IMG/VR virus record: IMGVR_UViG_3300047160_018755
Span: 64,001 to 128,000 of that record
Reading direction: 5' to 3' (one strand)
DNA: 64,000 nt
Source of the DNA: a virus
Shown: positions 1-64,000 of the stretch, piece by piece
How positions within the stretch are numbered: the stretch's first letter is position 1
How the letters are laid out: the number at the start of each line of letters is the position of its first letter
Program-made: the position numbers and the translations under genes
The notes under the pieces: generated by a model
Database searches by the model: none
Told to the model about the DNA's origin: nothing
The model's input: only the letters and a program-made list of their open reading frames with translations

Positions 1-2
1 CT

Positions 3-371
3 CCAACCATTCCCTGCCGCTGCCCCGGCCCCTGCGAGGCGCGCGTCGAGTACGAGCCCGAATTCGAGGGCGACGACGGCACGAACCACTGCCTCTACTG
101 CCCGCGCTGCGAGGAGGCGGGATGCGACATCGGCGACTTCGACCCGAGGAGTCAGAAACGCCAGGTCATCCCGTGCCGCGCCGACGTGCAGGACGAGGAG
201 GACCGCCAGCAGGCCATCGAAGACGCGCGCCTGGACGCCGAGGACGCGTGCGTGCCTTGCCCTAAGTGCAACGGCACGGCCTACCCGCTGGGCAAGCTGG
301 GGCGGCTCACGCACTACCGGTGCCGCGACTGCGGCGCCGACAGCAACAGCGACGGCGAGTACGAGGCCTAA
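3..371 (+). CDS. Cys-rich hypothetical protein, truncated at the window start
   Basis: Frame of the 186..371 ORF stays open back to position 3; several CxxC pairs (CPRC, CPKC, CRDC). Confidence 0.6.
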   Translation, partial: PTIPCRCPGPCEARVEYEPEFEGDDGTNHCLYCPRCEEAGCDIGDFDPRSQKRQVIPCRADVQDEEDRQQAIEDARLDAEDACVPCPKCNGTAYPLGKLGRLTHYRCRDCGADSNSDGEYEA

Positions 372-391
372 ACCTGTAAGGAGGAATACCG

Positions 392-3300
392 ATGTGGTAC
401 GACGAGAATGACGACGCGCATTTCGTGCCGGCCAGCACTCAGGACCTGATTCGTGAGCAGGCTTACTACGATGGGCACTTCTGCCCGGAGAAGGCGTGGC
501 TGCTCTCGGACTTCGACACCTGGGAGCGTAATCCCCACTACAAGGGCGAGCCCGTGCCGCACCCGGACGCGGACCTGGCCGACAACGAGGAGGCGCAGGC
601 CGAGGTGCCCAAGGTTGCAAACTGGGTGCCATTCTTCGAGGGCGAAGATGACCTCCCCTTCTGACGCGCTGTGTGAGGAGACCGGGCGCCCACACAACTA
701 CACCGCCGACCTGGAGTACGACGCGACGGGTCAGACCATCAACTGCGAGGACTGCGGCGAGCCGCAGCCGCAGGACGCCGGCAACTACGGTGACGCGACG
801 TTCCGCAAGCTGATGGACCTCGGCCTGCTGCTGCAAGACGGGGACCAAATGGTGGGCCTCAAGCTGTTCCTGGGCAGCATGGACCTGGAGACGCCAGCGC
901 TACGCAAACTTCGTGCCGAGATCGAGAAGTTCACCGCCCGCATCGAGGGCCTGACGCAGGCGGCCAAGGTCGCCACGGGAATGGAGTGACGCACGTGGAC
1001 ATCCGAGCGCAGCAATACGCCCGCCTGCTCGACCACGCCCACGCCGAGGCGCTGGCCCGGTCGCGTCTGTTCATCGGGTACCGGCGCCTCACCACAGTGG
1101 CCCTGGTTCGCATCAGGGACGCGCAGGACGAGTGTGAGCGCGACCGCTGCGCCCGTGTGGTCGGCTACCTCGCGCGGCGGCTTGCCCGCGAGCAGACGCG
1201 CCTCGACGAGGTGTTCTCTCACTTCCAGGATGGTGCGCAAGGATCTGCGCACCCTGCGTAACGAACTACGCAGAAAATCGCGCAGCGATCTACGCAGTCG
1301 GGGATCGAAACCGCACAGAATCAAGGCTTCGAGGTTGGCACGAAACGTGGATATCTCTGAGGCAGGAGGCAACGAAATGACGCGGACCAGGACAGACCGA
1401 TGGCACAACACGGGCGGCAACGGGCCGGCCGAGGCGGTGTGGTGCCGCAGCCGCAAGGGCCGCTCTGCGGTCGTGCAGGTGTACAGGTCCCACGACCTGC
1501 ACGCCGCCAAGACCTGCGTCCTGGAGCGCTGGGAGAACTTCAAGCAGACCGCCGTGGCAATCAGCGGTCTCTCGTTCAAGACCGCCAAGCGCCTCGGCGA
1601 CGAGTTCCTCGGCGTCAAGCCGCGCAAGAGCCGCGCGGGCCTCAAGAAGTTCAGCGTCGTCGGCTTCTATGTCGACAACAACCAGCCGCTCATCAGCTGG
1701 GAAACGTGCCTGACGCCGCAGGAGGCGGCGCAGAAGGCAAAGTACCGCCGCGATTCCGAGGTCAAGGTCGTGGAAGTTCTCCACGGTCACCGCAAGGGAA
1801 TTCTCACCAACGACGAGGTGCTGTGATGGCTACGGACTGGAAGAAGAGAGACGAGGAAGAGCGCAGCGAGCGCATCACCCTACACGACCTTGTGGGGCCG
1901 CTGGCCCAGCTACTGGGCGCCGGCTGGAGTGTCGAGGCGCCGCGCGAGGACGAGCCGAGCCTCCCGTCGTACTACACCCTGCACGGCCCGGACGGGGCCG
2001 AGCTTGGTCTGTCTGGCGGCACGTGGGGCAGCAAGGGCAAAATCACCATCACGGCGCACTTCAACGACCGCAAGGACGGCGTCACGTTCTGGTACCTGCC
2101 GTACAAGGTCGAGCGCCCGTCTATCTCTGTCACGGGCACTCGCGGCGCCCTCGTCGTCGCCAAGGAAATCGCCCGCCGCCTCCTGCCCGACTACATGCCT
2201 CTGCTCATCTCGTGCAACGAGGCGCGCGCCCGGTGGGAGACCCGCAAGCGCAACGGGCACGCCGTGGCCGTGAGCCTGGCCCACTACATCGGCGCGGCCG
2301 AGGCCAACATCGAGAGCGATGTGCGCAACAGCGACGGCAGCACGTACAAAATCAACGTCTACCGGTCGGAGGCCCTGGCCGGCTCCCACGTCGACGTCAA
2401 GGTGCGCGGCTCCGAGGACTCCGAGCAGAGCGTCCGCATCGACAACATCGACGTGCCGCCCCACGTGGCCGCCGAGCTTCTGGCGGTCCTGGTCCGCCAC
2501 CATCACGCCGTCAAAGAGGAGGACTAGATGCCGCTCATCAACCTGACCCCGTCCGAGGCCTGCTATCTGGCGGTCCTCGTGCGCGACCACGCCAACACCC
2601 CCGAGCGCCGGGCCATCTCTCCATCCGATGAGGCCGCCAACCGACAGCGTGACCTCGATCTGGCACTGGCGCACAAGCTCCTGGCCTCGGACGTGGCCTG
2701 CCGCCACTGCGCCGGGCTGCCCGGCTCCCCCTGCGAATACCACGAAAGGACCCGCTAACATGAGCGCAGCCATCGCCATCGATCTGTCCGAGGATGACAG
2801 CACGCCCATCCTGAGCGCCGAGACCCTCGCCTGGCTCGACGAGGAGGAGGAAACCGAGCTTCAGAAGCTCGCCCGCCTGGGGGCGCCCGTGGCCCTCATC
2901 TTCGCGCACCAGTGCGTCAGCAACGACGCCGGGTGGTGCACCGCCTGCCTCCGCTACCAGGCGGCCGGGGGTGCGCTGTGATTCGCTTCGGGCTGCACCT
3001 GTACCGCAATCTCTCCGACCTGGAGGGCGAGGGCCACAAGAGTCTCACGCCCGTTCGCCTTCAGGGCGAAACCACGAACGAGGAGTCCCTGCGCGCCATC
3101 CTCGACGGCGCTCTGGACGCCTACGGCACGAGCCTGAAGGACTTCGACCACCGCAGCGACGGGTGGGACCTCCGCCACCGCCAAGCGCGCTTCGCCAACT
3201 ACGTGGGCGCGCAGGAGGACGGCACCATCGACCCCGAGGGTACGTGGACCCTGGAGTTCGATCTGTTCGTGGCCGTCGTGGGCCACGACGGCACCCCCTA

Positions 3301-3895
3301 CCAGTGCCCCACCTTCGGCTGCCCCGAGGCGGACGACTGCGGTGTGGCCTGGGAGCCCGAGGACGAGGCGGCCGTCAAGGCCGGCCAGTTCGAGCCCAGC
3401 GAGTGTCTGGGCAAAGAGTGGACCGCCCGCTAACCCCAGCAAGGATCAGACCAAATGAAACTCTCCGACCTGACCGACAAGGCCGTCGTGCTCATCATCC
3501 AGCGCGACGTCAAGAACCCCAAGCCCGACCGGCGCAAGACCCGAGACTTCGCCTGCCTCGAAACCTGGAAGGCCGGCACCCGCCTGCTCTTCAAGAGGTC
3601 CCGAGCCCGCAACGAGGTGGGCCACGGCTACGTCGAGGCCAAGAGCCTCTACGGGTGGCTCACCGAGCGCGACCCCGGATTCGAGGCTCTCATCGATGCC
3701 TGCGAGAAGGCCCCCAGGACGCTCAGGAACGCGCTGTGGATCGCGGAGGAGGGCCGGGCCGTCACTCACCCCTCCGACGTCCTGGGCACGCTCCTGGTGC
3801 AGGGCAAGCTGTCCCTCGACGACATCGACGCCGCCGTCCTCGCCTACGAGGAGATGACCGAGGAAGAGCAAGACCACATCACCCACAAGCTGTAA
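392..3895 (+). other. Run of small co-oriented early hypothetical genes (392-664, 648-989, 986-1261, 1377-1826, 1826-2527, 2528-2758, 2760-2981, 2978-3433, 3455-3895)
   Basis: Abutting or overlapping stop-start junctions, GGAG-type RBSs, GC3-rich codons; no recognisable family. Confidence 0.65.
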
Positions 3896-3919
3896 ACCCC
3901 AAGCAAGGATCAAGCCATC

Positions 3920-4417
3920 ATGAAAACGACCATCCTGTTCCTCATCGCGCTCACCGTCGCCGCGTGCGACAACAGCCCTAACGACCCGCCCGTGACCCCC
4001 GTCCCCACCTGCGTGCCCGAGGGCATCGCCACCGGGGACACCTTCGAGGTCACGTCCTGCGGGGACGGCAAGACCGCCGCCTGCCGCATCAACGAGGTCG
4101 GCCCCGGCGGCGTCCTCGCCCCCTTGTGGGGATGCACCTACGGCGGCCTCCTCTGCGTCCAGGGCTGCGAGAGCGACGTCCAGCCCCCTTCGGACAAGCC
4201 GGCGCTCGATCCCTGCCTGTACGAGCTTACGAGCCGCTACCCGGACCACGACCAGGCATGCAAGTTGCTTCTCGATCCCAACTCCAAGGCATGCGCCGTC
4301 GAGTTGAGCTTCCCTGACGAGACTCTCGACCACCCGGCCGGGCCGGCGCTCTACAACGGCTGCGTGCACGCGGACGGCGTGTGCGTGCCTTCCTGCATCG
4401 GCCCCAACGGCATCTGA
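3920..4417 (+). CDS. Cys-rich lipoprotein
   Basis: MKTTILFLIALTVAAC signal peptide with lipobox; many Cys. Confidence 0.7.
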   Translation: MKTTILFLIALTVAACDNSPNDPPVTPVPTCVPEGIATGDTFEVTSCGDGKTAACRINEVGPGGVLAPLWGCTYGGLLCVQGCESDVQPPSDKPALDPCLYELTSRYPDHDQACKLLLDPNSKACAVELSFPDETLDHPAGPALYNGCVHADGVCVPSCIGPNGI

Positions 4418-4429
4418 AAGGAGATCATC

Positions 4430-5156
4430 ATGGCCACCACCTTCGTCACGCCCATGGTCCTCAAGGCCCGCAAGGCCTTGCGGCTCATCAACGCCCGCCT
4501 CAAGAAGGGGGACGTCAAGCTGGCCCCCGGCATCCCGTTCGATCGGCACGGCATGACCGTGTGCGCCCAGGCCGCCCTGGTGATCGCCCACAACCCCGAG
4601 GTCGACGCCGACACTGCCCTCCACGAGGACGAGCGCACCGTCGTCCAGATCTTGCGCGGGCACGGCTACACCCCGACCCAGATCGACCAGCTGGAGCTTG
4701 GCTTCGAGGACCGCTCCTACAGCTGGAACGGCAAGCCCCAGCCCAATCACCCCTTCTTCAAGCTCGGACGCAAGCTCCGGCTCCTGGCGAAGTCGTCATG
4801 AGCAACATGGGCTACTGTCGCTTCCAGAACACCGTGGGCGACATGGAGGACTGCGTCGATCATCTCGACGACGATCTGTCCGAGGACGAGCAGGAGGCGC
4901 GCAGGGAGTTCATCTCGATCTGCGTGCGCGTCGCCTCAGACTACGGGGAGCTTGACGAGTCATGAGCAGCCTCAAGAAGCTCGATAAGCAAATCTGGCAG
5001 GGATGCGAGTCGTACCAGGTTCTCGTCCCCGTGAAGTTCGACGTCAGGGACGGGGTCGTGGTGTCCGTCCAGCACCCCGCCTTCGAGGACGTCCAGGCCG
5101 CCTACGACGCCGCCCTTGCGGACCAGGAGGCGGGGCCGTCCCCCGTGACGCCATGA
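4430..5156 (+). other. Three small hypothetical genes (4430-4801, 4798-4965, 4962-5156)
   Basis: ATGA overlaps, coding-like codon use. Confidence 0.6.
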
Positions 5157-5308
5157 TCCGGGCGCTGCTCCTCGACGACAGCGCCACCACGGCGGTGGAG
5201 TACGCGTTCATCGCGAGCTTCATCGCCGGGCTCATCATCGTCGTAGCCTACGTCTTGGGCGGCAAGGTCAACGGCCTGTTCCAGAGCGCATCGAAGTGGG
5301 GTGAGTGA
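5153..5308 (+). CDS. Flp/Fap (type IVb, Tad) pilin-like protein
   Basis: LDDSATTAVEYAFIASFIAGLIIVVAYVLGGKVNGLF matches the Flp motif (D-x-G-A-T-A-x-E-Y plus hydrophobic helix). Confidence 0.8.
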   Translation: MIRALLLDDSATTAVEYAFIASFIAGLIIVVAYVLGGKVNGLFQSASKWGE

Positions 5309-5754
5309 TGACCAATGATCTGACCAAGCTCTACGGCAAGCGCGTGGGCGTGTACCGCAACCTGCACATGGGGCGCAAGCTCGGACGCAAGGTCTACAGC
5401 GTCGTGCGCTCAGGCAAGGTCGTGGCCCACGTGGAGCAGATCCTGCTCACCAACGTGGAGTTCAAGGTCCGTGCCAACGGCCGTGACAAGGTGCGCCAGA
5501 CCAAGCGCAAGAACGTGCACGCGTTCGTCGTGGGGGACGTGGTGTCCAGCGCCATGGGGATCGGCGCGGGCGGCAAGCTGGCCATCCCGACCACCTACAA
5601 CCCGTACGAGGACGACCACTTCGTGACCGACGCCTTCCGCCTCCGCTGCTGGGGCCCGCGCATGCACGTCTTCACGGCGCAAGTGACCGTGCTCAACCAG
5701 CATGGATGCAGCGCGGCGTACCTGGAGAAGGTCGTCGCCCAAACGAGCCCTTGA
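5308..5754 (+). CDS. Conserved phage hypothetical protein
   Basis: VYRNLH...RKNVHAFVVG motif recalled from phage proteins. Confidence 0.6.
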   Translation: MTNDLTKLYGKRVGVYRNLHMGRKLGRKVYSVVRSGKVVAHVEQILLTNVEFKVRANGRDKVRQTKRKNVHAFVVGDVVSSAMGIGAGGKLAIPTTYNPYEDDHFVTDAFRLRCWGPRMHVFTAQVTVLNQHGCSAAYLEKVVAQTSP

Positions 5755-5779
5755 CGTTGGCACGGAACTAGGATAGGCT
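5751..5779 (+). promoter_or_regulatory. sigma70-type promoter
   Basis: TTGACG-17nt-TAGGCT upstream of ATG 5787. Confidence 0.7.
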
Positions 5780-5786
5780 CTGAACC

Positions 5787-6583
5787 ATGGAAACACAACG
5801 GACGTGTCAGGTGTGCGAGGGCCTCGGCGTCAATGTCTCTGCCGGCTTCGAATTCGAGGGGCGCAAGTACCCCGAGACCCGCCGGCCGTGCAGCACGTGC
5901 CTGGGCAAGGGCGTCATGCAGGCGCCCGACTTCGTCGCCATCTTCAAGGCGGTGACCACCACGCGTGGGGCCAGCAAGGGTGGGCGGCGCTTCCGTCAGT
6001 CTGCTCCCGAGGGCTGGAAGCAGTCCAACCAGGGCGTCGACAACCGCCGCGCGTACTACGTGTGGCGCCTGGCGCGCTTCCACGGCGGCGCTGACGTCAC
6101 CATGCCCATGACGGCACAGCTGTTCTGCGGGCGTGACGCGTGGGTCGCGGAACTGGACTACTACGCTTCGCTGCTGGCCAAGAAGGTCTACGGGACCGAC
6201 CTGGCCGGCGCACATCGGTGGGCGCGCGCCCTGGGCGGCGACATCAACATCGAAGGGCTTCCGGCCACGGCCTACGAGTGTGGCCCGGTTCACGACGGCA
6301 ACAAACCCAGCTTCGAGCGAGAGGAACTCAAATGAACACGAACGTCGACGGCATCATCATCCAAGATCATGGCGAGCAGGTCCCCGACGACAAGGCGGTG
6401 GCCCGCGCGCAGCTGGAGGCCCAGTACGGCGAGGTGCTCGACACCAGCCAGATGCAGGCCAAGTACAGCGTCGAGGGCTTCGCGGCCCCCTACGTCGTCG
6501 TGACGCGCAAGGAGGACGGCGTGCGGGGCAGCCTGGCCTTCACTCACAGCCCGCGCTTCTACCACACGTTCTGCGCGGACTGA
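5787..6583 (+). other. Two hypothetical genes (5787-6335 with N-terminal Zn finger; 6332-6583)
   Basis: CxxC..CxxC motif; ATGA overlap. Confidence 0.6.
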
Positions 6584-6586
6584 GCC

Positions 6587-7021
6587 ATGGGCTCGCGGGC
6601 GTGGAGACTGGCGGGGGCGGCCGTGTTCCTGGTGGCGATGCTAGGATTCGCCATCAGGGGCCGGTGCGCCGAGCCTGATACGTACGACCTCGGCATCTAC
6701 GAGTGGGGCCCGAAGCCCGGCTACGTGCGCGAGGGCATGGTGGGGAAGTTCCGCAAGGTCATCGACCTTCGCGCGTACAGGCGTGACGGCCTGTCCTACT
6801 ACTGGATCATCGACACCCGCATCAGTGGGCAGGGCCGCGTCTACCAGATGAAGACGCAGCACGCCATGGACTGCACCGAGCACACGTACGCCATCAACGC
6901 CGTCAAGGAGTACGACAAGGCCGGCAAGATGTTCAAGAACGCGATCATCTCGCCCCTGGAGTGGAGCGCGATTGCACCCGACACTCTGGGCGCCCTGGAG
7001 TTCAAGATCGTCTGCGAATAG
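6587..7021 (+). CDS. Exported protein, surface-adhesin-E-like
   Basis: N-terminal hydrophobic signal; C-terminal DC...Y...G..F..W..I.P.T pattern. Confidence 0.45.
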   Translation: MGSRAWRLAGAAVFLVAMLGFAIRGRCAEPDTYDLGIYEWGPKPGYVREGMVGKFRKVIDLRAYRRDGLSYYWIIDTRISGQGRVYQMKTQHAMDCTEHTYAINAVKEYDKAGKMFKNAIISPLEWSAIAPDTLGALEFKIVCE

Positions 7022-7024
7022 TTC

Positions 7025-7053
7025 TTGACGGGGATCCCTGGTTCTGGTAGCTT
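7025..7053 (+). promoter_or_regulatory. sigma70-type promoter
   Basis: TTGACG-17nt-TAGCTT upstream of ATG 7060. Confidence 0.7.
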
Positions 7054-7059
7054 AGAACC

Positions 7060-7494
7060 ATGGAAACGAATTCATTCTACTGCCCGCGGTGTCATTCCGA
7101 CAACACGCAGTCAGCGCGCCTCGTGGTCGCCGAAGGCACCACGTCCGGTAGCGGGACCATCTTCATCCTGGACAGCCAGAACGACGTCGACGTCGGTGTC
7201 ATGAACACGGTCACGCAGACGAGCGTGGCCAGCGCTCTTGACCCGGGTCCGTACCCGTCGTCGTTCTTCTGGAACGTCCTGGCGGCGGCGCTGGTCGTGG
7301 GCCTGGTGTGCTGGTGGATGTCCGTCGACGGCGTCTTCGGGCTTGGCTGCGCCGGGCTCGTGGCTCTCGCTGCGCTCATCCTCATCAGCGGCCTGTTCCG
7401 CATCGGGCCTCGGCGCTCGTGGCCGGCGCGCTACGCCCGCTTCCTCAGGCAATGGTTCTGCCACCGCTGCGGCATCGTGTGGGAGCGGTCATGA
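7060..7494 (+). CDS. Membrane protein with split Zn ribbon
   Basis: CPRC at the N-terminus, CHRC at the C-terminus, two TM segments between. Confidence 0.65.
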   Translation: METNSFYCPRCHSDNTQSARLVVAEGTTSGSGTIFILDSQNDVDVGVMNTVTQTSVASALDPGPYPSSFFWNVLAAALVVGLVCWWMSVDGVFGLGCAGLVALAALILISGLFRIGPRRSWPARYARFLRQWFCHRCGIVWERS

Positions 7495-9434
7495 ACCCTC
7501 TCTTCGAGAAGGGCGCCACCATGGTGCTCAAGGACAAGAAGGAGCCCAAGCGCAAGCTGCGCTATGCGTTGGGCATCGACGCCAACGGCGTCCCCCTCAA
7601 GAAGGGCGACCGCGTGAAGTGGACCGAGGCGTACACGCGCCGGCTCTACTTGCGCTCGCGCCAGCACCGTGCCGAGTTCATGGGCCAGGTGGGCGTGGTC
7701 GAGGATCTGTGCAAGTGGGGCGAGGAGCGCGGCCCCGAGGTCAACGTCCGCTACTTCCACAGCAACTTCTTCGGCAAGTCCAAGAACGGCCTGCGCTACT
7801 CGGCGCACCCGAGCGACCTGGTCAAGGTGACCCCATGACGGGGATCTCATGTGAGAGGGCTCGATTTTTCCTTGACACGGATCCCCGATTGTGAGATAAC
7901 AAAACCATGCCAACACAAAAGTTCCTTCGTGAATCCCAAGAGCGGACCTACCAGGCGATCGAGACCCTCGGCGAGGTCTCGGCCTACGACGTCATGGACG
8001 TGGTTGCAGCCGGCCTGGAGGGAAACAGGGCCTTCGCGATGCGCCAGCGGGTGAGCGGCGCGTGCTCCGAGCTTCACGCCGAAGGCCGGATCGTCAAGGT
8101 CGGACGCAAGGTCAACCCTTCGTCCGGGGAAACTGTCAACGTCTACCGCGCCAACCCCGAAGGCACGTCGTGCAGCTGCGGCAACTGCCCCGGCGACGGC
8201 GCCGATGGCGAAGGGGCCGGCTACAAGAGCAAGTACGAGGCGCTCTTGGAGAAGTATCAAGCTCTTCTGGCCGAGCGCGTACCGCTCTGCCGTGACTGCT
8301 GCACAATCCTGTGCCGCAGCTGCACGACGAACCGCAACCGAGCCACTTTGGTTGCGGTTGCCTGACCAAGACCAGTTCTTCGCCTAAATCTCTGGTACGG
8401 AGCGCGGCATGCTGCGCAGGGAGAGCCTGCGAGGGGTGTCTCGGGAGTGTCCTACCTGTTGAAACACCGGCTCCGTACCCTCTTTTCCACCACATGAAAG
8501 GATCCACATGACGACCAGCGAGATGTCCACCGACCTCGTCAAAGAGGTGACCGCCAAGCTTCACGAGCAGATCGACGCCGCCATCGAGGCGCGCAACTCC
8601 GCCTTCCAGGCCATGACGCCGGCCGAGAAGCGCAAGACCGTCGCCTACGACGTCCTGGAGCAGCTGTACCAGAAGCGCTTCGTGGCCCATTGCGGTCAGT
8701 GGCTCTCGTCCAACGACGTGACGGGCCTGCGCAACATCGACCGCTACGAGATCATCCCCAAGGAGGCGCTGGACGCCGATGCGCAGACCGCCATCGCCGG
8801 CAAGACCTGCGACGTGTGTGCTCTGGGCGCGCTCTTCGCCTGCACCATCGAGCGCCAGAACAGCATCGACATCGCGGGCGTGCGGCGGGCCGACTTCCGC
8901 GGCATCAGCGCCTACCTGACGGGCATCTTCGATCGCCGCACCCTCAACCTCATCGAAGCGTGCTTCGAGCGCCGCCGCGACTCCTGCGACTTCATGGACT
9001 ACGACAGCACGACGCGCCAGGAGGACGAGGTCCGCGTCAACACGTGGCTCAAGTACCACGGCAGCGAAAGCTCCTCCGAGCGCATGGTCTCGATCATGCG
9101 CAACATCGTCCGCCACGAGGGCGAGTTCGCGGTCTAGATGACGTGGGCTGAGCTACGAGATGCACTCCAGTGCCGGCACCTGAGCGGGCGACACTGGAGC
9201 AACGGCGAGTGGCCGCACATCTACGAGTTCGCCTGCAACGACTGCGCCTTCTGGTGGACCAACACGGTGGTGACGACGCGCCCGCCACAGTGGGACTGGG
9301 CGGACTGGCTCATCGATCACTGGCTCGATCCGTACCACGCCTTCGCCGACTGCATCAAGCGGGAGGACGACCTGCCCTGCAAGGAGTGTCGCGAGTACGC
9401 GATGGATGCCGTGGGTGCGCCACGCAGGAGTTGA
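7491..9434 (+). other. Hypothetical genes 7491-7838, 7907-8365 (possible winged-helix), 8508-9137, 9138-9434
   Basis: RBSs; TTGACA at 7872 before 7907; coding-like composition. Confidence 0.6.
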
Positions 9435-9488
9435 ACCTGCAACCTTTCCCTTAGGAGGGGACTGCTCGTCCAATCGAGCTAGAGGCGC
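9416..9488 (-). tRNA. tRNA-Arg(CCT)
   Basis: Cloverleaf, anticodon loop CTCCTAA, T-loop TTCAACT. Confidence 0.85.
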
Positions 9489-9494
9489 GTGGGT

Positions 9495-9567
9495 GCTCTT
9501 CGTAGGGATCGAACCTACATCCACAGGGCTTAGAAGGCCCGGGTCTTTCCAGTTGATGTAGAAGAGC
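9495..9567 (-). tRNA. tRNA-Arg(TCT)
   Basis: GCTCTTC/GAAGAGC acceptor, loop CTTCTAA; overlapped by the 3' end of the HNH gene. Confidence 0.8.
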
Positions 9568-9952
9568 GCTGATAGGTCCGCTCGCGGTGGCAATTGGCGC
9601 ACACGAGATCACATTTGGCAATTTCTGCTAGAATCTTGGACCGAGAGCCGTACTCACTCAACATGGCGACGCCGGCTACCTTCTTCTCTCCCGGACGATG
9701 ATCCCAGTCCATCACGTACGGAGGGTAGGCGACTCCACAGTCGGAGCACGGCTTCCCAGCTTTCAGGGACCGAGCGAAAGCAACGATCTCTTTTCTGTGA
9801 ACCTTCGCCTTCTGTAGGTATTTCCTCTTGTTCTTGCGGTAGTGCTCGTCCTTGTACGCCTTCTGGCACGATCTACAGAACGGCTGGAGCCCGTTCCTCT
9901 TCTTAGAAAACTCAGAATCTGGCTTCGGACCACACTTGGAGCAAATTGCCAT
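9530..9952 (-). CDS. HNH homing-type endonuclease
   Basis: CSKC..CRSC N-terminal Zn finger; CSDC...DWDH...CDLVCANCHRERT; lower GC; AATCTT 6 nt before ATG. Confidence 0.85.
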   Translation of the reverse strand: MAICSKCGPKPDSEFSKKRNGLQPFCRSCQKAYKDEHYRKNKRKYLQKAKVHRKEIVAFARSLKAGKPCSDCGVAYPPYVMDWDHRPGEKKVAGVAMLSEYGSRSKILAEIAKCDLVCANCHRERTYQRSSTSTGKTRAF

Positions 9953-9979
9953 GTTTTCAAGATTGTGATCCGATGAAAG

Positions 9980-10051
9980 TAGCCTGTGAGGGTGCCGCCC
10001 CCTCTTTGCCGCCTTGAAAGGGCGGAAGCCTAGCTGTTGACCGAACAGGCC
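9980..10051 (-). tRNA. tRNA-Glu(TTC), atypical T-loop
   Basis: CCGCC-CTTTCAA-GGCGG anticodon arm; T-loop GGCGGCA. Confidence 0.7.
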
Positions 10052-10115
10052 GTGAATCCTCACTAAACTGCCATATCTCACCGCAAAGTGAGGATTGATA
10101 ATTTAGTGAGGTATG

Positions 10116-10186
10116 TAGCCCTATGGGGACTCGAACCCCATCCATCTGGCTGAGAACCAGAGATCCTACCCATAAACGATAGGGCC
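10116..10186 (-). tRNA. tRNA-Glu(CTC)
   Basis: TCTGG-TTCTCAG-CCAGA; GGTTCGAGTCC. Confidence 0.85.
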
Positions 10187-10191
10187 ATGAG

Positions 10192-10264
10192 CATGTCGTC
10201 AAGGAATCGAACCTTGCTTTTCCGTTTTGGAGACGGAACCGTTCCCAGGACCGGTCAACGACAT
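10192..10264 (-). tRNA. tRNA-Trp(CCA)
   Basis: TCCGT-CTCCAAA-ACGGA; GGTTCGATTCC. Confidence 0.85.
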
Positions 10265-10280
10265 ATAGAATTCTGCACGG

Positions 10281-10354
10281 TAGGCTCGGTCGGGTACGAT
10301 CCGACAGCCGTTCGCTTAAAAGGCGACTGCTCTGTCCGTTTGAGCTACGGGCCT
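10281..10354 (-). tRNA. tRNA-Lys(TTT)
   Basis: Loop CTTTTAA; T-loop ATCGTAC. Confidence 0.8.
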
Positions 10355-10410
10355 GTGTGTCGGCTGTTTATGAGCCCACCGATCCGCCGACCGATCGATG
10401 AGAATCCCTG

Positions 10411-10482
10411 AGCGCGCTGCGAGGATCGAACTCGCTCCGTCTGGGTGGAAGCCAGGTATGCCGCCAAGTACACCTAGCGCGC
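10411..10482 (-). tRNA. tRNA-Gly(TCC)
   Basis: GCGCGCT/AGCGCGC acceptor, U73, loop CTTCCAC. Confidence 0.85.
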
Positions 10483-10499
10483 AGAAAGGAAATAAAGGA

Positions 10500-10657
10500 G
10501 CCGGTGTGCTACCGTTACACTAAGTCCGACAGAGGCAGCGTTTCACTCTAGACGTTTTGGCGACTTGATCAGGGCCGCTACTGGCTGTCCTAGCTGCATG
10601 TCCCTCCCACCGTATCAGGGCAAGAGGTTTGGTGTGGAGTCGAACCACTCCACCGGC
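10500..10657 (-). ncRNA. Permuted tRNA-like RNA A (T-arm first, D-arm last, about 100 nt structured insert)
   Basis: GCCGGTG..CACCGGC closing stem; GTGG-TTCGACT-CCAC at 5'; TA-GTGT-AACGGTA-GCAC at 3'. Confidence 0.6.
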
Positions 10658-10660
10658 TTT

Positions 10661-10734
10661 TGGAGCACCTACCGCGAGTCGGACGCGGGCTTCCTCGTTG
10701 GCAACGAGGTTTGCTACCGTAACAACTTAGGTGC
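10661..10734 (-). tRNA. tRNA-Gly(GCC)
   Basis: GCACCTA/TAGGTGC, loop TTGCCAA, encoded CCA. Confidence 0.85.
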
Positions 10735-10757
10735 GTATTTCGTAGTCTTTGGCAAAC

Positions 10758-10880
10758 TTACATTCGTAGATCCGCCCTGTGTCCGTCACTAAAGGGAAGC
10801 AGGACCTTCTTCCCGGCGCGCACCAGGGCTGCCAAGATCATCGCCTTGGATAAATCACCAACTCCTGTTGTATCGCGCAT
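10758..10880 (-). pseudogene. Truncated PD-(D/E)XK homing endonuclease relic
   Basis: MRDTTGVGDLSKAMILAALVRAGKKVLLPFSDGHRADL then stop; resembles the N-terminus of PDDEXK_5-type endonucleases. Confidence 0.6.
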
Positions 10881-10882
10881 TG

Positions 10883-10955
10883 TTGCGGAGGTCGGATTCG
10901 AACCGACGTATGGCTGGGTATGGGCCAGCTGAATGGGCCACTTTTCTACTCCGCA
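10883..10955 (-). tRNA. tRNA-Met(CAT)
   Basis: GCTGG-CCCATAC-CCAGC; GGTTCGAATCC; initiator/elongator/Ile2 identity not resolved. Confidence 0.8.
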
Positions 10956-10975
10956 GTGTATTTCTATCGAATCTG

Positions 10976-11050
10976 TAGGTCCGGTGGGGGATGATCCCAC
11001 AACCTTTCGCTTAAGAGGCGATTGCTCTGAACCAGTTGAGCTACGAACCT
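10976..11050 (-). tRNA. tRNA-Lys(CTT)
   Basis: Loop CTCTTAA; T-loop ATCATCC. Confidence 0.8.
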
Positions 11051-11107
11051 GTGGGGGTCTCTCCCTCAGTCAAGCCTGGATTTCGCGGCGGCTTTCCCTA
11101 CTTTGGC

Positions 11108-11184
11108 GCTGGCGACTTAAACCACTCGTCCACAGGCCCGATCTTTCGAACGAGCCCGGCGGGATTCGAACCCGCGTCTCCAGC
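11108..11184 (-). ncRNA. Permuted tRNA-like RNA B (YrlA-like)
   Basis: GCTGG-AGAC-GCGGG TTCGAAT CCCGC-CGGGCTC-GTTC GAAA GATC-GGGCCTG-TG-GAC GAGTGGTTTAA GTC-G-CCAGC. Confidence 0.8.
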
Positions 11185-11191
11185 AATTCCG

Positions 11192-11458
11192 TTACCTGCG
11201 CTTCTTGCTGTCGAGCTTGGTCGCGAACGACCTCTCGGCAGAGCGCTGAAGATCGAGAGCCTTGCTGTCCATCGTCGAGCCACGCTCGGTCACGACCCAG
11301 CCCCTGCTCCACTTGCCCTCGTCGTCCTCGGCACTGTCGATCAAGATCTCGACGTGCTTGCCGACCTTGGCGAAGCTTGTTGGAATGAAGGCGGTGTGAA
11401 TCTGCTTGCCGCCACCTTCGCACGGCCTTTCCATCCTGCATTGCGTGTACGATGCCAT
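11192..11458 (-). CDS. Hypothetical protein inside the tRNA cluster
   Basis: AAGGA RBS; 88 aa. Confidence 0.6.
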   Translation of the reverse strand: MASYTQCRMERPCEGGGKQIHTAFIPTSFAKVGKHVEILIDSAEDDEGKWSRGWVVTERGSTMDSKALDLQRSAERSFATKLDSKKRR

Positions 11459-11481
11459 CTGACTTCTCTCTTCCTTGTTTG

Positions 11482-11553
11482 TGGACCAGCAGGGAATCGA
11501 ACCCTGATCTCCGCAGTGCGAAAGCGGCGTCTTCCCATTGATACGACCAGCCC
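11482..11553 (-). tRNA. tRNA-Ala(CGC)
   Basis: G3:U70 pair, loop TTCGCAC. Confidence 0.85.
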
Positions 11554-11617
11554 AAAGTAATGGGTCGGTTACGACCGACTGGCACCTCGTGGATGCCATG
11601 TAGCCGACTGACCCTCG

Positions 11618-11689
11618 TGCGCCTCGCTGGGATCGAACCAACGGCCTCTCCCGTGTCATGGGATTGCTCTTCCGCTGAGCTAGAGGCGC
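11618..11689 (-). tRNA. tRNA-Val(GAC)
   Basis: Cloverleaf, loop ATGACAC. Confidence 0.85.
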
Positions 11690-11692
11690 AGG

Positions 11693-11766
11693 CTCCAGTG
11701 TGCTACCTTTACACTACCGCGCCCATAGTGGTGGGCTTGGGCGGACTTGAACCGCTACTCCTGGAG
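11693..11766 (-). ncRNA. Permuted tRNA-like RNA C
   Basis: CTCCAG-GAGTA-GCGG TTCAAGT CCGC-CCAAGCCC-ACCACTAT-GGGCGCGG-TA-GTGT AAAGGTA GCAC-A-CTGGAG. Confidence 0.75.
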
Positions 11767-11771
11767 TTTCG

Positions 11772-11843
11772 TGCGTCTTGATGGGATCGAACCACCGGCC
11801 TTTCCCGTGTGAAGGGACTGCTCTACCGCTGAGCTAAAGGCGC
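11772..11843 (-). tRNA. tRNA-Val(CAC)
   Basis: Cloverleaf, loop TTCACAC. Confidence 0.9.
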
Positions 11844-11910
11844 ATGTTTGGGAGTCTTCTTCACTCCCCACGTCTTGGACTATTTAATTTTCAGAGATCC
11901 GAACCCACTC

Positions 11911-11987
11911 TGGCTCCGGAGGACCGACTCGAACGGTCATCTACATCTGGTTAACAGCCAGGCGCTCTGCCATTGAGCTACCCCGGA
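11911..11987 (-). tRNA. tRNA-Asn(GTT)
   Basis: TCCGGGG/CTCCGGA, loop CTGTTAA, CCA. Confidence 0.9.
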
Positions 11988-12013
11988 AAACGCCTGGCCT
12001 GATCGGCTCAGGG

Positions 12014-12133
12014 TTACTTCAGGGTGGCTTCTACTTTGGCGCCGCCAGCCCACCCCATGCCGGCAGCGCACACGTTCGCCTCGGCCTTATTGGCCTCCGC
12101 GATCATGACGTTGACGTTGGTGTTGGTGAGCAT
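12014..12133 (-). CDS. Putative leader peptide of tRNA operon 1 (39 aa)
   Basis: MLTNTNVNVMIAEANKAEANVCAAGMGWAGGAKVEATLK; TAATCT motif and GAGG upstream; 26 nt before tRNA-Asn. Confidence 0.65.
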   Translation of the reverse strand: MLTNTNVNVMIAEANKAEANVCAAGMGWAGGAKVEATLK

Positions 12134-12265
12134 GACTGGAACCCTCAGTAGATTAGGACTCGAAAACCGATCCACTACACTTCTATCGAATCTCGACGGA
12201 GAAAGCAAGCGAATACGTACATCCCCGCATTGCTTTTTCTGGCGTAACCTGTAGGGTGACGCGCC

Positions 12266-13057
12266 ATGGGAACAGAGGGTAGCAAGCGCAGGGCGGATGT
12301 GGTAGTATCGTCGAATGAGCACGGGGTTTGCATCTTCCACCCCACGAACCTGAGAGCACAGACGTGGCTGGCACAGAACGTGTCGGCCGAGTTCCACGAC
12401 AACGGCCACGTACGCTGTGGCCCGTTCAAGGCGGCGCAGCTGGTCTACTGGCTCGCCCTGGAAGGATTCGAGGTCAAATGACGAGCCGCATCAGACGCAA
12501 GACGCCGGTCAAGAAGCTCTACCCGTCCCAGGTCAAGGCCGAGTGGAAGAGCCTGGGACGTCGCGCCATACGCTTGTGGAAGCTGTCGGCGGGGCTCGAC
12601 CCCGAAATCGACAAGCTCTTCAAGCGCATGGACGCGTGTGATCGTGCGATGGCTAGGGAAGCTCGACGTCAGAGGCGCGAAGCTTCCGTACGATAGCGTC
12701 CGCCTCGTCCGGAGGCACGCCGTGCTGCTGGAGCAGTCCAGAGAGGCGCTCGAACACGTGGTTGACGCCGAACGTGAAGCTGTCGCTGTTGCGCGACACC
12801 ACCGCACCAGGTGGGCGCCAGCACACGATGCAGCGCTCCGCGGTGACATCCTCGTCCGTGGGGAGGGATTCCTGTGGCGCGGCGCCGCCCGGCACGGTCA
12901 CGTCTTCCTCTGCGTCTACAACAGATACGCTCATTTCGCACTCCTGGGGTTGACCGATCATGTTCGCCGGTATATCACACTGCATCCTGTCAGGGAAGCC
13001 CTTATCGCACAAAAGCGCCACGATCGTGACACCTACAATGGATCTCACAATACGTAG
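12266..13057 (+). other. Hypothetical genes 12266-12481, 12478-12696, about 12638-13057
   Basis: Overlapping ORFs, no family recognised. Confidence 0.45.
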
Positions 13058-13168
13058 GGCCCCGGATAGCTTTAACCGCTGCATGTGGTAGTTTGAAAAC
13101 CATGGAAGGCACGCAAGACACGGTGTCGAGCGGCCAGCAAAAAGCAGTTGGGGAGAAAGGAAACGACC

Positions 13169-14029
13169 ATGACCACCAGCACGAAGAACGGCAACCAGGG
13201 GCAGAACAACAACACCGAGAAGAAGGGCGGCACGCTCAGCTCAGCTGACGCATTGCAGCTCCTCTTCTCCACGGCAAACGCGCAGGGGTTGGAGCACGAC
13301 CGCGTCAACCCCGCACGGGTAGTGGAGCTGAAGAAGACGCTGGGCCGGTGGAAGAGGCCCAAGATCATCACGACGCCGAAGGGTGTCATCCTGCAAGGTG
13401 CCGACTACGTCGCGGCGCTGGCGGCAGCACCGAACGTCGAGGCCGAAGTGGACATCGACAGAACGGGCACGACCTCAAGGCGGGAGCTAAAGAAACCCGC
13501 AACTCCTGTCGAAGCTCTCACCAAGGCGGGAATCCAGGACGCAGCCTTCAAGCTGGCGGTCTGGCGCGGGCTCAGGGAGGGGGCAACATCCAACCCCGAG
13601 GCGGACACACCGAAGCAGCTGGTCGAGAAGCTCGCAGACCCGGCGTTCCTCAAGCCGTTCGAGGCGCTCAAGGCACCCTACGATGCCGTGTCGTCGCAGG
13701 GCGTGGCCAAAGCAGGGAGGCTGCGGTCCAAGATCGCATTTGCGGCCTTCCACCTGGCATACGCAGCCAACCCCAAGGTGATCGTCCAGCTGTACTCGGA
13801 CTTCATCGCAGGGAAGGCGCCCGCCGGCTCGCCGCTGGAGAAGCTCCTTCACGCAGCGAGGCACGACAACATCAACAGCGGCTCCGGCCGGCGTCCCTTC
13901 ATGCTGAAAGCCAGCATCCTGCTCGCAGCGCAGCTGGCAGGGGAGAAGGTCGAGCGCGCATCCGCAGACCCCGCGAAGGGTGAGAAGGCCGTCCAGATCT
14001 TCCTCTCCCAGACGCAGGGGAATGCCTGA
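13169..14029 (+). CDS. Degenerate ParB-like N-terminal domain protein
   Basis: RVNPARVVELKKTLGRWKRPKIITTPKGVILQGADYVAAL resembles phage ParB-N families, with QGADY where DGQHR is usual. Confidence 0.45.
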   Translation: MTTSTKNGNQGQNNNTEKKGGTLSSADALQLLFSTANAQGLEHDRVNPARVVELKKTLGRWKRPKIITTPKGVILQGADYVAALAAAPNVEAEVDIDRTGTTSRRELKKPATPVEALTKAGIQDAAFKLAVWRGLREGATSNPEADTPKQLVEKLADPAFLKPFEALKAPYDAVSSQGVAKAGRLRSKIAFAAFHLAYAANPKVIVQLYSDFIAGKAPAGSPLEKLLHAARHDNINSGSGRRPFMLKASILLAAQLAGEKVERASADPAKGEKAVQIFLSQTQGNA

Positions 14030-14056
14030 CGTAGCAGGCGGCGGCGTCGAGGATTT

Positions 14057-14089
14057 AGGCCGGTAGGGATCTTCCCTACCGGCCTTTTT
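14057..14089 (+). terminator. Rho-independent terminator
   Basis: AGGCCGGTAGGGA-TCT-TCCCTACCGGCCT then TTTT. Confidence 0.85.
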
Positions 14090-14156
14090 CATTTCTGCGG
14101 ATTCTCCTTACCTTACCTACACTTCCGAGAAAGGTGCCGGTCCTTACGTTTCACCG

Positions 14157-14185
14157 TTGACAGTAAAAATGGCCCGTGGTAATCT
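14157..14185 (+). promoter_or_regulatory. sigma70-type promoter
   Basis: TTGACA-17nt-TAATCT upstream of ATG 14193. Confidence 0.8.
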
Positions 14186-14192
14186 CTGATCC

Positions 14193-15417
14193 ATGGTGAA
14201 CGCACACAAGATCGAGGTCGTAGTTCCGAGGGATGACGAGAAGCGCTTCTGTGACCTTCTCCATCTGAATGGTTTCGTCACAGAGGTCGAGCGCCCCGAT
14301 GGGCGACCGGTGGTGATTCACGTCTCCATCGCAGCGGAGCAGGTCGAGGGCGCGGATGACACGCAGCCCTACCGCTTCGGGGCGGTGGCCTGATGAACGT
14401 CAAGATCAACCGGAAGGACGCGAGCGGCTGGGTCGGCGCCACCGTCAAGGTCCGCAAGCACGAGAACCCCGACTACGTGGGCCAGGAGGGTGTCGTCACG
14501 AACTCCCTGCCGGCGTCCGATGGGAGCGTGTGGTCGCTGCACGTGCGGCTGACCCGGTTCCCGGAGATGAAGAGCCCGCTCATCTTCGCGCCCGACGAGG
14601 TCGAGCGCCAGGGCCTGACGAACTAGCCCATGTGGCGGTTCCTCCTCGGCCTGGCGCTGGGGCTTCTCGTGGGGGCCGGCGTGGTGCCGGTCCGCAAGCA
14701 CCTGCGCGAGATCTTCCACGTCGTGGCCGAGGGCGTTCGATGAAGGCGTACGGCGTGCCTCGCAAGCACGCCCCGGGCAGGAAGATCCGCGGCACCAGCC
14801 GCGACTGCCCATGCTGCGGGTCCATCAAGGGCCACAAGTGTAACCGCAAGAGCCAGCGCAAGCGTGCGCGCAGCCAAGAGACCGAGGAGTGACCGTGGAA
14901 CAAGGCATCCAGATCTACGTCGACGGCCAGTGGCTCTACGTGCCGGCCGTGAACGCCGAGCACGCCGACAACCTCCACCGGCTCAGCAACGAGGTCGTCG
15001 CGCACATGCAGGTTCGTCGCGTCGCGAAAACTGCCGAGGGCCACATCGTCACGATCCACGCTACCGAGTGATCCCGACAAAGTCCTGGACTTCCAAGTAA
15101 CGATCTGGTAAATTCTAACCATGGACAGAGCAACTGATCTTTGCACTTGCGGCAAGCCTCGCGACGAGCACGGTGATTTCTTCGATCTCACGCAGCACAC
15201 GTTCTTCCCGAACCCGCAGCCGAATGCGGTGCCCAAGAAGAGCATGATCGAGCGCGTGGAGAAGTTCCTCGGCGCGCAGGGCTACGTGATGGCGTCCGCG
15301 GACAACGAGTTCCGCACCAACGATTCTACGTTCCGCGTCCGCGAGGACGACGGAACGATCTGGGAGGTCGCGGTGATTCTCCGGAGGGGTCCAGCAGCAA
15401 GCTCGGAGGGTGTGTAG
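14193..15417 (+). other. Small hypothetical genes (14193-14393, 14393-14626, 14889-15071, 15121-15417 and others)
   Basis: Stop-start coupling; TGGACT-17-TAAATT at 15086-15114. Confidence 0.55.
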
Positions 15418-15501
15418 CACGCGGTTTTTGGTCGGTTCCCCGCGTGTGAGTGGCCTCATGCAATTCCCCGGTCTGGGTAGTGCCGAGCTATGACGGGGGC
15501 G

Positions 15502-15540
15502 AGCCCCGGCAGCCGAAAGGTTGCCGGGGCTTTCTTCTTT
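15502..15540 (+). terminator. Rho-independent terminator
   Basis: AGCCCCGGCAGCC-GAAA-GGTTGCCGGGGCT then TTCTTCTTT. Confidence 0.85.
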
Positions 15541-15583
15541 CTGGGGTCTTGACTTTGTCGGGGATCCTGGTATGGTCGAATCC

Positions 15584-16003
15584 ATGAACAATTTCCAGCC
15601 CCGTTCGAGTCTCACCAAGTACGTCGTCGTCTCCGTCACCGGCCTGGTGGTGCTCGTCGCCACGCTGATGCTGGTCATCCCGCCCTACAGCGTTTGGAGT
15701 GCGACCAAGACCGGCCAGGCCGAGCTGGCGCAGGCGACGCTGAACCGGCAGATCAAGGTCCAGGAGGCCGAGTCCCTGAAGGCCGCTGCGGCCTACCAGG
15801 CGGACGCCGAGGTCATCCGAGCCCAGGGCGTCGCCAAGGCCAACAAGATCATCGGCGACAGCCTGAAGGACAACGACGCGTATCTGCGCTACCTCTGGGT
15901 GAACGCCCTGAACGAGAAGCAGGGCGACAAGGAGATCGTCTACGTGCCCACCGAGGCGAACCTCCCCATCTTGGAGGCTGGGCGCAGCACGAAGGGAAAG
16001 TAG
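15584..16003 (+). CDS. Short SPFH/Band-7-like phage membrane protein
   Basis: N-terminal TM, then AEAEVIRAQGVAKANKIIGDSL...YLRYLW...IVYVPTEANLPILEA; TTGACT-16-TATGGT upstream. Confidence 0.7.
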   Translation: MNNFQPRSSLTKYVVVSVTGLVVLVATLMLVIPPYSVWSATKTGQAELAQATLNRQIKVQEAESLKAAAAYQADAEVIRAQGVAKANKIIGDSLKDNDAYLRYLWVNALNEKQGDKEIVYVPTEANLPILEAGRSTKGK

Positions 16004-16004
16004 C

Positions 16005-16792
16005 ATGGCGCACCACAAGCGGGTCGTTTGGGAGTTCAACTGCCCGCGGTGTGGGAGTCACTACTTCGGCACCGTCGCCGGCCCGAACCCCAAAGACTAC
16101 TGGAACGGGGCCGAGGGCCACTGCAACGGCGACGGTGACAACAGCTGCAAGTTCAAGTGGCCGCGCTCGGAGGATTGGCTGTACTTCTCCGAGAACGTGA
16201 CCACCAAGTTCGACTCCAAGGAGGCGTACGACGTGGCGAAGAACCGAGCGGAGGGACCCTACCATGAAACGCCCAAGCGGTACAACTGAATACAGCGGAC
16301 GCGACCCCAAGCGCATCCAGCGCATGGCCAGGCAGATTGTCGACCTGTGGGTGTGCTACCCTGACATGAGGCTCGGCCAGCTGCTGTGCAATCTGGATCC
16401 CGAGTTCGGGAAAAACACGTGGAACTTCGAGGACGACAAGCTCGAAGCTTCCCTGAAGAAGGTGCTGGACAACGGCGGCTATTTCAAGTAGGGTGGATCC
16501 CATGGTGACAGAAAAGGACAAAGACCAGCTCCTCTTGGGGCTCCACGGACCCATCTTCCTCCGTCTCGAAGACGGCGAGCGCGTCGGCGTCGACGTCTCC
16601 CAGACCGGCCAGATGAGCCGCTGGGAGCCGGTCCTCGAAGCAGCCAAGGTCCTCGTGAAGGACGGCTTCCTGGAGAAGCCTGTCCACAACGGCACGCCGC
16701 ACATCTTCTACCGGTTCACGGAGAAGGGCAAGAAGGCCCACCGCGACCTGTGGGCGGCTGTCGAAACCTCTCGCGCAAGGCAGGCCCGATGA
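16005..16792 (+). other. Three hypothetical genes (16005-16289, 16264-16491, about 16502-16792)
   Basis: Contiguous coding-like ORFs. Confidence 0.55.
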
Positions 16793-17415
16793 GCAAGGTG
16801 ACGAGTCTCGACTCGCTGTACGACGACAAGGAGCGCCCCTACATCCCGCCGCCGCGCGGATGCATGGAATGCTACATCCCGGCCGCGGCCCGGAAAGCCA
16901 CCTGCGCCTGCTGCCCGCCGACGCGCAGCACCTGCATGCACGTCGAGCATTTCAGCTCGATCAAGACGGACTTCGACAAGCGCGGCTTCTTCTACGTCGG
17001 CTGCGGAGGTTCGCGCACGACCTACTCGCGCAAGGGATCGAACTACGTCTACAAGGTCCCCAGCGATCGATACGGCTACCTCGACAACTGGTTCGAGTCC
17101 CTGGTCTGGCAGGAGCGCGCCCACCTTCGCGCCCACAACATCCCCATGGGAGATCGTATCGCCCGCTGCTCGATGCTGCCCAGCGGCGTTCTCGTCATGG
17201 AGAAGATGGAGAACGCGAGGCACTGGGCACACAGCATCGAGATGGCCACTCAGATCGACCCGACCCTCGCCAACGACCCCGCGACAACCGCCTTCTACGA
17301 CATCGACGGTGGCCAGGGCGGCTTCGATCGCAACAAGCACTTCCGCCTGTACGACTACACCCACGGCACCCATCTCGTGGAGGATCCCGCCCTCGCCCAA
17401 ATGATGGCCATCTGA
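16789..17415 (+). CDS. Atypical protein-kinase-like protein
   Basis: GCGGSRTTY Gly loop, VYKVP Lys, LVMEK hinge, DIDGGQGG and LYDY in catalytic-loop and DFG-like positions. Confidence 0.5.
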   Translation: MSKVTSLDSLYDDKERPYIPPPRGCMECYIPAAARKATCACCPPTRSTCMHVEHFSSIKTDFDKRGFFYVGCGGSRTTYSRKGSNYVYKVPSDRYGYLDNWFESLVWQERAHLRAHNIPMGDRIARCSMLPSGVLVMEKMENARHWAHSIEMATQIDPTLANDPATTAFYDIDGGQGGFDRNKHFRLYDYTHGTHLVEDPALAQMMAI

Positions 17416-17418
17416 GGC

Positions 17419-17447
17419 TTGACTTCGGGATCGAGTTGTAGTACAGT
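17419..17447 (+). promoter_or_regulatory. sigma70-type promoter
   Basis: TTGACT-17nt-TACAGT. Confidence 0.7.
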
Positions 17448-17477
17448 CTTTTCAATGGCAACCACCCAGGAGAGCAA

Positions 17478-18212
17478 ATGACCGCCACCGTTCGCAGCCT
17501 TCCCCGTCCGGCCACCCGCCCCGACCTCGACACCAGCCAGTACCCGCTGCGCTACGTCGAGTTCTGGCAGATGCGCGGGCAGAAGTACAACCCGCAGAAG
17601 CGCGTCGATCGCGGTCGCAAGCAGCTCAAGGAGCTGAAGGAGAGCGTCGCCCAGTACGGCATCGTCGACGCCCCGGTGCTCACCTCCGACCTGGAGATCG
17701 TGGACGGCCACCGTCGTCGCGCGGTCGGCACGGACCTGGCCCTCGGCGGCTGCATGTGCCGCATCGCCCCCTTCGACTCGAAGGACCCGCGCGCCGATCT
17801 CCTCTACCAGGTGCTCAACACCGCGGAGGTCATGCCCGGCCGCCAGAAGCTGGAGGTGGTCGCCAAGGGCGGCCCCGGCTCGAAGGAGATCGTGGCCACG
17901 TGGGCCCAGATCAAGAAGTCCCTCGGCGACGAGGGGCCCTACATCGAGATGTTCGCCGAGCACGGCTACGTCGGGCAGTTGTGGAAGAACTGCACCCGCG
18001 TCGCGGACCTGCTGTTCAACAACGGCATCCTCAAGGACCGCCCTGCGCGCGAGTCCTTCGTCCACCGCGCCGTCATGAAGTGGCAGTGCACGGGCGAGCA
18101 CCGCCAGGAGGCGTGCAAGATCTACTGCACCAAGATCGGCAAGGGCATCCCGGGCTACAAGGTCCAGTCGCTCTGGAAGGCGATCGAGACCGGCGCCAAC
18201 GTCGAGGTCTGA
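17478..18212 (+). CDS. ParB/Srx N-terminal domain protein
   Basis: YNPQKR...LKESVAQYGIVDAPVL...IVDGHRRRA. Confidence 0.75.
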   Translation: MTATVRSLPRPATRPDLDTSQYPLRYVEFWQMRGQKYNPQKRVDRGRKQLKELKESVAQYGIVDAPVLTSDLEIVDGHRRRAVGTDLALGGCMCRIAPFDSKDPRADLLYQVLNTAEVMPGRQKLEVVAKGGPGSKEIVATWAQIKKSLGDEGPYIEMFAEHGYVGQLWKNCTRVADLLFNNGILKDRPARESFVHRAVMKWQCTGEHRQEACKIYCTKIGKGIPGYKVQSLWKAIETGANVEV

Positions 18213-18213
18213 C

Positions 18214-18555
18214 GTGAAGGTCAGGACCCCAGCCGAGCTTCTCACCGAAGCTCGGGCCCTCATCGCGAAGGGCTGGTGCCAGGGTGCGTCCGCTCGGGAC
18301 GTGCACGGGATCCCGGCCGACTTCTGGGGGCAGAAGGCGGTGACGTTCTGCATGTCCGGGGCTCTGTGCCGGATGGAGAACTTCATCTTCGACGCCCACC
18401 GGACCAGCCGCAACATCCTCTACAGCGTGATCGAGGTCAACAACCTCGCCACGTGGAACGACCGCGAGGGCCGCACCCAGGAAGAGGTGCTCGCCGCCTT
18501 CGACAAGGCCATCGCGATCGCGAAGGACCTTGACATCTCCGAACGGATCCGCTAA
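18214..18555 (+). CDS. DUF6197-like phage protein
   Basis: GWCQG...FCMSGAL...WNDREGRTQEEVLAAFDKA. Confidence 0.6.
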   Translation: MKVRTPAELLTEARALIAKGWCQGASARDVHGIPADFWGQKAVTFCMSGALCRMENFIFDAHRTSRNILYSVIEVNNLATWNDREGRTQEEVLAAFDKAIAIAKDLDISERIR

Positions 18556-18558
18556 GGT
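18530..18558 (+). promoter_or_regulatory. sigma70-type promoter
   Basis: TTGACA-17nt-TAAGGT. Confidence 0.75.
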
Positions 18559-18891
18559 ACACACCATGAACAAGTTCTCGAACGTCAAACGGAAGATCCT
18601 GGGGCTCGTCGAGCGCAGCGTCCAGGAAGGGTTCTACCTCGCCAAGGGCTGCCAGATGCAGTTCGGGTCCGACAACGGGGATGAGACCGGCTTCTGCCTG
18701 GTCGGCCTGATCGCCCACAAGGCGAACAAGACCGGCAAGCCGACCTACTACCTCACCGCGGGTGCCGAGTTCCTCGACATCAGCGTTGGCCAGGCCTGTC
18801 AGCTGGAGGCGGGGTTCGAGGGGTGGACCCACTACAACACCGAGGACGAGTTCTACAAGCTCGGCAACCACATCAGGGAGACGTACGCGTC

Positions 18892-19413
18892 ATGAAGCTT
18901 CGCGAGTTCAAGAAGATCATCGCCGGCATGCACCCGGCGGCGTTCGCGCCCGCCTTCGAGCGCTGCCACAACGTCTCCGAGGTCCAGGTGGCCATCGAGG
19001 CCTTCGGCCTGGCCCGCGCCGAGCTGAGCAACATCGAGAAGCGCTACCGCGAGCGCGACCTGGAGCAGATGCAGGCCGTCGCCGTCCTGGAGGCTCGGAT
19101 CGACCTGCTCGACCAACAGATCGCTTCCCGGCAGATGGTCCAGGTCCGCGAGGCCGAGGAACCCCGCGAGGAGGTGATCCTGACCAAGGTCCAGCCCCAG
19201 GTGGGCCGCACCTTCGTCGATCGCATCGAGGTCATCAAGGCGGTCCGCGAGGTCAGCGGTATGGGTCTCAAGGACGCCAAGGACCTGGTCGACGAGGTCG
19301 CCGACAAGGGCTTCGAGCGCAAGCTCTTCACGGGCGTGACGTCCAAGGCAGCCGTGGCGGCCCGGGTGCTCGAAGCGGCCGGCGGCGTCGTCGTGCGCAA
19401 GGAGGCGTTCTGA
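18892..19413 (+). CDS. Coiled-coil protein fused to a ribosomal bL12 (L7/L12) C-terminal domain
   Basis: RIEVIKAVREVSGMGLKDAKDLVD...KAAVAARVLEAAGGVV matches the bL12 CTD. Confidence 0.8.
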   Translation: MKLREFKKIIAGMHPAAFAPAFERCHNVSEVQVAIEAFGLARAELSNIEKRYRERDLEQMQAVAVLEARIDLLDQQIASRQMVQVREAEEPREEVILTKVQPQVGRTFVDRIEVIKAVREVSGMGLKDAKDLVDEVADKGFERKLFTGVTSKAAVAARVLEAAGGVVVRKEAF

Positions 19414-19795
19414 TGCTCACGAAGCTCCTGAACCCCATGGGGATCAGGCTCACGAACGCGAGCGCCGCCTGGATCGTCCTCGGCACCCTTCTTTCACTCG
19501 GTCTGCACGTGGCGTTCTACGGGACGCTGCTCCACTTCGTCATCAAGTTCTGGTAGGAGGCACATGTCGTTCGTTCCGAAGATCAAGAAAGCGAAGCGCA
19601 AGGCCATCGCCCGTCGTTCGGGCAAGACGATCGCGTCGGCCATCGACCGTCTCAACGCGAAGCTCACCAAGCCCCACCAGTTCCCGGTCCACGAGAACAA
19701 CCAGCTCCACAAGACCTCAGCGGCGATCGCCGAGGACGCCCGCCGTCAGGAGCGCCTGATGGACCGCAAGCGCTGGAGCCACGCGGGCTGATCGG

Positions 19796-21178
19796 TTAGT
19801 TCGAGATGACGCCGCACATGCTCGTCGTGATCGTCGAGTTGAGCGGCAACGAAGCCGTGGCGATGGCCGTGGCTGCGGCCTGGATGGGCGAGCCGTCACT
19901 CGTCGAGCCGTCCACAGTCACGGGCACCGACGCCGAGTTGTAGAGGAACGTCGTACCCGGGTTGACCTTGATCAGCTTGGCACTGTTGCCGCTACCCGCG
20001 ATGTTGTTCATGAGCATGAACGACCCTTGAGTGGAAAGGGTGAGGCAGTTGCCCGTGTTGTCGTAGAAGCACATCCTGGGTCCGTTCGCGTTCGAACCGC
20101 CGGAACCCATGGTGAAACCAACGGCGCCCTGGAAGAAGAGATTTCCAGACCACGAGAAGGTCATGCCGTTGCCGGTGAGGACGGCTGCGCCGACGAACGC
20201 AGCGGTGCGCATGTCGATGGAGCCGTGGCCGAGGAACTGCACGGAAGCCCAGAACGAGCAGTTCGAGAAGCGCCCGTTGGTGAAGTTCCTGGTCGTCGAG
20301 ATCGAGCAGCGGTCGTAGTTGATGTAGGAGAGCGTGTCGTTCGACACAGTCGAGCCGCCGTTAGCTGAGCGGTCATCGCAGAACAAGATCTGGAATCGCC
20401 CCTGGACGCTTCGCTGCATCTCTCGGGGGGCAGGGAAGCTCTGGGTGTAGATCTTGGGAAGCGACGAGATCGTGTAGGTGTCGCTCGCGGAGAGCGCACT
20501 GATTGCCGGCGTCGTCGCGTTGGTCACAGGATCGCTCATGCGAAGCGTGTTCGATCCGGAGTCCTTCATCGGGTGCCACCACACCTTCGTGCCGTTGGTG
20601 CGCTGGAAGATCACGCCGGCACGGATGAATCCAGACGCCGTCCACGAGCCGCCCGTGATGGAGTTGTCCACCATGTGGTTGTCTCCGGTGTTGGCGTTGC
20701 TCTGAACCTGCCCTGAGTACGAGGCCACGGTGCCAGTGTAGAGCACCGTGGGGGTGCCGATGAGGGAGATGCCGTCCGCGTTTGACGCAGCACCGGGCTG
20801 GAACTGGTACGTCCACACGGGAGAGTCCGTGCTCACGCAGTCCGACAGGAGGTTGATGGTGATCGACGTGCCCGACGGGATCGTCACCCACGCGAGGCGG
20901 TTGGCAATCTCCGTGAGGCTCTTGAGCGGCGCCGAGGCAGTGAGACCGGAGTTGCTGTCGCTTGCGATAGCGTTCTGCGGATCAACGTACCAGGTGGTTT
21001 GGATTCCCGGAGCCGTACCTTCACCGAAGGCAGCCCACCCCGTTGCCTTGTCTGCGATCTTGATGTAGAGCTTCCCCGTCAGAAACGAGTAGCCCATCTG
21101 ACCGATCGGAGCTTGCCAACCAGTGACGGTGGGATCCCCCTGAAGGAGGTATGCGACTGCGGTGTTGTTGTCAGCCAT
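19796..21178 (-). CDS. Tail fibre / receptor-binding protein, copy 1
   Basis: WYVDPQNAIASDSNSG...PLKS motif, S/T/G/N-rich beta-solenoid-like body; late motif upstream. Confidence 0.6.
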   Translation of the reverse strand: MADNNTAVAYLLQGDPTVTGWQAPIGQMGYSFLTGKLYIKIADKATGWAAFGEGTAPGIQTTWYVDPQNAIASDSNSGLTASAPLKSLTEIANRLAWVTIPSGTSITINLLSDCVSTDSPVWTYQFQPGAASNADGISLIGTPTVLYTGTVASYSGQVQSNANTGDNHMVDNSITGGSWTASGFIRAGVIFQRTNGTKVWWHPMKDSGSNTLRMSDPVTNATTPAISALSASDTYTISSLPKIYTQSFPAPREMQRSVQGRFQILFCDDRSANGGSTVSNDTLSYINYDRCSISTTRNFTNGRFSNCSFWASVQFLGHGSIDMRTAAFVGAAVLTGNGMTFSWSGNLFFQGAVGFTMGSGGSNANGPRMCFYDNTGNCLTLSTQGSFMLMNNIAGSGNSAKLIKVNPGTTFLYNSASVPVTVDGSTSDGSPIQAAATAIATASLPLNSTITTSMCGVISN

Positions 21179-21194
21179 GGTTTAAAGATTCAGA

Positions 21195-22577
21195 CTACGG
21201 AGTTGGCATGATGCCGCCCATGTAGCCGGTGTCAAAGAGACCGACCGTACTCGTGAGGCCGGCGCTATTCGTCGTCGTCGCGTGGCCGACCTTGATCGGA
21301 TTGGAGAGCGAGGTGGATCCATCCGTCGTCGGCGCCACGGTGTGGTTGTAGACGACGGTCGAGGAGTGAAGCACGTTGAAGAGGTTCGCGGTGTTGCCTT
21401 TGCCCTTGAGAGCCGTGATGGCGATGTTGCTGCCGTAGCTCGCGCTGATGCAGTCGAGCGTGCAGTCGTAGATCGCGACCAGCGTGAATGAGACAGCCGA
21501 CGCTTGAGACGCAGAGATCCCCACGCCTTGGAAGTGGGTAGTCGAAGAACCGCTGCCGGCCAATTGCGACCCACGAGAGATGTTGATAACAATCGACCCG
21601 CTACCGATGAACGCTCCACCAGCGATGGACAAGTTGCCGTTGAAGACGGTTCCCCAGCCGGCAGTGATCCAAGCGCCGCAGTTCCAGAGGACCGCGTTGG
21701 GGATAGTCCTGGTGGTCTGGAAAGCGCAGCGGTCGTAGGCCACCAGGGCCGTCTCCATCTGCGCCAAGCTGGTCGCCGCGGCCGAGTTGTCCGCGCAGAA
21801 CTGGATCGTGATGTGGCTCGTGGTGAGCGTGTTCGAACGATACACGAACGACTGGTCGTAGATCTTCGGCAACTGGGAAACGGTGTACGTGTCGCTAACC
21901 GAAAGCGCAGAGATGGTCCTACCAACCGTCATCGCGTCGCTCATGCGAATCGTGTTTGAACCGAGATCTTTGAGGGCGTACCACCACAACGCTGTCGAAT
22001 TCGTGCGCTGGTAGAGCAAACCGGAAGCCATAAGCCCCGCCGACGTAAACGAAGTGGGGACGCCAGAGTCGGTCATTTGGTTGTCGTCGGACGCAGCAAC
22101 GCTGCCTTGCGTTTGCTGAGCGCGCCCAGTGACCGTGCCCGAGTAGATAACCTTCGGCGTGCCGAGGATCAGGAGGCCATCTGCGACGATCGCACCGGGC
22201 TGGACCATGAAAGTCCAAACGGGCTTGTCGGTGTTCACGCAGTCCGAGAGAAGGTTGACAGTGACAGTGACGCCAGTTGGGATCGTGATCCAGGCGAGAC
22301 GGTTCGCAACCTCCGTCAACGTCTTCAGTGGGGACGAGGAGGTGAGACCGGAGTTGCTGTCGCTTGCGATAGCGTTCTGCGGGTCAACGTACCAGGTGGT
22401 CTGAAGACCCGGCGCCGTACCTTCGCCGAAGGCGGCCCATCCCGTAGGCTTATCAGCGATCTTGATGTAGAGCTTGCCCGTGAGGAACGAGTAGCCCATC
22501 TGACCGATTTGGGCTTGCCAGCCCGTGACAGTTGGGTCGCCCTGGAGGAGGTAGGCGACTGCGTTGTTATCGGCCAT
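21195..22577 (-). CDS. Tail fibre / receptor-binding protein, copy 2
   Basis: N-terminal about 120 aa nearly identical to copy 1; divergent C-terminal part. Confidence 0.6.
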   Translation of the reverse strand: MADNNAVAYLLQGDPTVTGWQAQIGQMGYSFLTGKLYIKIADKPTGWAAFGEGTAPGLQTTWYVDPQNAIASDSNSGLTSSSPLKTLTEVANRLAWITIPTGVTVTVNLLSDCVNTDKPVWTFMVQPGAIVADGLLILGTPKVIYSGTVTGRAQQTQGSVAASDDNQMTDSGVPTSFTSAGLMASGLLYQRTNSTALWWYALKDLGSNTIRMSDAMTVGRTISALSVSDTYTVSQLPKIYDQSFVYRSNTLTTSHITIQFCADNSAAATSLAQMETALVAYDRCAFQTTRTIPNAVLWNCGAWITAGWGTVFNGNLSIAGGAFIGSGSIVINISRGSQLAGSGSSTTHFQGVGISASQASAVSFTLVAIYDCTLDCISASYGSNIAITALKGKGNTANLFNVLHSSTVVYNHTVAPTTDGSTSLSNPIKVGHATTTNSAGLTSTVGLFDTGYMGGIMPTP

Positions 22578-22648
22578 GCCCAAAAGATTCCGCCTGGGAA
22601 CGGAACAAAACGCTGGACTTTGGCCCCGATCCGGAGTAACCTTTCTGT

Positions 22649-23221
22649 ATGGTCAAGGGCACAAAAGACCCACAGGTTGCGCGCTGGTACGCCATCGCCA
22701 AGCACGGCGATCAGATGTACGGCCAGCAGCCCTACGTCTACCACCTCGACGACTCCGTCCACGAGCTGGTGACCCACGTCATCGACCTGCCGGCGCTGCG
22801 CTACTACGACCACGACGTGATCATCTGCGCGCAGTACCTGCACGACGTCATCGAGGACACCGAGACCACGCGCGAGGACCTGGACGAGCTGTTCGACCCC
22901 CGCATCGGCGTCCTGGTCCAGGCCGTCAGCGACGGTCCGGGCAGGAACCGCAAGGAGCGCAAGGCGGGCGTCTACCAGGCCATCCGCGACACAGGGCCGG
23001 CGGCGCTGGCCGTGAAGCTCGGAGACCGCCTGGGCAACGCCAAGACCGCGGGGCTCGTCAAGGGCACGTCCGACCTGCTCCAGATGTACCGCAAGGAGCA
23101 GGTCACCTTCGAGCAGGAGCTGAGGTGGTCGGAGAATGGCCAGGGCGGCATCTTCAAGCTCAACCTGGAAGGGTTCGACCCGGCCTTCACCAAGATCCGG
23201 GAGTACCTTGGCATCGCGTGA
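22649..23221 (+). CDS. HD-domain hydrolase, RelA/SpoT small-alarmone-hydrolase (Mesh1-like) family
   Basis: AKHGDQ.Y...PYVYH, LHDVIEDT, VKLGDRLGN; TGGACT-17-TAACCT promoter at 22614-22642. Confidence 0.8.
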   Translation: MVKGTKDPQVARWYAIAKHGDQMYGQQPYVYHLDDSVHELVTHVIDLPALRYYDHDVIICAQYLHDVIEDTETTREDLDELFDPRIGVLVQAVSDGPGRNRKERKAGVYQAIRDTGPAALAVKLGDRLGNAKTAGLVKGTSDLLQMYRKEQVTFEQELRWSENGQGGIFKLNLEGFDPAFTKIREYLGIA

Positions 23222-24500
23222 GTACATCACCCTGAGCCGCAAGGACGCTCAGGTCAAGCTCGCCGCGGCGACGGGTGCCACCTACTTCATGCAGGTGACG
23301 GGCCAGTCCTGCCACTACAAGCCCGTGTCCGTGGCGCTGATGGTGCGCGCGTTCGAGCGCGACGACCGGGCCCGGCTGCGCATTCGGCTGTCCGACTCCA
23401 AGCACACCGTGTTCATCGAGAACGGCAAGGATCTCAAGAGTGGATACGAAGTCACGTTCTGAGCGCCGGCTGTTCAAGAACCTGCCGCCCGTGCCGCGGC
23501 AGAAGATCTTGGCCTACCTCCAAAAACCCTCGCGGAAGGCCTGGGAGGAGGTTCGAGACATCCCCGTGAGCTTCGGACAGTCCCTCGAAGACGTCATCAA
23601 TACCCTTGACTTTGCATGGGGAGCGTACTATCCTTCCATGATCCTCGTCGCCCGCGCGTCGCGCGTCATCGATCGACGGAACCAAGACCTCAGCGCACTG
23701 GAGATGTGACATGAGCTGGAAAACTGCCGAGAAGGAAGTTCTGACACGCATCAACAAGTTGCTGGCCGACGCCGGCCTCGACGGCCAGTTCGAGGCGGGA
23801 AGCGTCTACACCAACGACAAAACCGGCTTCGACATCCACCTCGAAAGCAAGGGCTACATGACCCTCAAGTTCTCGCACTTGGACGCGCTCGCCGAGGCGT
23901 TCAAGACGAAGAGGATCAACATCGAGGGCAGCACCCGCCAGACCGGCTACTGCGAAAGCTGCCGCGGCACCGAGGCCGTCATCGAGCTGACCGTCGAGGA
24001 AGCTCAAGTCTGATGGACGTGGACTGGAAGAAGGTCCTGGAGTGGTACATGTTCCACGTCCTGCACGAGGAGGGGACCACGTACGCTTCGAGCGCCTACG
24101 CCATGAGCTGCATGCCCATGGAGATCCGCATCGCGATCCGTGAGACCCACAACGAGACGATGACCCGCATCGTCAACAACCGCGGCATGATGACCAAGCC
24201 CGACGGAACGGAGTACTGATGGCCCGCAAGGTCAAAATCCAGGCCGGCGACTGGGTCTTCATGAAGGGCGGCGGCAAGCGCCTCTGGGTGGTCACCGAGA
24301 TCTACGACGACAAGTGGAACAAGGGCCGGTTCGGCGCCACGCTCCACGACGGCTGGGGCATGGGGGGCGCCAACATGAAGATCTCCGAGGTCCGCAAGAT
24401 CGCCAGCCAGCGCGAGTTGCTCGCCTCCGAGAATTTCAAGATCGGCTACCAGCGCTGGCTGCGCGACCACGGCGAGCTGGTCGTCAAGAACGACCGATGA
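23218..24500 (+). other. Small hypothetical genes (to 23462, 23440-23709, 23711-24013, 24013-24219, 24219-24500)
   Basis: Stop-start coupling. Confidence 0.55.
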
Positions 24501-25045
24501 TCCAGGTCTTCTGCGACGGCAGCATCACTGGCGGCGCGTGGGGGAAGAAGGACGCCAAGGCATCTCTCCCGCACGCGTGGTCCGGCTGGTGGGCCAAGGA
24601 CGAGCACGGCAAGGTGCTCCAGTGGCGCTCGCTCGATCTGGGCGAGGCCGAGTACATGTCCGCCAACGTGGCCGAGTACTTCGCCGTGCGCTCCGCGCTG
24701 ACCTGGCTGTACGGGAGCATCTGGAAGCACCACCAGATCGAGGTGCTCAGCGACTCCCAGGTCGTCATCTACCAGCTGACGGGCAAGCAGAACTGCTACC
24801 ACCCGAAGCTCATGGTCCTGCGCGACACCTGCCGGCGTGTTGCCGGCCACATGAACGTGCGCTTCGTGTGGACCCGCCGCGAGAACAACCGCGAGGCCGA
24901 CGTGCTCTCGAAGGCGCTCCAGATCTGGGGCCGGCAGGCCCAGAACTGGGAGGAGGTGCTGGCCTATCTCCGGAAGAAGCCGAGCGGCCGGGTCAAGAAA
25001 TCGGGCCCACGATCGGCGGTCCCGGAACCGAAATCAGGTGGGTGA
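24497..25045 (+). CDS. Ribonuclease HI
   Basis: VFCDGS, NVAEYFA, SDSQVV, RRENNREADVLS catalytic motifs. Confidence 0.85.
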   Translation: MIQVFCDGSITGGAWGKKDAKASLPHAWSGWWAKDEHGKVLQWRSLDLGEAEYMSANVAEYFAVRSALTWLYGSIWKHHQIEVLSDSQVVIYQLTGKQNCYHPKLMVLRDTCRRVAGHMNVRFVWTRRENNREADVLSKALQIWGRQAQNWEEVLAYLRKKPSGRVKKSGPRSAVPEPKSGG

Positions 25046-25532
25046 CGATGACGGTGTGGGTGAAGGCGTCGATGACAGCCGCCACCTGCGCCATGGCCTG
25101 ATCGGCGGGAGCACTGGCCGCGAAGTTGGCGGCCCAAGCTGAGATGAGTGCCGGCGCCAACGTCCCAGTGCCCACCAGGGTGACAATCCCGGGCAGCGCT
25201 GGGGGCGGAGGCGGGGTGCCGGCGGGCGTGAGCGGGAAGGCGACGGGCGGCCCGAACCAGAAGGCCGAGAAGGCCGCGTCGTAGATCTGGGCGGTCGAGG
25301 CCGGTGTCCCGTAAGGGTTGGCGAACACCGGCAGCAGCGTGGCCGCCAGGGCCTCCTCGTTCGCCGTCAGAGGCGCCGGAGAGCAGCCGGCGAGGGAGAT
25401 GGCGTCCTGGGCGTAATCGGCGTAGGCGCGAGCCCAGCGCGCGGCAGACTCGTTCGGGGTCTTGGGGTAGTCGCTACCGTTGCCGGTGATCGCGAGTAGC
25501 CCCTGCTTGAGCTTGGCGGCGAGAAGAGGCAT
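24993..25532 (-). CDS. Putative baseplate-associated structural protein
   Basis: Position downstream of the spike gene; Ala/Pro-rich. Confidence 0.5.
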   Translation of the reverse strand: MPLLAAKLKQGLLAITGNGSDYPKTPNESAARWARAYADYAQDAISLAGCSPAPLTANEEALAATLLPVFANPYGTPASTAQIYDAAFSAFWFGPPVAFPLTPAGTPPPPPALPGIVTLVGTGTLAPALISAWAANFAASAPADQAMAQVAAVIDAFTHTVIVTHLISVPGPPIVGPIS

Positions 25533-25948
25533 CAAGCCTTCTCCAGGTAATCTACCAAACGCCTAACATTTACGAGAGACTCCTTCAGCAAACCGACAGC
25601 CGTATTACACTGCCCGCAAAGAATTCCACGAACCCTGCCTGTCACGTGATCATGGTCAACATGAAAGTGAGACCGACCACGGTGTTTGCTAGGATCCTTC
25701 TCACCACAGACGGCACATCCGTCGCCCTGAGCTGCAAGTCGCTCACGATACTCAGCTAGAGTGATGCCGTAGGTTCTACGAAGATGGTAGTCGTGGATGG
25801 TATCTCGGTTCCTATCTCTCCACTTCTTGTGATAAGCGCGAACCCGATCACGATTCTTCGCGTTCCAAGCATTCTTTTGAGTGCGTTGGCCCACCTTGGA
25901 TTCGGGGTGATCAGCACGATACTGGCGCATATAAGCTGCTCTACTCAC
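25532..25948 (-). CDS. Endonuclease VII-family (HNH) homing-type endonuclease
   Basis: YGITLAEY...QGDGCAVC...HVDHDHVTGRVRGILCGQCNTAVG; lower GC. Confidence 0.9.
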   Translation of the reverse strand: MSRAAYMRQYRADHPESKVGQRTQKNAWNAKNRDRVRAYHKKWRDRNRDTIHDYHLRRTYGITLAEYRERLAAQGDGCAVCGEKDPSKHRGRSHFHVDHDHVTGRVRGILCGQCNTAVGLLKESLVNVRRLVDYLEKA

Positions 25949-26847
25949 ATTTTCACATATACCACACCCGACAGGATCGAGTCAAGGTTTTGTTGGATCT
26001 GCTGGAACTGGGCCGCGTTGATGGGAGGGCCCGAGGGGCCGACCGCGGTGGGGTGGGTCTGGGCGAGGATGGCCTGGATGAGCTGGTTGAGCAGGTCCTT
26101 CAGCTCGTTCCCGCCCACGGCCGGGTCAGTGGTCTGGTCGTCGCCGAGCTTCACGTCGGGGCAGATCAGGTCCATCTCAGTCTTGGCCGTGAGCTGAACC
26201 TTGCCGTTCACGCGGTCGATGAAGATCTTGTTGTCACCGTTGGCGTCGGAGACGGTGACGTTGCCGTCCTTGTCGATCTTGACGAACGTGCCGGCGGCGT
26301 CCGTGTTGGTGTCCTCAGTCGGATCGCCCGAGAGGTCCGTCGCGCCATTGTAGGTGAGCGTCAGCTCGCCGTCCTTGTTGATGAGCATGTCGATGCCGTT
26401 GAACACCGAGTGCATATGGTGTCCATCATCGATCGTGTCCTTGACGTCAGGCGCATTCGCGTTGCGGACGCCGCCGAGGATGACTGCGTTCTGCGACTCG
26501 CCATTGATGCAGAGGAGAATCACACGCGCGCCCTTACCCGGCGCCGGACGCTTCTGTCCATTCTGTCCCGAGGCGGACGAGTCCGCACGGTACGTGACGT
26601 ACGAGTAGTCCGCGATGCCGGCGAGATTGTCGATGGCGATGCAGTGGTCGTACATCTTCGTGACCGCCGTACCGTTCGCCTTGTGCGCGACCCACACCCG
26701 GTACTCGATGAACCTCTTCGAGACGTTCTCCTGATCCTCGGGGTAGTAGATGTTCTGCACCTCGCCGATGCGGAGCATGACGTTGCCCGAGACGCCGTTG
26801 TCGGGCAGGAAGCCGCCGTCTGCGTGGCCTGGGACTACGGGACGCAT
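25945..26847 (-). CDS. Baseplate spike (gpV/gp5-like) protein
   Basis: OB-fold-like N-terminus (IGEV.NIYYP), beta-repeat middle, C-terminal THPTAVGPSGPP. Confidence 0.7.
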   Translation of the reverse strand: MRPVVPGHADGGFLPDNGVSGNVMLRIGEVQNIYYPEDQENVSKRFIEYRVWVAHKANGTAVTKMYDHCIAIDNLAGIADYSYVTYRADSSASGQNGQKRPAPGKGARVILLCINGESQNAVILGGVRNANAPDVKDTIDDGHHMHSVFNGIDMLINKDGELTLTYNGATDLSGDPTEDTNTDAAGTFVKIDKDGNVTVSDANGDNKIFIDRVNGKVQLTAKTEMDLICPDVKLGDDQTTDPAVGGNELKDLLNQLIQAILAQTHPTAVGPSGPPINAAQFQQIQQNLDSILSGVVYVKM

Positions 26848-28958
26848 TAGAGCAGATCCTTCAGAGCTTCATCGTTGGTGTCAGGCGGTCCGAAGACCTC
26901 ACCCTTCTTGATGGCAGCTTCGGTGTCGTAGTGGTTGAGCGGGGACTTGGTCTGCACGTCAGTGGCGGGCTTCGGATCTTCGGTACGCTCTTTGTGCTTC
27001 GTGATTCCACCCGTCGTACGATCTCCCGTCAGAGTGAGGCCCGGGTCGTACTGGGTGTTGTCGTTGGGGTCGAAGCCCGGGTAGATGGGCTGGAGACCCT
27101 TGCCCAGATCCGACTCGTTGATGGCCGGGTCGACGTCCTGGTCGCGCATGCCGTTGGTGAGGTGGAGGATGGTGCCGAACTGCTTGTTGCCCCCCTCGGT
27201 GTCCATCGAGACGTAGTGGTCCACCTGCATGACGTGGTAGACGACGCCATCGAAGAGAACGTTGTCGCCCTCGGCGACGGGAGCCTGCACGCCGTACAGA
27301 TCGATCATGCCGTTGAGGGTGAGGTGCGAGCCCATCATCCAGTCAGCGACCAGTGCCATCCACTGGCCCGGCACTTTTCCAACAGTGTCGTCGACCCAGC
27401 AGTCGACGTGGCTCACATGTGTGCGGCAGCCGGCGCGGAAGATGTCCACGTCGTCACGGACGGGCGGGTTGATGAGCATCTGGTACTGCTGCGGGGTGCC
27501 GCCGTTCTCCAGGTTCGTCGCCGTGCCGTAGATGTGAACGAAGTTGGTGCGCGTGGCGTTGCTGCGGCCGACGTGCACGTGCTTCACCATCGCCGACGGG
27601 ATGTGCCAGCGCGGTAGATCGAGGAACTTGGTGGTGGCGATCTTGTTGTCGGTGGGAATCAGGAAGCTGTCATGACCCGCGGCGGTAAGCTCGTCGGTGG
27701 TGAGCGTGTTTTTCTTTGCAGGACTCGGGGGGAAGGTGAAAACGTCCGTGGTGAACGGGATCTGACGGAACACGATGGTGGGCACCACCTTGCCCTCGGG
27801 GTTCACCTTCATCGCGGTGTAGATCTCGTTGATGGTGTGGTTCACGTACTGCTGGAGCACGCCCCACAGCGGACGGTTCGCGAAGTCCGGCATGAACGGC
27901 AGGAAGGTGCCGAGGAGCCTGCCGCCTTTCATGATCCTGCGGTTGGGACCGATGGAGTAGTTGAACTCCGGAGTGAACGCCGAAGGTCCGTTCTTGTTGG
28001 CATACGACTGCACGCCCGTCCACAGCTCCAGGATGTCCGCGTAGGACATGAGCCCCTTGCTGGCGACCCGCTTGCCGAGGAGGTTGCCGACGGAGACGGG
28101 CACGAGGTACGAGAACGGCGGATCGTTGTCGCTGGAACGGCCCTTCTCATTCTGGTCCGACAGCTGCGGGGTGGCCGAGATGTTCCCGCCCTCGCCGTCG
28201 AGAGTGATGTCGCCCTTCTTGTCCGGGCCCTTGCCGAGCACCATGTTGAGGAGGATCGGGATGATGTTGTTGATGTTGTTCTGCTCGATACCGTCCTCGG
28301 AGCCGCTGCCGAAGAGCGCGTCCGTGCTGACACCGAAGCGAGCCATCCACCCGAAGTTGCCGCCCTGGGCATCCGACGTGGCGAGAGCGTAGTCGTAGTA
28401 CATGTACGTGTTCAGCTCAGAGAACCCCGTGCACTTCAGGTTGTAGTTGGAGATCTTGGTGCCGACCTTGGGGATGACCGTGGTGTCCTTGTAGATGTCA
28501 TCCACGCGCCCGACGAACTTGAGGCCGTCGTTGAAGTTGTTGCACGAGTCCGTCGTGTTGGCGCCCGAGGCGACCGGGCCAATGCGACTGAGCAGGTCCT
28601 CGAAGTCGGTCCGGTTGTTCACCATCCACGCCATCACCCAGTCGCCGGGGATGATCTCGATGAGGTAGTTGATGTCCGCCTGCTTGAGCGTGGCGTTCAT
28701 CGATTTCGTCTCGGCGTTCTTGCTCATCGTGACGTTCATCGACAAGCAGTCGCTGGTGATCACCAACGGCTCGTCGGCGCGGAGCAGAGCGCCAGCACTG
28801 AGGTCGGTGGAGTCGGATTTCATCTTCTTACGGTTGAACGACAGAGGCTCACCGAGGCGGATGATGGCGATGACCCAGTACGGGTCCATCTCCAACAGAT
28901 CTGCGCCCGGGTCGACTCCGAAGTCAGCGGAGAGCGGGTAGATTCCTGCGCGCGGCAT
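26847..28958 (-). CDS. Baseplate hub-like protein
   Basis: 703 aa between tape-measure-like and spike genes; FVGRVDDI, synteny. Confidence 0.55.
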   Translation of the reverse strand: MPRAGIYPLSADFGVDPGADLLEMDPYWVIAIIRLGEPLSFNRKKMKSDSTDLSAGALLRADEPLVITSDCLSMNVTMSKNAETKSMNATLKQADINYLIEIIPGDWVMAWMVNNRTDFEDLLSRIGPVASGANTTDSCNNFNDGLKFVGRVDDIYKDTTVIPKVGTKISNYNLKCTGFSELNTYMYYDYALATSDAQGGNFGWMARFGVSTDALFGSGSEDGIEQNNINNIIPILLNMVLGKGPDKKGDITLDGEGGNISATPQLSDQNEKGRSSDNDPPFSYLVPVSVGNLLGKRVASKGLMSYADILELWTGVQSYANKNGPSAFTPEFNYSIGPNRRIMKGGRLLGTFLPFMPDFANRPLWGVLQQYVNHTINEIYTAMKVNPEGKVVPTIVFRQIPFTTDVFTFPPSPAKKNTLTTDELTAAGHDSFLIPTDNKIATTKFLDLPRWHIPSAMVKHVHVGRSNATRTNFVHIYGTATNLENGGTPQQYQMLINPPVRDDVDIFRAGCRTHVSHVDCWVDDTVGKVPGQWMALVADWMMGSHLTLNGMIDLYGVQAPVAEGDNVLFDGVVYHVMQVDHYVSMDTEGGNKQFGTILHLTNGMRDQDVDPAINESDLGKGLQPIYPGFDPNDNTQYDPGLTLTGDRTTGGITKHKERTEDPKPATDVQTKSPLNHYDTEAAIKKGEVFGPPDTNDEALKDLL

Positions 28959-31564
28959 TAGTGGTGGTACCCGCGCTTACCGCCGCCCTGGGGAGCGGGG
29001 ACGCTGTGGTCCATGCTGGAGAGCGACGAGGCGAGGAGGTTGAGGGCCTCGGTCACCTTGTGGATCGCGTTCACCGTGTCACCGCCCGACACGATGCCGG
29101 CCTGGGCGTTGGTGCGCGCGTTGTTCTCTTCGTAGCGGGTGTGGGGAGCGGCGCTGATGTCCTTGCGAGTGGCGCTGCCCTCCTCGTGCTCCTGCTGGCC
29201 GACCTGGCCCTCGATGGCACCCTGAGCCTTGTTGGCCGTGTCCATGGTGGTGCCAGCGGCGATCTTGTGGTAGCTTCCCGGCCCGTGCGGCTTGCCGTAG
29301 ACGCCGATGTTGGCGGCTTGCTTGCGCAGCATAGTGAGGTTGTCGTTCATCGAGCCGGCGCCCGCAGCCCCAGCGCCCGCGAGGACGTTGAGGGCCTTCT
29401 CGATCTCACGCGGAGACTTGCCCTTCAGGAAGCCGAGGCCGCCAGCCTGACGGTACTGCGCGACCATGTCACGCTGCTGCTGGGTGCCGTACTCGTTCGA
29501 CGTGCCGAAGCGCGCGAACATCGTCGCGTTCTTCGCGCCATAGTACTTCGACACCATGTCGAACGTGATGCCGTTGTCGGTGAGGATCGACGGCATGTTC
29601 TTGCCGCCGGATTTGATGATGTCGTTGAGCTGGCCCTCGCTCAAGCTCGTGAGCATGTTGCGGATCGCCCACGGAGCTTCCGGCGAGGCCTTCATGGCCG
29701 CGCGCATGTTCAACGCCTTGTTGAGGTTGTCGACGCTGCCGCCGGCCTCGCGATCACCGAAGGCTTGGCCCTGGGACAGCTCACGCGCGACGCGCATCTG
29801 GCCACCGATGCCGGCGCCACCAGCTCCGACGGCCGCAGACATCAGCGTCTCCATGAGACCGCTGCCGCCAGTGCCCGAGCCAGCGTAGAAATCTCCACGC
29901 TGCATGAGCCCCATGGCCATGTTGGACAGGTTCATGCCGCCCGTGATGTCGAGCCCCTTCGGACCACCGATCATGCGCTGCACGCCGCCGAGCAGTGCGC
30001 CGGGCTTGCCAAACTGAGCGCCGCCGTACTGGAGGGCCGCGGCGTTGTGGAGACCACCGGCCTGGATGTTCAAGAGATTGTCGAGACCGCCGAGGCCTGC
30101 GCCGTTGGCGAAGCCACGGCCGTACTGCGCGACGTTCGCGAACGCGCCGCCGTACTCTCCGGCGTCACGACCATGAGTCGCGGCGAAGCTGCGCACGTAC
30201 TGACCGGCCGTCAGCGGGATGGCGGTCGGGTCGTTCTTGTTGCTGCCGTAGTAGACGTCCTTGCCGCTCATGCCGAGGGCACGCATCATGCCCGAGTCAC
30301 CGATCGAGCGGGCATACTGGTCGTTCATGCGCTCGTTGTACTCGGGATCGGCGCGCATCTTCGCTTCGAGCATGTCTTGGCGACGTTGCGCCTGGAGTGC
30401 AATCTCAGCGTTGCGAGCATTCTCCTGCTCGATGACCATCACGTTCCTGCTCTGGATGCCCGCCATCTGCGTGCCAGCGAGGCGCTGGCCAGCAAGCTCT
30501 CCAGCCGCCGCGCCCACGTACTCCCCACCCCTGCCAGCAACGCCAGCATCGAGAGCGTTGGTCGGGTGCAGCTTCTGACGACGCAGCTCCAGGAGGTCAT
30601 CCTGGGCCATCATCCGCTTGTAGTTCGGGTCCGAGTCCAGCGCGTGGATCGCGTGCACGCGAGCGATGTCGCCGTGACGAATCGAGAGCGCATTCTGGCC
30701 CAAAGTACCACCGAGCTGCGCGCGAGCGTTGGCCACCACCATCGTCCCCGTGAGGGCCTGGTTGATGTTGGCCATCTGGTTCTGGTACGAGGCGCCGATC
30801 GCGGCCTGAGCCAGCTCAACACCCTTGGTCACCGCCATGGCAGCAGTGGGGATGCCCGTGGGAAGACCGAACTGACCGGCGATGCCGGCCACGAGACCAC
30901 CCGAGCCACCCGGCCACCAGCTCGCACCGCCGCCCTTCGTGAGACCAGCCCACGTGGGGCGACCCCAGTTGCCCGGCGAAGGCGCAGCGGCACCACCGCC
31001 TCCTCCACCTCCACCGCCGCCACCTCCTCCACCCGGAGTCGTAGAGCCTGGACGAGGAGCGTTGGGCGGATTGCTCACGCCAACCGCACCGCCACCTCCC
31101 ATGCCACCGCCACCACCAGACACGGGACCACCGCCCATGCCGCCGAACATCCTGCGGAAGCGTCCGAAGATGCCCTCCATGCGACGCACGTCGCGGTCTT
31201 GGGCGTCGACCAAGGACTTGAAGTTGTCCTTCATCGACTTGAAGGACTTGTTCGTCTCCTCGGCAGTTTTGCGGATCTCGGCGGCGCCGGCCTTCGCGCC
31301 ACCAGCGATGGCGGCCGTGACGCCACCAAGGGCTCCGCCCGCGCCAGCGTGCGTGGCCTGCGTCGCGCCGGACATGCCGGGCTGCGCTGCCTTGTTTCCG
31401 ACCTTGACGGCTCCGAGGCCGCCGAGGAAACCACCCAAGCGCTGGGTCGACTCGACGAGGCGGTCGACCTCCTGCTTGATCTCCATGATCGAGCGCTTGG
31501 CTTTTTGAGCCGCAGCGTCGTCGACGACGATGGTGATTTTGATTGATTTGTCTGACGCCGCCAT
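28958..31564 (-). CDS. Tape-measure-like protein
   Basis: 868 aa, Gly/Ala-rich; SIKITIVVDDAAA N-terminus; follows chaperone-like genes. Confidence 0.6.
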   Translation of the reverse strand: MAASDKSIKITIVVDDAAAQKAKRSIMEIKQEVDRLVESTQRLGGFLGGLGAVKVGNKAAQPGMSGATQATHAGAGGALGGVTAAIAGGAKAGAAEIRKTAEETNKSFKSMKDNFKSLVDAQDRDVRRMEGIFGRFRRMFGGMGGGPVSGGGGGMGGGGAVGVSNPPNAPRPGSTTPGGGGGGGGGGGGGGAAAPSPGNWGRPTWAGLTKGGGASWWPGGSGGLVAGIAGQFGLPTGIPTAAMAVTKGVELAQAAIGASYQNQMANINQALTGTMVVANARAQLGGTLGQNALSIRHGDIARVHAIHALDSDPNYKRMMAQDDLLELRRQKLHPTNALDAGVAGRGGEYVGAAAGELAGQRLAGTQMAGIQSRNVMVIEQENARNAEIALQAQRRQDMLEAKMRADPEYNERMNDQYARSIGDSGMMRALGMSGKDVYYGSNKNDPTAIPLTAGQYVRSFAATHGRDAGEYGGAFANVAQYGRGFANGAGLGGLDNLLNIQAGGLHNAAALQYGGAQFGKPGALLGGVQRMIGGPKGLDITGGMNLSNMAMGLMQRGDFYAGSGTGGSGLMETLMSAAVGAGGAGIGGQMRVARELSQGQAFGDREAGGSVDNLNKALNMRAAMKASPEAPWAIRNMLTSLSEGQLNDIIKSGGKNMPSILTDNGITFDMVSKYYGAKNATMFARFGTSNEYGTQQQRDMVAQYRQAGGLGFLKGKSPREIEKALNVLAGAGAAGAGSMNDNLTMLRKQAANIGVYGKPHGPGSYHKIAAGTTMDTANKAQGAIEGQVGQQEHEEGSATRKDISAAPHTRYEENNARTNAQAGIVSGGDTVNAIHKVTEALNLLASSLSSMDHSVPAPQGGGKRGYHH

Positions 31565-31583
31565 CGTTCCCTAAAGATTGCCG

Positions 31584-32153
31584 CTACTTTGCCTTCGGTT
31601 CGGGCTTGTCGAGGAGGCCGAAGGAGTCCTGGTCGAGGTCGATGGTCTCGAAACTCATCTCGATTTTGCGGCCCGGGTCGACCTTCACGTTCGTCAGCTC
31701 CGCGGGCTTCGAGAGCTTGCCGCCCGTGATCTTCTCCTCGGCCGTGGGCGGGCGTAGCATGGACGCTACATTCCCGAGCGCCTTGACGGCCTCCTCAATC
31801 TTCTTGGCGGCCTCCTCGGACTTCTTGACTTCCTGGCCGAGGATGTACATCTCGGCGTCGTCCGCGTCCTCCAAACGACGCTCCAGCAGGAGCTGCTCGC
31901 GCGGCTTGGTCAGGGAGCGGGCTTCCTTTTCGAGGTCTTCGTCCTTCCAGTCCTCGTACACGTCCTCGATCCAGGCCTGCACGACGAACTCCACTGGCAG
32001 CTCGTACACGAGATGCAGCGGGGTGAAGAACTTCTGGCTGTACTCGCGGAAGATCCGGCGGAGGTGGAAGTCCTCCGACACGCCCGGCTGACGCAGACGC
32101 GTGAGCCAGACGTCGCGGAGAGCGATCAGCTCGATGTCGGAGAAGTCCGCCAA
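31584..32153 (-). CDS. Putative tail assembly chaperone
   Basis: LRRIFREYSQKFFTPLHLVYELP; directly upstream of the tape measure gene. Confidence 0.45.
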   Translation of the reverse strand: MADFSDIELIALRDVWLTRLRQPGVSEDFHLRRIFREYSQKFFTPLHLVYELPVEFVVQAWIEDVYEDWKDEDLEKEARSLTKPREQLLLERRLEDADDAEMYILGQEVKKSEEAAKKIEEAVKALGNVASMLRPPTAEEKITGGKLSKPAELTNVKVDPGRKIEMSFETIDLDQDSFGLLDKPEPKAK

Positions 32154-32159
32154 GGGATC

Positions 32160-32456
32160 TTACTCCGGCAGCGGTCCGACCTTGATCTCCATCGGAAGCG
32201 AGGCCTTGCCGTCCCAAGACCAGCGCACCTTGATGAGCTTGCGCCCCCTCTTGGTCACGATGTCGAAGTCGGTGTGCAGGCGGATCTTGACCAGCTCGCG
32301 CTTCTTACGGTCAACGAAGACCCTTCCACCGGAGCGGGGAACGTACAGATCCACCCACCCCTCGGTAGTGTCGACCGCCGAGGCCATGATCACGCCGCCG
32401 TCGACATCGAGGCAACGGACCTTGCGCCCGAGCTTGGTCTTGGCCGTGATCAGCAC
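32160..32456 (-). CDS. Hypothetical protein
   Basis: 98 aa ORF in the tail operon. Confidence 0.5.
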   Translation of the reverse strand: MLITAKTKLGRKVRCLDVDGGVIMASAVDTTEGWVDLYVPRSGGRVFVDRKKRELVKIRLHTDFDIVTKRGRKLIKVRWSWDGKASLPMEIKVGPLPE

Positions 32457-32876
32457 TTACTTCTTCTCGACGGCTTCGACGGTCTTGGCGATGTCGCCGC
32501 GGGCCTCGGCAGCAGCCTTGGCGACCGCTTCACGCGCATCGTTCTCGACCTTCAGGGCCTTGTCGTAGACGGCGACGATGACGTTCTCGTCCTCCAGGAG
32601 ACGACCCTCGTCAGCGTCGACCCACCAGGTGGGGGCCTCGACGAGACGCACGAGCAGCTCGGAGAAGATCTGAGCGACCGAAGCGGCGCGAGCTGAAGGC
32701 TCCCCGACCGCGGCGCCGAGCATCTGCCGGCGGAAGTTGTCGCGAGCGAGCTGGTCGTTGAAGCTCAGGCGCTTCTTGGCGATGAACTTGCCGGTCCAGC
32801 TGGTACCGGTGGTTTCGCCCACGACACCGTCGAGGACGAAGGTTTCGGAATTCGAGTTCACGGGCTTGGCTGCCAT
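32457..32876 (-). CDS. Putative tail assembly chaperone
   Basis: WTGKFIAKKRLS...LVEAPTWW pattern; GGAGG RBS; AATCTT upstream. Confidence 0.55.
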   Translation of the reverse strand: MAAKPVNSNSETFVLDGVVGETTGTSWTGKFIAKKRLSFNDQLARDNFRRQMLGAAVGEPSARAASVAQIFSELLVRLVEAPTWWVDADEGRLLEDENVIVAVYDKALKVENDAREAVAKAAAEARGDIAKTVEAVEKK

Positions 32877-33012
32877 CAGGTATCCCTCCTGACAACCAAG
32901 ATTAAGAGCGGAACAAAAAAGAAGGAAGGGTCAGGTCCCGCACCCTCTCCGTTTTCTGCGTTACCGGAGACTCCCGTGCAGTAAGGGATTGTGAGGTGAA
33001 GGACCTGATTTG

Positions 33013-33394
33013 TGGACCCGCGGGGAGTCGAACCCCGATGTCGGAAACTTTGCGATCGAGCTTGTACGTGCGTTTCCTCGTTTTCGGGGGCTAGGGATCG
33101 AGGTGTCCCGGACTACGGCGCCCTCCACCACCTGGTTTTGCTGACCAGGAACAGTTGGTTTCCCTCTGTAGTTGTTTCTCAGGCGGCTACTAAGGGGCCT
33201 CACCGTCTGAGATTCGATTAAGCCGCGAGCGCGCGAGCGCCGTAGCCACCGAAACCGTTCGCCTCGATCAGATCGAAGGGAACGTCGAACTCATCGTTCG
33301 CTTTTCTTTTTTGGTCTTCTTTTTACGAGGCCTGATGACCAACCTCGGCACGCGTCTCAGTCCCTCTGTTCCCGGTCGATGCCGGTTCGGGCCC
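33013..33394 (-). ncRNA. ssrA: tmRNA
   Basis: 5' GGGCCCG-AACCGGCATCGAC; 3' GGGGTTCGACTCCCC-GCGGGTCCA with G3:U70; tag ORF 33301-33218 ANDEFDVPFDLIEANGFGGYGARALAA*. Confidence 0.92.
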
Positions 33395-33400
33395 GAAATG

Positions 33401-33574
33401 CTACTCGGAAGCTGCTTTCTTGGCGCCCTCCTTGACGAGCGTGCGCACCTGGCCCGGGTCGAACCCGCGGTCGGTGAGCTTCTTCGTCGCCGTGTCGATG
33501 GCCTGCTTGGCGGCGTCGTAGCCGTCGCGGCGGACCTGTTCACGAACCTTGTCGCTGTTGATCTGCTCGTTCAT
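33401..33574 (-). CDS. 57-aa hypothetical protein ending 6 nt before the tmRNA
   Basis: MNEQINSDKVREQVRRDG...; GAGGGAG RBS; AATCTT at 33635-33640. Confidence 0.6.
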   Translation of the reverse strand: MNEQINSDKVREQVRRDGYDAAKQAIDTATKKLTDRGFDPGQVRTLVKEGAKKAASE

Positions 33575-33826
33575 CTTTGTTCTCCCTCAGTTGACCCACT
33601 GACAATAGCAGGGCTGGGGATCGGTTGCAAGAGAAGATTGCGGCGGCCACCCATTCTCCGCCAAGGGCTCATGGGACCTCGCTCCCACCACACGTCGTCC
33701 CAATCCAAGGCACGTTGGAGCCTAGCGTCAAAGAACATGCCACCCCGCGGGATGACGCCGTTGACGGGCTCGACCAAAACCATCGCAAACCCCACCAAGA
33801 GGGTCTGCTGGAGAGGCGGCCGTGGG

Positions 33827-34105
33827 CTAGAACTCATCGCCATACTTCTCGGGAATCTCTTCCAGAAGCTGCGCAAAGCCCTCCAACTCAGCCACCAGGC
33901 CCTCGTTCTCCCATTCCTGGCATCGCCCGCTGACGTTGATCGAGAGCTGCCGTTCCTCGCCCGTGTGCTTCTGGTGCAAGTACGTGTGAATGTTGCACGT
34001 GCCCCACTTCGAGCCGCGAGCGATGTTGGCGTGAATGCAGTTCCCGCAAGTCGGCTGTACGGTGTAGCCGATGTCCTTCAGGACCACAAGCTTGTTGGCG
34101 TCCAT
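33827..34105 (-). CDS. Small Cys-containing hypothetical protein
   Basis: CGNC...C...C. Confidence 0.6.
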   Translation of the reverse strand: MDANKLVVLKDIGYTVQPTCGNCIHANIARGSKWGTCNIHTYLHQKHTGEERQLSINVSGRCQEWENEGLVAELEGFAQLLEEIPEKYGDEF

Positions 34106-34220
34106 CAGACCGCTCGCTTCATCTCTTTCAACCTCTGCGCCGTGCGCAGGTCGAACTGATGCCCACGGAGCCCTCGCCGTCGAAGAAACCGGCTACGTAG
34201 CGAGGATCAACCCTTGACAC
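34105..34220 (-). pseudogene. Internally deleted LAGLIDADG endonuclease relic
   Basis: VSRVDPRYVAGFFDGEGSVGI starts at the rtcB stop; out-of-frame tail AQRLKEMKRAV* ends in a TGATG overlap with the next gene. Confidence 0.65.
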
Positions 34221-35463
34221 AGAGGACTTGCCTCAGCGTGTGGACGATCTCGACCAGGTCTTTCTGGTTCTCCATGACTTGGTCAATGTTCTTGTAGGCC
34301 GAGGGGATCTCGTCCAGGACTCCGGAGTCCTTACGGCAGCAGACACCCTTCGTCTGCTCGGCGAGATCCTCGACCGTGAAGGTCCTCTTTGCCTGCCCGC
34401 GAGACATCTTGCGCCCGGCCCCATGGGAAGCCGAGTTGAAGGAGTCGGGGTTCCCGAGCCCGCGGACGATGAACGACTTCGCTCCCATGCTGCCCGGGAT
34501 GATCCCCAGGCGGCCAGCCTCAGCGTTGATGGCCCCCTTGCGGGTGACCAGGACGTTCTCGCCGAAGTGAGTCTCCTCGGCGACGTAGTTGTGATGCGCA
34601 AGGATCGGCTTCTCGAACGTCACCTCCAGCGAGCCGCCCCAGAAGTCCGCGAACGTCCGCTTCAGGATGTCGAACATGACCATGCGGTTCAGCATGGCGT
34701 ACTCCTGCGCCCAGAACAGGTCGTGTCGATACGCCGTCATCTCCTTCGTTCCGGAGAGGAAGACCGCCATGTCCGGATCCGGGATGCGCTCGTTGTGGAT
34801 CAGGCCACGCGCGATGTCGATGTGGATCTCGGCCAGCTCCTTGCCGATGTTGCGCGAGCCCGAGTGCAGCATGAGCCACACGCGCGGCTCGTGCTTGTAC
34901 TGGTGCCACTCGCCGCAGTTGTCCTGACCGCAGTCGTAGATGCCGTTGTCCAGGCACACCTCGATGAAGTGGTTGCCGCCACCGAGCGTACCCATCTGCT
35001 TCTTCGCCTTCGCGAAGTCCACGCGCTCGCCCTGGTGCAGGTCCTTGAAGCGATCGAAGAGCTTCATGTGCTCGACGGCAGTCGCGTGGTCCGAGAAGTG
35101 GAAGACCGCCCGATCGTGGGCGTTGAAGCCCACCGGGATCGCAGCCTCGATGGCCGCACGCATCGGCTCCAGGTTGTCCGGGAGGTCCGAGGCGACGAGA
35201 TTCGTACGGATCGCGCCCATGCCACAACCGATGTCGACGCCCACCGCGGCCGGCGCGACTGCATTCTTCATGGCGATGACCGAGCCGACCGTACAACCTT
35301 TCCCAGCGTGGACGTCCGGCATGACGGCCACGTGGTGGTAGACCCACGGGAGCTTCGCGACGTTCGACAACTGGTCGAGCGCCATCGAGTCCACTTCGTG
35401 GATCGGTGCCCAAAGCTTGACCGGGACGAGCTGCCCGGCTTTGTTCATTTCCGAAAGAGACAT
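34207..35463 (-). CDS. rtcB: RtcB RNA ligase
   Basis: MPDVHAGKG, VDIGCGM, GTLGGGNHFIE, HSGSR, HHNY, SHGAGR. Confidence 0.95.
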   Translation of the reverse strand: MSLSEMNKAGQLVPVKLWAPIHEVDSMALDQLSNVAKLPWVYHHVAVMPDVHAGKGCTVGSVIAMKNAVAPAAVGVDIGCGMGAIRTNLVASDLPDNLEPMRAAIEAAIPVGFNAHDRAVFHFSDHATAVEHMKLFDRFKDLHQGERVDFAKAKKQMGTLGGGNHFIEVCLDNGIYDCGQDNCGEWHQYKHEPRVWLMLHSGSRNIGKELAEIHIDIARGLIHNERIPDPDMAVFLSGTKEMTAYRHDLFWAQEYAMLNRMVMFDILKRTFADFWGGSLEVTFEKPILAHHNYVAEETHFGENVLVTRKGAINAEAGRLGIIPGSMGAKSFIVRGLGNPDSFNSASHGAGRKMSRGQAKRTFTVEDLAEQTKGVCCRKDSGVLDEIPSAYKNIDQVMENQKDLVEIVHTLRQVLCVKG

Positions 35464-37189
35464 GATACTCCGAGACGGATGAAGTGGAACAGAAGGATCA
35501 CCGGCATCGCCGGCAGGAGACAGGTCTCCAGATGCGCGTCGAAGAACCACGCACCGATGTAGAGCCACGCGATGCAGAACACCACGTAGGCGAGGATGAT
35601 CAGAACCGCGAGCATCACGGCTCCTCGGGGAGCCACGTCACGCGGTACGTGGAGTTGAGCGTGTCGAACTCGAAGCCGTCGACGGTCTTGACGACCTCCT
35701 TAATGACGCTCGTGCGGGCGAGGTTGCCGTTGTCCTTGTACAGGCAGAAGCACCCCTCGACCCGAGGGTCGTAGTAGGTGTGCCCGAGCATGGACTTGTG
35801 ACGCTCCTCGACCGGGTGATTCGACTCGACGAGATCGAGCCGGCACCGCCGCCATTCACACTTGAGCTTCTCCATGAACGTACCTTACCTCACTTCCCGT
35901 CGATCGTCCAGGACTTTCGTTCGGCCCCCTTCTCGCCGTACTCCTCGGACTCGATCCAGACGTCCTTGGTGTGGTCGCCGTTCGGGTCCATCTTCCAGAA
36001 GCCCCACTTCTTGCCCCGATTCCAGCCCACGACCCAGGACAGCGTCGGGCCAATGAGCTTGACGATGTGGACGTGACCCTCCGGGTTGTGCAAGGTTGTG
36101 CCGACGCGCGCCACGTTGACACGGGGGTTGCCTGGCCTGCCGTAGCCGCCCTCGCGGGCGGGCACGCGCGGGTAGTAGACCTCCTCATCATAGCCGTTCA
36201 TGAGGATCGTGGTCGTGAAGGGCCCGGGGTGGTCATGCGGGTCGCGCCCCTCGTCGGGGAGCAGGATCAGGTGGAGGAACCGCGGCCGGTACCACTTCTG
36301 CTTCGGGGTCATAAACCAGCGCCGCAGGTAGAGCTTCCCCTCAGGCGTGAAGATGTCGAGGTGAGGCCAGAGCGCCGACATGAGGTGGACGAAGGTGGCC
36401 TTGTCGAAGAAGAACGCCACCAAGATGATCGGCGAGATGGCGACCGCGAAAAGCGCCTTGAACACCGACCAGATCGTGAACAAGTACTCCCAGCTGTAGA
36501 GCAGCGCGAGAACGACCAGGCCGCTGAACATCGCGAAGGACATTAGCTGATCAGCTCGTCCTTCGTCTTCCCAGACGACGGGGTGGTGGGAGCAGACGGC
36601 GCCGGGATGTCACCGCGACCCACCAGCGTCTGGTAGGCCGGCCCGATGTAGTTCTGGTAGACGCTGTTGATGGCGAGGACATCTTCGATCGTCGGCGACT
36701 GCTCGGCGCCACTGTTGTTGACGACCTCCTCCGCCATGTCGCAGGCGAACATCAGGTCCTCGAACAGCATCAGTCGGGCTTGCGTCTCGATGAGAGGGCC
36801 GTGCTTCCCGGGCTGGCCCTTGAGGTCGTTCAGGCGTTGCGTGAGCTGATCTTTCAGACTGCTCATAGTTTCCACTCTTTCGGCTTGTGTCCTGGGATCT
36901 TGAATTGCCAATGGTGAATCTTACACTGTTCCCCCGGCGGGATGCCAGGAAAAACGTACTCGCTCGTTCGGTGTCCGCGGATCCCGACCGCCTTCGAGGT
37001 CAGCTTGGACTCGCATTCGATCCAGAACCAAATCGACCTCCGGAACGGGTTGTGGACGGTGATGTGGCGCTCCCACTCGGGAGACGCATGTTGGGGTACG
37101 ACCAAGATCGAGATCTGGTCGGTGATGGCCGGCTGCGGGTGCTTCGCTGGGGCGAAGGCCAGCAACGTGGCAATCAGAAAGGACTTCAC
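35460..37189 (-). other. Hypothetical genes, including a TM plus cupin-like protein (35890-36543) and an exported protein (36863-37189)
   Basis: YLRRW...HDHP...HIV cupin-like His motifs; signal peptide MKSFLIATLLAFAPA. Confidence 0.55.
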
Positions 37190-37208
37190 GGCCCATTTCT
37201 ATCGAATC

Positions 37209-37237
37209 TTGACAACCACGCGAAGATCTGGCACTCT
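37209..37237 (+). promoter_or_regulatory. sigma70-type promoter
   Basis: TTGACA-17nt-CACTCT, back to back with a GATTCGATAG motif on the minus strand. Confidence 0.6.
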
Positions 37238-37470
37238 TGGTGCAAGATGAACAACGACGAACGCACGCATCGGTACGCCATGATGGGCGTGGTCGCCTAC
37301 GTCCAGGAGCGGATCATCATGTTCGAGAAGGACCGCCGCCAGCTCCCCGAGATCACCATCCTGGGCCAGCTGGAGTGGGAGGTCTTGGGGGCCAACATGG
37401 ACGAGGACTTCTCCATCGCCGGCATCCCCTGCGTCCCGGACCTAACGACCCCGTTCGGCGTCTTCTTCCG

Positions 37471-37890
37471 ATGAAGATCGCCGTCGTAGGGGCCCGAGCC
37501 TTCCCCAGCCGGGAGAAGGTGCAGACGTTCGTCCGCTTCCTTCCCGGAGACTGGGAGATCGTGTCCGGAGGGGCTCCGGGCGTCGACACTTTCGCCCAAG
37601 ACGCCGCTGCCGAGCAGCACCGACCCTACACCGTGTTCTACGCCGATTGGGATCGCGTAGGACGCGCTGCCGGCATGATCCGTAACACTCAGATCGCCAA
37701 CGAATGCGACGCGCTCGTAGCGTTCGTCCACGGCCCCTCGAAGGGCACCATGGACACCGTCCGCAAGGCCGGCGTCGCCCACAAGCCCATCTGGGTCATT
37801 ACCGTGGACGACGATCTCCCCACTTGGCAGGAGATCGAAGCCAAGGTCCAAGACTACCAGAGACGGCTCAGGGCTTTCCGTTCTGCCTGA
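37471..37890 (+). CDS. SLOG-family (DUF2493/YspA-like) protein
   Basis: IAVVGAR, VSGGAPGVDT, AAGMIRN, SKGTMDT. Confidence 0.85.
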   Translation: MKIAVVGARAFPSREKVQTFVRFLPGDWEIVSGGAPGVDTFAQDAAAEQHRPYTVFYADWDRVGRAAGMIRNTQIANECDALVAFVHGPSKGTMDTVRKAGVAHKPIWVITVDDDLPTWQEIEAKVQDYQRRLRAFRSA

Positions 37891-38671
37891 GGTAGAGAAG
37901 GTACTTGCCCGGGGGGCCGTCGATCACCACGTCGACGGCACCGCGCTGTTGGGCCTCCTCCCAATCCAGCCACCACTCACGTCCACCTTGGATACGCGTC
38001 ATCACCTCGGGGACCTTCGCGTTCATCCGATGGGTCACCCACTCGACGTAGGCTCGGGTAGCGACGCGGATCGTAGCCGCAGAGTTCTCCACCCTCAAGT
38101 CGGTCAAGCGCATGCCGGGCGAGACCATCAGCGACACCTGGTGGATCATGAGCATCGAACGCTTGGTCATCACGCGGTGGTCGCATGACTGGAGCACATA
38201 CATGCCCATGCTCGCCGACGTACCATCGACGACACAGACCACCTTGAACGGAGCCGCCTCGATGGCGCGCGAGATCTCATGTCCATCATCCATGCTACCG
38301 CCAGGCGTGTTCAGCTCGACCATGACGAGGTCGGCGCTGGCCTCGACCGCGGCCTCCATGAAGGCCTTGAACTTGCCCGCAGCGTCGTCGTCGATACTCT
38401 CGGAGAAGCGGTAGTAGGGGACACAGGGGTGCGTGTCACACTCGATCTTGGGCTTCTTGGGCGGCTCGGGCCCCAGAAGGTCCATCAGATTGATGTCCTC
38501 GGGCTCCACCTCGGTCGGCTCCGTGCTTGGAATCGCCGGAGGCGGCGGGGCCGTTTTGGTAGGAGCCGGTGCCATGATTGGCACAAAAGGCGGTGGCTGG
38601 GTCGGCTGGGGTGGCTTGGCGAAGGCCGGAATCGTGAGGAGCATCGACAGAGCAACCAGGGCAGCTTTCAT
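37868..38671 (-). CDS. ClpP-like Ser protease with signal peptide
   Basis: LNTPGGS, SASMG nucleophile, LMIHQ; MKAALVALSMLLTIPAFA signal; Pro-rich linker. Confidence 0.8.
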   Translation of the reverse strand: MKAALVALSMLLTIPAFAKPPQPTQPPPFVPIMAPAPTKTAPPPPAIPSTEPTEVEPEDINLMDLLGPEPPKKPKIECDTHPCVPYYRFSESIDDDAAGKFKAFMEAAVEASADLVMVELNTPGGSMDDGHEISRAIEAAPFKVVCVVDGTSASMGMYVLQSCDHRVMTKRSMLMIHQVSLMVSPGMRLTDLRVENSAATIRVATRAYVEWVTHRMNAKVPEVMTRIQGGREWWLDWEEAQQRGAVDVVIDGPPGKYLLYLRQNGKP

Positions 38672-38828
38672 GCGCAAAACCTCCAACTCTATTTCTATCG
38701 AATCTTTCGAAGAAACGCAAGTAGGATCCGTAAGCTACGAAACGGGCGGCGCCCGGGTCGATGTTCGGGAGAGGGAACCATCCAGACCGCGGGCGCCGCC
38801 ACCTTGGTGAGACTCCAAGAAGATTCGG

Positions 38829-38899
38829 TTCCCTCGCACCGATTCGAACGATGATCTGACGGGTCAAGGCCGTCGGTCCTGCCGTTAGACGACAAGGGA
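38829..38899 (-). tRNA. tRNA-Gln(TTG)
   Basis: GACGG-CCTTGAC-CCGTC. Confidence 0.85.
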
Positions 38900-38912
38900 G
38901 TATCGGACAATG

Positions 38913-38985
38913 TGCCGCCGGAGGGACTCGAACCCCCGCCCTTCCCGTTCGAAGCGGGTCGCTCGTCCAGTCGAGCTACAGCGGC
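38913..38985 (-). tRNA. tRNA-Arg(TCG)
   Basis: Loop CTTCGAA. Confidence 0.85.
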
Positions 38986-38986
38986 A

Positions 38987-39058
38987 TGGCCTCTCTGTCA
39001 AGAGTCGAACTTGAATTCCGGCCTTCGCAGGGCTAGATGGGATCCACTCCCCAAAGAG
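38987..39058 (-). tRNA. tRNA-Arg(GCG), atypical D-arm junction
   Basis: CTCTTTG/CAGAGAG, loop CTGCGAA, CCA; lacks U8. Confidence 0.6.
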
Positions 39059-39059
39059 A

Positions 39060-39133
39060 TGGTACGAGATGCTGGAATCGAACCAACGTCAGCCGCTAAT
39101 CGGGCAGCCGCACTACCATTGTGCTAATCTCGC
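39060..39133 (-). tRNA. tRNA-Ile(GAT)
   Basis: Loop CCGATTA, CCA. Confidence 0.85.
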
Positions 39134-39134
39134 A

Positions 39135-39208
39135 TGGTTGCCTCGGATCGATTCGAACGATCGTCGCCGGTTTCAGAGACCGGAGTCCTGCCGCTAGACG
39201 ACAAGGCA
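39135..39208 (-). tRNA. tRNA-Gln(CTG)
   Basis: CCGGT-CTCTGAA-ACCGG, CCA. Confidence 0.9.
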
Positions 39209-39217
39209 ATGTATTTG

Positions 39218-39288
39218 AGCTACTGGAAGGAATTGAACCCTCATTTCTGCCGTACGAAGGGAGTGTCCTGCCGTTGAACGACAGTAGC
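39218..39288 (-). tRNA. tRNA-Thr(CGT)
   Basis: Loop TTCGTAC; one mismatch in the anticodon stem. Confidence 0.75.
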
Positions 39289-39293
39289 ATCTG

Positions 39294-39364
39294 AGCCGAT
39301 CGAAGGAATTGAACCCTCGTGAACTGCTTACTGGGCAGTCGTCCTACCGTTGAACGAGATCGGC
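39294..39364 (-). tRNA. tRNA-Thr(AGT)
   Basis: ACTGC-CCAGTAA-GCAGT. Confidence 0.75.
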
Positions 39365-39366
39365 AT

Positions 39367-39455
39367 TGGTGGGCTACCCAGGAATCGAACCTAGCTGGAA
39401 CGTAAAGGACGCCTGTGTTACAGACAGGCCCGCCTCCATAGCGGTCTAGTAACCC
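39367..39455 (-). tRNA. tRNA-Tyr(GTA)
   Basis: Loop CTGTAAC, long variable arm, CCA. Confidence 0.85.
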
Positions 39456-39501
39456 AAACCAGTGACATGAGCGACTATTCAATTTTCAGAGAATCTTTCG
39501 G

Positions 39502-39576
39502 GGTGACCGGTGGGACTCGAACCCACAATTTGACTGATTCACAGTCAGCCGTGTCTACCAATTTCACCACGGCCAC
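39502..39576 (-). tRNA. tRNA-His(GTG)
   Basis: Loop CTGTGAA, C73. Confidence 0.85.
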
Positions 39577-39578
39577 AG

Positions 39579-39649
39579 TCTGGGTGACAGGAATCGAACC
39601 TGCATAACCTGGTTCCGGGCCAGGGAGCTAACCAATAGCCTACACCCAG
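39579..39649 (-). tRNA. tRNA-Pro(CGG)
   Basis: CCTGG-CCCGGAA-CCAGG. Confidence 0.8.
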
Positions 39650-39682
39650 AGATCGGGGCGCACGGCGAGGTTGCGTGTCTTG

Positions 39683-39755
39683 CGCTGCTGGCGGGATTCG
39701 AACCCGACCTCACGCGATAGACAGTCGCGCAGCCTCACCAGATGCTTACAGCAGC
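39683..39755 (-). tRNA. tRNA-Asp(GTC)
   Basis: Loop CTGTCTA, G73. Confidence 0.85.
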
Positions 39756-39763
39756 AGAGCTTG

Positions 39764-39835
39764 TCGCACCCGCAGGAATTGAACCTGCGCGCCCGGGATT
39801 TCAATCCGGTGCTCTACCAACTGAGCTAGGGTGCG
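39764..39835 (-). tRNA. tRNA-Phe(GAA)
   Basis: Loop TTGAAAT. Confidence 0.85.
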
Positions 39836-39873
39836 TTCTCGATCGTTTGTGCCGGGCTTCCCGGCTTGTCGCT

Positions 39874-40014
39874 TTACTTGATCCCGGAGGGATCGAAGCG
39901 ATCGAGCGCACCCTGTGCTGGGCGCTGGTGTTGCTGATGGCGCGGATAACGCACGATCCGGCCACCGGTCGTAATGCCGGTTCGAATCGTGGTGTATGTG
40001 GTCGCGGTCAGCAT
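39874..40014 (-). CDS. Putative leader peptide of tRNA operon 2 (46 aa)
   Basis: MLTATTYTTIRTGITTGGRIVRYPRHQQHQRPAQGALDRFDPSGIK; shares TAATCTACTGAGNGTTCCA with the operon-1 leader. Confidence 0.65.
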   Translation of the reverse strand: MLTATTYTTIRTGITTGGRIVRYPRHQQHQRPAQGALDRFDPSGIK

Positions 40015-40147
40015 TGGAACACTCAGTAGATTAAGTCTGCCTCAGACGATCGTTGGAGTCAAGAAAAAAGAGGAGCCCGATCCTGTGGGCCCAGATTGTA
40101 CTTCTCTTCCCGTAGCCGTACGGGCTCCTCGTGTACCTTCTATCGAA

Positions 40148-40570
40148 TCACTCGCGCTTCGAGGGCGGAGATCCCGCGCACTCCAGGACCGCCCAGCACT
40201 CGTTCAGGAACGTCTGGACGTGATAGAAGCTCCAGTCGCCGGCCCAGTCGTGCTCCTCGAAGAACGTGCGCGCCGCGGCCTTGTTGTCGAACCACCGCAC
40301 GCCGCTCTCGATGCTGCCGGCCAGCTCCATCACCTCTTCCTTGGAGTCGCAGGCTTCCATCGCGTCGCAGCCGCTGCACGAGCCGTAGCCGATCGAGACG
40401 AAGCCGTAGCGGTCGCCGTCCTGGATGAGGTAGAAGAGGTCGCCCTGGTAGTCGCCCGCGCGTTCGTAGACGACGGTCTTACCGAGCGCGTCCACGATCT
40501 GCTCGTAGCTCGGGTAGGCCTTGCCGTAGTCCGTGTCGGGTCCAAACAGCTCTTCGTAGGTCTTGTTCAT
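40148..40570 (-). CDS. Conserved phage hypothetical protein
   Basis: GDYQG...GYGSCSGCD motif; GAGGA RBS. Confidence 0.7.
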   Translation of the reverse strand: MNKTYEELFGPDTDYGKAYPSYEQIVDALGKTVVYERAGDYQGDLFYLIQDGDRYGFVSIGYGSCSGCDAMEACDSKEEVMELAGSIESGVRWFDNKAAARTFFEEHDWAGDWSFYHVQTFLNECWAVLECAGSPPSKRE

Positions 40571-40629
40571 GGCGATCCTCGTTTTCTTTCTATCGAATCT
40601 AGGAACCGAAAGCAAGAACTATCGAATCG

Positions 40630-40701
40630 TGCCCCCGCCGGGATTCGAACCCGGAGCTTCCTGGTTTGAGCAGGCTGTCTGTGCCGTTGAACTACGAGGG
40701 C
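40630..40701 (-). tRNA. tRNA-Leu(CAA), short variable loop
   Basis: Loop CTCAAAC, A73, 4-nt variable region. Confidence 0.75.
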
Positions 40702-40702
40702 T

Positions 40703-40779
40703 TGGTACCCGGAGCGGGATTCGAACCCGCAACCTCCGCGTTCTGAGCGCGTTGCCTCTGCCGATTGAGCTACCCGGGC
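40703..40779 (-). tRNA. tRNA-Leu(CAG), short variable loop
   Basis: Loop CTCAGAA, A73, CCA, 5-nt variable region. Confidence 0.8.
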
Positions 40780-40784
40780 GTGAG

Positions 40785-40869
40785 TGCGATCGACAGGACT
40801 CGAACCTGCACGCCCGTTACGGGCACCGGACTCTCAATCCGGCGGGTCTACCAATTCCCCCACGATCGC
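40785..40869 (-). tRNA. tRNA-Leu(GAG)
   Basis: CCGGA-TTGAGAG-TCCGG, long variable arm. Confidence 0.9.
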
Positions 40870-40889
40870 GTATGTCGGCGCCGAAGCGC

Positions 40890-40920
40890 AAAAATGCTGT
40901 ACTCGCTTACGCGAGCAGCA
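40890..40920 (-). terminator. Attenuator-type terminator overlapping the Leu leader ORF
   Basis: TGCTG-CTCGC-GTAA-GCGAG-TA-CAGCA-TTTTT. Confidence 0.75.
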
Positions 40921-40951
40921 ACGACAGACGGGATAGCAAGCGGGTGAACAT
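40907..40951 (-). CDS. Leu-rich leader peptide MFTRLLSRLSLLLA
   Basis: 6 Leu in 14 codons; TAATCTT upstream; stop codon lies in the terminator loop. Confidence 0.75.
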   Translation of the reverse strand: MFTRLLSRLSLLLA

Positions 40952-41121
40952 TGGTACTCGGAAGATTACTATCGAATCTAGGGAATGTCTAGAACAAAAT
41001 TCCGACAACCAAGCCGACGCCGAAGGTGACCGCCGCGATGCACACGTAGTACATCACGACGGGCAGCACCCCGGAGTTCTGCGGCTGGTGGTCGCGGATG
41101 AATTTCAGCGGGTTGATCATG

Positions 41122-41904
41122 TCAGGGAGCGCCGACGATCGAATCCGCCATCACGTTGATGGCCCAGAAGTCGCTGGCGAGCCTCGGGTTCGTGAGGTAG
41201 GCGTACGGGATCGTGAAGTACCCGCCCATGCCCCAGCTCGCGCCCCAGCTGTTGCGGCAGACGAAGCGCTGAGTGGCGTCGTCGTAGCCCACGCAGAGGA
41301 CGGCGTGGCCGCCCATGACCCGCTCGCCCTTGGCCGGCATCGGGACGACGCCGGTCTGCGCGACAGCGTCACTCTCGAACGACTCGTAGACGGTGAATCC
41401 CAGAACGAAGGGCGTCTTCGAGACGATGCACGCCTTCATCGCGTCGAGCGTCTGCGGCACCGACTGGTAGTTGAGCGAGCGAGCCTTGAGAGCCTCGGTG
41501 TACGCCGCGGCGGAGGGCTTCGTGGAGAACGGGCCCGGATTCGCGTCGCTGTACGGCCAGAGCGTCTCGCTGCACACGCCGAGCGTGTTGATGGTCTTGA
41601 TGCCATCGCGGATCGCAGCGCCGGAGTCGGTCGACGTCGTGCCCTCCATGTCGCGCTCGTTGTAGTAGACGAACAGGCGCGAGACGAAGAAGTACGGGTG
41701 GAGCCCCTGCTTCAGAAGGTCGAACTGGATCGCTGCGGCGATGGCGTTCGCCGTGCAGCTGCCGAGCTGTCCCTGGTCCTGGATCTTGTGCGGACACATC
41801 TTCCGCAGGTCGAACTTCACCGGCAGAACCGTGCCCTCCGCCTTCTTGAAGACGTGGTCGCGGTGGTCTCGATGATCTGGCTTCCAGCCGTGCTTGCGTT
41901 TCAT
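41122..41904 (-). CDS. Papain-like C1A cysteine peptidase
   Basis: QDQGQLGSCTANA, GGHAVLCVGYDD, RNSWGASWGMGGY. Confidence 0.92.
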   Translation of the reverse strand: MKRKHGWKPDHRDHRDHVFKKAEGTVLPVKFDLRKMCPHKIQDQGQLGSCTANAIAAAIQFDLLKQGLHPYFFVSRLFVYYNERDMEGTTSTDSGAAIRDGIKTINTLGVCSETLWPYSDANPGPFSTKPSAAAYTEALKARSLNYQSVPQTLDAMKACIVSKTPFVLGFTVYESFESDAVAQTGVVPMPAKGERVMGGHAVLCVGYDDATQRFVCRNSWGASWGMGGYFTIPYAYLTNPRLASDFWAINVMADSIVGAP

Positions 41905-41912
41905 CGTGCTCC

Positions 41913-43023
41913 TCACTTCGCCCAGTCGGGCAGTCCGTTTTGTTCCGCGAGGTCTTCGACAGCGTACGCCGCCGCCTCGTACTTGTTCCCGAAGTAGGCT
42001 TCCATCGACGCCTGCGTGACGCCGATCTTGAAGAGGTCACGGAAGGGGAAGTGCACGATGGACTGCCACGCGTACTTCACCCACGACACGCCGAAGAAGA
42101 GGTTCGAGTCGTCCTGCGCGATGTGCACCCACTCGTGCACGCGAACGAACGGGTCGACGTCACCGGTCGGCTGCGCGTCGAGCGTCCAGTACCAGATCGT
42201 GGAGAAGAAGGGCCAAGGGATGGTCATCGCGCCCCAGCCGTGGTTCCACATGAAGCGGCCGACGGGGCCGCCGATCTCCAGCTCGATGACCCGGCTCTTG
42301 TGCGGGGGCTGGTTCTTGCGAACGCGCTTGATCCAGTTGAACATCAGTCGATCTCCAGTTCCTCGCCCTTGTCCTTGACCTCGATCTTCTCGGGCGCGGG
42401 CAGATCGGTATTGATGGCCTGGCGCTGGCGGCTCATCTCGGCCGTGTCGCCGCCGCCGACGGAACCGCCGTACTTCAGGGTCTGCATGTCGCTGTACGCG
42501 CGACCGCCGACGAACGCCGTGTAGATGCCGGTGACGCCCATGACGAGGTTGCCGAAGGCCGTCAGAGGCAGCCAGAAGCCGCCTGCGATGAGCACAGCCA
42601 CGCAGAACACCATCCCCGCGAACTTCTGGGACGAGAGGTGACCGAGGTCGAACCCCTTCTTGTCCTTGTTCTTGCCCATCAGCCGCCGAACACGATCTTC
42701 AGGAAGATGCCCAACGCCGCGAAGAAGAGGGACCCCGCAGTCGCCCCGACCTTGAGGATCAGCATCCGGCGCTCCCGACGCCTGGCTCGATCTGCTTCGA
42801 GATGCGCCTCAGCCTGCGCCTTGACCTTCTCCGTGGTCTCCAGCACAGTCACACGCTCGTGAAGCGACGCCACGGCGTCCAGCTTCTCCGCCAGCATCTT
42901 CACACCGTCGTCGATGCGGGTCTTCACGACCCCCAGATCGACCTTGACGTCTGTCACACCCTCTTCAAGGCGTGCGATGCGGTCCTCGTAAACTTCAACG
43001 AGCGCTGGGTTCTGGGGCGGCAT
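41913..43023 (-). other. Membrane-protein trio (41913-42344; 42344-42679 holin-like 2-TM; 42679-43023 coiled coil with C-terminal TM)
   Basis: Hydrophobic segments; late motif 6 nt before 43023. Confidence 0.5.
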
Positions 43024-43059
43024 ACACCCAAGATTGGGGTGCCGTTCGGGACAAAACCC

Positions 43060-44790
43060 TTAGGAGTCGCTGGGTACGGGGATCAAAGAGCCGTCCGCCT
43101 GGACCTCGTAGCCGAGGTGGTCGTAGATGCAGCGGACGCAGGCGATCATGCTGTCCTTCGAGGCGCGGAAGAAGCGCCCGATGAACTGCTTCGAGCCGCA
43201 GAGGTAGCACTTGTCGGTCTTCATGAGACCTTCGGTGGTGACCTTGGGGTAGCCGTACTCCTTGACCAGCTGGGACGGTGTCATGGCCGCCCCGGTCCCG
43301 GGCTGCGTGATCAGCTCCTCCTCGTCCCAGTCCATCGTCGACTCTTCGCTGATCACAACCCCGCCGCCTCCAGGGCCGCGTTGGCCTGGTCCTTGACGCC
43401 GCCGAACGCGAAGGCAGGGCCGGTGTGATTCGGGTCAGGATCCTGCCCCGTGCGGTAGAGGTAGTGGTGGCAAAACTCGTGCGCGAGGGCGCACGTCGAG
43501 AGCTTGTACAGCGTCGACCACGCCACCTGCGAGGTCTTCGCCTCCACCTCCGAGAGCCCCGCCACGCAGCGGCCGAAGTCGTCCTTCCAGGCCAAACCAG
43601 GCTTGCAGTTGAGCCCGGCGCCGCCGATCCAGGTCACGACCGGGGGCGCGTCCGTGCGCTTGTACGTGTCGTTCCAGATGATCTTGATGGCCTTGGCCAG
43701 ATCCGCGGCCGGCGGTCCGCTGACGGCGCCGTTCTTCGACTTGAGATACCAGACGACGCCGCCGACTCCGCCAGCGAGCGCGAGACCGATCAGAGCGAAC
43801 ACGAGCATGAAAACTCCTACTGAGCCTTGACTTTGGCTCCGTGCTTGGCGACGATGGCCTTGATGAGATCGGCGTGCAGCTGATACTCGACTTCGAGCAC
43901 CTGGAGCAGGGCCTTGTACAGCTCGTCCGTGAACATGTCCATCCCGCAGCGGTTGCACTTCGGGATCACGAACGAGGGTGGGACATTGATGAAGACCTGC
44001 GGGTAGTCCACGTTGTTGCTGCGGTGGATGTAGAACCTGCCGTCCTTCTGCGTGGGCACGGCTTTCCCGCCGCAGCCCTCCACGGCACAGTCGATCGTGT
44101 TCACAGGATTATCTCCTTCTGGCCGCCGAAAGCGCCACACTGGCTTCCACACTTTCCTCGGAATCCTCTTCGCCGGGAAGGGGCTTCCGAAAGCACGCGC
44201 TGAAGTCGAAATTGGACGAGCAGACCGTCACCGTGATCGTGTCCGCCCGCGGACCGTTCTCGACCCTGACCTCTTCCTCCTCGACCTCGAAGAACTCGGC
44301 GATGTCCGACAGAACCCTCAGGTCGACGTGGAAGTCGTCGTCTTGGATGACGTCCAAGTAGACCGACCCGTCTCCTTTGCCCACCCTCGCCCCCACGATG
44401 ACCGGGATCTGACAGGCTGCCGCGAGACCTGACACAAGAGCTTGAGGTGCGGCGGGGAACGAATCGTGGTACCGATGGATCATGTAAGGGGCCCTCCAGG
44501 TTCAGAGTCTAGCGGATCCGTTCGCGAAATGCAAGGGCCCATCGGCGCAAATTGCGCGGGAAGGTCTCGAACACCGCGTAACCAATGGGCTTTTTGGCCT
44601 TCATATACGCTTCCCAGCCAGCTTGCGTATAAACGACCATCCCGGAGCCCAGGACCATGGGCAGGGATCGGTCCGAAAACCCCGCCAGCGAGCGCGCAGC
44701 GCGCCACAGCAGCATCAGGGCGATGATCAGCGAACCCGGGAACAGGGCCAGGAAGACGCCGACGTGGAACAGGATGAGAGTCACCAAAGA
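43060..44790 (-). other. Hypothetical genes (43060-43356, 43353-about 43808, 43817-about 44104, 44109-44483, 44509-about 44793)
   Basis: Contiguous minus-strand ORFs. Confidence 0.5.
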
Positions 44791-44829
44791 CATCCTATCG
44801 AATCTTCCTCTGGGCGTCAAGGTCCAGAT

Positions 44830-44861
44830 AAAGAAAGGGCCCCTCCGGGGAGGAGGGGCCC
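44830..44861 (-). terminator. Terminator after the tail tube gene
   Basis: GGGCCCCTCC-TCCCC-GGAGGGGCCC then TTTCTTT. Confidence 0.75.
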
Positions 44862-44902
44862 AGTCCAGCAGCCGGGGCGAAAGGAGGGAAAGACCCGGTA
44901 GC

Positions 44903-45415
44903 TTACGTGATCGCGGGGAGGTCGGCCGCGGTGACGTTTTCGGAGTTCTGCGTGGACTCGTCGTCCATGCCGAGCGCGACGAAGGTGACGGTCAGCTCTT
45001 CGAGGTTGCGGGCCGAGATCGTCGTCGAGAAGCCGGTGCAGCGCACGTTCTTGAAGTGCGCGATCGAGTCCGGCAGACCGAGGGCCTGGCGCTGGCGGTC
45101 GTAGATGTCCAGCGTGAGGTACTCGGTCAGGAGGAGGTCCTGGAGCTTCGGCAGACCCGCTTCGACCCAAGGGCCGTGCTCGATGACTCGGAAGCCCGAG
45201 CACGTGATCGAGACGAGGTCCATCGACGTGTAGTCCACTTCCGCGGCGCCGAAACGACCCAGCACGTAGGCTGGCTGCGTCTCGTACGTCATGTTGTAGC
45301 TCACGTTGTTGAACAGACCCACGACGTGGCTGGTACCGTCATTCGGGTTGAAGACGTTCAGCTTCGCGCGGGCGCCCGACATCACTTTCGGGGCAGTTTG
45401 CTTGGTGGCGGCCAT
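44903..45415 (-). CDS. Contractile tail tube protein
   Basis: 170 aa directly after the sheath; VMSGARAKL...VLGRFGAAEVDYT. Confidence 0.75.
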   Translation of the reverse strand: MAATKQTAPKVMSGARAKLNVFNPNDGTSHVVGLFNNVSYNMTYETQPAYVLGRFGAAEVDYTSMDLVSITCSGFRVIEHGPWVEAGLPKLQDLLLTEYLTLDIYDRQRQALGLPDSIAHFKNVRCTGFSTTISARNLEELTVTFVALGMDDESTQNSENVTAADLPAIT

Positions 45416-45449
45416 GTGTTCCTTCTAAGTGAAAGATTGAGTCAGGTCG

Positions 45450-47981
45450 TTACGAGGACTGCTGGACCTGCGTGATGCTGAACGTGATCGGGATGAAGTA
45501 CAGCGCGGTCGCCGCCTTCACCTCGGCGCTCACCACCATGGCGGGGCCGGAGATCTTGATGACCGGGTTCTTGTAACCCTTCGGCGCGTCGTCGCTGAAC
45601 GCGATGAGCTTCACGCGGCGGAGGTTGTCCATGATGGCGTCGAGGACCGAGAGGGCCTGCGCCACCGTGACGTCCGCGAGGGACTGACCGACGAACGCCT
45701 GCTCCATGATCTGCGCCGTGGTGAGCGAGATGATGTCCGCGTCGTACACAGCCTGGATGCTGTTGTAGACGAAGTTGTTGTCGCGACCGTACGTCGTCTG
45801 GTCGGAGACGTAGCGGAAGCCACCCGTCGGCGGGCGCGCGATCGTGAGGAGACCCGCCTCCAGCGCCAGCTCGACGGCGTCGTCGTCCTGGTCGTTGAAG
45901 TCCCCGGCCGCCTGGAGAGCGCCCGAGATGTTGATCCCCTTGTTGAAGATCGCCTTGTAGAAGCCCGCGGCCTGCATGCCCGCGGCCTTGACCGCGTTCA
46001 TCCAGGGCTGGAACTGCGCGAGCGTTCCGACCGAGTTGTTGTCGCGCACGTCTTGGAACGAGAGCGAGCAGCGGAACGAGGCCAGCTCGCCGGCCGCTTC
46101 CTTCGCGTTCGCGATCGTGTCGCGGAGCGAGAGGAACGCCTGGCGGTTGCGGCGCTTCTTCAGCGTCGACATCTGGAGGACGTGCGAGCGGGTGTTCGCG
46201 TGCACGGCCGCGATGGTGTACGTCGACGACGGATCGGTCAGACCATCCGCGATGTCGGCGCTCGCGTCACGCGAGAACAGCGGCACGACGAAGTTGCCAC
46301 GAACCATCTTGAGCGCGTCGAGAGCTTGCTGGATCAGCGCGTCCGTGGTCGCACCCTTGGCGCCGCCCGAGAGGAACGAGACGCCCACCGTCGGAGCCGG
46401 GAGGCCCTTGATGTCCGCCTTGTTCAGCTGCGTGAGGAAGCCGTTGGCCGCGAGGGTCGTGAAGAACTTGTACGCGTCCTGCTTGATGCGGCCGGGGGCG
46501 ACGCTGGCGAACGTCGAGCAGATGCCGTACGTGCCCTGGTCGAGGCTCGTCGACGGCTGCGATCCGAGGACTGCCGTGCCCGGGGCGCACGTGAAGCCGG
46601 TGAGCGAGTCGAAGTACGCCGCGAGGTCCGCGATCGTCGGGTAGTCCGCGAGGACCGCCGAGAACGTGCCCGCGTTCGCACCACCGACCGCCGTGACCGT
46701 GAGGGTCACGCCGTCGATCGTCGCCGTGGCCGTCGTGCCCTCGTAGCCGATCTCCAGGGCGATGGCGCCGCCCGCGAAGATGTCGTTGACGATGTTGTCG
46801 ACCTGGCGCGACTCCGTCAGGTCCGCGACGTACTCCGTCGCCGACGTGATGAGGTTGCCGTTCGTCGAGTTGGTGATCCAGTTCACCTTCGTCGGAACGC
46901 CGTTCACAAGCTTCCAGCAGATGAAGTTGAGCAGGCCCGTGTGGCTCGACAGCTCGTCGATCTGGAGGCTCTTGCCGGTACCCGGGACGGGGTTGGTGCT
47001 CGCGAGGCTCACCGTGATGGCGCTGAACGTCTGGACGTCCGCCGTGCCAACGATGGCCGTCGCGCCCTTGGACGTCGGCGTGGTCAGCTGGTTCGGCGTG
47101 CCCGCGACGTCGAGGAGCTTCGTCGCGTAGATGGTCTTGCCCGCGCCGCCCGTGCCCGTCACGATGTACGAGCCGGCCGCAGCCGCGTTCGACGTCGCCA
47201 TCGCCGACGTGGTCGGGATGTAGAGCGTGTCACCCGCGACCGGGAGGTGGTCGAAGACCACCGAACGATCGATCTGCACGTTGTTGCCCGTGAGGACCGT
47301 GATCGCGAGCGTGCCCGTGGTTCCCGTCAGCGGGGACTCCGCCGCACCGCCCGTCGTGGTGATGCCCGCGATGCCCGCGAGCGTCGTGATCCACGTGGTG
47401 GGAGGGTCGAGGGCCGCCATGTTGGCCGCGTGCGAAGCGCCGCCGTTGAGGCGGAGGTCGACGTCGGTCGCCGCGATGGGGAGCATGAGCGCGAACGCGC
47501 CCGTGGTCGGAACAGCCTCGGACGTCTTCGCCGTGACCTGGAACGAGATCAGGTTGCCGAGCTTGCCGTAGGACTTGTCCTGGAGCGCGCCGACGCCCGG
47601 GGCGTAGCCCGTGCCGTACTCGGAGCTGTCCCAGTGGTAGAGGTGCGCCGTCGCCTTGGTCGACGGGTTGGTCTTCACGAGGATGAAGCCCGCGGGCGCG
47701 CCCTGGATCTGGGGATCGTTGGCGGGCACAGCGCCGCCGTTGAACGCGTCGACCAGGCGGCCGGACACGTACTTCGCCTTGACGTCACCGATCTGGCCGG
47801 GACCGAAGAAGTTGGACGCGATGTCCGTCTCCTGCGTGAAGTCCGGCCCCTGCTCCGCCTCGCCGACGAGCATGATCACGCCCGTGGTCGCGAGACCCGA
47901 GTTTTGCTGGACGACGTTGTAGCGAGCGTAGCCGCCCGGGATAGTCAGGACGCCAGCGTCGGTGGGGTAATTCTGAGCCAT
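45450..47981 (-). CDS. Tail sheath protein
   Basis: IPGGYAR...LVGEAEQGP N-terminus; FLSGGAKG; VSDQTTY...YNSIQ C-terminus. Confidence 0.88.
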   Translation of the reverse strand: MAQNYPTDAGVLTIPGGYARYNVVQQNSGLATTGVIMLVGEAEQGPDFTQETDIASNFFGPGQIGDVKAKYVSGRLVDAFNGGAVPANDPQIQGAPAGFILVKTNPSTKATAHLYHWDSSEYGTGYAPGVGALQDKSYGKLGNLISFQVTAKTSEAVPTTGAFALMLPIAATDVDLRLNGGASHAANMAALDPPTTWITTLAGIAGITTTGGAAESPLTGTTGTLAITVLTGNNVQIDRSVVFDHLPVAGDTLYIPTTSAMATSNAAAAGSYIVTGTGGAGKTIYATKLLDVAGTPNQLTTPTSKGATAIVGTADVQTFSAITVSLASTNPVPGTGKSLQIDELSSHTGLLNFICWKLVNGVPTKVNWITNSTNGNLITSATEYVADLTESRQVDNIVNDIFAGGAIALEIGYEGTTATATIDGVTLTVTAVGGANAGTFSAVLADYPTIADLAAYFDSLTGFTCAPGTAVLGSQPSTSLDQGTYGICSTFASVAPGRIKQDAYKFFTTLAANGFLTQLNKADIKGLPAPTVGVSFLSGGAKGATTDALIQQALDALKMVRGNFVVPLFSRDASADIADGLTDPSSTYTIAAVHANTRSHVLQMSTLKKRRNRQAFLSLRDTIANAKEAAGELASFRCSLSFQDVRDNNSVGTLAQFQPWMNAVKAAGMQAAGFYKAIFNKGINISGALQAAGDFNDQDDDAVELALEAGLLTIARPPTGGFRYVSDQTTYGRDNNFVYNSIQAVYDADIISLTTAQIMEQAFVGQSLADVTVAQALSVLDAIMDNLRRVKLIAFSDDAPKGYKNPVIKISGPAMVVSAEVKAATALYFIPITFSITQVQQSS

Positions 47982-48023
47982 TTTGGTCGATCTCCGTAAG
48001 GAAAGATTGTGACGTTGCGGAAC

Positions 48024-50144
48024 TTAACGATTCTTTTTGGCGCGACGCTTTTCTCCGATTCGGAGCATCGTGCGGTTGTGGTTGATGCTGTTGAAGCCCT
48101 TGTCCAGCTCGTCGGCTTCCAGATCTTTCTTGGTGAGCGAGAGAGACGCCTTCTTCAGGTCCTCGCTGCGCTTGAGCGGGAGCGCGCCATGGAAGCGCTT
48201 GCTGGTGACCTTCGCGGCCTCCGGCTTCGGAGCCTCGGGCTTGACGGCTTCCTTCTCGCCGCGACGGAGCGGCATCGCGCCGTGCATGCGAGCGCTGCTG
48301 GTCTGACCCTGCTGCTTCCACTGCGGAGCACCCGCGATCGCCATCTGCGGCTTCGGCGAGTGGAACATCGACATCAAGCCGCGGAGGAACCCGACGCCGC
48401 CGCGCTGCTTGGAGGCAGCCGCGAGGTTGAGGTTGTCGCGCACGCCGCTGAGAGCGTCCGCGCCGCCACCAGCCGGAACCGGGCTGGCCTTGAGGCGCTG
48501 ACCGAGCGTCTGGGGCTTGGCCGGAGCCGCGGCAGGCGCCGCCAGATCCGACACGTCGATGTCGACGGACTCGGGGCTGCCGCCCGGACGCAGAGCCTTG
48601 ACGTCCGCGAGGCTGTTGGCGACAGCCGGGTGAGCCGGAGCCGCGCGCTTCGCCTGGATCGCCGCGAGGTCGCCCTTGAGCTTCTGCACCTTGGCCGCAG
48701 GAGACGGACCAGCCGCCTTCGTCGCCGGAGCGGGAGTCGCACCCTTCGCAGGCGCAGCGCCCTTCGCCGGGGCCGCGACCTTGTGCTTGTCACCACCGCC
48801 CTGGCCGACGGGCTGCTTGCCGCCGACGCCCTTGCCCTTCGGAGCCTTCGCCTTTGAGGCGCCACCCACGCCCGGAAGAGCCATCTGGTCCTTGCGAAGC
48901 TCCGTGCCCTTCTTGATCTCGCCGCCCGAGCCCTGCTTGGCCACGGAAGCGTCCTTGCCAGCCTTCGGGAGCTTCGTGCCCTTCACGGCAGCGGCGGGAG
49001 CCGCGTGCTGCGCGGGGATGGTCTCACCACCCTTCGCCACCGGAGCCATGCTGTCCTTCAGAGCGGAGGGCATGTTCTTCTGGCTCGCGTGACCCGGGCC
49101 GCCGTAGCGCTTGTCGCCAGCGCCCATCTCGGCTTTCGCGTTCGGGATCTCACCAGCCACGGACACCGTCGGACGGCCCATCGCGTGGACCGGCTTGCGC
49201 AGCGGCTTGGGGGCGCCGACGACAGCCGACGTTCCACCCATCGACGGGTGCGCGCCGAAGACCGACTTCGCGCCACCCAGCTCCGCGTTGGCCTGGTGGA
49301 CCGGCGTCACGGGGGCGGGCTTCGGGGGAGCAAGCGCAGCGGCGCTCGACGACGGCATGTGCTTCGCGATCGCCTCCAGCTCGCCCTTCTTGTGGTTGAC
49401 GGTGCCGTTCGCGATGGCGTTCGCCGTGGCGTAGGCCTTGGCCTTGCCTTCCTTGTCGTGACCGTACTCGTCCTTGAGCTTGTGCATCGTCTTCTCGGAG
49501 ATGCCCTCGGGGGTCTTCTTCCCCAGCGGCGCGCCCTGAGTCACGCCGTCCTTGTGCTCCACGTACTCGCTGTGACCGTCCTCGTCGTGGTCACCGTCAC
49601 CATCGGGATCCTTGTGCTTGCCGTACACGTGCTCGTAGCCGCACGCCTTGCACATCTCGGACTTCTCCGCCATCGCCAGCGGGGCGGTGTCGCCGCCACC
49701 GGCCGGACCGACGCCAGGGCCGGGACCGTAGCCGAGCTGCGCGTTCTTCTGGAGGGTCGAGATGCACTTGCAGGCACCGTTCACGTCGGGACCACCGCAG
49801 AGAGGGCACAGCTCGTGCTTCTCCAGCTTGCGTTCCTTCGTCGACGCCTCGCGGGCGCGCATCTCACGGATCTGAGTTTCGGTCTTGACCAACACCGCCT
49901 TCAGGTCGGTTGCGAACTTCTGAAGGGGCGCGGAAAGCTTGGATTCGTTTTTATTCATTTTGGGTGTGTACTCGCCGTAGCATCCCAGACAGGTCCGTGA
50001 CCCGTCCTTATGAGGGGTTGAATCTTTGCTTCCACACTTCGGACACGCCTCGTCGGTCTTCAGTTTCCCGTCTCGACGAGCCGCGGTGATCCCGGCATTC
50101 TCTTTACGACGTGCCGCCAATTCGTCTTCAGGCTGCTTGGGCAT
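48024..50144 (-). CDS. Low-complexity Ala/Pro/Lys/Gly-rich late protein with Zn ribbons, probably a head internal protein
   Basis: CPKC..CLGC, CPLC..CKC, CKAC; repeated L/M-x-K-[S/N/D/A/G] motifs. Confidence 0.6.
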   Translation of the reverse strand: MPKQPEDELAARRKENAGITAARRDGKLKTDEACPKCGSKDSTPHKDGSRTCLGCYGEYTPKMNKNESKLSAPLQKFATDLKAVLVKTETQIREMRAREASTKERKLEKHELCPLCGGPDVNGACKCISTLQKNAQLGYGPGPGVGPAGGGDTAPLAMAEKSEMCKACGYEHVYGKHKDPDGDGDHDEDGHSEYVEHKDGVTQGAPLGKKTPEGISEKTMHKLKDEYGHDKEGKAKAYATANAIANGTVNHKKGELEAIAKHMPSSSAAALAPPKPAPVTPVHQANAELGGAKSVFGAHPSMGGTSAVVGAPKPLRKPVHAMGRPTVSVAGEIPNAKAEMGAGDKRYGGPGHASQKNMPSALKDSMAPVAKGGETIPAQHAAPAAAVKGTKLPKAGKDASVAKQGSGGEIKKGTELRKDQMALPGVGGASKAKAPKGKGVGGKQPVGQGGGDKHKVAAPAKGAAPAKGATPAPATKAAGPSPAAKVQKLKGDLAAIQAKRAAPAHPAVANSLADVKALRPGGSPESVDIDVSDLAAPAAAPAKPQTLGQRLKASPVPAGGGADALSGVRDNLNLAAASKQRGGVGFLRGLMSMFHSPKPQMAIAGAPQWKQQGQTSSARMHGAMPLRRGEKEAVKPEAPKPEAAKVTSKRFHGALPLKRSEDLKKASLSLTKKDLEADELDKGFNSINHNRTMLRIGEKRRAKKNR

Positions 50145-50673
50145 CTGAAATCTCCGAAGAAAAGATTCGGGCTCCCTTGGACAGGTTTTGCTCTGCCCAC
50201 AGTGGCTGAAGATTGGTGAAGTGACAGGCCTGAAGAAATTGTCCCCGATCTGTCAAGTCGAACTTGGCCAGTGGCTTGATGTGGTCAATGTGCCACTCAC
50301 CATAGTTGCCCCAAGACATTCCCGGCTGAAACTTCGATTCCAAGTGAATCTTCAGCTCAGTGACGGTACAGCCGAGATCACGAACGGCCGACCCTGCGCG
50401 ACCCCGTTTCACAATCGAGTTGATTCGAGAGCGGAGGCTGTCAGAAATACGAACCTGAGGATCCGTAGCTCGTTTGCGGATGTGGTATGCCAAGGTCCTA
50501 GCAAAAACGCGGTCGCTGTTGGATCGGTAGTACGACTTCTTGCGCTTGCTCTCGCACGTCTTGCACGCCGAAGAACGCCCGTCCCGCTTCTGCTTGTCCA
50601 CGGAAAAATCCGTCAACAGGAGCGATTCTTCACACCTGGGGCAGATTTTGTTCCGTACAGACAAAGATTCCAT
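50128..50673 (-). CDS. HNH homing-type endonuclease
   Basis: CPRC..CKTC; LGCT..ELK.HLESKF..GMSW.NYGEWHIDHIKP...HFTNLQPLWAEQNLSKG; low GC. Confidence 0.9.
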   Translation of the reverse strand: MESLSVRNKICPRCEESLLLTDFSVDKQKRDGRSSACKTCESKRKKSYYRSNSDRVFARTLAYHIRKRATDPQVRISDSLRSRINSIVKRGRAGSAVRDLGCTVTELKIHLESKFQPGMSWGNYGEWHIDHIKPLAKFDLTDRGQFLQACHFTNLQPLWAEQNLSKGARIFSSEISDAQAA

Positions 50674-50713
50674 ATCACCTTCCAAGATTGGAATCCCCAA
50701 CGGAACAAAACGC

Positions 50714-51337
50714 TCACTTATCGGCCTTCTTCAGGACGCGCCCGATGACGTCCTTCAGCTCCGTTGCGAACTTCCGCATCAGATCTCGTTCCATCGGCGT
50801 GAGCGGTGGCTTCGCCGTGTGGTGCTCCAGCGGCACGGTCCCCTTCACGGGAGAGTCGTGCAGCTCGTCGCCGAAGTGGAGGCTGACGTAGCCCTTGCCG
50901 GGGAGGTGCGTGTAGAAGTCCTTCGGCTGCGTCGGCGAGTAGTGCATCTCCGGCTTCGACACGTGGTGCTTGCCGGCGTTGGGGCCGTGCGTGTAGAGCA
51001 GCTCGTGCTTGCCGTCCTGCGAGTACATGATCGCCTCTTGACCGTACTTGCGGCCGAGCGCGTACATGTTCTCGCGTGTGGGGTTGTGGATGATGAAGCT
51101 GTTCTCCGGCGCGCCGTACGATCCGTGTGTGGGCTCGTGGTGCAAACCAAGAGCTTTCAGGTCCGCGCTGAGGGCTTCGTTGCCACCTTCGGCCGTTGGG
51201 AAACGCGGCGACTCCGCCGTCATGATTCCAACCGTGTGCCCCTTGTTGAACAACGGATGGTCCGCAACCTGCGGCGGAACGGTGTGGTACAGGTTGTGTT
51301 CGTTGTTTTCGATTTCGTCTTTGCGCAGCGGTCGCAT
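50714..51337 (-). CDS. DUF3293-like domain late protein
   Basis: GIMTAESP...GSYGAPENSF...LGRKYGQEAI. Confidence 0.55.
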   Translation of the reverse strand: MRPLRKDEIENNEHNLYHTVPPQVADHPLFNKGHTVGIMTAESPRFPTAEGGNEALSADLKALGLHHEPTHGSYGAPENSFIIHNPTRENMYALGRKYGQEAIMYSQDGKHELLYTHGPNAGKHHVSKPEMHYSPTQPKDFYTHLPGKGYVSLHFGDELHDSPVKGTVPLEHHTAKPPLTPMERDLMRKFATELKDVIGRVLKKADK

Positions 51338-51340
51338 CGG

Positions 51341-52336
51341 TTACTCCAGCGGGAAGACGCCCCAGGGATCGTCGGGCGTAGGCGGTGACTGTCCTTGGTC
51401 GTTCACGGGCGGCAACTGGTCGTCGTCGCCGACGCCAGAGATCTCGATGGCCGAGAAGTCGGGCTGCGTTTCGACCACCTCGACAAGTGGGTTGACGCTC
51501 TTCGGCCAGTAGTAGCGCGCGTAGCCGGTGACCGTGATGAACCGCGAGAACACCACCTCGTTCTCGAATTCGAGGTTGCGACGGAAGTCGGTCGACGAGA
51601 GCTGCGTGCGCTCGAAGCCGCGCGTCTCGAACAGCTCCTGCTTGTACTTGAGGAGCATGAACTGGAGGATCGAGTGCAGGTAGAGCAGGTACGAGGGGTC
51701 TCCCTGCACGTGAATGCCGATCTGGTAGACCTCCTTGAAGGTCACGCTCTCGATGGTCGTCGCGTAGCGCTCCTTGGGACCGATGATGACGGCATCGGTG
51801 AAATCCGCGACCGTACCGGGCTTCAGCGAGATCTCGTCGTCGCCAAGATTCTGCTGGATGGGGAACTGACGACCGGCGCGCGTCTGCACGATCATGCCGG
51901 CAGCGACGGTGCTGTCGCCCATCAGAGCCTCCGGCAGTACCATGATGCCCGAGGTGGGCGAGTACGCGAGCGGTGTGAACTGCGGCGTCAGCGCGGGCCA
52001 GTCACCTGCGGTCGGCTCCTGCGGAACGTAGTGGACGTCGCCGTGGGTCTGGTCGGACTCCTGCGACTCCTGGAGCGAGATGGTGATGCACGGGATCGCT
52101 TCCTCGGCCACGCGGAAGTTCATGAACACCGGGACGTCGGTCTTCAGGAACCACTCCTTCGCCAGCTCGATCTGCTTCTCGCCGTACACGTCGCGAGTCA
52201 GCTCGTCCTCGGCCAGGTAGTGGAAGATGTAGTTGAGCAGCTTGGGGTCGTTACGGACGTTGTCCATGGAGCGGATGATCGCCGTGCGTACGACGACGTC
52301 TCCCTGGAATACGCCTTTGATTTCCGTATCGGCCAC
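51341..52336 (-). CDS. Tail terminator / completion-like protein
   Basis: IPCITISLQESQE...; synteny between neck and sheath genes. Confidence 0.5.
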   Translation of the reverse strand: MADTEIKGVFQGDVVVRTAIIRSMDNVRNDPKLLNYIFHYLAEDELTRDVYGEKQIELAKEWFLKTDVPVFMNFRVAEEAIPCITISLQESQESDQTHGDVHYVPQEPTAGDWPALTPQFTPLAYSPTSGIMVLPEALMGDSTVAAGMIVQTRAGRQFPIQQNLGDDEISLKPGTVADFTDAVIIGPKERYATTIESVTFKEVYQIGIHVQGDPSYLLYLHSILQFMLLKYKQELFETRGFERTQLSSTDFRRNLEFENEVVFSRFITVTGYARYYWPKSVNPLVEVVETQPDFSAIEISGVGDDDQLPPVNDQGQSPPTPDDPWGVFPLE

Positions 52337-52371
52337 GATCAGAAGATTGCCGCGCCCCCAATCTCTTAGGT

Positions 52372-52695
52372 ATGGACGAAGATGTCGCTTTCACGGTCGA
52401 AGTCTTCCAGAAGGTCCTGGCGAACGAGAAGCACCGCCTGGCTGTCGGCGCCGTCCTCAGGCGCTACATCCACGCGCAGCTCGCGAAGGGCATCGAGCCC
52501 GACCACTACCGCATGAAGTGGATGCACAAGGGTATCTCGCGGATGATCCACGAGCTGGAGCTGTTCGGCCGGGAGTTCAACGCCGCTCACCCGAGGGACA
52601 AGTTCTCCAAGGGCGACATGATCGACGTCGCCGAGTCAGCCGTGCTGACCCTGCGGAACTACATCGACGCGGAAGAGGACCCCGACAGCAACTAG
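52372..52695 (+). CDS. Hypothetical protein
   Basis: AATCTC 6 nt before ATG, divergent from 52336. Confidence 0.65.
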   Translation: MDEDVAFTVEVFQKVLANEKHRLAVGAVLRRYIHAQLAKGIEPDHYRMKWMHKGISRMIHELELFGREFNAAHPRDKFSKGDMIDVAESAVLTLRNYIDAEEDPDSN

Positions 52696-53543
52696 CTGTT
52701 GAGGTCGCTGACGGCCTTGTCGAAGAGGGCGGGGGCGACTTCCTTCTGCCACAACTCGACGGCTTCCTCGGCTGCCTTTTCGAGGATGTTCACCGCGGCG
52801 TTGCCCGGGTGCTCCCACTTCGCCATGCCCGACTGCGATTCGCTCGCCACGCGGAAGGTGAGGATCGAGCGCTTGGTCTTCCCGTCCTTGCCCTTCTTCT
52901 GGTAGATGGAGACGCCCTGGAGGAACGGGATGCCCGACTTCTGTCCGGGGCTCTTCGAGCCCTGCATGACCTCGCCCACGGGACCGCGGCGCTGGCCGGC
53001 GCCTGGGTCCTGCTTGAGGGGCGCGTTGGAGATCGTGAACGAGTGGAGCTTGCCGGACTTGTCCGTGCCGTCCGCGTTCTTCTCGATCTTGCCGAAGGGA
53101 ATGCCGCGAGCCTTCAGCTCTTTCTTGACAGCGTTGACAAGATCTTGCTGAGCAGCAGTACGCCCAGTACGACTATCATCGCCTTGAGGCCCCATAGGAC
53201 CGTGGTTGAATGGAACAGTGATGTACTTGCCGTTCTTACCCGACTTCGCTTTCGGCGAGGCGAGGAGGTACTTGAGCATGTCGAACGCAGATTGACCATC
53301 GTCGATCCATCGCACTTTGGCGTCGAGGGTGACCAGCCAGGTGTCGTCGCCGACCTTCTCCGTGCGAAGACCGTCCTGGTACATCTTGCGGCGCGTGTGG
53401 AGCTTGTCCGCGGCCATCTCCTTCGCTTTCGCGACGACCATCTTGGACAGCTCTTCGCCTGCGTCGTTGGCGATCTTCTTGAGCGCCGGACCGACCTCCA
53501 TCAGCTCGTTCAGCTGACTGAGATCAACGTTTATAGAGAACAC
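52692..53543 (-). CDS. Neck / head-completion-like protein
   Basis: KAKEMAADKLHTRRKMYQDGL...YITVPFNHG...FRVASE...WEHPG. Confidence 0.55.
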   Translation of the reverse strand: MFSINVDLSQLNELMEVGPALKKIANDAGEELSKMVVAKAKEMAADKLHTRRKMYQDGLRTEKVGDDTWLVTLDAKVRWIDDGQSAFDMLKYLLASPKAKSGKNGKYITVPFNHGPMGPQGDDSRTGRTAAQQDLVNAVKKELKARGIPFGKIEKNADGTDKSGKLHSFTISNAPLKQDPGAGQRRGPVGEVMQGSKSPGQKSGIPFLQGVSIYQKKGKDGKTKRSILTFRVASESQSGMAKWEHPGNAAVNILEKAAEEAVELWQKEVAPALFDKAVSDLNS

Positions 53544-53965
53544 GCGACACCATCGGCTCGCTGAGCCGTTCGAATGCGGTGACAACAGGCGCACACCAAC
53601 TCACACTTTGCCAGCTCTTCTTTAAGAGCTTCCATCGAATGTGTCCATGAAACCATCTGAGCAATTCCAAACCTCTTCACGCCACGCACGTGATCGAAGT
53701 CCATTGCAACACCAGGGAAACGCCTACCACAGTCGGTGCAAGGCTTTGACTTAAGCTCTGCCACCAGACCGCGCTTCTCCAAGATCTTTACCTCAGCCGC
53801 TTCTGTCATGCGATGGGTTCGCTTGTACTCGCGATGACACGGGAAGCACCACTGGTAAACGACCTTTCCATTACGGATGTAGCTTTGAAACTCTTCCACA
53901 GGTTTAGGAACCGAGCATTGAGCGCAGATCCTCTTGCCATCTACAGTCTGAACACGCCTGGGCAT
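53531..53965 (-). CDS. HNH homing-type endonuclease (paralogue of 9530-9952)
   Basis: PCTDCG...MDFDHVRG.K...KCELVCACCHRIRT. Confidence 0.85.
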   Translation of the reverse strand: MPRRVQTVDGKRICAQCSVPKPVEEFQSYIRNGKVVYQWCFPCHREYKRTHRMTEAAEVKILEKRGLVAELKSKPCTDCGRRFPGVAMDFDHVRGVKRFGIAQMVSWTHSMEALKEELAKCELVCACCHRIRTAQRADGVACSL

Positions 53966-53989
53966 GTTAAGAAGATTAAGACGGGATGG

Positions 53990-55264
53990 TTAACTGCTCG
54001 AAGGCTCGCGGGAGGAGACGGGATGACTGTTCGGGCCGATGATGGGCGCGTCCTTGTCCTGCGCCTGCACCATGCCGGAGTCGACCTGTTTCCAGCCCGT
54101 GCTGCCGTCACCGTGCTGGACCTTCACCTTGTCGCCGACCTGTGAGCCGAGCGGGAAGTTCATCTTGTGGTGCGGGGGCGTACCTTCGATCGGGTTGCTC
54201 GACTTCTCCAGTCCGTAGTCCTTGAAGCAGCCCTTGCAGGTCTTGGAGCCGTCCTTGTGCGGGATGAACTCCTTCTCCTCGCAGTGCGGGCAGGCATCTT
54301 CCGACTTCGCCATCGCTTGCTTGATGACGTCGGGCTCGTCGTCCATCGGAGGACCATCGCCCATCACTTCCTTGCCGAGGAGCACGACGCCCTGGACGAG
54401 GCCGATGATGGCCGCGTACGCATCGGGAGCGTACTGCTGGAGACGCTGGATGTCGGGCAGCTGCTTGCGGATGTTCGTGAGCGCGTCCGTGACCTTCTTC
54501 TTGACGGACTCGGTCTGCTTCTGACCGTCGCCCGCAGCCTGCTCGTCCTGCTTGCTGGAGTCCTCGGCCGCGTCATGGAGCTGCGACTCCATGTCCTGGT
54601 TCATGTTCTCCATGTCGCCCGCGGCGTGAGTCATCTCGGGCGAGGCCGGCTTGGGATCGTCACCCAGAACATCGCCCACATGCTTCATGTCGGTGAAGCC
54701 CGGGTCGTGCTGGACAGCGAAGCCCGCGTTGGGACCGGAGAGCTTCGCCGTGTTGTGCTCCAGGACTTTCTGCGTGTCCTTGCCGCCGGCCGCCTTGTGC
54801 TCTGGCGGCTTGGGCGTGTCGGCCTTGGCGAGGTACTCGTCCGTCAGCTTCTCCTGCTCGGACTTGGGGGCGTCGACCGCGCGCTGGTACTCGGCCGCCA
54901 TCGCGTCTTGGTCCCACACCAAAATCTGGTTGCCGCCGCGGAGCTTTGCGACCACGAGGGCCTTGGCGGAGTCGGACATCTGCATGCCCACGCCCACGGA
55001 GACGGTGGCGCCCACCAGGTTCGAGTACTGCTTCGCGATCGAGGGCATGTCGGCCAGCTTGCTGGCGTCGACCACGATGCGACCCTCGTCGCCACCCATC
55101 TCGATCACCGAGCCGCCGTTGTTCACGGCGAAGCTCTTCCACAGCTCGTTGCCGGCGTTGATGGCCTGGTCGACTCGACGAACCTCACCCACGTCGTTCG
55201 CGAGCACTGCTCGCCCGACGCGGCGGCCGATCTTGTCGCCGTCCCAGCAAACGAAAACGTCCAT
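53990..55264 (-). CDS. mCpol (minimal CRISPR polymerase) domain protein with linker, Zn ribbon and C-terminal domain
   Basis: MDVFVCWDGDKIG...GGSVIEMGGDEG...TVSVGVG...ALVVAKLRGGNQI matches mCpol (DGD and GGD motifs). Confidence 0.75.
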   Translation of the reverse strand: MDVFVCWDGDKIGRRVGRAVLANDVGEVRRVDQAINAGNELWKSFAVNNGGSVIEMGGDEGRIVVDASKLADMPSIAKQYSNLVGATVSVGVGMQMSDSAKALVVAKLRGGNQILVWDQDAMAAEYQRAVDAPKSEQEKLTDEYLAKADTPKPPEHKAAGGKDTQKVLEHNTAKLSGPNAGFAVQHDPGFTDMKHVGDVLGDDPKPASPEMTHAAGDMENMNQDMESQLHDAAEDSSKQDEQAAGDGQKQTESVKKKVTDALTNIRKQLPDIQRLQQYAPDAYAAIIGLVQGVVLLGKEVMGDGPPMDDEPDVIKQAMAKSEDACPHCEEKEFIPHKDGSKTCKGCFKDYGLEKSSNPIEGTPPHHKMNFPLGSQVGDKVKVQHGDGSTGWKQVDSGMVQAQDKDAPIIGPNSHPVSSREPSSS

Positions 55265-55274
55265 GTCCCTAAGA

Positions 55275-55613
55275 TTACGCCCGGTAGTGCTTGCAGGCCG
55301 TATTGCTGCACTCGATGGTTCGGAAGAGAATGAAGGCGTTTCCCCCACAAACGAGGCACGTGTGCGGGTACCTGGACGACTTCTGCTTCTGCTCTTCGTC
55401 CACCAAGATCGCAGCCACGCAGGTGTAGTGCCACGTCCCTTGACGGAAGCCCGCGGTCATGGTAAGGTGATGGGCTTGAGGATCGACAGTGTAGGTCGGC
55501 TTCCAGGCGCACTCGATGACGATCTGGGCCATGTCGTAGTAGTAGCCGACCACCCGTCCAAGCTTCTTCTCCCCGCCAGGCTCCTCCCGGAACCACACGA
55601 CGTACCCCGCCAT
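55275..55613 (-). CDS. Hypothetical protein with C-terminal Zn ribbon
   Basis: CLVC...CSNTAC. Confidence 0.6.
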   Translation of the reverse strand: MAGYVVWFREEPGGEKKLGRVVGYYYDMAQIVIECAWKPTYTVDPQAHHLTMTAGFRQGTWHYTCVAAILVDEEQKQKSSRYPHTCLVCGGNAFILFRTIECSNTACKHYRA

Positions 55614-55710
55614 CTTGTCGGCACGGTTGCGCGCGAAGTTCTTGAAGTCGATCGACGGCACTCTTAATAGATTCCTGCTGATTCGATAGAAATGGCCCGG
55701 AGGGATTACC

Positions 55711-56484
55711 ATGGGTTCAACACCGATTTTGATCGTCAGTGGCAAGGCCGGTTCGGGCAAAGACACGGTCGCCGCGTTCATCGCGGAGAAGTACAACGGC
55801 GTCTGCATCGCGCAGGCAGATCCGATGAAACGCCTGGCTGGAGCGCTCTTCGGGTTCACCGAGACCCAGCTCTGGGGACCGAGCGAATGCCGGAACGCGG
55901 CCACCAAGTGCACCCCCGTCAACCCCGACGCCATGGACACCGTCCAGCTCGCTCGGGACTTCTGCGAGGAGATGGGGCTCGGCAACGGATGGGAGGCGCG
56001 CAAGCTGCTCGACTGGTACGAGGGCCAGTTCGCCGAGTACCTGAAGAACGATGTTATCGCGCCGCGGACCGTGCTCCAGACCATGGGCACCGAATGGGGC
56101 CGCGAGATCAAGCCGTCGATGTGGATCGAGAAGGCCGTCGGAAACGCCCGCAAGCTGGTCGAGGGTGGTTTCGGCTACGCCCGCGGCGTCGGGCTGCGGC
56201 ACGACAAGGACAAGTCCTTCGACTACGCCATCATCACGGACGGCCGGTTCCGGAACGAGATGCTGGCCGTGCGCTTCCTGGGCGGCGCGGCGCTGCGCGT
56301 CATCCGCCCCTCCAAGGCGGCTCAGACCGTGGGCATCGCAGGCCACCGGAGCGAGAAGGAGCTTGACACGATCCCCGAACACTTCTACAGTGGGACCATC
56401 ATGAACGACTCCACCTTCGACGAGCTGTACGAGCGCGTCATGGACGAGATGGAGTTCCACTACTTCGACACCCGCGCACGGTAA
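55711..56484 (+). CDS. Deoxynucleoside monophosphate kinase
   Basis: SGKAGSGKDT, ADPMKR, PRTVLQTMGTEWGR, ITDGRFRNE, HRSE. Confidence 0.9.
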   Translation: MGSTPILIVSGKAGSGKDTVAAFIAEKYNGVCIAQADPMKRLAGALFGFTETQLWGPSECRNAATKCTPVNPDAMDTVQLARDFCEEMGLGNGWEARKLLDWYEGQFAEYLKNDVIAPRTVLQTMGTEWGREIKPSMWIEKAVGNARKLVEGGFGYARGVGLRHDKDKSFDYAIITDGRFRNEMLAVRFLGGAALRVIRPSKAAQTVGIAGHRSEKELDTIPEHFYSGTIMNDSTFDELYERVMDEMEFHYFDTRAR

Positions 56485-56488
56485 ACCC

Positions 56489-57664
56489 ATGAAAAACTTC
56501 CCCACACTGTACCAGAAGACCAACGCCGGGGCGATCCAGCAATGGACCATCTCGGTCGAGGGCACGACCATCAAGACCGTGCACGGCCAGGTGGGAGGCA
56601 AGCTCCAGGAGGCCCTCGACACCATCAAGGAGGGCAAGAACATCGGGCAGTCGAACGAGACGACGCCCGAGATGCAGGCCGAGCGCGAGGCGAAGGCGAA
56701 GTGGACGAAACAGCTCAAGAAGGGCTACGTCGACACGATCGCCGCCGCTGAGGCCGGCGAGGTCGACGCCATCATCGAGGGCGGCCTCCCGCCCATGCTG
56801 TCGCCGAACAAGTCGCACCCCAAGGACGACCTGCTCGCCAAGACCGCGAAGTTCCCGGCCTACGGCCAGCCGAAGCTGGACGGCATGCGCTGCATCGCCA
56901 TCATCGAGGGCGGCAACGCCACCGTCTGGAGCCGCACGCGCAAGCGCATCCCCACGATCCCGCACATCGTCGATGCTCTCGCCAAGATGTTCCCGACCGA
57001 GCAGCGTGTTGTGCTCGACGGCGAGCTGTACAACCACCAGTACAAGGACCACTTCGAGGATCTGATGTCGATCCTACGCGGCGACGGGCCGGACCCCGAG
57101 GGCGAGTACCTCAACGCCCAGTTCCACGTCTACGACTGTCCCGAGCGCTTCGTGCGGGCGTCGCAGCACACGCAGGACGCGCCGTTCGAGCACCGCAACC
57201 GTGCCGTCAGCGCGATGCTCGGCGGCCTCGACCCCCAGTCGCCCATCAAGCGCGTCGAGACGGTCGCCGTCGAGACCATGCAGCAGCTGCTCCTGTTCTA
57301 CGAGGAGTGTCTGACCCGCGGCTACGAGGGCTCGATGTACCGCTCTCCCGAGGGCAAATACGAGGCCGACAAGCGCTCGAAGTTCCTGCTCAAGATGAAG
57401 GAGTTCATCGACCAGGAGTTCCCGATCGTCGGCGCCAACACCGGCCGCGGGAAGGACGCGGACGTGGTGACCACCTTCGACGTGCAGCTCCCGAACGGCA
57501 AGGTCATGCCGGTGCGCTCGCCAGGGACCTACGCCAAGAAGCGCGAGTTTCTGAAGAAGCCCCAGCTGTGGCAGGGGAAGCAGCTCACCGTGAACTTCAA
57601 GCGGTGGACCGCCGACGGGATGCTCTACATCCCGACCGGGAAGGGGATCCGAGACTACGAGTAA
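56489..57664 (+). CDS. ATP-dependent DNA ligase
   Basis: QPKLDGMRC, LDGELY, YEGSM, LLKMK, OB domain; WGR-like N-terminus. Confidence 0.92.
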   Translation: MKNFPTLYQKTNAGAIQQWTISVEGTTIKTVHGQVGGKLQEALDTIKEGKNIGQSNETTPEMQAEREAKAKWTKQLKKGYVDTIAAAEAGEVDAIIEGGLPPMLSPNKSHPKDDLLAKTAKFPAYGQPKLDGMRCIAIIEGGNATVWSRTRKRIPTIPHIVDALAKMFPTEQRVVLDGELYNHQYKDHFEDLMSILRGDGPDPEGEYLNAQFHVYDCPERFVRASQHTQDAPFEHRNRAVSAMLGGLDPQSPIKRVETVAVETMQQLLLFYEECLTRGYEGSMYRSPEGKYEADKRSKFLLKMKEFIDQEFPIVGANTGRGKDADVVTTFDVQLPNGKVMPVRSPGTYAKKREFLKKPQLWQGKQLTVNFKRWTADGMLYIPTGKGIRDYE

Positions 57665-57678
57665 CCAAGGAGGCCTGC

Positions 57679-58392
57679 TTGAGTCCAGAGCTAATCGTTT
57701 TCGCATGCGTTCTGCGTACACTCGAAGTGGGCCCGCCAGCTGACGCACGCTGCCAGACACCGTTCATCCAGGAAGTCGTCACCGCCATCCAGAAGTACTC
57801 GCCCGAGACCAAGGTCCCCGCTCACATCGAGGCGGCCTTGATCTGGCACGAGTCGCGCTTCAAGAAGACCGCCCGCGGGACCCGCGGCGAGGTGGGGCTC
57901 ACGCAGCTACTTCGCCACGGCGCCGTGCAGGGTGCCGATCTGAAGCTCACGCGCAAGCAGCTGGAGGACGTCGACACCAACGTCCGCATCGGCATGCAGT
58001 ACTTGGGGACCTTCGTTCCCCAGTGCTCGACCGCGAGCCGCTGGCTAACCAAGTACAATCGGCCGGCGACGGGCTGCAAGTCGTCGCGCTACAGCCGGGG
58101 GATCCTCACGGATCTAGGTATGGCGCGAAGGGCAGGCCGACGATTGTTTGGGTCGTCGTTGGCAGAGGCATCGCCGGGTTCGTCACCACTTCCGTATACG
58201 TCCACGTGGCGATTAGATTGGGCGGCGCCTGACCACACTTCTCGCACGGAGGAGGATTCAGACCGTTCCACACCGCCGGATAGCGATGAGCTGCGCCATC
58301 CAGCGGGCACACGTCAGGGAACGTCCACACCGTCGGGACCGATACCGGCCCCCACTGAAACACAGCTGGCGGCTCCTTTCCAAGAGCCCTAA
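57679..58392 (+). CDS. Lytic transglycosylase (SLT domain)
   Basis: ALIWHESRF...GEVGLTQL...DVDTNVRIGMQYL; AGGAGG RBS, TTG start. Confidence 0.8.
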   Translation: MSPELIVFACVLRTLEVGPPADARCQTPFIQEVVTAIQKYSPETKVPAHIEAALIWHESRFKKTARGTRGEVGLTQLLRHGAVQGADLKLTRKQLEDVDTNVRIGMQYLGTFVPQCSTASRWLTKYNRPATGCKSSRYSRGILTDLGMARRAGRRLFGSSLAEASPGSSPLPYTSTWRLDWAAPDHTSRTEEDSDRSTPPDSDELRHPAGTRQGTSTPSGPIPAPTETQLAAPFQEP

Positions 58393-58468
58393 GCAGCTCC
58401 GCGATCTCGGCCGGCGTTCCTTCGATCTCGTACTCGGCGTACGAGCCCGGGTTCATCTTGAGCTTCAC
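58106..58468 (-). CDS. Hypothetical protein with Cys/His metal motif
   Basis: CPLDGAAH.YP.VW.G..PPPCEKCG; overlaps the preceding stop. Confidence 0.55.
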   Translation of the reverse strand: MKLKMNPGSYAEYEIEGTPAEIAELLRALGKEPPAVFQWGPVSVPTVWTFPDVCPLDGAAHRYPAVWNGLNPPPCEKCGQAPPNLIATWTYTEVVTNPAMPLPTTTQTIVGLPFAPYLDP

Positions 58469-59937
58469 GCGTCGCTCGTCTTCTTGGCCGGCGCGCCCTT
58501 GACGTGCGGCTCCAGCCGATCCCGCTGCGGAGGCTCCGCCGGGTTCTCGGGCATCGAGTAGGCGTCCCCGGGATGCGCCTTGAAACGAGCGATCTCGGAC
58601 TTCGGGTCCTTGGCGTGCTCCAGCACCTCCGGCGGCGGCGACAGCAGGTCCTTGTGGCCGAGCTGGTGAAGCGCGAGCGCGTACATCACGCCGTGCTTCT
58701 TGGCGGCCTCGTCGTTGCCGGCGGCGTGGGAGGCCTTCATGCCGTTCCAGTGGTGGGCCGCCGCCTTGGCGATCTGATCCTTGCGGTAGTCCTCGTGAGC
58801 ACGCGCCTGGGCCTCGTGACGAGGCATGCGGTGCATGTGCTCGTAGATGTCCGAGCGCATCTGGAGATCCGCCTCGTGCGTCGTGTCGGACATCGGGTAC
58901 TTGCCTTGCCACATGGGCAGGCGGGAGAGTTGGAATGCCATTTACTTGCGCCCCACAGCTTCTAGGAAGGTTACGACCGTCTCCCGATCCCAATCCTCAC
59001 CGAGGTGAAGCTCACTGTACTCCGGATGGTCGGTGACGTCAACTGACTTGGCGAGCGCTCGGAAGCAGAGGCACCCGACGAACTTGTGGTCCGCGTTGAA
59101 CTGGCGCATCGAGCACACCGGGCACGCCCGCTCCTGCTCCGAGCGCGTGAGCTTCACGGTCGACGACGTGACGGGCTTCGCTGGCTTCGCGCCAGGCGAG
59201 GCAGCCATCTTCGGGAGCTTCTGCTGCGTGGTGGGCGCAGCTGACGTCGCCGTCGGAGCTACAGGCGCTGCGGGAGCGACGGGACCGGCGGTCTTGCCGC
59301 TGCCCTCGCCCATCGCCTTCTTCTCCAGCTCCTGCTTCACGACCCGAAGGAGCGCCTTCGGATGCTTCAGGTGACTCTTGTGCTCAGGACAGGCGACGTA
59401 GCCGGTCTCCTTCACGTTCTTCGGATCGTAGTGGGTCGCCGGCTTGTCGCAGAAGTCACACTCGTGAGGAAGGTCCGACGGGGGCGTCTCTCCTGATCCA
59501 TCGCTGAGCTGCGCCTTGACCAGACTCTCGCCAACGAGGTGCGCCTTCGCCATCAGATCGATGGACTTGCCGAGACGCTGTAGCTCGGTATTGCGGCCGT
59601 TGCTGAACAACAGCGAGTCGAGACCCATCGCCGTCGACAACGCGCCAGCGACGTGGAAGATCGACTGCTCCTCGAACTTGTACATGTCCTCGCCGAGGGT
59701 GACATTGCCCGTGAAGCCCTTCTCCGACTTCGCGTAGCTCAGACTGCACTCGCCAAAGCCTGGGACGGTTCCGGCGTACGCTGGAACGGCCTCCAGCATC
59801 GCGAGGATGGTGCGCGGCACGATCATCTGCGCGAGGTACTCGGAGCGACCTGCGGCTTTCGCAAGGGCGAGAGCTGCGTCAGCGCCAAGAACGCCGATCA
59901 GAAACTGTGCACGGTTGAAAGACATCTGCTTCACCAA
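58465..59937 (-). other. Two late proteins (58465-58941 His-rich; 58942-about 59928 with Zn fingers)
   Basis: TAAATG coupling; L-x-K-[S/A] motifs. Confidence 0.6.
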
Positions 59938-59940
59938 AGA

Positions 59941-60768
59941 TTAGCGCGGTCCGAAGTCGGACTGGCGCGGACCTTTCACCTGGCGCTCGCTGTTGGGGTT
60001 CACCGCGAGATCGTCGTTGTCTTCCTTCTCGAAGACGTACTCGCGGGTCATCTGCCACTGCTGCGGGAAACGCCTCACCTCGCGACCATCGGGCGTCTCG
60101 ACCTGAGCGATGCGCACCTGGTGCTGGAGATTCTTCACGTACCAGTACGGGCGGTACATGAAGCGGATGGAGTAGATCGTGCCCTTGTGAGCGACGAGAT
60201 CGTAGCCGATGGACTGCTTCCACACGAGCTGACCGCCCTCGATCGTGTACTCCTCCGGACCGTGCTTCATCCCCTTCGAGTCGATGATGTCGACGACGGA
60301 CACGCACGGAAAGTCGAGGCGGTCGTGCAACGTCACGTGGTGCTCCACGCGCTGCGTGTGCGGAACGAGAATCGACTCCTCCTGGAGGTAGAAGCGATCG
60401 AACGGCATCACATCAACGATGGTGTCGTTGTTGTCGTCGTACGCGTACGGCGCGGTGACGTTGACCGTGCCTCCGGCCATGAGCCCCGTGTCGTGCTGGT
60501 CCATCTTGTTGCCAGCACTGAGCATCAGGCAGGTGACTTCACCGGCCTTGGTGTAGATGTGACCGTTGGAGCAGCCCGAGTGGTCGTGGAACGTGCGGCG
60601 CACGTCGTACCGATCTGACATGCCGACCGGACAGGGCATGCCACGCCAATGCACGAGCTTCGCTCCTTGCGAGCGAATGAGAACGTCGAAGGCATCTGCG
60701 TCCCAGTTGACTGTGGTCAACGTGGTCGTCAGATCGACGTTGCCCTCTGGTCCGCGGGGGATCGCCAT
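59941..60768 (-). CDS. Head-closure / neck-like protein
   Basis: FDVLIRSQG.KLVHW..M.CP...C..GHIY; YSIRFMYRPYWYV; synteny. Confidence 0.55.
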   Translation of the reverse strand: MAIPRGPEGNVDLTTTLTTVNWDADAFDVLIRSQGAKLVHWRGMPCPVGMSDRYDVRRTFHDHSGCSNGHIYTKAGEVTCLMLSAGNKMDQHDTGLMAGGTVNVTAPYAYDDNNDTIVDVMPFDRFYLQEESILVPHTQRVEHHVTLHDRLDFPCVSVVDIIDSKGMKHGPEEYTIEGGQLVWKQSIGYDLVAHKGTIYSIRFMYRPYWYVKNLQHQVRIAQVETPDGREVRRFPQQWQMTREYVFEKEDNDDLAVNPNSERQVKGPRQSDFGPR

Positions 60769-60774
60769 GGTCCG

Positions 60775-61080
60775 TTACTTGCGACCCTTGTTGAAGGCGT
60801 CGGTGATGGCGTCGTACTTCGGGACGATGTTCTGGAAGGTCGAGGGATCGACCCAGTCCGACTTCGCGAGCGTGGTCAGCTTGATGCTGGGCTCGCGCTT
60901 CTTGGCGAGGTAGCGGGCGACTGCGCGGTGAGGGCCGACTCCGAGGTAGTCGATCTTCGGTCCGCGGACGGAGCAGACGATGTGGAGGCCTCCCTTGAGG
61001 CCAAGCTCCATGACGGGGTTCCCATCGCTGGTCGAGCCGATTCGCTCTTTGTAATCGATCTCTTGGGGCTGAATCTGCAT
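60775..61080 (-). CDS. Small late protein
   Basis: AATCTT 6 nt before ATG; LAKS motif. Confidence 0.65.
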   Translation of the reverse strand: MQIQPQEIDYKERIGSTSDGNPVMELGLKGGLHIVCSVRGPKIDYLGVGPHRAVARYLAKKREPSIKLTTLAKSDWVDPSTFQNIVPKYDAITDAFNKGRK

Positions 61081-61098
61081 ACCCTAAAGATTAGGGGC

Positions 61099-61127
61099 TT
61101 GACAAGGAATTTTGATCGTGGTACCTT
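61099..61127 (+). promoter_or_regulatory. sigma70-type promoter
   Basis: TTGACA-17nt-TACCTT. Confidence 0.75.
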
Positions 61128-61134
61128 CTTGACC

Positions 61135-62044
61135 ATGGGAACAAACTGGACGTTCGACGACGGCGGTCGCAAGGCCGCGGGGTTCAAAGGATCAACGGGC
61201 GACTGCGTCTACCGCGCCATCGCCATCGCCACGGGCACGCCGTACGATCAGGTGTGCGCCATGGTCGCCAACGCGGCGTTCTACGAACGCCCGGGAGCCA
61301 AGCGGCGCAAGGGCCGGCGCTCCAACCAGAAGAACGGGGTCTTCAAGGCCACCATCGATCGCATCATGCGCGACAACTTCCCCCAGTGGAAGTGGACGCC
61401 CACCATGAGCATCGGGAGCGGCTGCAAGGTCCACGTCCGGGCGGACGAGCTTCCGAAGGGCAAGATCATCCTCTCGCTGTCCAAGCACCTGGCGGCGATG
61501 ATCGACGGCGTGGTGCACGACACTCACGACCCGAGCCGTGGCGGCACCCGCTGTGTCTACGGGTACTGGAGCCTGGCATGAGCGACCTCTGGGAAGAGCT
61601 GGTCTTCAAGCTCAACAAGCGCATCTTCCAGCTGGAGGCGGAGAACAAGCGCCTTCGCGAGGAGCACGGCAAGGCCATCGGCCTGGCTGCCTCGCTGGCC
61701 GAGACCAGCGATCGCATGAAGCTCCAGCTCATCCTCGCGGGGCGCCTCAAGTGACCTTCGCCGAGGAGGCCGAGCGAGCCGGCCGCGACCTACTCAAAGA
61801 GCCGCTGCCACCCGCCGACCCGGTCCGGAAAACCATCCGCTTCCGGGCTCGGGTTCCCGCTCGCCTGGGCAAGGGCGGCCGGCCGCGTGACGCCATCGTC
61901 ACGATCGACAAGGCCCTCACGCTGCACATCCGCCCGTTCCGGGGCCGAAAAGACTACTCGATGTCGCTGGAACAAGCCGTTGGCTGGCTCATCCAGAAAC
62001 TCGTCGTCGGCGACAAAGGTCGCCCACGCAAGCGCCGCCTTTAG
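61135..62044 (+). other. Three early genes (61135-61581 conserved phage GDCVYRAIAIA family; 61578-61754; 61751-62044)
   Basis: GDCV.RAIAIA...HL.AMIDGVVHDT motif; ATGA/GTGA overlaps. Confidence 0.65.
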
Positions 62045-62370
62045 CGCGTCCGGGTGATCTTGCACGCGCCATCGCTCGGGACGATCAGGAGGTCCTGGGC
62101 GGTGCGCGCCGGCACGTCGACGCTGTAGTAGTTGTTCTCGCAGTCGACCGCGAAGGTCACCGAGGTGAGCTTCGGGTTCTTGAACGTGAGGACGTGATTG
62201 GTCACCCAGTACGGGCGGCGAGGATCGGCCACCGTGTTCCAGTGCGTGTAGCGCACGTCGGTCACGACGGGGTTGACCTCATCGCCCGTGTAGGGGCGCG
62301 AGGTGGCGCAGCCCGCCCACAGAGTGAGCAGGGCAACGAATGCAACAGTGAGAAACGCTTTGAGCTTCAT
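62041..62370 (-). CDS. Lipoprotein
   Basis: MKLKAFLTVAFVALLTLWAGC lipobox. Confidence 0.65.
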   Translation of the reverse strand: MKLKAFLTVAFVALLTLWAGCATSRPYTGDEVNPVVTDVRYTHWNTVADPRRPYWVTNHVLTFKNPKLTSVTFAVDCENNYYSVDVPARTAQDLLIVPSDGACKITRTR

Positions 62371-62393
62371 GTGGTATCCCTCCGACCCTAAGA

Positions 62394-63998
62394 TTAGGTC
62401 GTTACCCACAACGAGTTGATGATCAAATCGAGGGGCTCGTTGCCGAGGCGGACAGACACCTTCTGCAAGCGATCCATCGTGGGAATCGTGTTGATTCCGT
62501 AGCGCTGGCAGATGAGGCGCACGTCACCCGGAACGATTTTCCCAAACCAAGTCTTCAGCTCCTCAGCAACAGACGCCGGCACCCGCGGCAACGACTTGAG
62601 CTTCGTTGCGGTGTCGAGCTGGTGGAAGTTCTCGTCGAGGCACCACGCGCGCAGGTAGTACGGCACGAACGAGTTGCCGTCGTGGCCAGGATCGAAGCTC
62701 GGGCCGGCGAAGGCCGAGCCGTGATCGATGAGCTGCACGTCACCCTTCGGGTCGACCATCACGTTCTGGCCGTGCGAGTCCGGGTTGCCGAGGATGTAGT
62801 CGATCACGGCCCACTTGTGGACCAGACCCTCGTGCAGGTACTTGTGCAGGACGCTGCGAGCAGTGCCCGGCTCCTTGCGCTCCATCTCGTCGAGCGTCTT
62901 GAAGTCGAGAGCGAGCAGGTGGAGCGCGGAGTACATCTTATCGTCGATGATGACAAGCTCCGCGCGCGGGTACCACTTGCCGATCTCCCACTGCTTCGCG
63001 ATGTGGTAGAACGCGGCCTCGCGAGCGTTGGGGTTCGACGGGTCCTCCTTCGAGCCTGCGGCTCCGCCAGCTCCACCGCTGCCGGACTTGAGCAACAGCG
63101 TCGTCTTCGTCTGCTCATCGTAGGCGATGAACGATCCCTTCGAGTGCTTGCCGCCGAGCGCGACCGGGAACACGAAGTGCGTCTTGAACGCACGCTCGAT
63201 CATTCGCGCCACATCCTCACCCTCAAGATGCGCGGTCACGACCTTCGAAGCGGTCGGCGTCGGCTCCATGATCGGATCCGACTTCGTCAGCCCGCAGATG
63301 GCGTGCAGGGCCTTCAGGTTCTCTTCGCTGCACGGCAGGCCGTACGCCTGGAGCGCAGCACGATCCACGTCACCATCCTCGAAGTAGAGGGCCTGGCGCA
63401 TCGACTCGTCCGAGATGAGCGCTCCGTTGGCGAGGAACTTGGCTGCCTTGAATGCGCGGTGGTTCGCCGGCTCGAAGCCGAGCTGCATGGTCACGATCGG
63501 ATGCTTCGCCACGCCCTCCATCGGAGCCGAGGCGGCCGGGGTGAGCAGATCGAGTGCCTTCGAGAGCATCTTCTGGAGGTGCTGCGGGCCGAAGGCGGGG
63601 TTCGACATCACGCCGGCACGAAGGAGCGTGTCCGGGTGCAGGGCGTGGGTCGCCTCGTCAGCCAGCGTCGGAGACACGCTCTTGTTGCGCAGGAGCGCCC
63701 CGATGAGGCCCGGCGCGGCCGAGGTCGGCAGCAGCTGGGCCTTGGGGAGCAGGTCCTTGAAGATCTCGGCCAGAGCCGGCGTCGACAGACCTTGGTTTGA
63801 CTCCAAGGCGCGCTCCGCGAGCGCCACCACGTGGGGCTCGCCGCGGTCGGCAGCGCGCTGGACGAGGGCCCGGAGGGAGCCGTAGGGCAGCTCCAGGTGC
63901 TCCACAGCGCGCGAGCCGAGGTCTCCTGACCCGCCGCCAGGGACCGTCAGGGCCGTCTTCAGGGCGTGATCCAAGACATCCGCGGCGGCCCTCTTGTG
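62394..63998 (-). CDS. Large late protein with C-terminal HipA/PI3K-like kinase domain, truncated at the window end
   Basis: LLLKS..., REAAFY, DYILGNPDSHGQNVMV, LIDHGSAF; frame open to the window edge. Confidence 0.7.
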   Translation of the reverse strand, partial: HKRAAADVLDHALKTALTVPGGGSGDLGSRAVEHLELPYGSLRALVQRAADRGEPHVVALAERALESNQGLSTPALAEIFKDLLPKAQLLPTSAAPGLIGALLRNKSVSPTLADEATHALHPDTLLRAGVMSNPAFGPQHLQKMLSKALDLLTPAASAPMEGVAKHPIVTMQLGFEPANHRAFKAAKFLANGALISDESMRQALYFEDGDVDRAALQAYGLPCSEENLKALHAICGLTKSDPIMEPTPTASKVVTAHLEGEDVARMIERAFKTHFVFPVALGGKHSKGSFIAYDEQTKTTLLLKSGSGGAGGAAGSKEDPSNPNAREAAFYHIAKQWEIGKWYPRAELVIIDDKMYSALHLLALDFKTLDEMERKEPGTARSVLHKYLHEGLVHKWAVIDYILGNPDSHGQNVMVDPKGDVQLIDHGSAFAGPSFDPGHDGNSFVPYYLRAWCLDENFHQLDTATKLKSLPRVPASVAEELKTWFGKIVPGDVRLICQRYGINTIPTMDRLQKVSVRLGNEPLDLIINSLWVTT

Positions 63999-64000
63999 GC

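Follow-up and report, generated by a model that had tools for sequence, protein, structure and literature searches.

Layout of the second tRNA operon

The window analyzed here is a stretch of 64,000 nucleotides from the 182-kb genome of an uncultured phage, and window coordinates are used throughout. Twelve tRNA genes form an operon (operon 2) in which an upstream terminator, a promoter-like site, a TAATCT motif, a short open reading frame (the leader ORF), a 38-nt spacer, the tRNA array and a terminator follow each other in this order (Table 1). The tRNA order of the original prediction, from Phe to the last Gln, was reproduced by ARAGORN. Nine of the twelve tRNAs exceeded the Rfam gathering score, and those for Tyr, Arg-GCG and Gln-TTG were called by ARAGORN only.

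Table 1. Features of operon 2 and of two sister units, in window coordinates.
Feature	Position	Strand	Description and basis
Terminator of the upstream 140-aa gene	40064..40130	minus	long stem, arms 40130-40121 / 40079-40070, then T6
Promoter-like site	40034..40062	minus	TTGACT 40062-40057, 17-nt spacer, CAGACT 40039-40034
Conserved 5' motif	40015..40033	minus	starts with TAATCT, contains a weak GAG ribosome-binding site; sequence comparison
Leader ORF	39874..40014	minus	46 codons + TAA; composition and in-frame conservation among relatives
5' long hairpin	39926..40025	minus	predicted fold; covers the ribosome-binding site, AUG and codons 1-29
Invariant hairpin M (GCGCC / GGUGC)	39908..39925	minus	inside codons 31-36; 5 pairs identical in 7 sequences
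Three-way junction P1/P2/P3	39838..39906	minus	predicted fold and covariance model
Stem P1	39906-39899 / 39845-39838	minus	CTCGATCG pairs with CGATCGAG
Stem P2	39894-39889 / 39885-39880	minus	GATCCC pairs with GGGATC
Stem P3	39865-39860 / 39856-39851	minus	GCCGGG pairs with CCCGGC
Twelve tRNA genes (Phe, Asp, Pro, His, Tyr, Thr, Thr, Gln, Ile, Arg, Arg, Gln)	38827..39835	minus	ARAGORN
Terminator-like long GC stem closing the operon	38738..38800	minus	arms 38800-38790 / 38755-38745, short T-run after
Leu sister unit	40889..40978	minus	GATTCGATAG, TAATCT, 14-codon Leu leader (6 Leu), hairpin + T5; sequence
Operon-1 sister unit	12014..12192	minus	GATTCGATAG, TAATCT motif, 39-codon leader; sequence

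The inner part of the stem behind the 140-aa gene was called terminator-like by the program, and this terminator is predicted to insulate operon 2 from transcription upstream. The promoter-like site was recognized by eye and by homology, with TTGCAC-17-TAGACT or GATTCGATAGAC at the equivalent place in related phages; it did not pass the sigma-70 criteria of the program. The next GATTCGATAG promoter motif is found at 38704, past the closing stem. The 19-mer directly upstream of the start codon had been described as nearly identical to that of the operon-1 leader (12155-12137), and the comparison indeed gave 18 of 19 identical positions. No further copy occurs in the window or elsewhere in the 182-kb genome, and none is expected by chance. 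Its AATCT core is invariant in 7/7 operon-2 leaders and common to the operon-1, Leu and Ser leaders. The leader ORF begins 13–19 nt past the presumed transcription start.

Composition of the leader peptides

The leader ORF has the coordinates and length given in the original prediction, and a recount of the peptide yielded the composition claimed there, namely T8, R6, I4, Q4, P3, Y2, H2, D2 and F1, with N, E and W absent. Thus, 32 of 46 residues belong to the nine amino acids carried by the downstream tRNAs. In content of this set, the leader ranks first among the 418 ATG-initiated ORFs of similar length in the genome. With A34 of tRNA-Thr(AGT) taken as inosine, the tRNAs of the operon itself can decode 30 of the 45 sense codons that follow the start codon. 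By eye, the 5' half of the ORF is rich in C and poor in G.

Four leaders (Ser, Leu, operon 1 and operon 2) precede 27 of the 31 tRNAs called by ARAGORN, and each ranks first for its own amino-acid set among genome ORFs of similar length. Together, 77 of their 109 residues fall into the set of the respective block, a number that none of 10^6 trials with relabelled amino acids reached (maximum 73). When 17 amino acids were split 8:9 between operons 1 and 2, only 2 of 24,310 splits matched as well as the real one, which has the maximum possible score. The operon-2 leader therefore exceeds chance by the same composition statistics as were applied to operon 1. A chance ORF was rejected as an explanation, being ruled out by the composition statistics together with the conservation.

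The sister leaders are unrelated in sequence and follow an identical composition rule. In the operon-1 leader, which precedes tRNA-Asn and the remainder of operon 1, 31 of the 38 residues that follow the initial Met belong to the amino-acid set of that operon. A search with this leader returned as its only match a 100%-identical stretch of 64 aa on a 628-bp contig. The Leu unit is followed by three tRNA-Leu genes (40869-40629). In both the Leu and the Ser leader, the cognate codons make up the 5' arm of a hairpin and the stop codon lies in its loop.

Conservation and RNA fold of the operon-2 leader

The operon-2 leader is real and conserved. It is present at the equivalent place in six related phage contigs (L119, L162, L163, L166, L167 and L169/L170), and in a seventh relative, P0002, it is known as a called protein only. 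The flanking ClpP-like protein of the relatives is merely 52–61% identical. In every copy of the leader, an intact frame of 42–60 codons runs from ATG to stop, and the copies differ in net length only by multiples of 3. Ten codons are conserved, encoding QRP and then GA(L/F)DRFD; third positions account for 8 of the 9 variable columns in this block, which was picked after viewing the alignment (binomial P about 0.001). Most changes in the block remain within the reading range of one phage tRNA. The N-terminal half varies in sequence and keeps its richness in Thr, Gln, Ile and Arg, and the share of leader residues in the set is 54–74% across the relatives. To judge from its sequence, the ORF is probably translated.

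Among the relatives, L167 carries an additional tRNA-Cys at the end of its Leu block, and a Cys codon has appeared in the Leu leader of this contig, which speaks for a leader that senses tRNA supply. Against such a sensor, L166 is without tRNA-His, tRNA-Tyr and tRNA-Thr(AGT) and its operon-2 leader retains two Tyr codons and one His codon, and the Leu leader of the same contig has a Cys codon without a tRNA-Cys. In the searched part of the L164 record, a lone tRNA-Leu has no leader. The tRNA array is absent from L165 and L168.

Wider searches added little to this set of relatives. In viral contigs, the pattern GATTCGATAG-N(0-5)-TAATCT gave at least 116 matches, all due to chance in AT-rich sequence, with 10-mer copies of at most two each; the 19-mer leader motif gave none, and a 17-mer from P1/P2 gave 30, of which only the one in the L119 contig was genuine. 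The neighbouring 140-aa protein had no relatives in viral contigs. Alignment of the ClpP-like protein and a degenerate pattern of the conserved peptide found nothing in metagenome contigs, and the latter found nothing in genome contigs. No close cultured phage was found by megablast, which matched tRNA-Phe only, and among the matches listed by tblastn identities were at most 33%.

The nested stems of the original prediction (P1, P2 and P3) are all present within the minimum-energy fold. The folding z-score was -4.2 for a 73-nt module and -5.6 for the whole 192-nt leader. The long 5' hairpin, which includes codons 1–29, that is, the variable half rich in Thr, Ile, Arg and Gln, is poorly conserved in sequence among the relatives. 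The three-way junction extends from the last 10 codons across the stop codon and through the 38-nt spacer, and P1 ends 2 nt before tRNA-Phe. Its covariance model matched operon-2 leaders only. Compensatory changes were observed in P1, P2 and P3, at five pairs in the 3' module. In this module, 92.8% of the cells were paired across 7 sequences, as compared to at most 48.5% with the partners slid, and none of 500 shuffles equalled the observed pairing or covariation score.

Possible modes of action

As in an attenuator, a short ORF with a start signal lies between the promoter-like site and the tRNA genes, here and in the six relatives, and by the counts, rank and randomizations given above (32/46; 1/418; 0/10^6; 30/45) it is enriched for cognate codons. 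The program called no intrinsic terminator in the interval 40014-39835. The sequence after P3 is ACAAAC instead of a U-tract, and a U-tract is absent after the leader hairpins both here and in the six relatives. A mutually exclusive antiterminator pairing was not found either when the leader was folded with a ribosome footprint of 28 nt masked at each codon. With the ribosome stalled at codons 1–33, a stretch that holds most of the Thr, Ile, Arg, Tyr and His codons, P2 and P3 remained at ≥0.99 and P1 at ≥0.78, save for dips to 0.37–0.55 at codons 27–29. P1 was abolished only through direct occlusion, by a ribosome at codons 34–43, and a ribosome at codons 38–47 abolished P2; the occluding codons include those for Gln, Asp, Arg, Phe, Asp and Pro. 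Operon 1 likewise folded into modular domains with no antiterminator alternative. A classical attenuator of the trp type was therefore rejected for operon 2, as both terminator and alternative pairing are lacking. A T-box or other known riboswitch was also rejected: in an E-value-mode Rfam scan of 36000-44000, no T-box or other cis-regulatory family was matched, only tRNA reached its gathering score, and the few other matches listed all lay on tRNA genes, far below the cut-offs.

The original prediction had seen in these leaders a genome-wide feedback on tRNA supply. The pattern behind it held, with four leaders each enriched for their own block, whereas the feedback itself found no support in a terminator or an alternative pairing. 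A tRNA-supply sensor is nevertheless the best reading of the operon-2 leader, and we give it about an even chance of being correct. According to this reading, a translated leader and the conserved 3' RNA fold that overlaps it would together act in cis as a sensor at the start of the tRNA operon. A ribosome would load on the nascent leader and read its Thr, Arg, Ile, Gln, Pro, Tyr, His, Asp and Phe codons, and its speed would set whether hairpin M and P1/P2/P3 form as RNA polymerase enters the array. Formation of the fold, or its failure to form, would in turn control the production or maturation of the tRNA precursor. As to sign, negative feedback would be the most sensible, with slow decoding leading to more tRNA, and the phage would replenish exactly those tRNAs that are in shortage, e.g., after decay or cleavage of host tRNAs. 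Under simple occlusion, the fold would be lost as well once a ribosome has read through to the end of the ORF, and the sign of the regulation is therefore ambiguous. The effector would differ from a classical terminator/antiterminator pair; candidates are a ribosome at codons 34–46 that directly occludes the junction, a factor-dependent stop, or processing beside tRNA-Phe. We infer translation in vivo and an effect on tRNA output; the mode of action of the effector and the direction of the response are likewise inferred, because neither terminator nor alternative pairing was found and the U-run of the Leu hairpin occurs in this phage only, being absent in L119, L162, L163, L166 and L167.

Several observations argue against a sensor. 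Gly is the second commonest residue of the leader (6), yet the Gly tRNAs are in operon 1. With only GAG, 7 nt before the ATG, the ribosome-binding site is a weak one. In addition, the sister leaders match their blocks at the amino-acid rather than at the strict codon level: codons readable by the block's own tRNA make up 3/8 in the Ser leader and 2/9 for Ala in operon 1.

The RNA fold is the most conserved part of the leader and shows covariation, the end of P1 lies almost at the tRNA 5' end, terminator and alternative pairing are both missing, and the module is specific to operon 2. These features would suit a structured 5' leader serving processing (RNase P or RNase E), stability or processive antitermination, with translation of the ORF being incidental or serving to hold the RNA open for a while and with no sensing of any specific tRNA. 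We consider this rather unlikely, as it leaves unexplained the match of four different leaders to their own tRNA blocks, the frame-keeping indels along with third-position variation, and the kept composition of the drifting variable half. Somewhat less probable still is a positive coupling as in pyrBI, in which a ribosome close behind RNA polymerase would block the stop-proximal fold and allow read-through, while a lagging ribosome would let the fold form, so that the operon would be on when decoding is good. What the leader signals would then be how well translation runs in general, or whether the phage's own tRNAs function. Occlusion at the last codons and the stop is the sole ribosome effect predicted for the stop-proximal hairpins of operons 1 and 2, and the loop position of the Leu and Ser stop codons fits the same scheme. 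On the other hand, a supply system would hardly be expected to have such a sign, no U-tract marks the operon-2 fold as a terminator, and in the Leu and Ser leaders a stall at the cognate codons also blocks the hairpin because those codons form its 5' arm.

The invariant C-terminal motif in 8 peptide sequences, with mostly synonymous variation, could also point to a small conserved protein or arrest peptide in which QRP..GA(L/F)DRFD is under selection and any likeness to the tRNA set is a by-product. This was judged improbable, the least likely of the alternatives by our estimate: no homologues were found away from the tRNA-linked position, since of the two matches among 5.8 billion proteins one was the protein of the window itself and the other came from a contig in which the gene order is identical. 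Moreover, the motif overlaps conserved RNA pairs, and the composition rule is shared by three sister leaders of unrelated sequence.

The tRNA-supply sensor resembles known systems in part. A short promoter-proximal ORF with cognate codons is likewise present in thrL (Thr/Ile), the ilvGMEDA leader (Ile/Val/Leu), trpL, hisL, leuL and pheL, and in the multivalent enterobacterial attenuators, where one leader serves several amino acids, the ORF also overlaps structured RNA just upstream of the regulated genes. Those attenuators regulate biosynthetic enzymes, whereas the phage leader would regulate tRNAs and samples nine amino acids; unlike them, operon 2 has neither a U-tract terminator nor a predicted antiterminator. 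The pheM leader of E. coli pheST, which encodes Phe-tRNA synthetase, is a leader-peptide sensor for a translation component concerned with the same amino acid. It acts through a classical terminator on a protein-coding operon, whereas the products of the phage operon are the tRNAs themselves. In the Rho-dependent leaders tnaC and mgtL of Salmonella mgtA, ribosome position controls downstream transcription without an intrinsic terminator, which would be a possible effector for operon 2, although the phage spacer past the stop codon is just 38 nt long and structured. In pyrBI, the leading ribosome directly occludes a hairpin near the stop codon, as in the only structural effect predicted for the phage leader; there, however, UTP is sensed via polymerase pausing, the terminator is U-rich and the codon content of the leader is not the signal. 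T-box riboswitches are also cis-acting leaders that read the state of specific tRNAs and control translation-related genes, but they bind uncharged tRNA directly and without translation, and the phage leader has no T-box match in Rfam. In full-text literature searches, no description of leader peptides before tRNA genes was found.

Why phages carry tRNAs is debated, with proposals that they match codon usage, make up for the decay of host tRNAs or help to evade defences that cleave tRNAs. To our knowledge, the regulation of phage tRNA genes is essentially unstudied. If the sensor reading is true, a phage measures its decoding capacity per codon class and responds to it, and leader-peptide control is broadened from the supply of amino acids to that of tRNAs. 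Such a leader would also provide a testable handle on the tRNA shortages that phages meet during infection, and the conserved module without a terminator would be a new effector. More tentatively, large phages may possess a codon-resolved circuit in which every tRNA block is under the control of a mini-gene sampling the decoding of exactly that block's amino acids, so that loss of host tRNAs through decay following host shut-off or through anticodon nucleases would turn on the matching tRNAs. The effector in the present phage family would be a new terminator-less module, composed of hairpin M and the junction abutting the first tRNA, and not a trp-style switch. The phage also encodes an RtcB RNA ligase and a tmRNA, a context that was counted in favour of the sensor; among 18 ORFs scanned against Pfam, 16 had no match, and the two matches were RtcB and Peptidase_C1.

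Operon 2 and its genomic setting

The virus record, of which the window covers bases 64001-128000, comprises 182,279 bp with a GC content of about 62%, carries direct terminal repeats and is estimated to be complete. No close cultured phage was found by nucleotide and translated searches. ARAGORN called 31 tRNAs and one tmRNA in the genome, and the tmRNA and most tRNAs of the window were confirmed by Rfam. The tmRNA encodes a tag peptide with the C-terminus ALAA and adjoins a gene for an RtcB RNA ligase (Pfam E = 3e-125); the same RtcB is present in the same neighbourhood of a 167-kb relative. With RtcB and the tmRNA, the phage has means of RNA repair and ribosome rescue close to its tRNA operons.

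Operon 2 forms a well-delimited transcription unit with its own promoter-like site and flanking terminators (see table). The observations of the original prediction were confirmed, i.e., a leader ORF of 46 codons with 32 of 46 residues in the nine-amino-acid set of the block, followed by tRNAs Phe, Asp, Pro, His, Tyr, Thr, Thr, Gln, Ile, Arg, Arg and Gln (ARAGORN). The shared 19-mer indeed occurs twice in the genome, before the operon-1 and operon-2 ORFs, with none expected, and the three nested stems all appear in the minimum-energy fold. Nine of the 12 tRNAs exceeded the Rfam cut-off, while Tyr, Arg-GCG and Gln-TTG were called by ARAGORN alone. The stop codon of the leader ORF lies 38 nt from tRNA-Phe, the first of the twelve. 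The promoter-like site failed a sigma-70 scan.

Features of operon 2, its sister leaders and their surroundings (window coordinates unless G000:C1, the whole genome, is named)
Feature	Position	Strand	Basis or remark
Terminator of upstream gene	40130-40064	-	sequence
Promoter-like TTGACT-17-CAGACT	40062-40034	-	from relatives
TAATCT motif, leader ORF, tRNAs and terminator-like stem, in this order after the promoter-like site		-	sequence
Operon-2 leader ORF	40014-39874	-	46 codons
Invariant hairpin M	39925-39908	-	
Three-way junction (stems P1, P2, P3)	39906-39838	-	closed by P1, which ends 2 nt short of tRNA-Phe
Operon-2 tRNA array	39835-38827	-	
Terminator-like stem closing operon 2	38800-38738	-	sequence
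GATTCGATAG copies in the window (examples)	40149-40140, 40599-40590, 40628-40619, 40978-40969, 38704-38695, 12192-12183, 10973-10964	-	
Ser leader	G000:C1 ~15135-14957		14-codon ORF, 8 Ser; before tRNA-Ser
Leu leader	40978-40870		14 codons, 6 Leu; before three tRNA-Leu
Operon-1 leader ORF	12133-12014		
RtcB RNA ligase gene	34207-35568	-	
tmRNA	33010-33394	-	

Four leader ORFs and a recurrent 10-mer

The 10-mer GATTCGATAG was found in 26 copies in the 182-kb genome, almost always intergenic, typically followed by AA and located 5-40 nt upstream of a start codon. Judged by this placement, it probably represents a promoter class of the phage's own; at such a position, a relative carries TTGACT-17-TAGAAT. 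In the related contig L119, GATTC[C/A]GTAG stands in place of GATTCGATAG. One copy (40130-40149, minus strand) overlaps the stop codon of the 140-aa gene upstream of operon 2; since the strong terminator of this gene follows immediately, a transcript starting at this copy would be no longer than about 70 nt. Outside the window, at G000:C1 ~43100-43165 (plus strand), a tRNA-like 3' end (GGTTCGATTCC, then an acceptor-like strand) precedes a putative GATTCGATAG promoter; no tRNA was called at this site by ARAGORN or custom scripts.

Copies of the 10-mer with TAATCT and a short ORF behind them precede four tRNA blocks (Ser, Leu, operon 1 and operon 2), and these leaders head 27 of the 31 called tRNAs. 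Leaderless are tRNA-Cys and two AGR-reading tRNA-Arg. The 90-nt tRNA-Thr(GGT) call at 19612-19701 (minus strand) had no Rfam support, appears inside coding sequence and is probably false. Directly upstream of tRNA-Arg(TCT) and tRNA-Arg(CCT) lies an AT-richer ORF (9568-10114, minus strand). It has paired Cys motifs, uses AGA/AGG at several positions and could be a mobile endonuclease-type gene moving with these leaderless tRNAs.

Leader content was scored as the number of residues, start Met excluded, among the amino acids of the leader's own tRNA block, and the same score was taken for every ATG-ORF of comparable length across all six reading frames of the genome. For its own set, each leader ranked alone at the top of the 301-418 ORFs compared. 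Summed over the four, 77 of 109 residues were in-set; when amino acids were reassigned at random to equal-sized blocks 10^6 times, the highest total was 73. The real split between operons 1 and 2 attained the maximum possible score, as high as which only 2 of 24,310 splits (17 amino acids into 8 + 9) scored. If A34 of tRNA-Thr(AGT) is taken as inosine, 30 of the 45 operon-2 codons are readable by the operon's own tRNAs; 11 more can be read by other tRNAs of the phage, and no phage tRNA reads the remaining 4. The sister leaders fit their blocks better by amino acids than by codons (Ser, 3/8; operon-1 Ala, 2/9).

Conservation of the leader as ORF and as RNA

Relatives were traced via the downstream ClpP-like gene, yielding L119 first and then L162, L163, L166, L167 and L169/L170; a leader-peptide search led to a 42-aa called protein (P0002) on a contig of the same gene order. 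The ClpP-like proteins of the relatives share 52-61% identity with that of this phage. Ahead of this gene, all relatives carry the Leu block and the block running from Phe to Arg/Gln, and each has a leader ORF, 42-60 codons long, located after a 5' region that contains AATCT and before tRNA-Phe. The operon-2 leader element is real and conserved.

Leader DNA of this phage and L119 is 84% identical. The seven DNA copies comprise 42, 43, 45, 46, 46, 47 and 60 codons, net length differences are all multiples of three, and in L119 the frame is regained through one local -1/+1 pair spaced within 10 nt. Ten conserved codons (QRP, then GA(L/F)DRFD) contain nine variable columns, eight at third and one at first positions (binomial P ~0.001, for a block picked after the alignment had been seen and with some of the same changes also compensated in RNA pairs). 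Most synonymous changes keep to the range of one phage tRNA (GAT/GAC, TTC/TTT, CAG/CAA, CTC/CTT), as does CGC/CGA, found in a relative that carries tRNA-Arg(ACG), if its position 34 is inosine. In the N-terminal half, the sequence differs among copies and the richness in Thr/Gln/Ile/Arg is kept; in-set fractions of the seven copies were 0.54-0.74 for the operon-2 set versus 0.21-0.37 for the operon-1 set. Going by these sequence patterns, the ORF is probably translated.

Compared with shuffles, the 192-nt leader folded with z = -5.6 and its 73-nt 3' module with z = -4.2. The conserved module, hairpin M plus the three-way junction, occupies the 3' third of the leader. A covariance model from four copies found the remaining three and matched nothing else across the window and loci, which total about 170 kb. 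In the seven sequences, 92.8% of pair cells were standard pairs, versus 23-49% with slid partners, in an alignment that was fitted to the covariance model and so favours the structure somewhat. Five pairs in P1, P2 and P3 changed on both sides, and no shuffle equalled the observed pairing or covariation score.

Ribosome position and regulatory readings

Multivalent leader-peptide attenuators (thrL, ilv leaders) and pheM-pheST are the closest known systems; by analogy, the layout and content of the operon-2 element resemble those of a leader-peptide sensor. A full-text literature search found no paper on leader peptides before tRNA genes in phages or cells. The leader was refolded with each codon in turn masked by a ribosome footprint of 28 nt. 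Its domains proved modular: stalls at codons 1-33 left P2 and P3 formed and disturbed only the 5' hairpin, and those at codons 27-33 also hairpin M. P1 dipped to 0.37-0.55 for stalls at codons 27-29 and was lost only with the ribosome itself at codons 34-43, as was P2 at codons 38-47. This occlusion stretch includes Gln, Asp, Arg, Phe, Asp and Pro codons. The operon-1 leader behaved likewise.

The analysis looked for two features that define classical attenuators. No U-tract follows any operon-2 leader hairpin in this phage or its relatives, and no pairing replaced P2/P3 in the folds with stalls at codons 1-33; ordinary terminators of this phage have T-runs. Since neither feature was found, the element is not classed as a trp-type attenuator, and classical attenuation is not supported for operon 2. 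The Leu leader has its stop codon within a hairpin loop followed by T5, and in the modelled folds a ribosome whose A site holds Leu codon 9, 11, 12 or 13 would weaken or remove this hairpin, which fits a logic of shortage leading to read-through. The T-run is absent in all five relatives; the hairpin is retained, with a compensatory change in L162. A tRNA-supply sensor is the best available reading of the operon-2 leader, held at about even confidence. A ribosome finishing the ORF would also open the fold, so the sign of regulation is ambiguous.

Co-variation between tRNA set and leader content was thin and mixed. In L167, a tRNA-Cys (Rfam 34 bits; L167:743-818) lies behind three tRNA-Leu and the Leu leader (L167:400-444) has a Cys codon, which is missing from the Leu leaders of the four relatives that have three tRNA-Leu and lack tRNA-Cys. 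Against co-variation counts the reduced L166 (L166:690-2145), which lacks tRNA-His, tRNA-Tyr, tRNA-Thr(AGT) and two tRNA-Leu, with one tRNA-Leu left, and whose leaders retain Tyr, His and Cys codons. Recent deletions could explain this mismatch.

In-frame insertions of about 14-30 codons were observed in the operon-2 leader of L162 (L162:8187-8369) and the Leu leader of L163 (L163:7429-7563). Both share the motif VGAVGQxGxRQ, as though a small module had been transferred from one leader to another.

Follow-up and report, generated by a model that had tools for sequence, protein, structure and literature searches.

Why phages carry tRNA genes, and how these genes are controlled, is an open question. 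It takes a concrete form in a locus of a soil phage where a short open reading frame (ORF) rich in leucine codons, together with a hairpin followed by a run of U residues, is placed directly upstream of three tRNA-Leu genes: could ribosomes that translate such a leader decide whether the tRNA genes are transcribed? The locus lies within a window of 64,000 nucleotides, which corresponds to bases 64001-128000 of a complete virus record of 182,279 bp from IMG/VR (IMGVR_UViG_3300047160_018755), a genome with terminal repeats and a G+C content of 63%. A first-pass annotation of the window proposed that a ribosome stalled on the Leu codons when charged tRNA-Leu is scarce would block a terminator and switch on the tRNA genes, and considered such demand-driven control of phage tRNA genes to be new. 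The claim of novelty holds in that no description was found in the literature, either of this kind of control or of leader peptides placed before tRNA genes.

The source phage and the surroundings of the locus

No close relative of the source phage was found by protein and pattern searches in IMG/VR and in a set of 5.8 billion proteins. By its tail sheath protein (45450-47981, minus strand), the nearest cultured phage is Myxococcus phage Mx1, with 45% identity, and at this distance the host is uncertain. The sheath has no match in Ceeclamvirinae and, being Mx1-like, indicates that this phage is not close kin of the mycobacteriophages that carry a similar tRNA-Leu module; modules composed of tRNA genes plus a leader may be transferred between phage lineages. 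The leader is not an assembly error, as it recurs without a single difference in short contigs of three soil metagenome runs, and the short contigs of four soil DNA runs are identical to the window and therefore offer no natural variation for analysis.

A gene for a papain-family peptidase and a 43-codon membrane-protein ORF are located upstream of the Leu leader. Downstream of the tRNA-Leu unit there is a gene for a 140-aa protein, to which no family was assigned and which has no relative in IMG/VR and a best identity of 48% in the 5.8-billion-protein set. The tRNA-Leu unit is found in none of the six IMG/VR loci that have the upstream peptidase (0/6), and two peptidase-sharing loci with tRNAs have no tRNA-matched ORFs. 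A scan of IMG/VR for the pattern of promoter plus TAATCT box (see below) gave eight matches, all of them rejected as chance occurrences in unrelated AT-rich phages.

Two further observations concern the RNA genes of this phage. It encodes a tmRNA (33012-33394, minus strand) with an unusually long tag of 27 residues that ends in ALAA. In addition, at 11693-11766, 11108-11184 and about 10500-10660 (minus strand), amid regular tRNA genes, a piece resembling a tRNA 3' half (T arm, acceptor strand and CCA) precedes a 5' half (acceptor strand and D arm), an arrangement, recognized by eye only, that looks like permuted or split tRNA elements.

The Leu leader module

All the elements reported in the first-pass annotation are present as described: GATTCGATAG, the sequence TAATCTT, a 14-codon ORF, a hairpin whose loop contains the stop codon, a U5 tract and three tRNA-Leu genes (Table 1). 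The Leu codons of the ORF are TTG, CTA, CTG, TTG, CTG and CTC, the last three of which belong to the hairpin. In this hairpin the 5' arm (40920-40911) is followed by a GTAA loop that contains the stop codon (40910-40907) and by a 3' arm (40906-40895) with a 2-nt bulge; the T5 tract (40894-40890) comes directly after it. The hairpin is the minimum-energy fold, with a dG of -14.2 kcal/mol for the stem alone, and the hairpin-U5 resembles other terminators of the phage (44861-44837 and 40131-40065). In minimum-energy folds an outer helix, 40926-40922 with 40877-40873, can also enclose both this hairpin and the second one. The predicted terminator stands between the promoter-like boxes and the tRNAs, and no promoter-like -10 was found between the ORF with its terminator and the tRNA-Leu genes. 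On the upstream side, no clear terminator was found between the preceding operon and the leader. The order of predicted promoter, short ORF, candidate terminator and genes is the signature of attenuation. An Rfam scan of 39700-41100 (E <= 1) returned tRNAs and noise only.

Table 1. Coordinates of the features of the Leu leader module and of its paralogues (window numbering unless stated otherwise).
Feature	Position	Strand	Description
43-codon membrane-protein ORF	stop at 40989	-	directly upstream of the promoter boxes
GATTCGATAG	40978-40969	-	phage promoter-like motif; its TAG opens a -10-like hexamer, TAGTAA
TAATCT box	40968-40963	-	fits the TANNNT -10 form; YGAG follows
Leu leader ORF	40951-40907 (ATG at 40951, TAA 40909-40907)	-	14 codons + TAA; encodes MFTRLLSRLSLLLA
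Terminator	40920-40890	-	10-bp bulged hairpin + U5; 5' arm made of Leu codons 11-13 + GCG
Second hairpin	40889-40878	-	GCGC-UUCG-GCGC; in minimum-energy folds
tRNA-Leu(GAG)	40869-40784	-	ARAGORN + Rfam; long variable arm; 8 nt past the second hairpin
tRNA-Leu(CAG)	40779-40703	-	ARAGORN + Rfam; 77 nt, without long variable arm
tRNA-Leu(CAA)	40701-40629	-	ARAGORN + Rfam; 73 nt, without long variable arm
Module 2	40033-39874	-	TAATCT 40033-40028; 46-codon leader ORF 40014-39874
Module 3	12155-12014	-	TAATCT 12155-12150; 39-codon leader ORF 12133-12014
Module 4 (Ser)	genome C1 15135-14872, outside the window		GATTCGATAG, TAATCT, 14-codon ORF, hairpin, tRNA-Ser(GCT)

Leucine accounts for 6 of 13 residues of the leader, compared with 9.7% in the genes of the phage (binomial p = 7.6e-4), and by its Leu fraction the ORF ranks first among 517 size-matched ATG ORFs of the six frames, with no equal among the others; the other five frames of the leader DNA have 0-1 Leu each. 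Rare codons for the sensed amino acid are typical of sensor leaders, and TTG and CTA, which are rare Leu codons with 10% of phage usage, account for 3/6 in the leader. The exact correspondence between TTG-CTG-CTC in the hairpin arm and the three anticodons, which had been emphasized in the first-pass annotation, is present but weak, since finding each of these codons once among three Leu codons has p ~0.045 given the Leu codon usage of the phage, and the paralogues described below match their tRNAs by amino acid only. Likewise, the three tRNA-Leu are able to decode about 96% of the Leu codons that the phage uses, which makes the figure of five readable codons out of six in the leader uninformative. 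Overall, the Leu leader ORF is real and selected, and it is tied to the tRNA-Leu genes.

The alternative is that the ORF is a product of chance, the hairpin-U5 being the terminator of the upstream peptidase/membrane-protein operon and the tRNAs arising from leaky read-through. Leu is a common residue, GC-rich stems often read CTG or CTC, and the codon triple taken alone would be of modest significance, but the Leu signal is specific to one frame and the promoter boxes lie upstream, not downstream, of the terminator; together with the paralogues and analogues presented in the next sections, this makes chance a very improbable origin.

Leu tRNAs normally possess a long variable arm, which is missing from tRNA-Leu(CAG) and tRNA-Leu(CAA). 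Short tRNAs with Leu anticodons are also found in Phabba, in Bxz1-type phages and in Magritte, and the Leu-rich leader in front of the unit gives indirect support to the view that these two tRNAs serve Leu codons.

Promoter-like boxes

The motif GATTCGATAG occurs in 26 exact copies in the 182-kb genome versus 0 for the reversed control, and its copies are intergenic and always face the downstream gene. In many protein genes (e.g. window 37208-37194) the ATG comes 6-7 nt after the TAGAAN hexamer of this motif, which argues that it acts as a promoter whose mRNAs are often leaderless; judged by this spacing, the use of leaderless mRNAs seems widespread in the source phage. The TAATCT box followed by YGAG is far more restricted, with only three copies in 182 kb, each preceding a leader ORF, and a fourth TAATCT with variant spacing precedes the Ser leader. 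Every one of these copies is placed 11-16 nt before the ATG of a short ORF that lies directly before a tRNA unit. In the Leu leader, which has no Shine-Dalgarno sequence beyond GAG, 11 nt separate the TAATCT hexamer from the ATG, giving a predicted 5' UTR of 4-8 nt and hence an mRNA that is not strictly leaderless.

Another copy of GATTCGATAG overlaps the stop codon of the 140-aa protein gene (element at 40149-40060, minus strand) and is followed, about 9 nt on, by a long hairpin, GAGGAGCCCG ... CGGGCTCCTC, with a T6 tract. This element could be either a small RNA of about 75 nt made from GATTCGATAG or merely the terminator of the 140-aa gene. Its hairpin divides the Leu unit from the next leader, which consequently needs its own TAATCT as promoter.

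Paralogous leaders in the same genome

Four tRNA-matched leader modules are present in the 182-kb genome, and in each of them a TAATCT box and a short ORF stand ahead of a tRNA unit. The residues that match the leader's own tRNA unit are 6/13 in the Leu leader, 32/45 in the leader 40014-39874, 31/38 in the leader 12133-12014 and 8/13 in the Ser leader. The leader 40014-39874 precedes tRNAs for Phe, Asp, Pro, His, Tyr, Thr, Thr, Gln, Ile, Arg, Arg and Gln, and its matching residues are among the nine amino acids of this unit. The leader 12133-12014 precedes tRNAs for Asn, Val, Val, Ala, Lys, Met, Gly, Gly, Lys, Trp and Glu (eight amino acids) and has a hairpin and a U4 tract directly after the stop codon. 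The Ser leader ORF (genome 15104-15060) encodes MKRTSSSSPSSSSR, with eight Ser that use five of the six Ser codons; its stop codon is found in a hairpin loop, followed by about 100 nt of structured spacer and then by tRNA-Ser(GCT). A U tract after the hairpin was found in neither the leader 40014-39874 nor the Ser leader, two of the three paralogues, and an outer helix with two hairpins recurs in the Leu leader and in the leader 40014-39874.

The fraction of residues matching the own unit is 0.46-0.82 in the four leaders, versus 0-0.31 for the other units; each leader ranks 1st-3rd among 517-885 size-matched ORFs, and the match is seen only in the frame of the ORF. This correspondence is at the level of the amino acid and not of the isoacceptor, as tRNA-Ser(GCT) reads only 3/8 of the Ser codons of the Ser leader and tRNA-Ala(CGC) 2/9 of the Ala codons of the leader 12133-12014. 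The Leu leader, in turn, contains six Leu and only two Ser, and tRNA-Ser lies elsewhere with a Ser leader of its own, which indicates that leader content follows tRNA content. Four modules with tRNA-matched ORFs are not the result of chance, and the existence of four codon-matched paralogues with a common box is a strong argument against a fortuitous Leu ORF.

The paralogues also bear on the idea that the ORF produces a small hydrophobic peptide that is itself functional. MFTRLLSRLSLLLA is hydrophobic and signal-peptide-like, but the paralogous peptides share only their first residues (Met, one or more variable residues and then Thr as residue 3 or 4); beyond these, their compositions are unrelated and vary with the tRNA units, so that an independent peptide function is extremely unlikely.

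Leaders in other phages

The persistence of the short ORF at homologous loci, on which the first-pass annotation depended, is confirmed by the three paralogues and by analogues in cultured phages. The tRNA-Leu pair aligns with a pair of Mycobacterium phage Phabba, and no DNA-level homology of the leader itself could be detected between the source phage and other phages. Phabba has three tRNA units, each opened by an unannotated short ORF located 7 nt after TACAGT or TACGGT. MFALLSLSSSLRLS precedes tRNA-Ser and tRNA-Leu(CAG, GAG, CAA), the same Leu anticodons as in the source phage; MRTNRLNRQQ precedes tRNA-Gln and tRNA-Asn; and a 24-codon ORF that ends in Tyr-Arg-Pro-Trp-His precedes Pro, Trp, Tyr and further tRNAs. 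The Ser/Leu leader is half Ser and half Leu where tRNA-Ser accompanies the Leu tRNAs. Since the Ceeclamvirinae ORFs start exactly 7 nt after a TANNNT hexamer, they are predicted to be leaderless.

The Ser/Leu and Gln/Asn leaders are kept in Bixzunavirus (Bxz1, BeanWater, Norm, CharlieB, Yucca, Lukilu and Tonenili), and between Bixzunavirus and Myrnavirus all their indels are of whole codons, so that the frame is kept. Three Ser codons differ between the lineages by synonymous changes and a fourth has changed from TCG to AGC, and the stop-codon hairpin of Ceeclamvirinae has been rebuilt from different sequence. In Microbacterium phage Magritte, TTGACA-18-TAACGT is followed after 7 nt by MNTAYRFEEHLDLPI and then by tRNAs for Pro, Asp, Glu, Glu, Tyr, Phe, Leu and Leu; this unannotated ORF, too, is predicted to be leaderless. 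The frame retained through indels in the analogues of Ceeclamvirinae and Magritte is a further point against a chance ORF. All the leaders have Thr at position 3 or 4 except the Ser/Leu leader of Ceeclamvirinae, which has Ala at position 3.

The RNA structures are more varied. A stop-codon hairpin is common to the Ser leader, Bxz1, Phabba and Magritte. It has no U tract in the Ser leader, the Ceeclamvirinae hairpins lack one too, and the Magritte leader contains three G6/C6/G6 regions and a U tract directly after the stop. The main-array ORF of Myrna has a GTG start and an insertion of one codon, which leaves the frame intact. In Myrnavirus the main-array leader is followed by interleaved helices (GUCGUC/GACGAC versus CUUUCGAGCCG/CGGCUCGAAG) and by a small hairpin with a U-rich tail, and as modelled it is a full attenuator switch. 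The folds of Magritte and of the Phabba/Myrna main leaders shift towards the terminator with a ribosome on the stop codon and towards read-through with a ribosome stalled further upstream.

A simple scan of the tRNA region of Myxococcus phage Mx1, restricted to ATG-start ORFs, gave no convincing leaders, and in the Vilmaviridae Aegeus and prophi86-1 the tRNA-Leu comes directly after a CDS or a tRNA, with no space for a leader.

Ribosome position and control of transcription

In the model, the ribosome occupies the RNA from 12 nt before to 14 nt after the first base of the P site. In constrained folds the terminator remains intact with the A site on codons 2-7, is melted at its base with the A site on codons 8-9 and cannot form once the A site has reached codon 10, up to and including the stop. 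Leu 9, 11, 12 and 13 are inside this masking zone and Leu5 (TTG) and Leu6 (CTA) are outside, so that a stall at the latter two would favour termination. The stalled-ribosome switch of the first-pass annotation is therefore upheld only in part: a ribosome on codon 8 through the stop does mask the hairpin, but an unstalled ribosome masks it too, and stalls at Leu5 or Leu6 leave the terminator in place. Because a ribosome that keeps pace masks the hairpin like a stalled one, an increase in tRNA-Leu upon scarcity needs a polymerase that lingers at the U tract. No antiterminator was found in the Leu leader, where the most stable competing folds have -3 to -7 kcal/mol versus -15.6 kcal/mol for the terminator, and, as masking is independent of stalling, the proposed switch is left without an OFF state of its own. 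That scarcity turns tRNA-Leu on is thus a possible direction, although not one that can be derived from the sequence.

With these restrictions, the leader probably links the production of tRNA-Leu to the quality with which ribosomes read Leu codons. The observations comprise the ordered parts, the frame-specific enrichment in Leu, the paralogues and the analogues of other phages, and from them we infer translation of the ORF, termination at the hairpin and a direction of control. The reading that we tentatively prefer, without granting it even odds, is a demand-driven gate in which a predicted translated leader would sense Leu decoding and control the sole route of polymerase into the tRNA-Leu genes. 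Transcription would begin only a few bases upstream of the ATG, at the promoter pair formed by GATTCGATAG and TAATCT, and polymerase would have to pass the hairpin-U5, in which Leu codons 11-13 supply the 5' arm and the stop codon lies in the loop. Any ribosome whose A site has reached codon 8 or a later codon would physically block the hairpin; with no ribosome there, the hairpin would form and transcription would end at about 40894-40890. When charged Leu-tRNA is short, the ribosome would dwell on Leu 9 and 11-13 and the arm would stay covered until polymerase is past the U tract, yielding more tRNA-Leu. If decoding is fast, the ribosome would be released at the stop codon while polymerase pauses on the U tract, and the hairpin would close. 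This direction would require that polymerase dwells at the U tract for longer than the ribosome takes to be released. The complete switches of Magritte and of the Phabba/Myrna main arrays speak for the demand-driven gate; the missing antiterminator and Shine-Dalgarno sequence, the hairpins without U tract in two of the three paralogues and in Ceeclamvirinae, and the negative ATG-ORF scan of Mx1 speak against it.

A gate of the opposite sign, based on transit time and coupling, is possible but somewhat doubtful. Slow decoding of Leu would here leave a lagging ribosome, the hairpin would form and tRNA-Leu would be turned off, so that tRNA synthesis would be matched to charging, as a cis-encoded and amino-acid-specific 'stringent' control or as a positive feedback via the phage tRNAs. 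The geometry fits this idea at least as simply, since the terminator is intact with the A site at codons 2-7 and blocked from codon 8 to the stop, and the two rarest Leu codons occupy positions 5 and 6. The leader 12133-12014, with its hairpin-U4 at the stop and cognate codons across the whole 39-codon ORF, looks more like a timer than a local stall site; a match to the amino acid rather than to the isoacceptor is what would be expected if charging supply is sensed; and the layout is like that of the pyrBI leader of E. coli, where a close ribosome prevents the attenuator hairpin. On the other hand, the complete switches in relatives (Magritte and the Phabba main array) are wired oppositely, a gate of this sign has no obvious benefit against depletion of host tRNAs, and it needs tight coupling of transcription and translation despite an almost absent 5' UTR.

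The leader could also act after transcription, which we regard as improbable. The two hairpins and the outer helix, which pairs late ORF codons with bases 5' of the first tRNA, would make a three-way junction that the ribosome remodels, affecting RNase P/E processing or the stability of the precursor, and the U5 would serve to insulate the protease operon. The recurrence of the outer helix and two hairpins in both the Leu and the 40014-39874 leaders, a stop-codon hairpin without U tract as the common feature of the Ser leader, Bxz1, Phabba and Magritte and the lack of a clear terminator between the upstream operon and the leader are in line with such a role. Against it, only the first tRNA of the unit would be affected, the hairpin-U5 is canonical and like the other terminators of the phage, and we know of no precedent for a ribosome-remodelled junction that controls the processing of tRNA precursors.

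Implications for phage tRNA genes

Considering all the phages together, the balance tips slightly towards the view that in several unrelated lineages, among them the classroom phages Bxz1, Myrna and Phabba, the tRNA genes are under a feedback that ribosomes sense. Each block would have a leader in its own amino acids, by which the phage would gauge the decoding of just these codons and adapt the supply of each block separately. As far as our literature search shows, this wiring of leaders to phage tRNA genes is recurrent and undescribed. If this view is correct, the supply of phage tRNAs would be regulated by decoding itself and the feedback might counter depletion of host tRNAs or tRNA-cleaving defences, the Leu module being its minimal form, in which one hairpin is both the target of the sensor and the terminator. 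In addition, the leaders provide an independent reading of the use of each odd phage tRNA, and they reveal a class of unannotated short ORFs, predicted to be functional, in hundreds of sequenced phages. The same layout is present in phages of Mycobacterium smegmatis and Microbacterium foliorum, which makes the idea directly testable by standard genetics.

Comparison with known regulators

Leader-peptide attenuators are well known from amino-acid operons, some specific for one amino acid (leuL, trpL, hisL and pheL) and others multivalent (thrL and ilvL). The Leu module is similar to the trpL/leuL type in having, within the 5' leader, a short ORF that is enriched in the relevant codons, rare ones included, a terminator between ORF and genes, a stop codon in the hairpin and a folding decided by ribosome position. 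It differs in that it would regulate tRNAs and not genes for synthesis, transport or charging, which is the new feature, in that the Leu leader has no antiterminator and is phage-borne, and in that several leaders coexist in one phage genome, each with a composition that follows the tRNA block behind it.

In pyrBI of E. coli the terminator hairpin is overlapped by the leader ORF, so that a ribosome following polymerase closely blocks the hairpin directly, without a third or fourth RNA region. The Leu leader ORF also overlaps its terminator hairpin and would act through direct occlusion by the ribosome, although its stop codon is placed in the hairpin loop, and pyrBI senses UTP via polymerase pausing and not the decoding of codons.

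In mycobacteria, leaderless short ORFs with polycysteine tracts work as attenuators in which stalled ribosomes block an mRNA structure (Canestrari et al., bioRxiv 10.1101/834739). Common to both systems are an unannotated short ORF rich in one amino acid, leaderless or, as predicted for the Leu module, nearly so, and several loci under one sensing principle; in contrast, the Leu module precedes tRNAs, which have no ribosome-binding site, and the structure concerned is a terminator. The distance from hexamer to ATG is 7 nt in Ceeclamvirinae and Magritte and 11-16 nt in the source phage, where the predicted 5' UTR is 4-10 nt.

T-box riboswitches bind uncharged tRNA directly and need no translation. 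They resemble the Leu module in coupling terminator read-through to the state of the tRNAs for one amino acid, but the signal in the Leu module is an open reading frame, and a T-box was ruled out by the lack of any match to its covariance model in the Rfam scan. From its arrangement, the Leu module is predicted to work like a leader-peptide attenuator, but one that has no antiterminator and is directed at tRNA genes.

Follow-up and report, generated by a model that had tools for sequence, protein, structure and literature searches.

To our knowledge, mCpol has so far been studied only in Panoptes, a bacterial guard against phages. In Panoptes it acts as a bacterial sentinel, and its constant nucleotide output guards against phage sponges. 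On the phage side, T4 possesses the internal proteins IPI-III, and the site of T4 gp21 has Glu before the cut. The Panoptes OptS/mCpol synthases have been described (PMC12657218, PMC12657230, PMC13577387), and the catalytic residues of KpOptS are Asp6 and Asp57 (PMC12657218). Polyvalent proteins of phages and plasmids, according to the part of the paper by Iyer, Burroughs, Anand, de Souza and Aravind (2017, PMC5512222) that was available to us, are predicted to be packaged and injected; ART, NUDIX, GNAT and ParB are named there in or beside phage polyvalent proteins, and rare GGDEF cyclases are reported in them, for which interference with host nucleotide signalling was proposed. The same part summarises T4 Alt and P1 DdrB as capsid-targeted internal proteins that are processed by the prohead protease.

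The window analysed here, a stretch of 64,000 nucleotides, comes from a complete virus genome of 182 kb with direct terminal repeats, which belongs to a soil phage related to Myxococcus phage Mx1. The sequencing runs listed with the stretch are soil DNA metagenomes, with no RNA run among them, and a megablast search with 10 kb found no match in cultured phages. Our subject is the gene of P0001, the mCpol-carrier protein, for which no matching family was found in PHROGs. The first-pass annotation had given this gene the span 53990-55276; the open reading frame stands, but position 55276 is the first base of the sequence AATCTT and the start codon lies at 55264. The homologs use the same start Met, and the upstream ORF has its stop at 55275-55277. 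A longer ORF with a GTG start at 55348 was ruled out, because it overlaps with the upstream ORF and the homologs begin with MDVF. The features of the locus are collected in Table 1.

Table 1. Features of the mCpol-carrier gene and its surroundings, in window coordinates; a hyphen before the last residue of a candidate site marks the predicted cut
Feature	Position	Strand	Basis or details
Neck-type protein gene (phrog_16819)	52692..53543	-	Synteny and AF2 model; follows the mCpol gene (downstream) in Mx1 and 27/29 viral loci
HNH endonuclease gene, between the mCpol and neck genes	53531..53965	-	phrog_2255, E 4.5e-27
CDS of mCpol-carrier protein P0001, 424 aa	53990..55264	-	ATG at 55264, stop codon 53990-53992
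C-terminal beta module, conserved, residues 356-424 (...GDKVKVQHGDG...HPVSSREP)	53993..54199	-	Model strands 379-417; homolog consensus
Site 3, LEK-S, residues 352-355, candidate protease site	54200..54211	-	K in 86/101 homologs
Zinc ribbon CxxC...CxxC, residues 323-350, at the variable insert position of the family	54215..54298	-	Sequence
Site 2, MAK-S, residues 318-321, candidate protease site	54302..54313	-	K in 76/101, A/S/G in 76/101, next E in 74/101 homologs
Helical carrier module, conserved, residues 221-305	54350..54604	-	Helices 221-301 (pLDDT 70-89); homolog consensus
Disordered linker, acidic and Pro-rich, residues 149-220	54605..54820	-	pLDDT 36-54; poorly conserved
Site 1, LAK-A, residues 145-148, candidate protease site	54821-54832	-	Y144 in 96/101, L145 in 97/101, K147 in 94/101 homologs
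Two-helix extension, residues 119-148, ending in conserved EYLxK-A	54821..54910	-	AF2 model and homolog conservation
mCpol palm domain, residues 1-118, catalytic D8/D10 and G57-G58-D59-E60	54911..55264	-	Pfam, OptS PDB sequence match, AF2, Foldseek, conservation
AATCTT motif, 6 nt before the ATG	55271..55276	-	Common to structural genes

An N-terminal domain of about 120 aa with four characteristic motifs had been read from the sequence as an mCpol, a Cas10-like minimal palm. All four motifs were located in the translated protein: WDGDKIG within FVCWDGDKIG (residues 4-13), MGGDEG (56-61), SVGVG (89-93) and ALVVAKLRGG (102-111). The Pfam profile mCpol (PF18182) matched residues 5-115 with an E value of 1e-12 and a score of 48.9 bits against a cut-off of 26.4, and the match covers positions 2-112 of the 114 in the profile. 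In the sequence search of the PDB, OptS structures were the best matches with an identity of 24%, and the catalytic Asp6 and Asp57 of KpOptS align with D8 and D59 of the phage protein. The AF2 model has pLDDT values above 95 over residues 1-130, which include the mCpol domain, and the top six Foldseek matches to it are OptS/mCpol chains (9pd0, 9mnr and 9nwn on top) with TM scores of 0.85-0.89 and an rmsd of 1.6 A over 116 columns; matches further down the list include GTP cyclohydrolase III and Y-family polymerases. The model shows one RRM-like palm of minimal size, about 115 residues, with no other Cas10 domains. The proposed identity is thus borne out by profile, fold and catalytic residues, and the structural comparison led to mCpol and not to another fold.

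The active site is strongly conserved. In 101 homologs with identities down to about 30%, residues D8, G9, D10, G13, GGDE57-60, S89, G91, G93, K107 and G110 hardly vary; 91 of these homologs retain D8 and 99 retain D59. The domain appears, from its sequence and model, to be a working cyclase copy with an intact and conserved active site, and the phage may itself make nucleotides of the immune type.

The family of this protein is large. In total, 473 clusters (50% identity) match the domain profile at E<=1e-30, and the phage mCpol forms its own large clade. Among the best 150 matching proteins, 148 have the mCpol domain at their N-terminus or close to it, and all of the 63 long relatives scanned exceed the Pfam mCpol gathering cut-off across the domain. 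These 63 relatives carry, among other things, GNAT (13/63), DUF5661, ART-PolyVal (E 4e-21), NUDIX and ParB_N as insert domains, whose position was mapped from Pfam coordinates and from the places where the locus matches are interrupted. The family also includes short, split forms (for example P0223). By tblastn with three family members as queries, Mx1 was the only cultured phage found to have the family; its ortholog, WNM70340.1 (OR576727.2, 33963-35369), is annotated as "hypothetical protein", occupies the same place in the module and shows 27.6% identity to the phage protein over residues 1-298, while the flanking genes show 28-47%.

The remaining part of the protein, the carrier, gave few matches. 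Searches of the carrier half against Pfam and PHROGs yielded no usable match, and an ESM Atlas search with residues 221-424 was uninformative (score 0.76), with no recognisable fold match. A search with the same region, which reaches close relatives only, found no full-length homolog without mCpol. The zinc ribbon matches the N-terminus of a 706-aa protein encoded at 48024-50144 (E 3e-11); in the rest of the genome only this zinc ribbon recurs, and a copy of the C-terminal module was not found.

The motifs LAK-A, MAK-S and LEK-S, which the first-pass annotation had placed at domain boundaries, are indeed situated where the ordered modules of the model end, and they are conserved in the 101 homologs. 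The general pattern [LMVIF]xK[AS] occurs 43 times in proteins of the head and neck module, compared with 19.9 expected (2.2-fold, p 4.5e-6), and is at about 1.0-fold elsewhere. No excess was observed when the K in the motif was replaced by E, D, Q, T or N; replacement by Arg gave a mild excess of 1.63-fold. This enrichment is a statistical one. The capsid protein and the protease were undetected by the Pfam models Phage_capsid and Peptidase_S78 and were located through homology to Mx1; the N-terminus of the major capsid protein has LTK-A, and its Mx1 counterpart has LRK-A. On these sequence grounds, we consider [LMV]xK-[AS] a candidate motif of the head protease.

The locus lies among virion genes, as had been noted in advance; synteny and the neighbouring genes, which include those of a neck-like protein, a tail-terminator-like protein, the sheath and a virion structural protein, both bear this out. 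In Mx1 and 29 uncultured viral loci, the mCpol gene is located closely upstream of the neck-protein gene and also upstream of the sheath gene. The neck assignment comes from the AF2 model, for which VIA-align gave as top match the SaPI1 neck chain 9mu2_P (Z 9.6, rmsd 3.3 A, 101/109 residues), the next match having a Z of 5.7; Foldseek found no significant match for this model, and profile searches of PDB sequences with the neck-like and terminator-like neighbours found none either. The HNH gene, a mobile gene that does not belong to the mCpol system, is present in L007 and L016 and missing in L004-L006. The gene itself is present in 16 of 17 sheath-anchored loci and is missing between the same neighbours in the relative L089, so it is not needed for assembly. 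Its absence there fits a cargo, and also any accessory role.

The AATCTT sequence upstream of the gene, also remarked on earlier, was confirmed, and the arrangement AATCTT-N6-ATG is common to the mCpol gene and structural genes. There are 64 copies of AATCTT in the genome, compared with a mean of 8 for its 59 permutations. Thirty-four of the copies precede the start of an ORF of 60 aa or longer by 3-25 nt, and 27 of these are on the same strand as the structural genes. Among 30 related loci with G+C contents of 40-66%, 15 also have the motif ahead of the homologous gene, and in 13 of these it is separated from the ATG by 6-8 nt. It is probably a -10-like element of a late promoter, the late timing being deduced from the set of structural genes that share it.

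Taking sequence and model together, we give about even odds to the explanation that the protein is an active, late-made mCpol cyclase on a cleavable carrier, most likely a capsid cargo that is delivered with the DNA. In this view, cleavable linkers would join an mCpol-type nucleotidyl cyclase to a carrier of three parts (helical module, variable insert, C-terminal beta module), and the protein would be expressed alongside the virion proteins from their common AATCTT late signal. It would then be loaded into the capsid as cargo, where the head-maturation protease would cut it at the [LMV]xK-[AS] sites. The cyclase would be released into the next host together with the DNA and, ahead of all phage gene expression, could make a cyclic di- or oligonucleotide from NTPs there. 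Packaging and injection are supported indirectly, by the conserved linker motifs with their enrichment in head-module proteins, by the cargo domains of the polyvalent type in relatives, and by the shared late-gene signal. Enzyme activity, product, proteolysis, packaging, delivery and target pathway are all inferred here.

A counter-defence role is plausible. In one version, the injected mCpol would write cyclic nucleotides that prevent Panoptes effectors from firing during the action of phage sponges or nucleases, or it would flood or mis-signal the receptors of CBASS and type III CRISPR. The closest fold is that of Panoptes OptS, the relatives bear cargo domains of the polyvalent type, and interference of this kind was proposed for phage GGDEF domains in the available part of the paper of Iyer et al. 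(PMC5512222). Circumstantially, Mx1, which has a homolog, is not restricted by the M. xanthus island of CBASS and type III-B that blocks Mx4 (PMC11506125). However, the identity to OptS is low, and the gene is near-core at a fixed locus across phages of 36-70% G+C, unlike typical anti-defence genes, which are sporadic and lie in accessory regions. We regard this explanation as unlikely, and as distinctly unlikely its fullest form, in which Mx1-like phages inject a capsid-borne mCpol and within seconds an immune-type cyclic nucleotide silences or mis-triggers Panoptes, CBASS or type III CRISPR.

The enzyme might instead be active and unpackaged. It would then work late in the producing cell, perhaps with the GGDEF cyclase of the phage, and would reset the second-messenger physiology of the host (motility, exopolysaccharide, development, superinfection exclusion) or time assembly and lysis. 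The late-looking regulation agrees with this, and so does a second cyclase in the same phage, a GGDEF domain within the head polyprotein, which corresponds to a separate "nucleotide cyclase" gene in Mx1. Scans of the whole phage genome found no PilZ receptors and no SAVED receptors, the latter a weak result since the control genomes were equally blank for SAVED; the target may thus be a host protein. On the other side, conserved carrier modules and linker motifs are not easily accounted for in a free cytoplasmic enzyme, and a place at the N-terminus of a protein whose cargo domains can be exchanged recalls the packaged polyvalent proteins. This explanation also seems improbable to us.

Another chemistry of the palm is conceivable, such as nucleotidyl transfer to a protein or DNA end (Thg1-type palms), or nucleotide binding only, in a component of the neck or of head completion. 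The gene does lie between head-completion and neck genes, and the palm superfamily includes the non-cyclases found lower in the Foldseek list. Nevertheless, OptS cyclases are the best structural matches by far, the complete set of cyclase motifs is conserved, and the clade member without the gene speaks against an essential structural part, which makes this very improbable. That the domain is a degenerate, inactive relic is scarcely credible, given the near-invariant catalytic and nucleotide-binding motifs and the number of clusters in the clade.

Seen as a whole, mCpol is a near-universal and active-looking gene inside the particle-building module of a large clade of soil phages of 100-200 kb, and its carrier exchanges other host-modifying enzymes. 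This points to phages, too, as writers of such nucleotide signals. If the reading as an injected counter-defence enzyme were true, it would be the first counter-defence to work by synthesising a signal instead of degrading or sequestering one. The first-pass annotation had suggested that it would be a new mode of counter-defence; the idea is not wholly new, since the same logic was proposed in the available part of PMC5512222 for GGDEF domains in phage polyvalent proteins. A text search of that part found no mention of mCpol. Mx1 and Myxococcus xanthus offer a tractable system for testing virion delivery of second-messenger synthases, their product and the host pathway. The analysis also yields candidates for a head-protease motif and for a late promoter in a poorly studied group of phages.

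Compared with Panoptes OptS (KpOptS, 9mnr and 9pd0; mCpol, 9nwn), the phage domain is likewise a single minimal Cas10-like palm of the same fold, in which both catalytic Asp positions are kept and Asn36 is the equivalent of N34 in KpOptS. It differs in keeping the full GGDE motif where OptS has AAD, in being fused N-terminally to a carrier of about 300 aa, and in being encoded by a lytic-type phage inside a structural module and not in a bacterial defence operon. In addition, no S-2TM-beta or CARF-TM effector adjoins the phage gene, unlike Panoptes of type I (OptS and OptE) and type II (mCpol and CARF-TM): the adjacent genes, for the HNH endonuclease, the neck protein, a small zinc-finger ORF and a dNMP kinase, match no 2TM or CARF effector family in Pfam or PHROGs, nor any receptor family, and in PADLOC only the mCpol part of the CARF_HEPN_mCpol model was matched, and weakly (E 7e-4). 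With this neighbourhood and 24% identity to OptS, we see no tie of the phage mCpol to Panoptes.

As in the polyvalent proteins described in the available part of PMC5512222, an enzyme domain is placed on a polypeptide encoded among virion genes, and the relatives add ART-PolyVal, GNAT, ParB_N and NUDIX. Unlike the multi-enzyme members described there, the phage protein has one enzyme domain, mCpol, and a zinc ribbon, its carrier modules are specific to the mCpol-carrier family, and none of the MuF, portal and zincin peptidase domains that are fused to polyvalent proteins according to that part of the paper was detected in it. With T4 Alt and P1 DdrB it shares a presumably late synthesis, a short motif at the module borders that is also found in the capsid propeptide and other head proteins, and a predicted delivery with the DNA. 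The candidate motif has Lys before the cut (xK-A/S), in contrast to the Glu of T4 gp21, and the payload, unlike that of Alt or DdrB, is a predicted nucleotide cyclase.

The mCpol gene was found to be a single minus-strand ORF encoding a protein of 424 aa, here called P0001. The first-pass annotation had placed it at 53990-55276; it is indeed one ORF, but its ATG lies at 55264, and at 55276 an upstream AATCTT motif begins. The strings quoted from the product (WDGDKIG, MGGDEG, SVGVG and ALVVAKLRGG) are all present in it. Residues 5-115 match the Pfam family mCpol (PF18182) over 111 of the 114 profile positions, with an E-value of 1e-12 and a score of 48.9 bits where 26.4 is the cut-off. PADLOC gave a weak match confined to the mCpol part of its CARF-HEPN-mCpol model, and PHROGs held no family for the protein. 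In a sequence search of the PDB, the only meaningful matches were the entries 9nwn, 9mnr and 9pd0 of OptS/mCpol, the synthase type of the Panoptes system. In an AlphaFold2 model based on 29 family members, residues 1-130 have a pLDDT above 95. The six top Foldseek matches of this model in the PDB were OptS chains with target-normalised TM scores of 0.79-0.89, the best with an rmsd of 1.6 Å over 116 columns at 24% identity; next, at far lower TM scores, came GGDEF and class III cyclases. Thus the mCpol call was borne out by the profile, the PDB sequence search and Foldseek, with no other fold ahead of OptS. Phage mCpol proteins bear only automatic Pfam labels in the databases, and no description of a phage-encoded mCpol was found in the literature searched. 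We concluded that the enzyme is of a known kind and that its phage, virion-module, carrier-borne form is new.

The active site of KpOptS consists of Asp6 and Asp57 (PMC12657218), which correspond to D8 and D59 of P0001 in a gap-free sequence alignment. Among 101 homologs, reaching down to about 30% identity, the residues D8, G9, D10, G13, G57-G58-D59-E60, S89, G91, G93, K107, R109 and G110 are almost invariant. The phage family retains the full GGDE motif, whereas Panoptes OptS has AAD at this place. We argue from these sequences that the domain is probably an active nucleotidyl cyclase, mainly because its catalytic set is under strong purifying selection.

On the C-terminal side of the palm, two helices close on a near-invariant E-Y-L-x-K-A (site 1). 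An acidic, disordered linker separates them from a conserved helical module (residues 221-305), after which come a short helix leading to M-A-K-S-E (site 2), the CxxC...CxxC zinc ribbon, L-E-K-S (site 3) and, at the C-terminus, a beta module that is also conserved. When the first 148 residues were searched as a profile against 1.84 billion proteins, 1458 cluster representatives matched, of which 473 reached E<=1e-30; among the best 150 matches, 148 have the mCpol domain beginning within their first 40 residues, in proteins that range from 190 to 1297 residues. The helical and C-terminal modules were found again in the consensus of the long family members, and the segment between them is variable. 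The ribbon which occupies it in P0001 is a copy (E 3e-11) of the first, N-terminal ribbon of a 706-aa protein that has additional CxxC pairs and is without family match. The insert of relatives is GNAT in 13 of 63 and DUF5661 in 8 of 63, and in others ART-PolyVal (E 4e-21), NUDIX or ParB_N.

Coordinates of the features discussed (positions in the window unless stated otherwise)
Feature	Position	Strand	Remark
mCpol gene (P0001)	53990-55264	-	stop codon 53990-53992
Zinc ribbon of P0001	54215-54298	-	CPHCEEKEFIPHKDGSKTCKGC
AATCTT examples	62395, 61092, 59942, 55276, 53977, 52348, 48008, 45438, 43035, 31579, 22589, 21190	-	
706-aa protein	48024-50144	-	Ala/Gly/Pro/Lys-rich; encoded immediately upstream of sheath gene
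1437-aa head protein	G000:C1:137444-141757 (whole virus genome)	-	outside window; N-terminal homology to Mx1 'putative prohead protease'
PI3/PI4-kinase-like protein	62394-64000, to G000 129561	-	C-terminal part of 1055-aa ORF
HNH/endonuclease VII-type genes	53531-53965; 50128-50700	-	inserted in neck and tail module
dNMP kinase and ATP-dependent DNA ligase	55711-57664	+	mid late structural block
DUF3293 protein	50714-51337	-	
Papain-family cysteine protease (Peptidase_C1)	41122-41916	-	E 1.2e-17; among tail-side genes
L089 (IMGVR_UViG_3300049489_000327), related locus	2300-5070 of L089		kinase, virion structural protein, neck gene

The source genome is a complete virus record of 182,279 bp with direct terminal repeats, of which the window takes up bases 64001-128000, and the sequencing runs containing this stretch are soil metagenomes. 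The only cultured relative found was Myxococcus phage Mx1 (OR576727.2), whose ortholog, WNM70340.1, is annotated 'hypothetical protein'. In Mx1 and 29 uncultured viral contigs the same order is kept: a virion structural protein (phrog_1004), two small proteins, the mCpol gene, a 300-aa protein, a tail-terminator-like protein, DUF3293, sheath and tube, which agrees with the placement of the gene among virion genes proposed earlier. The model of the 300-aa protein (pLDDT 77) has as its best structural match the SaPI1 neck chain 9mu2_P (Z 9.6, rmsd 3.3 Å, 101 of 109 residues aligned; runner-up Z 5.7). Within this order, HNH genes and an opposite-strand dNMP-kinase/ligase cassette vary in presence. 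Since the two HNH genes differ in presence among close relatives, they are regarded as mobile homing-type elements; the cassette is kept in several relatives and lies at a different place in Mx1. The DUF3293 gene stands between the terminator-like and sheath genes in most relatives, and its product, which weakly matches the family of S-adenosylmethionine lyases (E 2.8e-4), may be a further enzyme of the virion module. Prevalence was also counted with the sheath, instead of mCpol, as the anchor: of the 17 loci that included the neck gene and at least 2.2 kb upstream of it, 16 carried the mCpol gene. The exception, L089, has its genes in normal order without mCpol between them and is a natural deletion or replacement; therefore the gene is near core, yet dispensable for assembly. 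The related loci span 36-70% G+C, and the clade therefore extends well past myxobacterial hosts.

The 'late motif' recognised in the first-pass annotation proved to be a real signal common to structural genes. The genome contains 64 copies of AATCTT, and the 59 permutations of this hexamer average 8. Thirty-four copies are followed, after 3-25 nt, by the start of an ORF of 60 aa or more; 27 of these are on the structural-gene strand, and the genes concerned include neck genes and those for the head polyprotein, the large tail proteins, the sheath and the tube. The commonest gap, found also at the mCpol gene, is exactly 6 nt to the ATG or GTG, and such sites lack a Shine-Dalgarno sequence; sites with longer gaps have one. 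Of 30 related loci, 15 have the motif ahead of their mCpol ortholog, 13 of these with a gap of 6-8 nt to the ATG. Before the orthologous gene it is kept in relatives of 40-66% G+C, often with GTCAAG a few bases further upstream. Since a 6-nt gap suits a transcript starting at the A of the ATG, AATCTT looks like a late-promoter -10-type element yielding leaderless mRNAs.

The three [LMV]-x-K-[A/S] motifs earlier read as domain boundaries (LAK-A, MAK-S and LEK-S) do lie at the ends of ordered modules, and their lysines are kept within otherwise variable linkers (K147 in 94, K320 in 76 and K354 in 86 of 101 homologs). In a genome-wide test by protein module, with expectations computed from composition, [LMVIF]xK[AS] occurred 43 times in head and neck proteins against 19.9 expected (2.17-fold, Poisson p 4.5e-6); the ratio was 1.16 in tail proteins and about 0.9 in the remainder. 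Replacing K by E, D, Q, T or N gave ratios of about 1.0, and by R 1.63. The mCpol protein was among those with the largest excess, together with the portal, the NUDIX-region/kinase protein, a 331-aa protein of the neck region and the product of the gene directly preceding that of the capsid protein. The capsid protein itself begins M-S-D-L-I-A-E-L-Q-S-L-T-K|A, with L-R-K|A as the Mx1 equivalent. The 1055-aa ORF containing the kinase has 6 x-K-[A/S] motifs against 2.5 expected; the part upstream of the kinase resembles the C-terminal region of a 1479-aa 'NUDIX hydrolase' of Mx1, in which the two are separate genes. The head protease is the N-terminal part of the 1437-aa protein, which ends in a canonical GGDEF cyclase (PF00990, E 5.8e-12) corresponding to a separate 243-aa gene of Mx1; with mCpol, the late module therefore encodes two palm-type cyclases. 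Head-maturation proteases work inside proheads, hence processing of P0001 would imply packaging. The conserved sites, the motif enrichment, the capsid K|A and the head protease are, at the sequence level, consistent with both.

With moderate confidence, we take P0001 to be an active cyclase, produced late and borne on a virion-module carrier, that probably serves as cargo of the capsid. No effector adjoins the gene, and a scan of the phage genome revealed no PilZ and no SAVED receptors, the latter a weak blank as control genomes were also empty; therefore it is presumably a host protein that reads the signal. The counter-defence model of the first-pass annotation, in which a packaged and injected mCpol acts on Panoptes, CBASS or type III CRISPR signalling, seems to us rather unlikely. 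Circumstantially in its favour, a CBASS and type III-B island of M. xanthus blocks Mx4 and does not restrict Mx1, for which the authors of that study suggest undiscovered countermeasures (PMC11506125). A dedicated anti-Panoptes role is opposed by the mere 24% identity to OptS, by a near-core gene at a fixed locus over very different hosts, and by nothing pointing to Panoptes in the hosts of these phages. Just as doubtful is a late enzyme that stays out of the virion and resets the second-messenger physiology of the host, perhaps jointly with the GGDEF cyclase; the linker sites fit packaging. Chemistry other than cyclisation, or a nucleotide-binding structural role, is improbable, and an inactive relic, set against the selection on the catalytic residues, is hardly credible.

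Our preferred reading, a cyclase probably carried as capsid cargo, may be compared with the phage 'polyvalent proteins'. Iyer et al. described ART, NUDIX, GNAT and ParB in or beside these proteins and predicted that the proteins are packaged in the virion and injected; they also noted rare GGDEF domains, for which they proposed that host nucleotide signalling is interfered with (PMC5512222). A text search of that source found no mention of mCpol. The relatives of P0001 carry the same kinds of domain, namely ART-PolyVal, NUDIX, GNAT and ParB_N.
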